64,000 nt of DNA from Phallusia mammillata. Lineage: Eukaryota. The DNA lies in NCBI GenBank assembly GCA_965637545.1, contig OZ281495.1, positions 14,074,001-14,138,000 of the forward strand, read 5' to 3'. This document shows positions 1-64,000 of this stretch, in pieces. The position numbers and the translations under genes were made by a program. Under the pieces are notes generated by a model that saw nothing but the letters and a program-made list of their open reading frames with translations, was not told the DNA's origin and searched no databases. Positions within the stretch are counted from its first letter, which is position 1. Each line of letters begins with the position of its first letter.

Positions 1-1088
1 TGTGGTAGCGGGCGTGGTTGGTTTAAAAATGCCAAGGTACTGTCTGTTTGGTGACACTGTCAACACCGCATCTCGGATGGAGTCTAACGGAAAACGTAGG
101 ACAATATATGCTAAGATTTTTTGTTCAGGAACAATTATTTCACCTATAATGTTTTGCAGCGTTGTCCATCCACGTTTCGCCGAAGACCAAGCCGATTCTG
201 GAAGAATTTGGAACTTTCATTTTGCAAGAGAGGGAAGAAGAAGTTTTTCTCAAGGTTAGCAAACAATTGATATTAATAAGATAATATATTACAACTCCAT
301 CCAGTGGTAATAAGACAGGTTTGCAACTTCATTCCTGTTGATTTTGCAAAAGTAAACTGTATCCAAGCAAAGCATGTTTATAAATGTCCAAGCAAAGCAT
401 GTTTATAAAATGAGTTGTCGTCCAAGAAGAATGCAAGTATTTAAAACCGGAATTTTAGGGGCTCGGAAATTGGAAGACCTGGTGGTTGATGGGAGAAAAT
501 ATATCACCAGAAGAACTGCGTGCACAAACAAAACGCACTCAAGGTTAGGAACTTATTCTTTGAGTGGTTGCTTATACACGTATATTAACAAAGTGGCGAG
601 GTTCAGGTTCAGTTAGGCATCTATTGGTGTTTATTGCAGACCAAAAACAACAATACGACAACATGGACACTATAACATTTACAACTAATGAGGTGGCAGG
701 ACGAATAAAGCACGGGAGGTCAAAAAGACATGACCCTGAAGCGGCACGTGGTCGCAGAAGTGGAGTCATGGGGTCAGTGATCCATGCAGCTCCAGAAGCG
801 CAAATGTCGCCGGATGAGATTATACGAGAGCACGTAAGACTCACATCGATACAGTTGGAGCCAACTGTGGAAGAAAAGCGAAAGAGGGTTGTGCAGTTTG
901 ATGATGGGTCGTCTTCCCCAACAGTAAAGTTCGAAAAGCACGTTGGATTTTCTGATGGTGCTAATTCCTTGCATGTTAACGTGGACATGAAGTCAGAAGA
1001 TGTACACGGAAGAGACAGTGGTATTGGTATGAGCTTTGACAACGACGGGTTTAGAAATGAACCGAATGAGCAGTCAGACATGCTGTAA
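1..1088 (+). CDS. Receptor (particulate) guanylyl cyclase, 3' end only (GC-1); exons <1-95, 160-254, 459-543, 640-1088
   Basis: Cyclase C-terminal motif [30 protein letters not shown], then [15 protein letters not shown] and [12 protein letters not shown] in exons bounded by GT..AG introns that keep the frame; the terminal exon ends at TAA 1086-1088. Confidence 0.93.
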
Positions 1089-2281
1089 TGTATTTCTGCG
1101 TAAATGTTGCTTCTGTATGTTGCCAGCAAGGACGCAATCCTCACAATCGGATTCAAGCATTTCAGAGACAAAGCAGAGAAGATTCTACTGGCGGTAATGC
1201 AAATATACGAGAGTTCGTTTCAATACAAACACAAAACAACAAATATTACAACTAACTAACAAAAAATAAAATGCCATCCTAATTAGCACTGACTGATATT
1301 CAGTCAACAAAATGATTGGTTAGCTTGGTTTAATTTGTTGTAGAGTGCAAATAAAGTTGGTTAACCAGTTGATTTTATTTGCCACTCGAGCACAGACAAC
1401 TTCAATAACTGTAAGCAGAACTTATCAATTGGTACTTTGTCACGTACACGACGTCACTTGATAAGTAAAACAAAGATTAAAGTACATTATGACGACAAAT
1501 GTTGTACGACTAATGCCCTCGCAAGTTCCACAGTTATTGATAAGGCCAACACAACGCTCGTAACAAAATAAAAAAGATGTTTGCTTTATAAAAATGACCC
1601 CCCGTACAGTTGAAGTTAAAGGCATTGCTAGAGTTCTCAACAAACTAATCAAAAAGACACTTAAGTTAAACATTATGCTTCGCATGCAGTTTTTATCGGT
1701 TTAGTTGTTTGTTTTTCGTGAATTTTCCGAACTTGGCAGGAACTTATTTGCATGTCAAGCACCCTTCACTCTCATTTGCTTTGCTATTTTCAAGAGCAAT
1801 TACCAGTTTACCGAGCAACTAACGCTGCTGACATGAACCTACTTCAAATCACGAACCTGACACTCGGTCTGGAATAAAATTGTAATGACACAGGAAAGTG
1901 TATCTTAAATTCAGCCTGTAATTTGCTTCCGGGCTACTGGTGAAGTGCAATGGAGTTAACATCTCCGCATAACAACTTTTATTTATTCTTCAATCGGTGC
2001 TTTTTCAGTTGTTTTTGTAGCATTTAGCGTTAAGCGCGTTTATTTCATTTTTGTACAACTTTATGGACTGTTTAAACTCCGTGTAGATTTATTTCGTTAA
2101 AATATTGTTTTTCTGCCTTTGACCAGCTTACAACTATGTAACGATCAGCAAAGGTTTATTTTGTTCTTACGTCTAAATAACCACACAGTGGGATAATAAG
2201 AATGTCGCAACTATCAGTTGATTGCTACCGCGCAGTAACCTGACATGTTGTCGTTTCCCATAGGCCTATAGGTGCAAAAAC

Positions 2282-2807
2282 CAGTGTTTCATACTGGAAC
2301 GGAACGAAATAACGTTATTCGTTCTGAGCAAATTATTTATTTCGTTATTTCGTTCTGGACCGATATTTTCACTTCCTTCCGATCTGACCGAAATAAATGT
2401 ATAACGGCATTTTTTGGTATTTCGGTCTTAACAAAAGAACATTTCTTTGTGGTCTTTACAGCTATTAAGCGAAAAAAGAAAGAAAGTTGCAACACACAAA
2501 AATTATTGTCGGTAGTTATTATACGTCATAACATTTGTCAATGATGGTCAAACGAATGTAAATTGTAAGAGCTTAACGACGCGAAATTTTCAGCAATTGT
2601 TTCATGTCAAATGTTAAGCGAAATACCGGAATAAAAAATAACGGTATTTCGTTCCGTTCCGGTATTTTGAAACTTTTTTATTTCGGTATTCCGATCCGGT
2701 ATTTGAGTCAAAAATTATTTATTTCGTTCCGGTATAACGTTCCGTTCCGTTCCGTTCCGTTCCGTTCCGTTCCGTTCCGTTCCGTTCCGTTCCGTTATGA
2801 AACACTG
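2282..2807. mobile_element. Non-autonomous TIR element (hAT-like MITE)
   Basis: Left end CAGTGTTTCATA (2282) is the reverse complement of right end TATGAAACACTG (ending 2807). GGAAC/GTTCC subterminal repeats at both ends. The flanking 8-mers GCAAAAAC and GAAAAAAA match at 6/8, consistent with a decayed TSD. Confidence 0.7.
2738..2796. repeat. (CGTTC)n pentanucleotide microsatellite, about 12 units
   Basis: Perfect tandem CGTTC run read directly, just inside the right TIR of the 2282-2807 element. Confidence 0.95.
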
Positions 2808-3261
2808 GAAAAAAACACACCAAACCTTTGCTGAACGTTAACTTTTTTTGTATATTTAGCGTTTTGTCGTGTGTGACAAAAAATTCATTTCTTCATATTT
2901 TTTACACTGCTTCTATATGCGCCAAGCGACACTTTGTACATCCTCGTTTCTGAAGTTTGATGTTTAGGATATACATAAACGTCTAAACCAATCCCCTTAC
3001 ATTGTTGAAAGCAAAAAGTCCGGCGTGCTAGTTTGCTCCCTTGCGACTAGCAAGCTCAAAGTGTTTACACAAACAACTTTAAATATTCCCAAACAATACT
3101 TGTCGTTAAAACAGTATTAACACTTTAAAAAGCCCTGTTGTCATAGTCAAAAATGACAAGTGTAAAAATACGTCAATAGTTATATGATAGTACCACCGAG
3201 TTTAAATTTTAGGACCGTAATGAACAACGGCCCATACACCATACACTTACACATTACATCA

Positions 3262-3420
3262 AAGGGGAACTGTAAACTCCTGATCTTTTTCAATTTTGGA
3301 TTGTGCTACTGTATTGGGTGCGGTTGTTTTTCCGAACACTTAGGATGCGTTTAAAATCTGATCGTGTGTATGTGATTTACTTGTACGCGTAAACGCAACA
3401 CTGATTTTAAGTTCCCTTTT
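3262..3420. mobile_element. Possible small Kolobok-like MITE
   Basis: AAGGGGAACT at the left and AGTTCCCTTT followed by TTAA at the right; the left TTAA target is imperfect (TCAA). Confidence 0.3.
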
Positions 3421-4653
3421 TAAAGTGTACGACGGTTCAGCAAACAATTTCAACATAGGACCTGAACGAACATGACAAACCCATGCCAGACCGCAAGACA
3501 ATTATGTTAAAGTTGCACACAAGCCAGCAGTTTCAAGTACTTTGTAAAATGTTTCGCAAACAATAAGAATGTCCTGGTTCGGCGAATCAACCCAATCCCC
3601 AGAGTGTATGCTTGCACAAGGTGATAAGAAGTCGCGTACCGAAGTCCATTCTGTCATACCTTACATGACCGGTCACATGACCTTCCAAACAATCATGTGT
3701 ATACATTGTGCCGAGAAAAAAACGGACAAAGATAAAAACGCCACAGTGACAAGGTTGTTTGATAGTTTAATGAAGCTATATAACAAGTTGCCACTAGAAA
3801 TGTATGTGTTGGTAGTAATACAACACAAGACACTTTTAGTTCAAATGTGTGTGGTTAAAACATTGTTTTTGAACTTTCATTTTAACTTGCCTGTTGAGAG
3901 TTTTTTAAATAAAGCCCTACAAAATTGGTGTAACGCTTTTTAGAGTTTCCTTTAGCACATTTCAAGACTTGTAAATGCTTAAATTTGTCGGTCCAATCAC
4001 AAAAAATGATTTTACCCAACTGAACAAAGTCTGCTATAGGCGTGGTGAGTAAACAAGCTACGACAATGGTTTTGCTCAAACACAGCCTGATCAGCATGGA
4101 TTGACAACAAGTGACAGAGTATACAATGTTGTGTGTCATCACCTGCTTTTCTCGCAATGTACACAGGCTAATGCGAAACTAAGCAGGATAACGATAAACG
4201 ACGCATCGTCAGGCACAAAGAGCGAGCGGTGTCTCTGTCCATAGAACTGAGAACTACCTGTCGTGAAGTAAACAACTAGGTTAGACATTGACAATAAAAA
4301 TGTCCACTGCTCTGATGACTTTGCTGTTGTATTTCAATTTCAAGCATTTTTTTAATAAAACAATCGATATACTCGCACGTACTTTTGGTTCGTAGCTCTG
4401 AACAAAAGCACAAAACAAACCTATCCCGTAAGTTTGTGTAAAACGAAATAAGCAACGATCTAAATATACATTTATAGATATGCCTAGAGTTACAACTTAT
4501 ATTTCTCACACAGTGCAAAGCAGTGTTGCGTTATCATTGTACAGCGCACTTATTTATTTTGGCTTTTTATAAACGGCAGTTTGTTTAATGTGTTAATGTG
4601 TTGTGCTTATTTCAGTTCACTTTTTGGTATTTCACCTCATTAATCAACCACAG

Positions 4654-7600
4654 ATTTTGTGTACGTTTACAACATGCACCGATGTGCTATTGCGCCACAA
4701 CCCGACTTTAATGATCAAATAAACCACAGAAGCCAAGTGGCAAGCACATAAGCCACCAGAAAAAAAGCCTATACAGGCGTGCTGTACATGTGGGATGGGC
4801 ATTTGTATATAGGCGAGTATTGTATTGCAGATGGCATGACAATATAACTTTTTATAGGCGGTGAAGTAATAACCCGCTGACACCTGCAGAAAAGTCACCT
4901 ATTTATTCGAAGTGGGCGGATACAGCATCGACGCTAACATTTATTATCAGACATTCTACCACTGTTAACCAGTAAGTTATAATCGAAGTGCTTGTGACGA
5001 TAAATATAAATAGAATAGCGTTGCGTTGAGCGCTAACAAGCCTTACAAGCGCAAAGTATGAGCTATAGGTGTAAATAAATGCACATTTACATAGGTTGGT
5101 TATCAGAAACATGACTAATTTAGCTAGACTTTACTTGAAACGGACAAGGCACAGGCAAAACAAAAGGAATTGATGTTGCCTGTGCAAAATAAAACTATGC
5201 GTAAAAGCCATTTCAACATTTGAATGAATCGAAAGGTGGCGCGATTTTTGCGATATATCTAACTATACAATGGTCACTCCAAACAAAGTTTGCTGCATAC
5301 AATTTGTATAAACTAGGTCATGAACAGGTACAGCGTTGACAGTTTTATTTCAAGACAGACTGGTGATGGCTGTAGCGAGATTTTGCATTTATTAAAAGAG
5401 GTATTTAGGTAAAAATTTAACAATTTTAAAGCCGTTGCGAACTTAGTTTGATTTTTAGGCTTAATCATCGCCCTTCTTTTTGTATCTTGTATTCTTCCTG
5501 GAATCCGTTTATGTTTAGGTATTGATTAGAAGTCAGACAGTGTTTGCTTTTACCATTAAAGTCTATTACCGGATGATTTTGGGCAGTCGTTATCGACTAG
5601 GCAAACACTGCAAATTTGGGACATTTTGGTACAGCGATACAGAAACACAAATTACTGACTTTAAACGCATAACCAATCGTTAAACACAAGATTTTAATTG
5701 GCTTGTACATGTTTTGTAGCAACATCGCCACCGCATAAGCAAGTAAATCAATATCAACAACTGGGAACAACTTTCACTGGTTGTATTAGTAAAGGACGAA
5801 AAAGGCAAGAGTGACGGAGAGGTGCAACGGCGGAGATGAAGGATTGATGTAGACAACACTGTCATTAGTTGTTGCCGGGTTATCGGCTACAAGTTGGGCA
5901 TAAGCGCCCTGAGATTAGTGGGATTAACACAGCGTAGCAATCAGAATCCAATTACTCAGTTACGTTTCATTGTTTTTGTTGGAGTTTGTTTTAGCGACTT
6001 ACATTTTAGCGCCATGTACAGATTTGAAATCGAATTAAAAATTAGACAGCATGTTTTTTTGAGTTTTTTTTCAACATATTTGTATCAAAAGGTTGCGATT
6101 TGTGATACAATGTAGGCGCCTAGGAAAAACAAAACCAATATATACGTGACTCATACGATGTTTACAAACTACTCCACCCACTACAGCAATATATGTTTGC
6201 ACCAATAATGTTTAGCAGGAATCGTACGAGGATGGAAGCTGTAACGTAAAGCTGTGCGTTTCTCATCAAGGCAGCGTCGTGCAGAATGGTGAACTAATCA
6301 CAAAGTAATCGACATAAGGCAATGATGAAGTAACCAGGTCTTTGTTACTTTGATATATTATGGCGTTTCGCGATAACCATACAGTACACTGCCACTATGC
6401 GAAGAATGTCATCATTTACATTCATTTCGCGATGAGTTCGTAACGACTGGCGCCTGACAAGGGAGTAGCCAAGTGATGGGCAACAGCGGATGTCCACAAA
6501 TCATTTCGAATCTGGAGCTACCCGGCAACACGTTGGACATTCGCAAGCGCGGTTTAATTGCCTTTGCCATGGACCCAACACGGGTATGACGTGTATATGC
6601 TGCGATAGGGAAAGCTTAATGTCGCCAAACTGTTTACCGTAGGACGCTAAAGGGAATTACACAAACTTTGGCGCCGTTGATTGGCTCATGATTGACGTAT
6701 GGTAAGGGCAAGGGGACCCCACTTGTTCAATGATAATAGAAATCAATAGCGTTGTTTTTTAACGAAGTACGGAATGCTCGTTGAAACGTTGGAACATATT
6801 ACAATTTGTTAAAACTTGATTATAATACTGCTGGAATTTGAAAACAAACGTAAATGCTGAAAAACAACGAAAACTGACAGATATGATTTTTGTTTCGGGT
6901 GATGGCATTTAAAATTACTTGGATGAATATTATAGTTGTTCTTCAAAGTTTGTGGTTAATCAATGTAGCTTTACTGATTATTGTGTCAGGTTGAAAGGCG
7001 AATGACCCACACACCACACGTACAGCAGACAATAATTGGGGACTACGCGTAACGCAAAGGAAACAAGCACAAACAATTAGCTAAACCATTTGATAATTGT
7101 GAGATGGAATTTGTGGTATTATTTTTGTAAACAAATGTAAATTTGTTTCACCAAGCAACTGTTTCATTACCGCCTACATATAGATAAGGTCGGGATACGA
7201 GTTGCTAGACGAACTCGTGATAGTTTGCAATTTCTCGGTGGCTGTTTCGCGCAAACTCGACTCGTTTCCCGATTTCAATTGCTTTGCGGTATTGCTGTCA
7301 CCAATTGCGCAAAACCGAACGATTCGACTTGTTTTGAAATAGCGCCGAATCACGACGGGACATCACGCTCTAGATCTGGAGCCAAACAAGTGTAAAACTC
7401 GGGCGTACGGTCAAAGGCACTTGAACCTGGAATCGTCGTGCAAATTTGTTGACAACATTTGGGTCGAAGACGTGCAGTAAAATCGAGACTGTCCCAAATT
7501 TAAATTGCAGCAAAACGAGCAGTGGCGGCCACATTAAATTTAACCTTCGACACACATTTTTGAATTTGATGAAAACCATTGTAAGTTGTGGTGAAAAAAC

Positions 7601-8735
7601 AAGAACTTACACGTTTTACGATTTCATTTACACAAGGAAACTAATTATGCACTTGCGCTAAATCTCTCTCGTTTATCACATAACATTTTATGTATGTTCC
7701 ATATCGTGTTTGATAACACGTGGACATTTATAGGCAGATATGTGCCAGCGAGGCCGGTTAAAAGGTTGGGAAAGTCCCATGTTTTTTACTTCAGAATACG
7801 AAGTATCGCGGTCTTGCTCAGTGGTCTTCATTTCCGCAACATTGTTTCATCGCGAGTTTAGCAAACAAACTAAGCCTTTAATCGCGGGTTCGAGATTCGG
7901 TCGGTCGTCGGCGCCTCGCATAAAATCAGCTTAGACCGCGCCAGCCTCAAGCCTTTTTTCCTCCGCGAAATTTTGTGGTTTGAAAATGTTCGTTATTTTC
8001 AGAAGCGATTGGCTTTGACGCGGGGCCAAATCGGGCGGCTCTGGAGTTCGCGTGGACGTTATTTATAGCGGCAGGGACACGCCTTTGCTCAGAGTCGAGT
8101 GAAAAGTTCAGGCACGTGCGGTTACGGCATATGATGACAACCTGTGCTGTTCTTACACGCCTTACTAGCAAGATGTTAATCGCAGATAAGTCGTCACGAC
8201 AGATAGACAAATATCATAGCACGGTTAATAGGAAACAAGTATTATGGTGTTAGAGTGTTTATAGTAAAAAGGTAATAAATAAATGTCTACTCAGCAGTAA
8301 ACGAGGGTTTTTCACTTCAGGAAAAAGGAGAAAATTTGGAAAATATAAAAAAATACTATGATGTTAAAGGCATTTTACGCCCGGTAACACATCGAAAAAT
8401 AAACAACTTTTCTTATCGCATTAAGTGAAGTCAACAGGCTGTGTAAATGTATATCGTTGCTATATATTCGCGTGTTGATATCATTACGGTTCGTAAAAAT
8501 GCAGACAAGCGAGTGTAAACTTGACATGCTGTGCGAGTTCGTATGGTAACCGAAACATATCCGAATAAAAACAATTTTTTTTGCTATTGCATTTTACTAA
8601 AGGACGAAAGGCCCGAACCGGGATTCACGTTCGTCGTCATTCACACCACTTTGAACGTAATACCCTGAATTTTCAGTGGGATAATTTGACTTATATTGTT
8701 TACGTTGAATCCGCACGTATTTTGCGCAGGTTTTT
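4654..8735 (+). other. Candidate, unresolved ectodomain exons of GC-2
   Basis: Exon-like segments with splice signals: 4654-~4810 (in-frame TAA at 4749), ~6216-6285, ~6470-6583, 6643-6701 (DAKGNYTNFGAVDWLMIDVW; 59-nt GT-AG intron before, GTAAGG donor after), an open frame from 8003 to 8250 behind TTATTTTCAG, and ~8606-8735. They could not be joined into one open frame. Confidence 0.3.
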
Positions 8736-8879
8736 GTTGTACAAACAACGCTGTGTTGTAAAATTGCGAATGTTCTAGAAGTATAATTTTGTTTTCGACC
8801 TTTAATTTTACATTTACTTATCCTTAGACGTGATCGTTTTAGGAAGCAGTTTGTATGTAATTTTGTTGTGTAAACCCAG

Positions 8880-11800
8880 CGACCATAGGGAAGGGCTCGA
8901 ATCGTTGCGCAATGAAAAGTTACCAGGCGCGCTTCTCGACCACCATCACCGACCTTCAAACCGACAATTACCCGTGCGAATTGTACAAGGACCAATGCGA
9001 GAAACAACAACAATGTCTTGAAACAGGTAAATCTGTTTTGGTTTAATTCGAGCTAAATACATTCACTCTTTGTTTGCCAGTCGAGATTTTCGAAAATAAA
9101 TTTGTATCTTTTTCGCAAAGTCACATTTGAAGTGTAACATCAGTCGCGTGTTTGCTACCATCATTTTCAGCGAAATAGCGCTTGCGAAAGAATACTCATC
9201 AACAGTTTCGATTTAAACCAAAGGCGAAATCGATGCTTCAATTTAAATCAGATTTACACCATGTAAATGGTAACATGTCTGGTGGGAAAAATGAGTTTCC
9301 TTAGATCTTAGAACAACTAAATTGTGGGTTTGGCACCATAGTAGGCCATATACACGTGTGTTAAACTCGCCACGCAGCCGCATTGTTACCGGCACGCGAT
9401 GGTTAACAGCTAAATTTTCAAATTTTGTAAAATGATCGTGGTTTTAGGGTTATCGTTAGCAACAGAATAAAAATTTTTGCCTGGTTTGTAATGAATTTGG
9501 ACATTTCCTGGGAAGTTAAAGGTCCAAACTCATCTGAAGGCGACCTTCGTGGATTAAAATATTAGGAAATAACAATGAAATATACATGCAATAGAAAGGC
9601 TAACCGTTTATATCTTTGTATTCCAGAGCTTTATTACGTCATAACCGCATTATGTGTGGTGATCTGCCTACTCGTCGTGGCGACATCTGTGTTGTACAGG
9701 TGAGTTGTGGTGTTAACCAATGCTTGAACAATGACAGCTGGTTATTGGAGAACAAAGCAAGCGTCTGTGATCGCAAACTGCGCTAATTGTTACCCTGGGA
9801 TGAATAGAAAAGCGTGTGACACGACTTGATCCGCCATTTTGCCGGAACCTGCGGTTTGCCTAAATCGCCTTCATGTGCGGTTTATTCCTAGTGAGCAACA
9901 GTTTTTATGTCGATAACACCACACGCTTCCTGTGAATAATAACCACCGTCTCTAATAATAGAAGTTCATGGTTATGGGTCGGGAAGGACTTTCGCATGAA
10001 AAATGGCGGCGGTGATCCATGCGCTGTAGCTTAAATGCAATGCATTGAGTAGTACGAGTTTAAAGCACATCAGCCCGAACTGGTATAAACAGGCGTTTTT
10101 GTGGCATTTAATTGGGCCCATAAGTGATATAAACACCGTCATTCGGATTTTGTTGCTTGAGAAATTGAAACAAGCTCATTAACTGAAGTAATGATTAAAC
10201 CAATTGGTGTGAATTTTTATAAAATTTCTGAAACAGACAAATTAACCCTTAATGTACTGCTACATGATATTTTACGTTTTAACCTTTTTAAAATGTTATT
10301 ACATTATAATGTAATACTATATGCCATAATAAAGTGGCCAAAAACAAAACAAAAAATCTGATCAGCATACATTTTGCCAGTTTTCGATATAGGCCGTAGT
10401 TTCAAGTAAAATAGCCCACGTATTGTTTTGGTTGGTCTGATCCGATTAAAACTTTTTAGCGTGGACCACATTGTGCAACATAACAACGACCTTAAGGTCA
10501 AACAAGTTGGTTTTCATAAGACCACTGTTGTAATGCGGTGTGTGCTATACACAAAATATACCTCTCAGGTCTTGTTCCGAGGTTACGTCACACAGTAACA
10601 AACTCGTTTCGACAAAGCGTTGCCTGTTTAGGGATTAAAGCAAAAGTAAAATGAACAGATTGAACACCATTGTCTTTCGCCACAATGCAAATTCAACGTT
10701 TTAAGTGCGAACCGATTTTTGTATTGTTCTGATGAATCACGCCATTGAGTCAAGTTTCGCTCTTCTTCTGCAGTTAATAAACCGTTTCATCGTCGACAAT
10801 TATATTCGAAAATTTGTCAGTAACATGGCTTTTATTAACTTACTGACGATAGAAAAATTTGCCGCCTAAATGTCAATGAAACAAATCCATTTCGTATGTA
10901 AATGGTTTCAAAACGGTTTAAAACCACGGTTTCCAGTCCATTATATGTTCTTGTCCTTTTATAGTTGACGTTTTGCTTCGCAATTAGTTTAATCTAAAGA
11001 GCAAGCTAGCGATTAAAACAACTTTAAGCATATTTGCTCAACAATGACGTTTGACTAATATTTTTCTATTTATTTTTACAGATGGTTTAAACAGGAACAA
11101 AAATTGCGTATGACGATGTGGAAAGTGAAGTGGGATGACATTTGCTTCGATAAAACTAATTGGACCCCCTTAGAAATTTCCCACGATGTAAGCATACAAA
11201 TATGGTTATGTGTGATTTCCTGTAACGCTATATTTTTTCTTAAACAAATAACCGCAATGGATCCTTCCACTGTTACAGTTATAAAGGATTACACAAACGT
11301 GTCAAAAGTTATTCTGTCAAATTGTATTTAGTTTTTCAAGTTAATATGAGTACTTCCTGGATGAAAATGTTTTCGTGGTGTTGAAGTTTAACAATCAGCA
11401 ATATATAAACGGTTAACCTCAAGTTTCCAACGACTAAACCGAAGCTAGTGCAAGACTTTGGGTTGGTTAGGTCGAATCGTGCAAGTAGAAAATCAAAGGT
11501 CGAGTTATACATGTTACTAGGCAAACATTTGATCGCCCACTTAAGGGAAACAAATACCCGCAAAAGTCCCGCTATCAGTAGCCGTTGTTGACATGTCCGA
11601 CCACTAATGGGTGCCGACAGAGATGAAAAACTACTGCAACAGTAGAATACTTAAACACAGTGTTGCAACAAGCAACTCGGATCAGGCTTTATGTGAACGT
11701 AAATATAGAGCCAGATTGTGAAAGAGATTAACAAATGGTAAACAAAAGTGCCCTTTGTTTATCCTTTAAATCGAGTTGTGTTAATTTATAAGTTGAACTC

Positions 11801-14800
11801 GATTTGTCCAATCCTTTGTTTAAGATCAAAACTTCAACTTCTTTCAAGGTCAAAATAAAGGGCCCAAAAATTTCATGTAAACAAACAACCTTACGCATAC
11901 ATAAGAACACGTTGATAAATCAAATCGACATTTAAACTGAAATGGCTTTGGAAAAAAGCAATATCTAATCAAATGCCATAAATCAAGCACATGAGATCGT
12001 TGTCTATATGTGCATCATGTTAATTTGGATTTGCTTTTGACTTCTAGGAAATAGTTGAGAAAATTATTCAACCCAGAGGAAGCACAATATCAGGCCGAAT
12101 ATCCAGGGTTTTAAGAGACGGTCGTTATGGTGTAAGCAGATTCAGTTTTGTTTACGAATCACGCTCTTCTAATTGGCTTGCAACTTAATTCCTGTCCTTT
12201 TGTGGCGTTTACATTAAACTGCCGTTTGGCTAATTCGTGCGGTTATGTATATAATTTGCTCAAAACTCCCCGAATCACAGGGCGTTATTTACATGGTGAA
12301 ATATCGTGTTATAATGTCGATATTACCAATTTGCTTGTAATTACTTCATCATGATGTATATCCAACGTTCGTTTGATCCATAAAAGGCATTTAGTGAGTC
12401 ACCCAAGGCTATCTTTAGCCACGCTTTTGAGATTCTTAACAAATTTACATTAGAGATGACTCATGGATATCAACCTTCCGATTAGACACAGACCTTGAGG
12501 AACGTGGGGGCGCCGAACTTGTATGACATGCGAAGTGCAACAAGCTGAGTCATTGCATATCAGCGTTGAAAGGATATAGGGTGACACAATATTTTGGATA
12601 AATTCGCAGCGAACCCAATTGTCGTGGCATAAAATGTTCAGACCGGGCCAGACGCGCCTTCCTGTTCAATTTTGATCACAATAGTAAATTAATTTTTACC
12701 TTCATTTTGCGTAAAGAACAACTGCGTGTCCATTTTGCATAAAAAACAACATCTCATGATCGACATCTCTGCAAAACAGTTTTACTTCAGTCATAGGACT
12801 TAAAGATCCGATGAAGACCAAAACAAAAACGCATGGTAATATTGAAGCCTAACGTTTAGGTTACATATTTTAACTACACGGGTGTAACTTGCACAAAACT
12901 TCTACCGAAGTTATTACGAGCTAACATGCAAAACACTCGTCGCAAGAACCCTTATGGCAGCGTCAAAATCAATTGCTTAATCTGAAATCATTCCTCAACA
13001 AAAAACTTACAATGCGACAAGTTGCGATGAATGCGTCTTATACATCGCAATTCTGCATGCATTGTGATGCAATAATACGGTTTCATGATTTTTTATGCTC
13101 AATGCTTGAAATGATTGTAATGTCATAGTAATGAATCGTGCTATCATTTTGTGGTCACAACTCACTACGAGGCTAAATTGACACGAAAACTTTGATAACG
13201 CAGCATTGCCTAAAACTGTTTAATAAACGCGTTACTGAACTAGAAATGGGTCCCATCAAAGTGGCCGCAATCGTAATTTTATCTTAACAATTAAACGATC
13301 AGTTACTTACAGATGAAACCCAGAAACGAAATTCCCGATCATCGAACTCAAATAATGGGTGGGAAGAGATGCAAGAATCTTCACACGGCCACTGGACATT
13401 ACAAGGGTCACATTGTGGCGGTCAAACGGCTTCGAGCGCGGAGAATGTCCTTGGAGAGACCAAAAATATGTGACCTCGATCAGGTACACAAAAAATTGGT
13501 AACAGCAAATGATATGCTACGCGGCTGGATGTGGATTAAGATTCCCGAAAAAAAAAACGAGTTCGCACTAAATACACGTTATAACGTGGAGATAACTGGT
13601 GTTTTTGGTCGGACGATAGCACTTGTTCGCTTTCGTGGAAAAGGCGAATCTTCCCAATTAAACAAACTTCTTGCGCTTTACATATGTTGCGGGCTTGCAG
13701 CGGATTTTTTGCCATGAAAGGTCGAAGGTAATTCTGTGCTTTGCCGTATAAAGCTGGATTGGGATCTGCTCTGCGGTTTCACAAGGCACTTTGCGTGGCA
13801 CGTGCAGACAGCACAAATAGAGCGATCTTGTACCGGGCTTCCGTATTCATTAAAGAGTAATGGCGCCGCGTTCGTGTTTTCATTAGGCTTGTAAACATTA
13901 CATGAACCTCTGAAGTGCGGTAAATCGGGCGAAACGTCAACAAGCAATCCTCCCTTGTGCGCCTACGCCCTAACAAAGTCACGTTTCCATGGCACCAGGC
14001 CCCTCTTGAAGGTCACACCGACATTGACAACAATTGAAATACAATTTCGCTGGAAGATTACATCGCAAACATGCCAATTAAGTCCATTGATCGAAGAATG
14101 CGGTGGAAGAGTTTCATTTTAAGACGAGACCTGATTGGTCGTGTCCTTTTATGGCCTTCGTTACCCACAGAATTTAGGTGGAGCTGCTTAAATAGGTTTA
14201 CGCCCTGCAAGGCAGCCGATGTAATCCCATTTAAAACTTGTAATTTCGTCGCGAATATTTCAGAGCAAGAGTTCGACGCTGTCAAGCGCTTTATAACAAA
14301 TAGATCATGCAATTCGAAACGAACTTTTTAACGAACATCGTGCATACGTGAGCTCGAACCAATTAACAGCACAAAACAAGGTACAGCTTCGTTGGGAATC
14401 CGTCTCTTCCCGGGAAAAATACATTCAATATTCAAATGCCTGATATCATAAAGACATAAAGTGACAATGTAGTGACATAATCGATTGATCGACTATTGCC
14501 TATACGGTGGCACTCCTCCACAAGGTTTTGGGAGTCAAAAACACTTTTCAAAACAGTTTTAACATTTGATTTTTTACCTAAACATGAGAATATCCGTGTG
14601 ATTTTTTTAAATGGTCCCTATTTGACCAAATAATCGACAAAGACAAAAAAACTACCGTAGGCATAAACAAGTATTTTAAAAGCAGCATTCGATCGCTTGT
14701 CCAATTCAAACACAACAGAAACCATTAATAATGTTAAACTAGTCAAGTACAAGTAAATAATCGTATAATAGTTTGGGTTATCCCGTTGTTACAGCATACC

Positions 14801-17800
14801 TGACACCGGCTAAAACACGCCGCGCATCCTTCGAATTTTAGCAATGATTTACCGTGTTGCGCAACCAGGGCAATTAACACTCGTTACTCCTCTGCAGATT
14901 TTTATGCTGAACCACGAGCACGTGTGCAAATTTTACGGAGCCAACTACGCCGGCACGTACGTCACCGTTTTGACGGAGTATTGCAGCAGAGGATCGCTGC
15001 AAGACTTACTGAGGGAAAACGGTGAATGGGATGACGTTTTTAAGTAAGTTTGTGATCGATATGCCAAACTGGTAAAATACTAACGCGTATGAATATCTTG
15101 AAAACATTGCATTGTACAGCACAAATGTTTATCGGTAAGGGGTCGACAACAGACTTTTTTACTTACGTACCAACAATTCTCTAAATTATGTACCAACCAC
15201 TAATTTCCTATTTAGTGTTTGCGAAACTATTCTGTTACCCTTCCACCACTTTTTCTAATTTCAACTTACAATCAATACAAACAGGAATATTACATTATTT
15301 CGTATTTTTAATAGGTGCTTAATTTCGTTTATGGCGACATCAATACATTTTAGTCAGCGTTTCAACATTAGTCATAAAGCTATTAAAATGGCGATGATAG
15401 GCAAGCGAGTGTTTTGTTTTTGTTTAGCTAAAAAAAATTCTTACTCAACGAAAATGTTACATAAGTTGTTTTGGAGAGATTAATATTAATTCACTTGAAC
15501 TAACAACAAATATGATTTTAAAACATCCATCAGAAAGCATTTTTTACTTGCGGTCGAACTCAGCCGAAATTGTTCGCTCTTTTGGGCAAATTTTCGGTTT
15601 CGGCCTGAACCGTCGGAGTAGGTTCGGTGCATCATTAGCTTCAATACAACAACAAAGCTCGTAACAAAGTTACACAATAGGCCCGGAATGTCATGACCGT
15701 TTTCAATCCCTTTTAATTACAGAAGAAAGTCACTTCGGGTCGCTTTGTTTTAAAACGCGTCGCAAAATTAAAGCTTCTTTATTCCTATTCAAAATCATAA
15801 GTACTTGCTGACAGCACACAACGGAATTTGAAGTGACCGAACACAGTTCAAAGTAATTGGCTGAAGGTCAAAAGCGGGACAGTTTTGTGCAGCAGATTAA
15901 GTGTTTCAATGTCGTTAAGACGGAAACATTTTAAAAATCTTTGTTACGTTTGTATATATTTTATATGGCAATGGGACCAATGGCTACTTGGAAAGGAAAG
16001 AAAACACGATTGGTACCAAAATTTTGTTTGTTGCTAAAACCACTGCAAAATTATACAGCGCAACCGGATATAAGTGACAAATTCAAAATGTTACCAAACC
16101 CCCATGTCGATATCGCAACGGTAACAGCTTACTCAATCACCATTCATACAGTGTCAAAAAGTTGTATTCGAGCAAGCTTCTGCGTCAAAGCATTTAACGA
16201 ATAATGATCACAGGAATTCTCTGATTTTTGACATCGTCAAAGGAATGATGTTTTTGCATCGGAGCAAAGTTCACTCTCATGGCAACTTGAAGCCGTCTAA
16301 CTGCCTCATCGACAGCAGGTTTATGGTGAAAATCACCGACTTCGGCTGCATCGGACAGCGACTAAAGACCACGAGAAAAAATAACAACGAAAAGACAAGT
16401 CCATATTACAGTACGTATGTTGGCGACTCTTAAGGTTTTGAACAAGTGCCACTTGTATGAATATGAGTCCTGTACATGCAATTTTTGACGACAAAAACTT
16501 TAAATAGTGTTTATATGTTGTGGTATGTACCAGGTCTATGCAACAGGTAGATTTCTGATGTTAAAAACAAGCACACGCTGATTGTGCATTAGGTCAAACA
16601 CATAAATTCACAAGTAAAACGTAAGTTATGTCCATAATTAAAGCCAACTATACTATGGTATTCCAAAAGATCAACGTATTTAAAAAAATGCTATTGACGT
16701 GTCATTATATCATTAATTATTTTCAGCAGCCCACTATTTAAAGTTGTCCCATTTACCCAGGAAAACTTTGGACAGCACCGGAGCTCTTGCGCGCCATTAT
16801 TCCTCCTAACGAGGGAAGTCAGAAAGGTGACGTGTACAGCTTTTCAATTATTGCACAGGAAATTCTCTATCAGCGTGGAGTGTTTTATCGAGGAGAGGAC
16901 GCTTACAACGCAGAAGGTAAGATAAAATCATGAAGCTAATTGACCCTTTATGTTTGTTTGAACTATGAAGAGTTTAGTGCACGGGTAAATCGAAAGGCAG
17001 TATATATTTTGTTAAACCCATGGTATATTTTCTATTTACTAATGAGGTTTGACAATCAAAGTGATCTGTTGACTTTGACAATTGCTTACAACTTTAGGAC
17101 CATTACAACTTTCCGTTTTACCGAGAAGCTTCCGAAAACAAGGCCCCGCTGCTATATTTATATTTTTTGAAACCATTAAGTACTTCACGTTAATCTGCAT
17201 CAAACCGTAAACATTTGGTCGCCTGTGTCGGTCCAGAACATGATTTTGGCGAAATTTTGTTTGAGGTTTTACCATCTGTGTTGTAAATAGACAGAAAACA
17301 GAGAAATGGTTTCGCACACAGCGCTATAATTTCCTCAAGTGTAGCGTAAACATTAACATCGATTAACGCCATAGCTAAGAAACTGAGATCCGCCGCGTTG
17401 TCGGGACCAAGCACAATCCTCCGTCAGCAAAATCTCTTTCTTTTGATGAAGCTTGTCTCAAAATTATGCCATTTTTAAAGCAGACGATATTAATGTGGAG
17501 TTTTGGTCGTAGAAATTGTTCAACGTGTAACTTCACCCCGTTCCGACGAGGAAATATTCCGTCCATGTCTAGAGGACGATGATGACGTAGTAATCGACCC
17601 CTTGTGGCGAAAAGTTCTGCGCAAGAGCTGGGCGGAAAAAGCGAAAGACCGACCGGCGTTTCACGAAATTCATCAGATGGCTGGAACGTTACAAAAGTAA
17701 GGCCTAAAAGCGCTCAAATCTTATTTTCATGTGTAATTGTGATAACCACTGCAAAGGATAAGGAATAAACGCATAAAAAGTAGTAAATTTGGTTGCGACA

Positions 17801-20800
17801 AATAGGCTTGTCATATCTACAAACATTCAGAAAGATTTATACTTTTCATAACTGTTGCCCGGTGCCAAACGCTTATGATTTCGAGAAACTATAAATATAC
17901 ATGTAATATTGATTGACATAAAACAGGTCAAGTCAGACGCACGCAGAGCAGAAAATCAGACTTACAAAATCCCACTGCGCAAACGCTTGATACTAAGTAG
18001 AAAACCACGCACAACACATCATCATATTTTAATGGGATATTTCGACATTTTATGATCAAAGTGTAGCATCACCGAAAATATGTGCCATGGCCAGGTTCTA
18101 ACCCATATAAGCCCGATTAGTTTATTATTTGCAAGGTAACATCCTGCGCACTTGGCCATAGCGTGACTCATAGTTCTTAGATTCCCTTCGTTAGTATCGT
18201 ATCTATTTTTACAGCAGTTTGCGTGTTTAATTACCCCGTTATTGCCAGCGAAGTGTAGCTCCGCCAGTCACAGCTCGCCTTGGCGTTAACAGGCACGTGA
18301 AGTGGTTTGGTCCTGTGTAGCATCAGGTTCGGCAAATTAAGCTCATCAATCGCTGGCATGTTTACTACAAGGCTGCGCACGCGATCGGCCGTAGATGTCA
18401 CCTTAAGCTTCAGTACTAAGTGGCCGACAAGATTCCCAAATACGGATCACGACTAAATAAAGAAACGCGCGTAGCTGAGCTATGGTATGTCGTTAAGAAT
18501 TTTCCCACACTAAGCTAAATCTACGACTAGGTTGGTCAATGGTTTATTATTCAACAGCTTATAATGGCGTGTTGAACCAAATCGCATTACACGACCGCTA
18601 ACTTGCAATTTATTTGGCTTGTCGAATTCTTAGAATCGCAGCTTGTTAGCAAGGCTCAAAGACAATTAAAAAACTCGATGACAGATTGTGCTTGGTGATA
18701 AATCTGTAGCGACACCATGCGATAGAATATATTTATGCAAACTAATAAAGTTTATGTATTTATGTATGGCGCAATCATGGACGATTAAAATATTTCACCG
18801 AAAACCTTCAAACAAAATAATTTAACTAAAGTATTAGGAAACCACTACGGTGCAATTTGACAAATGCGAAAGCAATACAAGCATACTATTTAAAAAAACA
18901 ATCCATGCAAAACATAAACGTAGTGTTAATAATAGAGCAAAGACATTTACCACGCGGCTGGTTCTATTTCACAGAGACACAAACTTGTTCGACAACCTCT
19001 TGCAGCGGTTGCAGCAGTATTCGTACCGCCTTGAAGAACAAGTAGAAGAAAAGACTGAACAGTATAAAGCCGAGAAGGAAAAATCGGACAGTTTATTGTA
19101 TCAGATGCTTCCTAAACCCGTGGCTGACCGACTAAAGCTAAATACGGTCAGTAAATTCTCATATTTATTTTTTCACTTCCGTTTTAAATCCCCTAATTCG
19201 GATTCTAATTCTGCCGAGGAATTCGATGTTGGCCTAATTACTCGTTGCGGTAGAAGTACCATGAAACCGCGGTCAAATCTTAGGAAAATGTCGAGTAATT
19301 TCAAATTTGTCTGATAAAGTGAAGAAATATTTTGTATTTTTTTTGTTAGGACGTGATGCCGAAAAGTTACGACAGCGTAACAGTGTATTTCAGCGACATC
19401 GTTGGTTTTTCAACGATTTGCCACCAAAGCGAACCTTTGGAGGTCGTGAAAATGCTTAACGACCTTTATACGATGTTTGATCATATCATTGAGGAATTTG
19501 ATGTCTACAAGGTAAAAATACTCACAAATTTAGCGTCTAAACTGTATTTAATAATGTAACCCGATATTCACAACTTTTTTAAAAATGTTTAGTTAATGCT
19601 TTGGTTTAAAACCGAAACCTACTACGCGTACTCCAACCTGGGCGACCGCCCAAATCGCCTAAAACCTGGATAAAAACAACATTTTTTCTGCGTGTCTAGG
19701 TCGAAACGATTGGGGACGCATATATGGTTGCATCTGGGCTTCCTGACACAAATGGCAATCTTCACGCCAGAGAGATCGCAAGAATGGCGTTATCGCTGGT
19801 CGATAGCGTGGCAAATTCATTTGTAATTCAGTAAGTCCCTATGAAAAGTAATGACAAACTATTTCTCTTAACTTTCGTTCGAAACAGATTTTTGTTATTT
19901 TTCAGACATATGCCAGAAACACAACTAAAGCTTAGGGCTGGCATCCACAGTGGCCCTGTGGTGGCAGGAGTGGTTGGTCTCAAAATGCCAAGATATTGTT
20001 TGTTCGGTGACACTGTGAACACAGCAGCACGAATGGAACAACACGGGCGAGGTAAGCACTCGTAGAGTGTGTATCAAGTTATTTGGGATAGTTATAACAG
20101 CAGTTGTGTTGTTTTTCAGAATTAAAAATCCACGTTTCACCGAGCACCAAAGAAATATTGGATGTATTCCAAACTTTTCGACTCATGAAGCGTAAGGACA
20201 GTGTTGTACTCAAGGTAAGTGAAAATAGTAGCAAAAAGTTTAACGCCACACATTTTACCAGTTTGTAACAAAAAATCTATATCTTTAGGGACTGGGAGAG
20301 TGGAACACTTGGTGGCTGCTCGGAGAAGAGCAAGCAAATGTTGCTACCTCGCCCCAAATCGTTGACGTTTCAACACTAGACCTTGTAGAAGCCCAAAAGT
20401 TGAGACTAGAGTCGACTACGTCCACTGTGATGAGTTCATTGCCAGACTCGCCCACAGGCTACTGTGAAACCGTTTTTACTGTGGAGAACGAGACTGTGGA
20501 AGAAAGTGTCGATGCTTTTGAAGAAACCGTCCCACCCTGTAGCGAGGCAAGGCGGGGAAGCGGCTACACGCACACTCCGCGATACAAACGTTCAGTATTG
20601 TCTATTTCCGACAAGAAACGACGATTGGGTACCACTGCCCGTCCGCCAGTAACAATATCCTACGTTAGTGGCAACCCTTGCTACAAACAAATGGTAGCGG
20701 AGGACGGAGACTCAGACAAAGAGAATTCGATTCAACAAGAACCGAAAGTAAGACGAAACGGCGTGGACGAATCATCTACGCGGCGTCACAAAGCCATAGG

Positions 20801-20864
20801 CAGAGACAGCGGAATCTATTTGGCATTTGATAATGGCGGCTGCGTTACGGAAGACGACACTTGA
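8880..20864 (+). CDS. Receptor guanylyl cyclase GC-2 (atrial natriuretic peptide receptor-like), 5' ectodomain unresolved; exons 8880-9026, 9627-9699, 11082-11187, 12048-12131, 13313-13483, 14898-15043, 16214-16410, 16761-16916, 17513-17696, 18975-19146, 19350-19511, 19700-19830, 19906-20051, 20120-20214, 20289-20864
   Basis: All intron phases are compatible. Juxtamembrane Cys pair ([12 protein letters not shown]), TM helix ([24 protein letters not shown]), WKVKWDDI, pseudokinase [23 protein letters not shown] and KLWTAPELL, coiled coil (..[18 protein letters not shown]), and cyclase [36 protein letters not shown] with the GTP-specifying E and C and both metal-binding Asp. Confidence 0.93.
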
Positions 20865-22032
20865 ACGGGCGGGAGTAATTAGTGGGACGATTTGCACGCG
20901 CATGATGATTACACTATGCAACACTTGCGCCCCTCCCGTGCATATGTTGCGGTCGCGAAGCGCGCCCAGCCAGTGCGACCCGTTGGAGACCAATTAAGCG
21001 AATAGTTTCAAGCGAATGTCAAGTGGAAAGGCACTCCTTTGCACCCGCATATATGGAAATAGACAAACTATTACCGATGAACAACAGTCTCGAAACAAGC
21101 CCATTAGCCAATCACAACTGTTCTTACTGGATGAACTTATATAACATGAAATTGGCAGCTCTGCATACTTTGAGCTGAAAAAGCTTATTTCTGGTTACAC
21201 CGTACGTAGCACAAAAAGATTTGATGTACAATGTGAGAGCAACGTTGCTTGCCATACAAACACGTACCCTATGTTCTTTTGATTTATGTACTCAGAAATA
21301 TATATCTATATTACTTGCACATCCTTATTCCACTTTGTTATTGATCGAAACATATGAGCAATATTTCAATATATTTACACTTTGATACTGTTGATTATGA
21401 TTTGCAGATATACGAAACGGCATTTTAAACTAAGCATTACACTTTAAATTCGCGTTTCAAAGAAAAACATAACAAAACATTTCTAGTTGATTCAACTCGG
21501 AACCTACACCCTAATACGGACCAAAACCTACACCAAAACTTTAAATGTAAATTATGATTCCTCACACTCAAACAACTGCAATTTTCGAAACATTTACATT
21601 TGGTGGACATTGAACGGCTTGTTTGCACATACTTCTAATTTTTGGAACAGATTTCAGAAACTAATAAGTAAACTTACCTTTAAAAAAGATATGTTAGTTC
21701 AAAGATTGAAGTGCACTTGCAAAAGCTGTTGTCAAAAGTCCCAATTATCAAACATCAGACCTATAACTTGCATTAAGCGGTGTAAACAGCAAGCAAAGAA
21801 AGCAGCAAGCAAGATAACAAAACGTTCGACAACTAGACAAAGGTGCAAATGCAATACCTAAAGCGTGTCCCGCTGTAAAACATAGAAATTATGTCCACCT
21901 ATTTTGTAAAGTAAGCTTAGTTGTTTTGTAGACGAGGTTGGCGATTAACATGTAGTTTTGTTTAACAAATTTGTCGTTCAACTGGTGTAATGCTGAACAA
22001 AATACTAATTGTTGTTTTTAAGAACTTGTATT

Positions 22033-22078
22033 TCGCTAACGTTTCGCCCACCAGAACGGTAGGGCTTCATCAGAGCAA
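22033..22078 (-). ncRNA. Minimal type I hammerhead ribozyme in the PLE 3' region
   Basis: The minus strand reads UUGCU-CUGAUGA-A-GCCCUACC GUUCU GGUGGGC-GAAA-CGU-U-AGCGA. The core is intact; stem II is GCCC/GGGC plus ACC/GGU; stem I is UUGCU/AGCGA; stem III is the palindrome ACGU. Confidence 0.85.
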
Positions 22079-22205
22079 TGAACGATATAATGCGAGCACA
22101 ACAGGCGAAAATGCACAAGCGCAGCGGGATATAACGTAAAGTAATTATAAGAGGATAAAGGCTTATCGTGATGGGTTGAGTGTGCTATATTGTGACAGTG
22201 CGTAA

Positions 22206-23477
22206 CTAATGTCCGATATTTGAAGAGGAAGTCGGACGCAAAATGTCGCGGAAAACTGGGCTGAGGTTTTTGCCGTCGTTACGGTTCAAAACATTTGGAT
22301 TAGAATTTATGAGGCAACTTTCAAAGACCAATCTTTTCGACCAATTAGGTTCCTGTTTCAAAACTTGGGCATCGTTCCCATTAATGCGGTGATCACATAC
22401 AAAAACGTGTTCGCATAAGGCGGACTTGTTAACATCCATGTTTCTGACTGCCACTTTGTGTTCCTTGAGACGTGAATTTAGATTCCGCTTAGTTTGACCA
22501 ATGTATACCATCTCACAATCACGGCAAGGGACCTGGTAAACAACTCCTGTACGATGTTGTGGTATAGTGGCATCTTCTGGTTTTGGTAGAAACTGCCCAA
22601 TAGTTTTAAGAGGTTTCATTGCCACTTTTACCCCAGCATCATTCAGGATTCGTTTTAGGCGCTCCGATACACCCTGGACATAAGGTAAGCATGTGAATGA
22701 TTTAAACTGTCTGTTTTGTGAGGTGGTTGTGTTATAGGTCAAGTGGTGTAAGTTACGCGGGAAACCGTTATTCTTTAACACGCGTGCGTGTTTGTGAATA
22801 ACCGTATCCTTGATGTGAGTTGTGGATCTGTTGTAAAGCGTTTTGGCGACTGTAAGTTTTTGGTGCCGTGGATGGTGAGACGTGTAGTGTAGGTAGCGGT
22901 CAGTGTTCGTGGGCTTCTTGTATATGCCAGTGGTGAGCCTTTGATCTGGCTGCCTGGTAACAGCCACATCTAAAAACGCAATGGTATCGTGTTGTTCGGT
23001 TTCCATGGTGAAAGCTATTGTAGGTGATATGGTGTTCAGGTGTGTGTGAAATGTGTGGACCATGTTTCTGTCGATAATGACGTATGTGTCATCAACGTAT
23101 CGAAGCCATAGACGTGGTGGTGTGTGGAAAGTTGCAAGTGCCTTCTGCTCTATGTGTTCCATAGTGAGGTTAGCAAGAATAGCTGAAATAGGAGAGCCCA
23201 TGGGTGTACCAAAGATTTGTTTGTATATTGTGTCTCTATAAGTAAAAACTGTTGCGTTAAGACAAATCTGTAAAGCTGTTTGTATGTGAGAAAGATCTAG
23301 CCCGGTGCGTTCGTGTAGTGTAGTGTCGTGTTTGAGTTTGTCCAGAGTGACCGCGAGTGCCAAATCGGTAGGTATGGACGTAAACAAACTGACAACATCA
23401 AAAGAAACTTGGCATTCGCTTGGTTTTATATTAAAATTCGAAATAGTTTCTAAAAAGTCCAAAGAGTTTTTAATTGT
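22206..23477 (-). pseudogene. PLE reverse transcriptase + GIY-YIG endonuclease, C-terminal fragment
   Basis: ORF 22206-23462 carries RT core, thumb and GIY-YIG motifs. It is separated from its N-terminus by insertion, and the thumb region looks shortened. Confidence 0.88.
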
Positions 23478-26129
23478 TGTAACGTCAGGAATTTGCGCGC
23501 CTGGTACCGCGCTGGCGTCACACTAGAGAAGTCCAATTTCTGGAAACGCGTGAATTTATTTTACACGTCAACACGGTTCAATACGACACGGTAATCACGT
23601 CACGTTCACGGTAGACACGACACGACCACTGATCTCTATAAACCCTGGATTGCGCTACTGGCCGTCACGGTTGAAGCAAATTGAAGCGTAATGGCGGCTG
23701 CAAAAGGAAGCCCCAAAAATGCATTGCGGGCAATGGGGAGAGAGTGGAAAAATGTCGATAAATTTTGTTTAAGGCATTTTTGTGGCAGATATGATCAGTA
23801 GTTTAATAGGACGCATGTCTTCCAGTGTCTAATAATCAATAAATATGCGTAGATTGACTGTGAGGTGTATGTATGTGTACTGGAAATTAAAACGTTTTTA
23901 AGTTAGTGTTGAAATAAATCTTTACTGAGTGGTGATCAATGTTTCTTGTGCAATATAAGTAATTTCCGTGCTTTTTTAAGTATTTAGGACTTAAATCCAA
24001 CAAGATGGCTATTTTTTCATACAAGGTGATGTGATACTTTGTATGACATTACCTTGCTTATCCAAACTGCTTGTTTTTGACTGTCATCAAACTCCAGGAA
24101 ATTTTGAGGAACAAGTGGTTTGAACGTTTTAATTAAAAACACAAAATAATAATACAATTAATATTTCAACTATTTTGCTTAAAATATTTTTAACAGTATT
24201 TGACTTTTTTTCTTGATTGAGTGCATTTGATTTGGGTGTTTATTACCTATTATAAAATTGGTGTTATAAAAACTTTAAAAATTCTCATGAAGTTGTTTCT
24301 AAACATTTCAGACACAATAGGGTTTATGTTTCTCCAATAAGCAACATGAATTGTCTTAGGTAAAGTCCACTGGAAATGTTTTAGTTTCTTCCCACACCCT
24401 CAAGCTTCACGACACTGCAAGATTACAATACAGCCTTTTTCTGCAACAAATACACTATGAAGGAATTGGAATTACATTAAATATTTTTTTTGTGTGTACT
24501 CTTTTACTAGGACTAAGTATGTCTTGTAATCATCTCTGAAACATAGCCTGTGACATGATATGCTGCACATTTTAAACTTAATTAACAACTTTGAGGTTTT
24601 TTTTATCTGGTGAATGCACTATCTGTTATAATGGGATCACCAATAATAGTGATGCATCTGACAATAAACGCAGGATATCTGTATGAACTTGCCAATATAG
24701 TGCATTTGTAATCGTTGCCTTCATTCCTGTTTTGCAAGAAAGAATTAAGTGTTGGAGTGTTGTGCAGGCATGTTTTTTTGCAGGAAATTGCATATTGAAT
24801 GGAAATGAAATGGAAATAAAACAATATGTCATGATTCTGACTAAAATAGTACATAAATAGGCATCTCATTTGGGTGTGAGGTCTTAAATGCATTTATGTA
24901 CATGTATCTCTTTGAGATTTTGGAGTTTAGTTAAGTTTGAGAATTCGAAACATTTTACCAAAAATTTATTCTACACATGTTGGTTGCAAACTGAAAAGGT
25001 TACATTAAATAAGCTAAAATTGAGCATACTAGGTTTACAGTTTGTAGCATACAAGTAAAAATGTTAAACCTACTGCAACAAACTTTAAAGTCACATTTTA
25101 GTTCCAAGACTTTGGTGACAATCAAAAACAGCAGTTTGGATCAGCACAAGATGATGTTAAATGAAGCATCACATCATCATGTGTGAAGGAAAGAGCCATT
25201 CTTGTTGGATTTATGTCTTAAATATAGAGGAACGCATGTAAACTACTCATATTGAACCAAAACAACATTTATTACAACTCAGTAAAGATTTATTTCAACA
25301 CTAACTTAAAAACGTTTTAATTCCCAGTACACATACTTACACCTCACAGTCAATCTACGCATATTTATAGGTTATTACACACTGGAATACATGCGTCCTA
25401 TTAAACTACTGATCATATCTGAAAAAAATCGCCACAAAAATGCCTAAAACAAAATTTATCGACATTTTTCCACTCTCTCCCCATTGCCCGCAATGCATTT
25501 TTGGGGCTTCCTTTTGCAGCCGCCATTACGCTTCAATTTGCTTCAAAAATCACCAAACCGTTCAACGGAGTAGCTCAATCCAGGGTTTATAGAGATCAGT
25601 GGACACGACACGACACGGTTTTCTGCAAAGAGAACATTCACTCAAAAATGGGAAACAGAAATTAACTTTATGCCGGCAGAAATAAAGCTTACCAGAGTTT
25701 TGGACCAGGGCAGCCTATCAAAGATACAAATATCTTGAAATCGTCAGAAAGCATTCTACACACATAAAAAACGATAATTGAAATGTACGGCAAGTCGGGC
25801 AACTGAAATGCAAATCAAGCTTACCTTGCAAAGGCAACATTATTCCTTTTCGTCAGAGTTTTTAAGTTCATAAAGCACTACCATCTATTAATGACAAACA
25901 AATTATATTTAGTCACTTTCATTACTTTGTCTAACGGCTGCAAATTCAAGTCAGCAACTAACGAACTACACGTGGTCCAAACTAAACTCAATACTAAATG
26001 GCCAAAAGCACAGCATAGAGAAATAAACTACAATGATATTGTTACGTCGTAGCGGATTCGGGCATTGTGGTGCAATCACACCATATAAGATGTGACGTAG
26101 GTTACGGTTGAGTGATTTACGATGTTACA
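23478..26129. mobile_element. Solo-LTR-like insertion (about 670 bp of its own sequence) with TG..CA ends and a 5-bp TSD
   Basis: Ends TGTAACGTC and GATGTTACA (8/9 inverted match). ATTGT is duplicated at 23473-23477 and 26130-26134. Removing the insert and one TSD copy restores the PLE frame (GRSDYTIKNSLDFLET). Confidence 0.8.
23627..25601. mobile_element. Non-autonomous foldback-type DNA transposon with about 470-bp TIRs and CACTG termini
   Basis: CACTGATCTCTATAAACCCTGGATTG.. at 23627 is mirrored by ..CAATCCAGGGTTTATAGAGATCAGTG ending at 25601. Inverted homology continues to about 24100 versus 25105. Both flanks read GACACGAC. No credible internal ORF. Confidence 0.9.
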
Positions 26130-27355
26130 ATTGTGTAATCGGAACGACCAACGATAGGCGAGATTATGGCGGCGAGAAATTTTGATAAATTATAAGTGGG
26201 TGAGTTTACGAAAGAAACAATAGGTCGCAAAGGGATATTATCTTGATGAATCTTCGGCAAACCGTAAACTTTGGAAGTAGTCCGTCTGTGCTTCTGTGGT
26301 GTATTCTTGGTCGGTGAGACAGTTGTCCGTGCGTAGTTTCCAAATGAACTTGTTTAATTCCCGTTCTATGACCTTCAGCGGATTTTTTGTTAATCGTAGG
26401 TATACCGAGCTGTCGTCCAAAAGTGCTTGTGCCTTGTGTTCATATTGTTTCCTATCCATAACCACTGTGCAATTTCCTTTGTCCGCTTTCAAGATTGTCA
26501 CCGATTCATCCTTTCGCAGATCACTTAGGGCGCGGGTCTCTTCCGGAGACAAATTTGGCTTGGGCGCCGTGGATTTCTTCAAAACCTGCGCAATCCGACT
26601 CCTAGCCAAATCCGCGGCAGCTGCGTTGTCGTTAGCGAGCCCTAGCAGACCCGCCTCTGCAGCACCAACCATTTCTAGGATAGGAACCTTCTTGGGTGCA
26701 ATTGCAAACCCGTGGCCTTTTTCCAAAACACTGTGTTCCGCTTTGGTTAGAATCTTAGAAGAAACGTTAACCCATCTTTGTTTGCTGAACTTTTTACCTT
26801 TCCTTGTAGTTTTTGTCTGCCGATCTTTTTGTAGCGCCTGGAGCTTCTTTTCATGTACTATGGAACAACCGGCTGCGGTCGACCTTTGTCGTTTCGTAGC
26901 ATACACATCCATACATTGCGGTGTTAAAACCTTCGTGAGGTGTAGTTTTAAGTCTTTGCAGCGTAGTTTGAGTTGTCCGATTTTTTGATGTGAGCTGGTT
27001 ATTCTGTCTTTGAGCAGTGTCCAGCCACACTTGCGAACTATCAAAAACGACGATCTAGATTTGTCTGGAGGAGATAGGCGAAGGCTTTTAGGTAACATAA
27101 CGATAGACGATTATGTATTATATGATATTGAGTTTCCTTACTACAAATCATTACCAATGTGCAAAATGGACTACTTTCTGACTACAAGGTTCAATAAATG
27201 TCCTTTGTGGACTAATCTGACTATACGACTGTAAAAACTTGTAGATGTATTTCAAATTTATTGCGAATTCTGGATTAATGATAAGTTGATATGGGTTGCA
27301 ATAATATTCAACGTGTATAAGTTGAAGGGACGAGTAATATGTTGTGGGAACATGA

Positions 27356-30300
27356 TTAGGCACAAATTTGTTTCGACTTTTGTGAGCAACAGAAAACATG
27401 GCGCTTGACTTTACAGACGCCTTGACTGTCACTCCATGGCCCGCACCCAGTATTATTGTCTCCCCACGCAGTGGCACCATAATGCTCGAAGTGAGTGTAA
27501 CACACGCGTCGGGCATAGCGGGCTTCAGCTGCGTCGTTCCCAATCTCCACCCAGTCATGTACTCCTTGTAAGTTGGAGTCACTGAACATGTACATACCAA
27601 ATGTAAAACAGTAATCATGTTGCTTGAAATCAATTATTGTATTTTTTTGCCATGTACTTTTATTGGTATTAAGTGTGTGCAAATGCGATCTAAAATATCG
27701 TCAATTTGTTAAAAGGGCGCGGACATAAAAGTTGAAGAAACACAAGGCTAGACTGTTGACGTAAAACAAAGTAAAAGCAGTCAAAACTCTTATAGTTTGG
27801 AACGTTATATTATTGTATAAACCTTACATTATTGGAGTCCAGTTGTCACCCTGCAGCACACCAGTTAAGAGAGGAATTCCGTGAGGGCAAATTTGGTCAC
27901 TTGAACAAAGATCACGTCCTGGTTGTGCTTTGCAGAAGCTTCGAGCGCTGTCCCATGTCATAGTTGGTTCCAGTATAAAGTGGTAGATGTTGTACGGGAA
28001 AGGTCCCGGCAAGGTTTCTGTGTAAAATTGTTTTACCATAGAACAATATTAGTTGTAACAGGCCTAGTTTTTAAACATAGGCCTAATTATTTTTGGAGCC
28101 ATGGTTGTGTGGTGATTTGTTTCGAATAACACATCGCATAAGTTTTGTACATAACCTTATAACTACTAATCATATAATACCCTTGACCACGATTTATCTA
28201 TACTTTTGAATTTTATGTTAATAACCAAAGTTATCTTGTGCAAGAACCATATAATCAAAGATTCCTATATTATCTTCCTACCAGGATCACTGCTAGGACA
28301 GCAAATAACGTAGCCTTTATGGGGGCAAGGATTTTCGTCAGTATTCCATGGGCTGCATTCTCCAGTTGTGGTCCCCCATGTTGGAAATCCGTGTTGGGCT
28401 ACGTGATTGTAGCAGGTCCTACCATGGCTGTCTCCGATCTCGACCCAGTTATTATAAAGGTCTCTAAAGAAACAAACCTAAAGATATACTTTTAAAATAT
28501 AATTGCAAAAACTAAGTACAAAATTTACTAAAGCTCCCAGACAAAAATTCAGCAAAATCAGGTAGTTGGTTCAATTCGAATGCATGTCAAGAAAAAAAAA
28601 ATTAAAAGTCTTCTACGCTTTCCAAAACTAGACAAGCTGCATGTGGAATTATTTGTCCTATACCTGTTTTGCACCTTTGTTTGCTATTCTTATTGAGGAA
28701 ATTTTACATTTTTTGGTTTCGCTTGATCAAAAAAAGTTATAAAAGTGCAAAAGTTTGTAAATATAAAAGGGGCTTAATGAAACAAATATGAATTCTTTTA
28801 GTTTTACCGAATTGGAGCCCAGTGATCACCGGAAATTACGTTTACAAGATCGAGCTGACCATCAGGGCAAATCTCTTCGTACTTGCAGAGATCTTGTCCT
28901 CTCTCCAGGCAATAAGAACGAGCTGTGTCGTATGTGGTATATTCCCCATCCAGCTTAACACCGGCTAATTAAGCAGTTGAAATCGAATCAATTATTTTCA
29001 AAAAGGCAACAGAATTGTGCACTTGTATGAAGTTATTATATTAAATGGCCTTTGGAACTTTCCGAGTGCAAACCTATTACAAAGGTCCCGGCTATTAAAC
29101 AAAACCTCGTTGAACTAGTTTAACACCTATAGTTTGATGATGTATAGTTTCCGGGACATGACGTAGCAACATTTGATGTTTTCCGCAATCAGGATGTAAT
29201 TTTTATTATTAAAGGTACAAACGGTTGCAAAAAACCTCGTCGCGCATTTGGAATGAAGTCGTTTGTGCAACAGCCAAGTATGACGGGGAATTTTGACTTG
29301 CAAGTGTTTGTATTTGCACTTGCAGCCAATGGTGCAATTTAAAGCGGGTTTTTCCAGACCTTCATTTTGAAAATAAACTTCATTAAATACAGGCCATAAA
29401 GACGATAAAACTGCACATGAAGTTTTTCAAAAACTGGTTATATATATATTTTTTTATAAACTGGTTAATTGCTTACAAGCAATTTAGTCTTGTTCGTTAC
29501 AGGAACACTAAAACGAAAATTATTGCGAGCGGGATAGAATAATAAGATAATGTCCTACTGTTCAACAAATATACGCTTTTTAACAATGATATTTTTATAG
29601 CTCTTTTCGTTGCACAAACGGTCGTTGACCCTTTTTCCGATTTGTAATCGTACCCATTTCCGCTATCAAACGTTTAAATTTAAACCAAATGTTTTGAAAT
29701 GGTCAACCAACGGATCTAAGCTTAGTTATACTTAGTTATAGTTATAAGTTATAAGTAACAGTTATAAGCTTAGTTATAAGTAACAAAAATCGCTGTTCAT
29801 ACCACAGCAGAGAATGATCTTTTTGTAGGGACAAGATCCTCCGTCGCAACCTGATAGACCCCAACTCGGTTGCCCGTAATGTTCAATGTGTCTGTAGCAA
29901 AGTTTGGATCGCCCAACTTGGGTCCAGTCGTTGTACTGGTCGCTGAAATGAAATGTTTTTTTTTACCAAAACAAAAGGAACCAATATAGACTATTGTTAA
30001 AATAGCATGGAAATGTAAACCCACAAAAATAAGATATTGTATAACTTCTAAATGCTTTTCGTTTTGCCTGATTTAAACTAATAAGAACCAAACACAGCAG
30101 TCTATAGTATAGAGACTCTATACGTTCAAGTTGGGTCAGCAAAACTAAACACTGCCCTTACAAAATCGTATATTTCTCAAAATAACAATCAATAATTTAC
30201 AAACAAACTAACAATTTTAGGTCCTTTGCTTGTATGAAACGCAATACAAAAAAACGGCTAGGAATTGCAAATTACCCAATTGGTACCCAGTTGTCACCAG

Positions 30301-30784
30301 TTAGGACTCCGATCACAGGGGGGTCGTTGTTCGCACATATTTCTGTGTGTGTGCAGAGACGCATTGCTTGCTTGTCGCAATATTCCGCCGCGGTTGTCCA
30401 CGTAAGGACGTTGGGATCCATTGCTCCTTGATAAACTTCTGTATAGGCAAAATCATTATTCAATTTTGTTGTTTACATAGGAACAAATAAAGTTATTTTC
30501 ATTTAAATTCAACCAAGCTGGGTGTAGACTAATTGTATAACTCCGCAAACCGTATCAACTTACTTAAGGCAGTGCAGACCTGTAGGGCAGAGACCAAAAG
30601 AACACTTGAAAACAACCTGAAAAAAGTTCTGCATTGTGACAAGTTATTCCATTACCGTCATTGTTAAATTAACGCCAATACTTTATTGTGAATGTACATA
30701 ATTTCTGGACAATACCAATTTTAAAAAGTTGAATTTTGTACAAGTAAGATACAACATTTTACCAAAACCATATCGCACTTACAT
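27356..30784 (-). CDS. Secreted triple-module Cys/Trp/His-rich protein, paralog B (370 aa); exons 30784-30783 (AT), 30616-30564, 30438-30276, 29942-29803, 28964-28808, 28463-28282, 28017-27828, 27581-27356
   Basis: All introns are GT-AG and the CDS totals 1113 nt in frame. Signal peptide MLFSSVLLVSALQVCTAL, three 8-Cys modules, TAA stop, and AATAAA at 27262-27257. Internal exon lengths match paralog A, except a 3-nt difference in exon 7. Confidence 0.9.
29718..29784. repeat. Degenerate AGTTATA/AAGCTT tandem repeat in intron 4 of paralog B
   Basis: Repeated agttata units read directly. Confidence 0.7.
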
Positions 30785-31899
30785 TTTAAAGTTTCACGTG
30801 ATTGCTATCAGGTTTCAAAACCACCTCGAATGGCGACATCAGTCGGCAAACAACCGCCTAAATAGGAATGGGGCGAAATCCAAAGAAAAAAGTGTTCCCG
30901 TCTGACTGGAACAACACAACTTCACAAAAACATTTTTTGAAGACAATCGCTCGCCGGTTGAAATGTAGTAAAACTTTTTGTCACTTGCCTGTATTAATAC
31001 TTACAACAGAATATTATAACGCATATTGTTTAGAACCGCATAGACAAACTGTATAAAGTGGTAATGATTTGTCGGCTTTTGCTGAGTTTGTGCAGGTGAC
31101 TTGCATTAAAAATTTCAATTATTTGCCTATGACAGTGCATGATGCAATTGAAAGCAATGTCATTAGTGTAAACCAAACATAATCTTTCAACCAGACTTGA
31201 AAAAAGTGTAATCTTGCATTCAATATCGGATGACCTTTGAAATGTTGGAATCACATCTTGCTCTTTTAAGGTCTTGGCGCAAACTGTGATAAATCTGAAA
31301 ACAAAATTGCATCAAGGCAACTAATTTATATTAGGAATTGTGATCAACCAAAATTAGCATGCAACTAAGTTTTATAAATTGTGTAATTTTTTCATGATGA
31401 ACATAATCCAACTTATGTTTTAAAATATTAAAGTGTGTAAAATTTGTTTAATACAATCATATAAGCATACTGCATAATCCCTTTAACTTTAAGCTTTACG
31501 TGCGTCTCAAAAGCACAATCTTTCGCTGGGATTTTGTGTTTGTGCAAAATATTTGGTAAGGTATTAATTTAATAGGTCTAAACTGAGGTTTAGTGGTGGA
31601 CAAATTCATTTTATAAATGCTTCATGTTTAATTTCTCTTCCTTACCGTCCGGACATTTTTGACAAATAAAGGTATAAAAGTCGAGTGCAGATCCAACGGG
31701 TTCTGACAACAAAGCAATTAACAACGCCTGAAGTGTATGCAGAAGATTTATTTGTTTATGCATTTTCAATTACAAAATGACAACATTGTGCACAATCCAA
31801 AATGGTGTTAAGAATACGCATTAAAATCATTCTAATTACATTTCAAAACTAACAAGTTTAATCATCCAAGGCTGTATCAAAGTCTAAGCATAGATGCGG

Positions 31900-34691
31900 T
31901 TAGTTAGTCTTTGCAGAACAACAAAACACGTGACGCTTAATTTTACAAACACCATTTTCATCACTCCAGCTTTCACATCCAGTGGTTCCATCTCCCCAGG
32001 CGGTGGCGCCATAGTGCACTTTGTGGGTAAAACAAACCCGAGCGGCATCTCTGGCAACATCGTTGCCAATCTGTATCCAGTCGTTAATGCCTTCCGGGTT
32101 CGAGTCGCTGAAACAAGTAAGTAACCATTAAATTATGTTTAATTTATGCATTTAGGTTTTGTTTTAACATCAACTATGATGTATTTTATAAGCGAGTACA
32201 TATTGTAGACCCAACCTAACATAAAATGGTTTAAGTCTTCGTTATTCGAAAAATAGGCGCAAAAAGCATAAGCACGATTAGATTGTGTAACTAGGTCAGC
32301 ATCTTTTAGAATATGTTAAGAGTAAATAGTCTTAGATTACTGCAAAGGCACCATGAGATATTACAAAACCTTGCAACTATTCTATGAATTGATCACAGTA
32401 ATTTACTGTTTAGGTATCTTACACAATAGGTGCCCAGTTGTCTCCCTGCAGTACACCAGTCAAAAGAGGAATTCCGTTGGGGCAAATTTGAGCACTTGAA
32501 CACAAATCACGTCCTGGTTGTGCTTTGCAGAAGCTACGTGCTTTGTCCCATGTCATTGTGGTAGGTTCCATGATGAAATGATAAATGTTGTATGGATAGG
32601 GGCCAGGTTCCGTAGCTAAATTATCAAAACATTTACATCACCAAAAGTGTTCTTTTTACAAATATTTTTTTACATTCCTTTCTTGCAGGAAAGAAATTAA
32701 TTATATCAATACTCACCAACATCATCGCTTGGGCAGCAAACGACATATCCTTTATGAGGACAAGCCTTTTCTGGGGTGTTCCATGGGGGACAATTTCCGG
32801 CTGTAATACCCCAAACAGGAAGTTCATAGTGCGCTTTGTGGTTGAAACAGGTTCGACCCGCCGAGTCCCCGATTTGTACCCAGTTGTTGTAAAGGTCCCT
32901 GTGGGGTTTTAAGAAATGTAATAAAAAGACACTTTTTTCCCATGTGTTTTGGTTGCATTAAATTCGGTTCAAAGTGTGGCTAAAATACTTTTACGAATAA
33001 ATTTAAATGTTTGAGCATTTACAGCCACCACTACGACAAAATAAAGAAATACATTAGTTTATTGTTAATTAAGGAGACTTTTGTAGCTGGGAGACAAATC
33101 GTAGATAAGTTACATTTTGTATTTTTTAGTAAACATGAGTGCAATTTATCGCAGTAATTCTAGGCCAAGTAAAAATTGATTTCTGAAAAATTCTTTATAA
33201 CTTTTAAGTGGTCGTTAAACTTCTCTAAACCATTGGTACAAAAACTTTTAGTAAGTCAATAACTAAATGTGTTATGGTGACGATGCAATGGCCCTTGGCC
33301 CCCTACAAAGCCGGAAGTTGTCAATATTTTTTTAAACTTACCGAATTGGAGCCCAGTGATCACCAGGTATCACGTTAACCGCTTCCAACTGACCATCACT
33401 GCAAATTTCGTCGTATTTGCAGAGGTCTTGGCCCCTCTCCAAACAATAAGAACGAGCCGTGTCGTAAGTTGTATATTCTCCGACTAACTCAACACCAGCT
33501 ATAAAAAAATGGATGCAGTTTTCAGATGGTGTACCCGTACTCAGACGAGAGGAAAAATGTTGAAATGAAATAAAATATATTTCTGATACAGAGAGATATT
33601 GTTGACATATATAACATGAAAGGAGACTTCTCACCAAACGATAAGGTCAACAGAAAAACACAAAGTCAGCATTTTCATGGTTACTTTGCTAATGTTGACA
33701 ATCATTAGCAACAATCGCATGATAAGTGATTGTTTGCAACATCTTACCGCAACAGAGAATGTTTTTCTTCCAAGAACAAGTGCTTGCTGAACATCCCGAA
33801 ACCCCCCAGCTAGGTTGTCCGTAATGTTGAATGTGCTTGTAACACAGTCTGTCTGAGCCGACCTGTGTCCAATCGTTGTACGCATCCCTAAAAACATGAT
33901 TTTAATCACAAACCCTGTTTACTGCTTATTTTAGTTTAGTAACTGTTAGTCGCACTAAATCGTACCCAATTGGTACCCAGTTGTCCCCCGTAAGAACTCC
34001 GATCACAGGAGGGTCGTTGTTCGCACATATATCATTGTGTGTGCAGAGACGCATGGCTTGCTTGTCACAATATTCCGACGCGGTCGTCCACGTAAGGACG
34101 TTGGGGTCCATTGCCCCATGATGAACCACTAAACAAATAACAAGGTACTCTAACTAAAAAGAATCGTTTAAGACTGGATTTATTTTAAATTGTTTTGTTG
34201 GGGAGCGGGTAGAAAATGAAATTCTGTTCTGGGTGGTTAAACAACGGTCTCAATCAAAATGTACAACTGATAAAGCTAGTGTTTGGTTTTTTAGCATTTA
34301 GTTTTCGACATCGCATAATTAAACTAAGGCGAAAAGTGTCGCGTATAGTATAATCGCATGTTAGGAAAAATAATCATTTTTTTTAAGATACAAAAATTAC
34401 AACATGAAAATAATTCTTATATTGGCAAGAACATTACATTTCGTGTAACAATACATTTAACTTACTTAAGGCCGATGTAAGTTGAACTGCAACGGCAAGA
34501 AAAATACTTTCGCAGAACCTAAAAATAAAAAAGCAAAAATTTGTTAAACCGTCTTTTTCGAACAGTTTTGTTAAACAAGGGAATGTAATTATCAAGAAAT
34601 AATTTGAACAATAGAAAACACTAATGACTAAAACAAATAGTAGAAAAGTAAAAAAAGAACACGAATAAAATAAAAACTGTAGTACTTACAT
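31900..34691 (-). CDS. Secreted triple-module Cys/Trp/His-rich protein, paralog A (365 aa); exons 34691-34690 (AT), 34518-34466, 34128-33966, 33887-33748, 33498-33342, 32898-32717, 32615-32423, 32107-31900
   Basis: All introns are GT-AG and the CDS totals 1098 nt in frame. Signal peptide MFCESIFLAVAVQLTSAL, three 8-Cys modules, TAA stop, and AATAAA at 31752-31747. Confidence 0.9.
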
Positions 34692-36623
34692 TTTCGCAGT
34701 AAATTCTTACTTGTCAATGAAAACCTTCAACCTTCAGGCTTCCTTTGCCAACAACTCAGGGGCTTAAATATTCCTACTGCCTTTTTCGGATGGATTGAAC
34801 TCGGTTTACATTTTGGCCTACACATGTTTGGCGAGATAAAGCGGTTGTTGTCTGCACGATCCACTTTTCGAGGACTTTAATGCAGATAAATGTCGAACAC
34901 TGCCAAACACAGTTTCGATCCTCTAGTTTTAAAATTGATTTTTTCTGCAGCAAAGATTTGCTTTCCAATCTGCAGTATTTGTTTAAACAATATGCCTATT
35001 CAGCAGTTTTCCAACAGAATTTCCAAATATGGCAACACACGTTATAGTTCAGTCTTTAATAACGTTTCAAAGATGATAATCAACCGCAAGGTTAAACCAC
35101 ATTTACTATCTAACCAAGTACCGAGTGGGTGTATCGAAAACACACATAACAAACTGTTGAGTCTTTATGGCATTGTTTTGCTTTAAATTTGTTTCCCAGT
35201 GCGCAGCTATAAAATAATTAAAAGTTTGAGGTAGCATTATTGACAGTAATATGAAAAAAATCTGTCATTGAATTCCCCATAAGTCAAATAAATCAACTTT
35301 TTCGTTATTGTATTTTTCATGGCGCACCGTTTGAGAATCGATGATCTAATTAATACGTTAATGAACAAATCAGACCCAATGTGATAAACATAAGAGTGTC
35401 CAAAAAATTTCTGCCACGCTTTGCAATTCGCCCAGACACGGGCTTTGGACACGAATTTTAGGAGAGCTAGACTCAATATTTTAAGTTCTATAGTTATACG
35501 AACTAAAAGCTATTCGCATGTTGTAAGTTGACAATTGATGTTAAAAGCGATTGCGAAATTAGCGACTGATTAAAGCTTGTTGTTCCGATACATTATCAGC
35601 TTGCTGTTTTTTTGTTAGTGTTTAGTCGGCGTGTCCTAAATTATTTGTTCAATTTGCTTTACTCGATATTGCAGTTACAACGCAATTGTGCGGCAATATA
35701 AAACGGTTTTTGTCACAAATATTTCAGCTCTAAAAATGTATACATTAAGCATGCTTTGTGTGGACTCTGCAGCACGGTTTAAAGCTAATAAAAACATGTA
35801 ATTTTACTGTTTAAAGCAGTTAATGGTCGCCTTGAGAATGCTTATATAATCTGATAAAGTGCCTTAAATTGTTAGAAAAGCCTATGTTTGGGAACAGAAT
35901 GTAGTGGCAACGGAGCAACGAGCTTTTGTACCTGTCAGTTAAAGTATTGCCCACTGGAGCAAATGCTTTGTTGATGAACTAGTTTGAGATCATTGACCTA
36001 TTTATAATCAGGTTACCGGTTTAACGGACGGTTTTGCTTATAAAAACACACAGATTTGAAATTGCACGTAAGCTGATCAACAAGCAATTTTTTGTTTGTT
36101 GGTGTTTTGTGAGCGATAACTTTGTTTGCGCAAATTCCAACGCTCACAAACTAAACCAAATTGTGTTTGCTTTATTTGTCTGTTCTACAATTGTCACCTC
36201 GTGTGTTTTATTTTAATTTGTTAGAGAAAAAACATCGACTGAATTAAAATCAACGTTTTTACGATACATGTTCAAAATTTTCATCTCGCATTAAAACTTT
36301 CACTTCTGTGTGGCACAAGGTAATAGTACTGGCATCAAAATAACTAATCCTAATCGTTAACTTCGTTTGATAAATTACCAATATTTATTGTTACAAGTGA
36401 TATTTGTTGGGTATAATTTTTTTTTCAAAAAACAGAAAGTTATAAAAGTATATTTATGTCAAATCTGAACCAGTAACATTATACACGGATTTTAAAAGTA
36501 ATTTAATCAAAAACATATGTAACTTAATTATGTATTATTTGTGATGCCACCCCAAACAGCTTGCGTTTACTCCGTTTTTCCTAGGTGATTGCATAAACCC
36601 TGTTCTAGCTCGTATGACAAATT

Positions 36624-36661
36624 ACACTGATGATGGCAATATCGATCGTTGAAACGTCTGC
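36624..36661 (+). ncRNA. Orphan, partly degenerate minimal hammerhead ribozyme (probable PLE terminal relic)
   Basis: ACA-CUGAUGA-U-GGCAAUAUCGAUCGUU-GAAA-CGUC-UG. The core and GUC site are intact; stem II has one mismatch and G-U pairs; stem I is only 2 bp. Confidence 0.55.
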
Positions 36662-38025
36662 ACTAGGATAAGTTCTATTACACAAATTCTTTGGCAGTTA
36701 TGTTTTTGATTTCACCGGAAAGTTTTGCCGCATATGGGCCGATGCAAATTTATGAAGCTTGAATTTAGTGTTAAATTTGTACTTATTTGGTCAAATACCT
36801 AATCTGATTGAAACCATTAGAAACGTGTCAATAATCAATAATTTATTCTATACCGGGTTTTCTGGAAAATGATTCCATGGTAGGGTGATAAAAGGCTAAA
36901 ATTCTGGACACCAAAACAAAACAAAATTAACTTGTTCAATCGTCCTGAACCACGCATGCTTAACAGACGATTTCAGTTGAATATATGTATTGACGTAGCC
37001 ATACATGAACAACATGATATCAGCAGTCCTATTCAAATAGAATAGTTCAACTGTTTTCACACTACCGATTTGCTTAACTTGGTGCTCGAATCGAAATGAA
37101 TCCTGAATTTTGCCATATCCCGATTAAGCAATTTGCTGCGCTCTATAAACTTTTAATCAGAGCCAATTCGATATTTGCAATAAACATACTTTTTAAAACC
37201 TCACAAGTGTAGTTTTTGATTATATTTCGGTTTCAAATACCAATGACATTTGTGTATGTGTAAGCTTTGAAACGTGTCGTTGTAATTGTATTACAGAAAT
37301 TTTATCGCGATAGATTCTTACCAGCAATTTAATCGCGATAATTTTATCGTGGTAATTTCTTGCAGCTGTTTAAGCCTGGTTATTTTATTGCAGCAATTTT
37401 ATGGCAGAATTTTCATTTTGTTATCGGTCATTTCTTGCTTCCAACCAGGTCGCCAAGCATCTACATCTTTTGTTTGTAAATTACAGATTTAAACAAAAAT
37501 ATACTATTTTTCATTAGATCCCATATACTGGTATCTACAAGACGATATTTTTTCTAACATAATCTACAGATTGAACTAAACAATCATTTGCCTGTAGTAA
37601 TATTTATCCTTATTTTACCGCCGCCAGTGTATACACTGTAATAAACATATTCACAAGCTCAAATGATCGTTGAATTTTTTTCCTCAACGTTTGGAACATT
37701 TTAAGAGACATATAGGCGCTCGCGGTGAATTATTTTGTGCTTTAAACGTGTTTTTTCATTTAATAGAACTTTCATAGCACACCGAAGTTGATATTTTTCT
37801 TACTTTATTTAACGACATTTTAGATGTAGTAGACATACAGCATGATAATGCGAAAGTTTGACTGCTTCACAAAAGATTATGGAACAAAACATGGACCCAA
37901 TTTGCGTTTTAAACGTGATAAACGTAAACTTAAATATTTACTTATAGCGTAACTTATAATACACAACTTGTCTTACAAGGATAATCCGAAATGTTTTATT
38001 GGCCATGAGACAAACGCAAGTTGTT

Positions 38026-41988
<3,963 letters not shown>

Positions 41989-43956
41989 TTTGACCAAATT
42001 GGATATTTCTGTCACAAACAATGCAACATTTACAGAATAACACAATTTTAAGATGCAGCTATTCCCGAGAAAGAATATTTACCAGGCTTAAAAACTCAAC
42101 TGATTTGCGTTCAAACTGATTGCCTGCCTATGCTAATCCTCTTTTATAGTTTGTGGAAATTCTGGCATACACGCAAAATGCAACTTCTACATTTAGCTTG
42201 AACCGCAAAAGTCAAACGCTGCGTAATGCCTAGCAAAGGCAAAACCTAACAGCATCACTCACAGCGACGAAATAAAGCGCACAAAGGTTTGGTTGGAACA
42301 AAATTACTTATATTGAGGTAAAAACTGCTGAGTCATTTACATCATGTGCTGAATCAATCACCTGATATGCTGAGTCATTTCCTTGTTAAGGTTGCCTTAC
42401 TTTCTGCTCTTTTCTTCATACTCACCAAGTTTAACGTTAATGCACTAAAAATAGCATTTAGACTAATCCATAGTAAAGCTCGTGTTACAAGACACTATTC
42501 AAAAGGCATGGCATTGTAATGAACTGATCAGTACCGGGTGAAATAAAGCTAGACCTTGGTCATGGGTGATTAAAACCGTGTGTGTTTTTGCCTTTTTTTA
42601 CCAGTTTTAGATGGATCGAAGTGTGCTTTGTGCGCGAACGGGCGCGAGAATAATAGATAATAGAAAGAAATACAGTTTCTGTTTGGGACGTTTCAACTCA
42701 GCCTACACTGCCTGGCCTGGAAAATCTACTTCCACCTTAACTTACATCAGACAAACCTTACGAATCAAAAGCGCAGTAAGCACTGACGCCTGTAACAATT
42801 GTGCAAATTTTGCAACAGTTGTTAACTAAATTAGCTCATCCAATTTCAAGGAAGTCAAACTGTGCAACAGTTTGATTTAACTGGTATACCGAATTATGTT
42901 AAACTTTGAACTACTTCCTTTTGCGGTTAGCCTAATTAAGATGTAGATGTGCTTCTATGAACTCTTAGTTATGTGCTGTTACCGTATGTTGTCCTGTGCT
43001 GTATCGAAATTTTATAAACTGCAACGCTGCTGTAATTTTCCACATAAGGTTTAGCCCAGCAGCAGCTTAGCCTAGGCTACTTGTAATTGCTTGCTTTACC
43101 GTAATGTGTTGTTTTCTAATGTCAATTTGTTAAAGTTATCAATATATCCTTACGACTTGTTTTGTTGTTTTATAACATTCTATTGAAGTAGAGCAATAAT
43201 CAAGTTGATGTACAAAATGCCTGTCTATCGAGAGTGCCATGACATGTGACATTGGTTGACGAGCTAGAACAAGACTCTGGAAATAAAGACATAAGTAGCC
43301 GTATCCACCGCACGTAGCCTACTAGTGCCCCTTTTTGAACGATTTTGAACTCCTGCCATATTTTTTCATTATGTGTCAACAAAAAGCATTGCCGCGCAAA
43401 TCAGTTTGTTCAGCGCCTACCGACGTTATATTACCCCAACATATGACTCACTTCCTACCCGATCCACACCGAACTGTTGTTTTAAATTTTTGTTTCATTT
43501 AAAAAAATTGGTTTAATGTGATTTATACGATTGTTCTGGCCGGGCTCTTTTTCGGTAAACTTTTTATCTGTGCAAAAAAATCAGAGCCAATATATTTGTG
43601 TAAAGCATAACTACGTTTCGACAAGTACTATTGTCATCGTCAGTAGTTGATGACTAGTAGCCTAGATCTGCTATCTCATTAGAGCAAGTTTAATGCACAA
43701 AGAAAGATAACGTTTAAATATAGCATATTAATGCAAATAGTTTTGACTGGGTTACCGAAAAGCGCTTTTGAGCAAAGACTCAGTTTAGTTGACAAATGTA
43801 ATAAAAGCGAACTTAATTATTATGTAAATCTTTTTTACATTTTATTGTCTGCGGGAGATTCGGCAAAAAACAAAATTGTTTCCGTTATGTAAATAATAAT
43901 ACAAGATTTATACCAATAGGGCTGATTAAAATCACAAATCGGCCACGCAAGCTGTT

Positions 43957-48129
<4,173 letters not shown>

Positions 48130-48620
48130 TTTGACGAAACTGGGTATTTCTGTCACAAACAATGCAATATTTGCAGAGTAACACAATGTTAATTTGCAGC
48201 TATTCATGAAACTTATAATATAACCGGTGTACAGACTATTAAAACTGATTACCTATAGATGCCTATTCTAATCCTCTTTTATAGTTTGTTGCATTTTGGC
48301 CTGCACGCAAAATGTGACTTCAACCTTTAGCTTGAACCGTAAACTTCGAATCTTGTGCAAGACTTACCAAAGGTGATATTAAATCTAACCTACAAATTAA
48401 ACCTAACAATAACAACACAACATCACCCACAGCATCGAAATTGAGCGCACGAAGGTTTGGTTAAAATAAAATTACTGCTATTGTGATAAAACTGCTGTGA
48501 CATTTACTTCATATGCTGCGAGTTATTTCCTTGTTTTGGTTGCTTTACTTTCTGCCCTTTTCTCAATATTCGCCAGGTTTAACGTTAACTTCCTTATATA
48601 TATAATAATAGCATTTAGAC

Positions 48621-50188
48621 CAGTGTTTCTCAACCTTTTCCCTTACCTCTCCTTATAGGTCTACATCAGGGGTGTCCAACTCGAAAGCACCGCCGTGCCA
48701 ATCTAGGTTTTAAAATATACTCGCGTGCCAACGTTTGGTACTTTTTCCAAACCATGCCTTAAACGTCTTAACGGTAGAAAAAAATATGTTGTCAAATGCG
48801 AGTAAACTTGTTTATGATACTCCAGAAACCTTTTATAGCATACCATGTCGCTTAAAGCGCAGAATCCATAACATGGAATATAATACGACAGCATAAAGGC
48901 CCGGGATTATCCAGAATTCGACAGCATAAAGGCCCGGAATTATTCGACAGTTTCAAGCGCCTTAAAGCAGACAGATCGAGTCTAAAAACGACCAGTTTAA
49001 TTAGTGGATTTGTGTAACCTTGATACTGATCATCTTTACTGAAGTTAGAATAAAGGCTAAAAAGAATCAATCGAATAATATTAATTGCCTGACAAATCCT
49101 AATGTTTACCATGTGAATGTGCAAAAACTTGCGTGCCATTTTCAAATGCTCTGCGTTCCACTTTTGGCACGCGTGCCACGTGTTGGACACCCCTGGTCTA
49201 CATAATTTATGATGGCCGCCTTTCAATATGACAAAAATCAAAATGATTTTATTTCACGTACAATATCCATGTGATAATTAATGTTTTAGCGCTTAAAATG
49301 TAAAAAAAAATGCTACGGGTTAATTCAACATGATACAACTAACTGCATGCAGCGCACATTGCTTTCAACTTGGTACCAGGGATGGGTCAAAACTGCAATT
49401 GTTCTGCTTGGTGAATCACGCTCGGTGTATTGTGACGGTCACGCACCGCTCCCATTCACATGGTGTTTTTTACTGATTTTGAAGCCCCTATTTTACCTCC
49501 CAGGGCCGTATTTAAGTTGAAGAGGGGCCTTCTGCGTAACATGTGAGGCAAGCCAACGATAGGTGACACCAACGTTTTTCAAGTAACAACAACACTAACT
49601 GAAAACAAATTTGAGTGCACGTGATCCCGCTACCTGACATTTTTGGAAATAGTCACTATTATTCTTGTATTATATCCTACTTCCGTACGTCAGCAGTGAA
49701 CAAATCACACGTTTAATTGTGATGTCAACAAAGCCGCCTGTTAAATTATTGTGTAATAAGCAAGCAATCGATTCGTAGTGCGATTTCGCAGTTAGTCTAA
49801 CGCTCGGTTTAGGTGATACGAGCTCCGAGGCACCGAGTACTCGGGTTCTGACTCGGTTTGGCCAAGCACAAATCTGTTGCTTCCTGCAAATTTTGCTTTA
49901 AAAGCGCAGACAAGCCCCGACAAATGAGGCATTATTATTTGTACAAAATACATTGTGAGATCATCATTGAAATCACGTGGCAAAATAAAGTACCAATACA
50001 GTGAATACCAATCAAATTTACTTTTACCGGTCGCTTGAGAACGAAAATGACTCTTTTTGCCTATTTTTTTCGTTTCAACTGCTCTACTTTCTCCTAGCAC
50101 CACCTCAGTCGCCCGATTATTCTCCACCGACCCCAAAATGATAACAAACGACCCCAGGGGGGCGCCGACGCCCCGTAAACAACTACTG
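48621..50188. mobile_element. hAT (Charlie-like) non-autonomous element upstream of PTGR1 copy 2
   Basis: Left end CAGTGTTTCTCAACCTTTT and right end ..AAACAACTACTG; flanks ATTTAGAC and ACATAGAC (6/8). The paralogous empty site GCATTTAGACTAATCCAT is at about 42455. Confidence 0.75.
48667..49195. mobile_element. hAT MITE nested in the previous element
   Basis: Perfect TIRs CAGGGGTGTCCAAC / GTTGGACACCCCTG and a perfect 8-bp TSD GTCTACAT. Its internal segment (about 48845-48965) is similar to 46830-46925. Confidence 0.92.
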
Positions 50189-50471
50189 ACATAGACTAAT
50201 CCATGATGGTGTCGCTATAGACACCACTCGAAGGACGTGCCAGACTTGCAACGAGCTATTCAGTACTGGGTGAAAGACAAAGCAAGACGTTGCTCACGCT
50301 TGGTTGAAACCGCATCCGCTTTTGCTCGGATGGGTTTGAAATAGCAATAATAGAATTACTGTTCTGTTTGGGACGTTACACTGCCTGGTCTGGTAAATCT
50401 ACTAACACCGAATCAAAGACGCAATGAGCATTGGCGCAGTTTGTGCAAATTTTGCAACAGTTGTTAACCAA

Positions 50472-51894
50472 CACTTAGTAACTGAAGCTTTCAGTGCACC
50501 TAAATCAATCCGTGTTTTTCGTGTTGCAATGTATTGTAAACAAATAATATCGATTTCGCCGATATAATGGCATCCTCAGTTCTAAGCAAGAAATAAAATA
50601 AAATAAAATAAAGTTATTTAGGCAATAAAAGATGTAAAAATAATAAAAAAGACTGCTACAAAGACAACACACAACTCGACAGTTAAATCAAACGTTAAAA
50701 CGGATACAACATAACGACACGAAGAACAAAAAAGCGACGTGGTGGAAAAGGCGATAAGACAAACGCGTGACCGAAAAGTGCCTTCCGCAAGCAACCTGCA
50801 GAGTTGTTATCTAACCTGTGGCAGGATCATTTTTGCGACGTTTATAGTGACTTTGATTTTACCATACCACTTATCTTCACGTACGTCCAACATGCACATG
50901 GCAGGTTGTTCTAAAAATGTGACGCGAAAGCATTGTTCGATGCCTGGTCTTTTGTCTAGAAGCGTCGGGTGAAGTTGGTGATAATGGTGAAGCATTGCCG
51001 CCTGTTCTTTTGCACTGGAAAGATCACATGCTTTCCATATGGCTCTGTGCGCGTTCCATCTGGTTGAAAACTTGTTTTTCGTTTGTCCAACATAGTTTTC
51101 TTGACAAGTTGAGCATGTTGCCACATAAACTCCATAATTTTTGCACGTTAGGGTTTGCCGAAGTTTGAAAACTCGTTTGTTTGTCTTAAACGTGGTAGTG
51201 GGAAACACCATCGATTTATGATTTTTGAAGCAACCACATAAAGCGCAAGCTCCGCACGGTTTTGATGTTCCATTTTCTGTGGTAGTTAGCGCCAGGGCGA
51301 TTTTCCGGTGGGTGGTCAACATGCCACCAAGAGTTAAGGGCCGTTTGTAAACTACTTTGGCATTAGGCTTTAGACCCTGATTTGCTTTAACCAGGTTGGG
51401 AAAACCTGTTGCCCAAACCACCGTTTGTGCGGTCTATATAGAGGGAGTCTGTCTTGGAACACGTTGATCCCATTTCGCAGCGAGGTTGATGACGTCGGTT
51501 GTCATCGTGTCAGAAAAATCTGATTTTCGGCACTTTTGGCGTAATCTTACAAGGCTACTGGTGTAGTCTGATGCACGTTCGTTTAATCTCCTCATTCGAG
51601 TAGCTTCAGAAACCACAATTGATTTGAAAATATGTGGCGGGTGGTGCGATAAACCGTTTAGATCAAGCCGGTTTGTAGCGGTTGGCTTTTGATGATCTGT
51701 AGTAAAGAAGCCTGGACTTTCGCTACAAGCAACATGAGAAACATCTAAGAACTCTAGTTTTTCACCTACGCAGGTGGTGTTTAAACATCGGAAGGTTAGT
51801 GCCAGATTTCTTGAGCCGAAAGATTTTAAAAGATGCGATTTCACACAATTTGTGTTTCTCTCGCCAAAAGATATCCAAATAATATCGTCAATAA
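50472..51894 (-). mobile_element. 5'-truncated Penelope-like retroelement, Neptune type
   Basis: RT end (FIDDIIW, LEFLDV, SHHPPHIFKSIV), Cys-rich linker (KPCGACALC) and GIY-YIG (YGVYVATCSTCQENYVGQT) lie in two broken ORFs (51907-51434, 51421-50807). The 13-bp direct repeat AGTTGTTAACCAA is at 50459-50471 and 51895-51907. Confidence 0.9.
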
Positions 51895-52903
51895 AGTTGT
51901 TAACCAAATTAGCTCGTCAAATGTCAAGGAAGTCAAATGGTGCAACATTTTGATATAATTTAATAACCAAAATATGTTGACAATTTTGAATTGTTTCTGT
52001 CGCGGGTAATTAGGATGTAAATGTAACACTGTTGCTGCTGTAATTTGTCCCATCAGTTTTAGCCCAGTAGCAGCCGTCTAGTAATTGCTTGATTTACCGT
52101 GATGTAATTGTCGGCTAATGTAAATATGTAAAAGTTATCAATATATTCTGACGGCTTGTATTGTTTATTATAATATTCTATTGGAATAAGACAATAAACA
52201 AGCTGATGTTCGAAATGCATGTTTATCGAAACTAATGACTTTGATTGAACAGAAGGAACACGTCTCGTCCGCGAGCACAGAAACTGGTACGCTTGATACT
52301 TCAGTGATATGAACTATTTTGAGCTCATGTCGAAGCAAAAATGTATTCAAAGTTTGTTAACTAAGGACCATTGCCGTGCAAATACCTACCGACGTTATAT
52401 TACTACAAGGTACAGCTTTAATCAACTGATCCTTTGAGATACAGTCGACGATCTTTACTATGGTGCATAACCTACGGTACACCTAAATTTACCCACGTAT
52501 GTAGCCTACGGTATGGTAAAACAGACTACGAGTACCTATTATTCACCCTTGTCTCCATAGTCCCTAGCCCTATGTGTGTCAAGTTTTATGTAGTAAAGTT
52601 TGGTCTATGTGAGTTATATTAGCTCTACCGATTGATCTAGCCGCAGGTTTTTTTGTCGATTTTTTTCTTCAGTTGATGACTAGTAGATCTGAAAACTCAT
52701 TAGAGCAAGTTTATTGCATCAAGATAGTTGAAGTTCAAATATAGTTCAGTAATGCGACAAGTTTTGACTGGGTTGCTAAAGTCATGCAACTGAACAAAGA
52801 CTCAGTTTGATGTTATATAAGCAAACTGAATTATTCAGTAAATAATAAAACAAGATTTTTGTACCAATTAGGGCTGTTTAAAATCACAAATCGGCCAGTT
52901 GTT

Positions 52904-57387
<4,484 letters not shown>

Positions 57388-58851
57388 TTTGACGAAACTG
57401 GGTATCTCTCTGAAAAACAATGCAACATTGTAGAATAATACAGCTCTAAAACCTTTTCAGAAGAACCTATATATGATCTACTGGCCTAATGTCCTTAAAA
57501 CTGAATGCTCATGGTATTTAAGTCTTTCCAGTTTGTTGCATTTCGACCTGTACATAAACCAAACGTTTTGCACTTTTTGCACATTTCTATCTGAAGTTCA
57601 AACCAAAAGCGTCAAACGCCATAAAACGTTCAACAAAGGCATTAAACCTATGACAATCGAGACAAATCTTTCTGTTTGGGCATTCCACCCGACTAAAGCC
57701 ATGCGCACGAAAGTCTGACAAGTCAAATATTTGCTAGTCAGGTAAACATTTAACGACAGACTTGCTGAGTCATTTACTACATTTTGGTCGCATTTACTTG
57801 GCTTGCTTTCTGCAATAATCACCAGTTAAACGTTTCAAACTTTAAGCAGCTGTTTTTTTACATTCAATTCACGTCGAACGTTAGTATCATACAACCTTTT
57901 GGATACAAAGCAACGAAGAACCGGACCTCAGGTGTGGCCAGTACTTGGTCAACAAAAAAGGCAACAAGTTGGTCATGCTTCGTTGCATTTTGGCCAATTT
58001 CTAACCTGTTGCAGAGAACAAAGTCCACCGTCTGCGCAAACGGACACGAGCATGCCATCGAATAACCACAAGTAGTACGGTTCGTGCTCAGGGCATATGC
58101 AAGTGACACTGCTTAACCTGACCGCAACGCTTGTGTTGATGACTGGTCGATGACACACCATTAAATTTCCACTTGCTTTGGTTAACTGTCGCTACTTCTT
58201 GCAAAATTTAACCGTCAGTTTTCTTATTGTGGTTGATCCACTCTCTTCTTTTCATTTACTCTCCGACGTTACGACTTATGACTGCAGCTGGGCACAGAAA
58301 CAGTTTGTGGCGTAGCGGCACTGAAACAATCTTACTCCACGCAAGTCTCTAAAACACACAATTAGTTATCTTTTTGTTTTACCTTTGTTGACGAAATATG
58401 CTTGTCCTTGCAGTCAAAACCTTGCAGTCAAAAATCACTTTCAAAAACTGGTTACATGTTTATCCTGGCAGTGCATTAAATATCGAATGGAACCTACATA
58501 CATTCCGCTTAAAATGGCCACGTAAGTCCAGCAAACGGTGTCCAAAAACGTGATTTCAATTGGTGTATCCTGTTGGAAGGGAAGGCCGACAATCTCCTAC
58601 CTAACGGCACACCCACATTTCACTAAGTTTCGATGGATGGCGCAAAGAGCATATGCCACAGTATATCTCCAAAAATGCTGACAGATAGGACTATTAGGGT
58701 TGGGGTAAGGCATTACGAATTAAACAAAACAAATTTTAAAATTTGGTTACTAATGTAAAATTTTCTACTTTATAATTTAGATCTTTGCGTCACTTATCGA
58801 AATTGAAATTAACTTGGGTCTGCCATGGGGTATCGTGTTATAGCTATAGTA

Positions 58852-58930
58852 CAGTGGTTCCCAAACTTTTTTAATTTTCTGTCATAATCGTCCCTTTGCT
58901 ATTCTCACAAACACTCGCGATCCACTCTAA
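58852..58930 (+). mobile_element. Isolated hAT-like terminal fragment
   Basis: CAGTGGTTCCCAAACTTTT, a typical hAT/MER5-like TIR start; no matching right end found. Confidence 0.4.
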
Positions 58931-59173
58931 ATATATTTATGAAACTAAGCAAATCAAATCAAAACACAATCTGTGGTTAACAACCAAAAGTTAATCCATT
59001 ACTTGCAAAATTGTACCAAAACAACATACAGGATGAATTTAGTTTAGTTTCGTAAGATTGCTTTGTGTGGATAAAAGCAAAAAAACAATTGTACTCTATA
59101 CCAGACCGAAGCGATTAATTTGAAAAAAAAACTAAGTTATTCTGTTCACAATACATTAAAACTAGACTTATGT

Positions 59174-62100
59174 TTATAATTCTGTCGTAGACTCAGTGTG
59201 ATTCTCCACATACGAGTCATTCACGTATGTCGTGGGTATGGTCCCGCCATTTCTGTTCTCAGCAATTGTAATAGCATCCTGTATGTTGCTGTAATGTGGT
59301 GGTTTTTCTGTGCCATTCGATTGTAAGTTATCGTGTTTGTTCTCCTCCTGCACCATCTGCAAGTGAGCCGGGATCACTGCGGGTGGTTTGGGTTTTGCCC
59401 GGCCAAATAAAAGCCTCATTAAACTCATCATTGGCCACTCGATGAAAAGAGCCAACATAAACGCACAACCGAAGGTAATGACGAGTGAGCCTAAATACAA
59501 AAAATGTGGCAGTAGTTGTTAATGTTGGTAATACAATAAGCTTAGTCTACGCGAAACAAACAGGTACAAACATAGAATCTATGTCTTCAGTTATGAAAAC
59601 AGTGCAAAAATCTTACACAATAAAATAAGAGTAAGAAGCCGTTATTCTCACCAATGTATATGTAAGCCACATTGATCGTGAGATAGTGAAGTGGTCCCTC
59701 TTGTGATCCGATGTACCAAAATACAACAAGCAGATGGACGAGGTAGGCACTGTATGTCAAGCGACTCAGAGGTGTAAATACCGACCAATCAAGAAATGAT
59801 GTTATCGGACCTAGACCAGTGAAAAGTCGGTCACTTGTTATAAGACAACAGAAAAAAATGAAGTCTATGTTTTGGCTTGGTAGATTTCTTAACACGCTTT
59901 ATATAAATGTAAAAAGAGAACAAAGCTAATTGTCGAATTTACCACCATATCCAGCGGTGCAGGCAATTACAACCCACGCAATACATAGACCCCACGTCGG
60001 CCGGGCGAAAGTTTCGTAAAAGGTCGAAAGCTCCCTGCTAAAAAACGTTGTGTCTTGAAAGGAGTCGAATGGTCCGTATAATATAGCACACGCTGCAGCT
60101 GCCGCAAGAAGCCAGCCCAATACCACAACCGCCTAAAATGTAAAGTCAATTTGAAGTGCTTTATATAATTGATTAAGTGCTGTACGAAGCTGAGCGTATA
60201 ACCTTATGAATTCTGATTTTAAGCTTGCAATCATACAGTACAAATCCTGTCATCATTCCAATCATGTACACTGATATACGGCACCAAGGCATAGTGTAAG
60301 TATCATAATTGAACTTGTCGTGGTACGTGTAATCTCCACTCGTGTTATAATCAATAAGAAACCGGATATAACTGAGAAACAAAACTGTATGCAATTGTGG
60401 TATTTTAGATCAATTTTAAGAACGCAGTGTATAGTGGACTTCAGCACTCGGAAAAAAATTACACAGGGAATCCAGCTGCATTCATCCAGCTCACCAAGCC
60501 TACAGCATCGGCATAAAATTCTGATGAAAAGGCAATTTCTTTCAAAAATAGCCTAACATAATGTCGTCAAGAAAAATTACGACACTGTGGCCGAGTTTAA
60601 AGTCGGAAAAACTTTTAGTATTCCGCTACTTAAAGGGCCGATACCAGTAATAAATATACATTCATCCATTGCTTGAAAGGGTCAAGTATATGACCTACGG
60701 TGTCATTTGAAGGGAAATGCTCAATGTAATGGCAGACAAGTTGTTGAAGTAGGTCAAAAGGGCTGTAGTCAACATGCTGCAAACACAAACGCCCATCACG
60801 AGTGCAATTCCCAACATTTTCTTTCTAAACAAAAAAAGAGTAAATTGAAGCATAGTAGTATTTTTTAACGGGAAAGAGTACTTTATTGTCGTAAAAACCC
60901 TTACTTGTACAGCGCAAAGATGAAAATAGGCGACAAAAGATAAAACTGCATGTCGTTTGCGAGATACCAACCCCAACTAAAACACTGCAAAAAAACTGGA
61001 TTTGTTAGTTACATAAAATAAACTTTGATCCAAAATATTACTGCGCAACAATCATTCTTTCCGTTAATTATTTTGGCTCAACAACATAAACCTATACAGT
61101 TAAAAAATAGATACATCTATACAGTTATATTAAGTTAATTATAGTAAGGCTTGACTCAACGTTGGAGTTTTACAAGCTTTAACATTGTGAAAAAATATCT
61201 AATATTACTCTAAAGATTGCCATTTTAAAATCTGTGTGTTTTGTACCATTCCAAGCACTGGGTAAAAGTTGTTGATATATAGCAAATTTGTGAACCAATC
61301 CTTGATGCACATGTCGTGGAAGGAATGAGCATTCTGTTGCCAGAAAGGACCAGCACCGACGTATTTGTACAAACCGATCGAGAAAAGTATGAGATAAGCA
61401 TAAGTTGGTGTCAATCTGCAAATGTACACAATAGTTCAGTAATGTTTAGTATGTTAGTAGTCTGCATGATGTAGTATGTTAGTAGACTGCCTGGTTATGT
61501 TTTCTATCATAAAACCTAGAAAACTCGTTTTTCGTCTCGCACTACACTCTATTAACACAGTTCACGTGTATTTAACATCTGTACTGATTGTTGTATGTAC
61601 ACGGCAAGTGTCGATGGGTTATCAGAGTGAACTTTTAAAACACAGTTTTACTGAAGTACTCGCACTTTGTTGACAAAATAAGGTTATGGTCAATTTAAGT
61701 TGGTTGCCCTAACGACATACATTTGCATATTAATTTATCTTACAGGTTTACCTGAGATACCGCTGCAAATACATAAGAGGAACATTGAGGTTTCCCTTAG
61801 CCCTTTTCATTTGTTTTAGACCTAGGTAAGTAACCAAAAGACCGCTCAGTAGAAAGAAGGTGTCCACAGCGAAGAAACCGTTGGAAATAGCCATGATCGA
61901 AGCGTTGGCTTTGACGGTTCTTTCAGCATGCGATGCGTTATCTAAAGTAAGAAGGTTACTAGTGCACAACAAGGCAGTTAATTGAAGTACATGGCCGAAA
62001 ATTGTTTAAAAAGGTAGACAGAATAGAGGAATAATATTCTGAAAAATGTAAGTTTATTTAAATTGATATCTATCTATTTTAGTATTTAAAAACAAATATG

Positions 62101-63265
62101 TTTACCCAATCCTAGTACCACGTAGTTGAATGTGTGAGCTAGAATAATCCAAGTGGTGCTAATGAAACGGATTCCATCAAGCACAGGAATACTTCCAGGC
62201 CTCTTTGTCATATCCAAGATTTGTTGTCCGTTTGAAATAATTGAAAAACAATGCAAGACTTTTCCTGAAAAGTTCGTAGCTCCATTATTTTTTCACCGCA
62301 GGGTTGGTCAGTTACCTTAAATTTCATGACTGGAAAACAGTTGCTTAAATGCTTAAGAAGTGAAAAAGCGCTTTTCGTGTTGTACCGACCTCCTGTCGAA
62401 CGATTTTCATCATGTTGTTTGTTGACAACCTCCTTAACCGAAATCCTTTCCACACCATCAACAACAGTAGCGACGCCGACCAATAATACTAAAACAGAGC
62501 TAATTGCTCTGCAAATGAAATGCTATTTTATCCAGTTTTGTCCTTTTATTGGTGTTGGCTGAATGTGCAAAAAAGAACAATGTCTCCAAAATATACTAGC
62601 ATACATTTTTTACTGCTGGCGGCTATGCTACTCAAAAAAATGTCTTAAAAGTCTTTTTATCATTCTGTAATTAACAAAAATCATTTTGATATGATAAAGC
62701 GTTGGTATTGTTTTATTTCTTGCCTAGTTTTACAGGCTTGTGACTCCAAAACATAATAATAATTTATCACCAGCACAAGCTTATAAAATAACAAGTCGTA
62801 TTTTTTTATTTAACTGTATTTGGGAATAATTTACTTACATTCCAATTATATCGGTTGTTGAAAGATTGTAATGTGGAACTGGACATGTGACTTCAAGGAG
62901 TAGGGAAGAAGGATAAAGTTGGTTAAGAATCGATTGCACCGAGGTTTCGGAACAAATCAGTGGAAAACAAGATCCCAAGGTAATATCTATTGGATAGGCT
63001 CCTGGATACGGCTTATTACAAAGCACAACGGACATTGGTAAAGTTAGGTAAGTTGGGTCACATTTAGATTTATATGGTTTGTGTAAACTTATCTAGAATA
63101 AGATGAGAGCTCTCTCTCTTACCACGTAACGAAATCCCAAATACGAGTTGCACCATTTTCCACTTGCAGCTTCACCCACCGCCGACCAACATTCGTAGTA
63201 ATGACCAGGCCATCTTACATTTGCCTCAAGTATCCCATTTTCGGGGGTTCCCCAGGAATCGAACA
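59174..63265 (-). CDS. Nose resistant to fluoxetine protein 6-like / O-acyltransferase-like (NRF domain + acyltransferase-3 membrane domain); 5'-most exons not resolved
   Basis: NRF-domain exon 63265-63123 (FDSWGTPENGILEANVRWPGHYYECW). Other motifs: ITLGSCFPLICS, NGFFAVDTFFLLSGLLV, YLQRYLRL, GAGPFW, YTMPWCRISVYMIG, FARPTWGLCIAWVVIAC, PLSRLTYSAYLVH, ALFIEWP. Terminal exon 59490-59174. Confidence 0.88.
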
Positions 63266-64000
63266 CTGCAAAAGTGTTAAAATATCGTCATCAGCAATAA
63301 GAAAGCGTATTCGTTAAAAACAGCGTTCTCAACCTAAAATGACACAGTTTGCTGGAAAAAAGAAGAAGAAAGCAAGAAACTTGTACATGAACCACAAAAG
63401 TTTTTTTGCAGTATAACACGACTGATGCTCGTTTATTTTAACATTGGCTGCAGGGAGGTAGAAACGGGTTCATTGTACGTGTACGTATGTCGCACTTTTT
63501 CTACATACGGACGATATCGATAAGGTACATTCCATTTATTCGACGTAGATTTTACGTGATCAATGTCCAAATTTGCACAACATATCAAACAGGCCGTTTA
63601 CACTTAGTGATTAAAATCTGGTTCGTTGTAATTTTGTCCAAAATTGGTGATGTAAAGTGCAGCTTTAACCCACTTTTAATACTTAAAATTTGGCTAACAA
63701 TACGTTTAAACAAATAAATAAAAATACCTGTCTGAAGAAAACAGAACATTCAGTGCTACTTGGGGGAATTTCATTTGCTTTTACTGCTGACAAGACTGAT
63801 TTTTTCGAGTGTGCGAAAGATAAAAGAAACTAACGAACAACAAAAAGTCGAAACTCGTGAGACAAAAACGTTTTTGCAGTGGCATATTGATTTCAAATTT
63901 CAAAACGGCTTTTGCTCCCAGTGTTTTTTATAAGTTAAAATATAAAAATAGTCGAAATGGCTCTTAGAGTGGTACAAGTTGGCGATCTCTAGTAAAAGGA

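Follow-up and report, generated by a model that had tools for sequence, protein, structure and literature searches.

The described systems closest to the proteins reported here are domains with a C-type-lectin-like (CTLD) fold. The Link module (Xlink, PF00193), found in TSG-6, aggrecan G1, LYVE-1 and CD44, is an extracellular domain of about 100 residues that has a compact topology without a long loop and a framework of four cysteines. The canonical C-type lectin domain (Lectin_C, PF00059), typified by selectins, PLA2R and collectins, has in addition a long-loop region and the Ca-sugar motifs EPN, QPD and WND. The C-terminal domain of Bd2740, which belongs to the MAT fibres of Bdellovibrio, is a Ca-independent C-type lectin fold located at an adhesin tip (PMC10769870), and it is, like the corresponding domains of intimin and invasin, bacterial and trimeric or fibre-borne. 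Finally, Pfam lists a family of unknown function known chiefly from diatoms, PF24325 (DUF7495), on which a search of one literature library under both names found no paper; a search for Phallusia mammillata together with C-type lectins likewise found nothing relevant.

The window, that is, the whole stretch of 64,000 nucleotides of Phallusia mammillata DNA that was analysed, contains at 27356-34691 two intact genes on the minus strand, gene A (365 codons) and gene B (370 codons), bounded by the stop codon of gene B (27356) and the A of the gene A ATG (34691). The exon plans of both genes are identical, with eight exons apiece: a 2-nt first coding piece (AT), a 53-nt signal exon and six module exons, and each predicted protein comprises three modules after a signal-type N-terminus. 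Within each module a phase-2 intron follows "W.PI", and phase-1 introns lie at the module borders. Directly downstream of the gene pair there are Penelope-like retroelement ORFs.

In gene A, the two bases AT that exon 1 contributes to the start codon were placed at 34690..34691 from the sequence and the transcript joint 34516/34688, which after a 2-base shift gives a GT..AG intron and an exon ending at 34690. Exon 2 (34466..34518, from the sequence and a transcript joint) supplies the G of the ATG and the putative signal peptide (M)FCESIFLAVAVQLTSAL. Module 1 is encoded by exon 3 (33966..34128; Pfam DUF7495 E 2.2e-6, joints on both sides), which covers the first half from beta1-alpha1 to "GDNWVPI", and by exon 4 (33748..33887; family HMM E 3e-9, joints), which contributes the second half with a short C-x4-C loop and the C-x-x-H-x-x-H turn. 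The two halves of module 2 lie in exon 5 (33342..33498; Pfam E 5.4e-6, joints) and exon 6 (32717..32898; Pfam E 7.8e-4, HMM E 1.5e-7, joints), the latter with a CPPWNT loop predicted to be closed by a disulfide, and those of module 3 in exon 7 (32423..32615; Pfam E 6.8e-8, joints) and exon 8 (31900..32107; Pfam E 8e-3, HMM E 3e-5, joint), which includes the stop codon. In gene B, the AT of the start codon was assigned to 30783..30784 by analogy, the context AAAATGTAAGT being as in gene A, and the putative signal peptide exon, (M)LFSSVLLVSALQVCTAL, to 30564..30616 by its 53-nt length and a phase as in gene A. Exons 3 (30276..30438; HMM E 5e-11, 91% amino acid identity to gene A exon 3) and 4 (29803..29942; Pfam E 2.7e-4, joint 28964/29803 in two runs) encode module 1, exons 5 (28808..28964; HMM E 1e-10, joint) and 6 (28282..28463; Pfam E 0.011, HMM E 8e-7, canonical AG/GT sites) module 2, and exons 7 (27828..28017; Pfam E 4e-7, HMM E 1e-10) and 8 (27356..27581; HMM E 1.2e-3 and module alignment) module 3, the last exon adding one Cys at the C-terminus ahead of the stop codon.

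The predicted splicing agreed with transcripts of Phallusia mammillata: every gene A intron had its GT..AG joint in spliced contigs, which came from four runs belonging to three of the five studies, and a single low-depth gene B joint (exon 4 to exon 5) was confirmed in two runs, in a search that covered the gene B stretch up to its last three exons. Comparison of gene A with gene B gave an overall dN/dS of about 0.09 over saturated dS, and both genes are under purifying selection; their duplication is old, because dS is saturated and the introns can no longer be aligned. An orthologous locus in another ascidian assembly has the three module types in unchanged order and keeps the intron position. 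These data bear on the possibility that the ORFs are decaying copies or chance exon-like segments, as might be proposed from the scarcity of gene B in the transcript runs and from the retroelement ORFs next to the pair. We regard this as extremely improbable, given the 16 open exons with canonical splice sites and matching phases, the splicing of gene A as predicted in three studies, the low dN/dS and the orthologue of the same layout; for gene A the non-functional-copy reading is refuted.

Both genes specify hydrophobic N-termini of 17-18 residues with small residues at the end (TSA-L and CTA-L), and no further hydrophobic stretches were found in the remaining exons of either gene. As suggested by this signal-type N-terminus followed by three modules, the products are probably secreted. 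Both proteins are acidic, with a net charge of about -15, and contain 13-14 His.

Judged by profile comparison, the module is a member of DUF7495; the family is already catalogued and the members described here are new. Nine of the ten exons scanned matched the Pfam profile, and all four first-half exons scanned passed the curated cut-off of 27 bits even though exons were scored singly (27.1-33.2 bits for first halves alone), second-half exons adding 16.5-21.6 bits at profile positions 61-108. In a genome profile search the window exons scored 30.5-33.7 bits, again above the cut-off, and each module covers the 109-position profile in two pieces, 9-59 and 61-108. A family HMM made only from modules of other organisms detected exactly 12 segments in the window, first halves (5-52) alternating with second halves (51-99), and the first-half segments had E-values of 4e-9 to 5e-11 against the six-frame set, far beyond chance. 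The exon models and these 12 in-register segments uphold the proposal of the initial annotation that the locus is a tandem pair with three eight-Cys modules per gene. Its description of the module as functionally uncharacterised also stands, the match being to a DUF and not to a characterised family, but the module is not undescribed, having hundreds of relatives in DUF7495.

When the exons were aligned by hmmalign with 129 family modules, most of the family-invariant residues (A11, C15, C23, C29, W47, P49, N55, W57, C68, P79-x-W81-G and C96-C97) were present in all six window modules, the exceptions being N55 (Asn in five of six modules, His in gene B module 3) and P79 (Pro in four of six, Thr in both module 3 copies); P-x-W-G was misplaced by hmmalign in the loop-bearing modules and is visible in the module alignments. 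In total 272 relatives were found at E<=1e-3. Those with a named source belong to diatoms, a haptophyte, a pelagophyte, other ascidians and an octocoral, among them Clavelina, Styela, Dendronephthya, Seminavis, Thalassiosira and Prymnesium. DUF7495 has hundreds of clusters, with proteins of up to 16 copies, and relatives combine it with collagen repeats, ricin-B lectin, CUB and O-FucT, all of which are extracellular or glycan contexts; the diatom relatives are giant repetitive surface proteins. When three contiguous Clavelina modules served as the query of a word-based search, the only matches were one Prymnesium protein and a paralogue from Clavelina itself, and the window's own product did not appear. 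In a quick IQ-TREE module tree, in which most rows lack an organism name and resolution is missing at the majority of forks, one branch (SH-aLRT 90) separated the modules of named animals from those of named diatoms.

The ascidian modules share with the rest of the family the Ala, six Cys, the W, P, N and W positions and P-x-W-G, and differ from it in having eight Cys (8 in 7 and 6 in 116 of the 129 family modules), the C-x-x-H-x-x-H turn and, in modules 2 and 3, the C-x-x-W loop. They are further distinguished within DUF7495 by the conserved phase-2 intron that splits each of them and by their arrangement in a short, probably secreted three-module chain, as opposed to giant arrays. All six first-half exons of the window have invariant T, A, C, LC, IC, V, GD, W and PI, and all six second-half exons invariant D, W, G, C, H, WG, C, C, K and CC. 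The C-x-x-W...C loop of modules 2 and 3, predicted to be disulfide-closed and containing an invariant Trp, is ascidian-specific. Each module would contain four disulfides, three family-wide and one formed by an ascidian-specific pair that closes a small loop, the one with the Trp in modules 2 and 3. In addition to its eight Cys per module gene B has one extra C-terminal Cys, and its protein has an odd Cys total that could give an intermolecular disulfide. This feature, the spliced gene A contigs in three of five studies and the giant repetitive surface proteins of diatoms would suit a structural role in an extracellular matrix or coat, such as mucus, the tunic or the coat of egg or larva, with the modules chiefly as stable building blocks and cross-links and less as receptors of a specific ligand. 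Such a role is nonetheless quite improbable, considering that there are just three modules and no low-complexity or polymerising regions, that purifying selection is strong across the modules and that contig depth says nothing of abundance.

The C-x-x-H-x-x-H turn raises the question of a metal site; metal handling was, with immune and tunic roles, among the initial suggestions, all of which are guesses, and some ascidians concentrate vanadium. The initial annotation had described the paired His as strictly conserved, which is nearly right: the first His (C-x-x-H) is present in six of six window modules, and the second occurs at +3 in five and at +4 in one. The pair is also present in all four Clavelina modules and in one of the two second-half exons read at the orthologous locus, being shifted by one residue in the other. 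Beyond ascidians the picture changes, in that the first His is found in 43 of 129 family modules and the second is absent; the pair is therefore confined to ascidian modules, and its reading as a conserved ligand site is not supported. Proteins that handle or buffer metal ions through this turn would be in keeping with the acidic, His-containing chains and with the helical H75-H78 segment of the Clavelina model described below, in which positions i and i+3 would point to the same side. A pair of His is too little for a metal site, however, further conserved ligands were not identified, and the function of the family cannot depend on a pair that is missing outside ascidians, for which reasons we hold metal handling to be very unlikely. 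A vanabin-like carrier was rejected, as the Pfam and PDB-profile searches revealed no resemblance to any known metal carrier, vanabins included.

To place the fold, we used an AF2 model of a Clavelina module, the closest natural contiguous relative (about 55-60% identical to those of the window), which had a pLDDT of 86.9 and a pTM of 0.81, with a pLDDT of 64 for residues 91-100, the putative ligand loop. In VIA-align all of the top 50 entries were CTLD-like and covered residues 1-110, with Z of 3.5-6.6 (best values 6.6, 6.1 and 5.7), below the level of 8 that the tool calls safe by itself; the neighbours were Bd2740-C, Link modules, intimin/invasin and CTLDs. Foldseek against the PDB gave no match at E<1, and its weak matches and the Atlas shape matches fell in the same CTLD-like superfamily. 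An Atlas model of a DUF7495 cluster agreed with the Clavelina model at a TM of 0.76. The family profile matched only CTLDs in the PDB (PLA2R 6e-4, E-selectin 5e-3), the first-half profile matched a 12xLectin_C protein (E 2.6e-14), and hhalign of DUF7495 with Lectin_C gave E 9.5e-5 over beta1-alpha1 (29 columns, 59% probability). PDB profile searches started from a single exon or from six exons remained sub-threshold, with first-half matches that were all CTLDs; the second-half exon profile gave only noise against PDB sequences, and feature matching of one exon in the ESM Atlas did not exceed a score of 0.86, a lead only. Throughout, queries were exons of the window taken separately or natural contiguous modules of relatives. 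Taken from profile and structure matches that are all CTLD-like, the resemblance of the first half to the beta1-alpha1 start of C-type lectins and Link modules, recognised earlier, is supported, and the module seems to adopt a compact C-type-lectin-like fold devoid of a Ca site. Two of its Trp align with the WIGL and W-x-W core positions of selectins. Conservation of the Trp, Asn and Pro extends through the whole family, and the Trp occupy lectin core positions; these residues are therefore better regarded as fold markers than as the ligand site for which the Trp and Asn had been taken.

Within this fold the module differs from each described system. With Lectin_C it shares the beta1-alpha1 "W/Y-x-x-A-x-x-x-C" and the two core Trp, and canonical CTLD folds gave Z of 3.5-4.9 with the Clavelina model, but in place of the alpha2 region there is a short stretch with a predicted disulfide (LC....IC) and the long-loop region is lacking, as are the Ca-sugar motifs: EPN, QPD and WND were absent from every exon of both genes, as initially stated. 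Since the Pfam search of the window exons also gave no Lectin_C match at E<=10, a canonical Ca-dependent C-type lectin was rejected. Link modules resemble the module in size (about 95-110 residues, no long loop), in their extracellular location, expected for the window proteins as well, and in structure (Z 6.1, 5.7 and 5.3 over 83-86 residues; Atlas TM 0.50-0.51). However, no window exon matched Xlink in the Pfam search, the eight Cys are spaced differently from the Link framework, in line with the first reading of the sequence, and the window proteins are acidic, which sets them apart from the basic Link modules and from many glycosaminoglycan binders; membership was rejected, the fold alone being alike. 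The best structural neighbours, Bd2740-C, intimin and invasin (Z 6.6, 5.4 and 5.2), show 9-14% identity, i.e. no sequence similarity, and do not have the disulfide framework of the module or its tandem arrangement in one chain.

Considering fold and context together, the modules may well have a binding function, and we favour, with a probability of roughly 60%, the interpretation that the two genes are secreted DUF7495 tandem paralogues acting as soluble trivalent extracellular lectin-like binders. The signal peptide would direct secretion of an acidic protein of about 365-370 residues with three DUF7495 modules, each a compact CTLD that resembles the short Link, intimin and Bd2740 domains in lacking the long Ca2+/sugar loop, and the three modules could provide trivalent binding, as in a lectin-like agglutinin or a matrix cross-linker. 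The ligand would be recognised by the second half of each module, which evolves faster (dN 0.20-0.25 for second-half exons against 0.05-0.09 for first halves) and in which the C-x-x-H-x-x-H turn and the C-x-x-W...C loop would stand where classical C-type lectins have their ligand loops; we infer that the binding surface lies there. As to the ligand, our guess leans slightly towards glycan rather than protein, and the acidity of the proteins does not favour polyanionic glycans.

That the modules instead bind protein, which would make the product an opsonin, an adaptor or a soluble ligand acting on a protein receptor, is rather unlikely in our estimation. Precedent exists in compact or Ca-free CTLDs, and those concerned are also structural neighbours of the module: phage Mtd (Z 4.6), invasin (5.2), intimin (5.4), NK receptors and the snaclecs of snake venom. 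In addition, the module has no Ca/sugar motif, its surface is acidic, and a Clavelina relative is fused to Cys-rich domains with "CCxxDLCN", read as Ly6/uPAR-type with no Pfam call. Against this, Link modules match equally well (Z 6.1, 5.7 and 5.3), and the ricin-B lectin, O-FucT and collagen partners and the giant diatom surface proteins fit glycan-rich matrices. Going beyond the preferred reading of lectin-like binders, one may speculate that DUF7495 is a new Ca-independent lectin class, in which the ascidian Trp loop and His pair form a novel glycan (or metal-assisted) site and the proteins are an unrecognised humoral recognition or matrix-assembly factor sharing ancestry with diatom and haptophyte surface proteins; we consider this extended proposal unlikely.

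At present these results amount to a well-supported annotation of two uncharacterised genes and do not reveal a novel type of system. As a sizeable family of extracellular domains, DUF7495 occurs in ecologically dominant algae and a few marine animals, and its placement in the C-type-lectin-like fold, along with a small expressed ascidian version, offers a tractable entry point: at about 365 residues the protein should be expressible for glycan arrays, and its localisation and knock-out are feasible in ascidian embryos. A ligand, if found, would annotate the whole DUF7495 family, including the giant diatom surface proteins.

Genes A and B follow one shared plan on the minus strand of window 27356-34691, a region whose ends are exactly the gene B stop codon (27356) and the A of the gene A ATG (34691). 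In both genes exon 1 terminates in the 'AT' of the start codon, and exon 2 (53 nt) encodes its G and then a hydrophobic leader, which reads (M)FCESIFLAVAVQLTSAL for gene A and (M)LFSSVLLVSALQVCTAL for gene B. Intron 1 therefore splits the start codon (AAAAT/GTAAGT ... AG/G, window 34684-34691 and 30777-30784, minus strand), and the unspliced genomic ATG of either gene runs straight into TAA. Exons 3-8 are six module exons, two per module, with a phase-2 intron immediately 3' of the 'W-x-P-I' strand in every module and phase-1 introns as module borders, an arrangement long known as typical of domains spread by exon shuffling. Exons 2-6 are equal in length between the genes (53, 163, 140, 157 and 182 nt), whereas exon 7 has 193 nt in gene A and 190 nt in gene B, and exon 8, stop included, 208 and 226 nt, the summed exon lengths giving 365 and 370 codons, respectively. 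The gene B C-terminus carries an extra Cys ('...QICA', window 27359-27370, minus strand) that is missing from gene A; the Cys count of the mature gene B protein is odd, and this residue could form an intermolecular disulfide.

Remains of Penelope-like retroelements were found at window 22206-23462, 26238-27098 and 50807-51421, all on the minus strand. One Penelope-like ORF, with a reverse transcriptase and a GIY-YIG nuclease domain, lies directly downstream of gene B, as does a further ORF without Pfam match, and another ORF with a GIY-YIG domain is located near 51 kb. An open frame with a HNOBA domain (window 18850-19314, plus strand, E 6e-7) probably belongs to a guanylate cyclase gene as one of its exons.

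Contigs of four public runs from three studies of the same organism were aligned to window 28751-34750. All 8 introns of gene A were present as GT..AG joints at exactly the predicted bases, and the AT/G joint that restores its ATG was confirmed in the four runs. Low-depth intron-containing contigs occur beside spliced ones in the same runs, indicating that these contain RNA. For gene B two runs showed a single joint, that of exons 4-5, at low depth, its exons 6-8 lying beyond the stretch covered; the runs had been picked with gene A and contig depth cannot rank genes, hence these data give no comparison of expression between the two. Thus the splicing predicted in the initial annotation is found in transcripts throughout gene A and at the exon 4-5 joint of gene B. 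Two other studies of this organism have runs with next to none of the sequence words searched for, hence expression is probably restricted by stage or tissue. At window 32073 three of the four runs have C instead of G, a polymorphism or strain difference by which the Gln of 'WIQIG' in gene A module 3 becomes Glu, the residue that gene B carries there.

The duplication is old, as synonymous sites are saturated between genes A and B (summed dS ~1.6) and their introns and flanks share no alignable stretch. dN/dS between the copies is ~0.09, and protein change in both has been under strong constraint; that the pair is non-functional DNA, a reading to be set against these values and the spliced transcripts, is extremely improbable. 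Protein identity between the copies is 86-91% in first-half exons and only 68-70% in second-half exons.

A Pfam scan of the exon peptides matched a single family, PF24325 (DUF7495), to which first-half exons align at profile positions 9-59 (E 7e-8 to 5e-6, above the 27-bit cut-off) and second-half exons at positions 61-108. The claim of an undescribed module therefore fails, and genes A and B are new members of a catalogued, functionally blank family. Searching 1.84 billion representative proteins with a profile made from the six first-half exons gave 272 proteins at E<=1e-3. Among these, there are two giants of the diatom Seminavis robusta (4172 and 6919 residues, 16 modules each), proteins of the diatom Thalassiosira exigua, the pelagophyte Chrysophaeum and the haptophyte Prymnesium parvum, secreted-looking proteins of the octocoral Dendronephthya gigantea (320-339 residues, three modules) and proteins of the ascidians Clavelina lepadiformis and Styela clava, the remainder being mostly metagenome or transcriptome proteins. 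The full-length product of the window genes was not found in the protein collection searched. A quickly built tree of 114 modules, with most rows nameless and most forks unresolved, has one branch (SH-aLRT 90) that separates all named animal modules from all named diatom ones.

An HMM built solely from 58 natural contiguous modules matches precisely 12 window exons, in register, so that the tandem pair and three-module plan originally proposed are borne out by this match, the exon plan and the gene A joints. The same HMM recovers the two-exon pattern at paralogous loci on contigs C8, C4 and C308 of this genome (G000), and on a 5-kb contig of another assembly it finds the three module types of the window in the same order, which indicates an orthologue. 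The tandem genes L006/L007 (G000:C8:1993129-1999887) share the intron position and have the 8-Cys form with a C-x-P-W loop and the first His only, and the tandem genes L009-L011 (G000:C4:16328817-16339011) have the same intron position and 6 Cys. In the paralogue L001 (G000:C1:11153768-11157037), an ORF at 1480-2841 (453 codons) encodes an intronless DUF7495 module, a CUB domain and the beginning of another module; two of the Cys are missing from this paralogue, as is the His pair. Together with the presence of introns and the identity of the closest named relatives, a paralogue with a CUB domain indicates that the genome is that of an ascidian.

For the fold we modelled, with the 58-sequence alignment as input, the closest natural contiguous relative, a Clavelina module (P0003:454-563) with 8 Cys, which shares the His pair and the CPPWNT loop with window module 2 and is ~55-60% identical to it (by eye). 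The model, a confident one (pLDDT 86.9, pTM 0.81), gave nothing at E<1 in Foldseek against PDB, its weak matches all belonging to the C-type-lectin-like superfamily (Mincle, FGE/EgtB, LYVE-1, TSG-6, poxvirus A33/A35, selectin and intimin). VIA-align against 48,161 chains covered residues 1-110 throughout, and 50 of 50 entries among the matches listed belong to this superfamily, with Bd2740-C (Z 6.6), aggrecan G1 Link (6.1) and TSG-6 Link (5.7) best, then intimin (5.4), LYVE-1 (5.3), invasin (5.2) and many canonical CTLDs (3.5-4.9), modest values given that VIA-align cautions on Z below 8. A shape search of the ESM Atlas placed a DUF7495 cluster on top (TM 0.76) and a nematode C-type lectin second (0.60), followed by FGE, Lcl_C/DUF1566, invasin and Xlink clusters. 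In sequence, the PDB matches of the family profile are all CTLDs (PLA2R, E 6e-4; E-selectin, E 5e-3), 'W-x-P' and 'N-x-W-V-x-x-G' aligning to the selectin WIGI and NVWVWVG; the exon profile reaches a 12xLectin_C protein (E 2.6e-14), and hhalign of DUF7495 with Lectin_C (E 9.5e-5) is confined to the beta1-alpha1 segment. Because the structural matches are uniform and the sequence evidence is independent, the module is, despite modest Z values, very probably a compact, short-form C-type-lectin-like domain, which supports the resemblance to C-type lectin or Link modules noticed at the outset.

Across 129 family modules the alpha1 Ala, six Cys, W47, P49, N55, W57 and P79-x-W81-G are invariant or nearly so, and at least two Trp match classical CTLD core positions. 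The conserved Trp and Asn, initially taken to mark a ligand site, are therefore signatures of the fold. Other features are ascidian-specific, namely a predicted fourth disulfide pair (8 Cys in 7/129 modules, 6 in 116/129), a second His and a loop that the two additional Cys would close. C-x-x-H occurs in 43/129 family modules, and C-x-x-H-x-x-H in 5/6 window modules and, within the family set, only in the four Clavelina ones; a metal-handling role through this His pair is very unlikely. The loop, C-x-x-W-(N/S)-(T/D)-x4-C in modules 2 and 3, is identical (CPPWNT) in gene A module 2 and Clavelina, and like the His turn it lies in the faster-evolving second half, where topologically the ligand loops of classical C-type lectins sit. 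Trp loop and His turn would form a binding face, the loop being modelled with the lowest confidence (pLDDT 64), and three modules per chain would give multivalency.

We found no paper on DUF7495 or PF24325 in a literature search and, as no protein of the family has been studied, function has to be inferred. Extracellular binding domains have this C-type-lectin-like fold, and relatives join DUF7495 with collagen repeats, ricin-B lectin, CUB or O-fucosyltransferase domains, as in P0012, a eukaryotic protein with DUF7495 after a collagen triple-helix region in a collectin-like layout, and P0161 of Prymnesium parvum, with DUF7495 within a GDP-fucose protein O-fucosyltransferase-domain protein. Diatom relatives string DUF7495 into giant surface proteins. 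Given this fold, the signal-type leaders and disulfide-rich modules, the multivalency and these contexts of the domain, we consider that genes A and B encode extracellular binding proteins (probability about 0.6), our preferred reading being a trivalent, soluble lectin-like protein that binds a ligand or cross-links matrix. A mainly structural matrix component is unlikely. Both window proteins are acidic (K+R 24, D+E 39-40) and almost free of N-glycosylation sequons. EPN, QPD and WND sugar-binding motifs are absent from every exon of both genes, as first noted; a protein-binding adaptor is possible though doubtful, and for the extracellular binder a glycan ligand seems somewhat more likely than a protein one. 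These small ascidian proteins offer a convenient handle on DUF7495, which justifies a modest follow-up.
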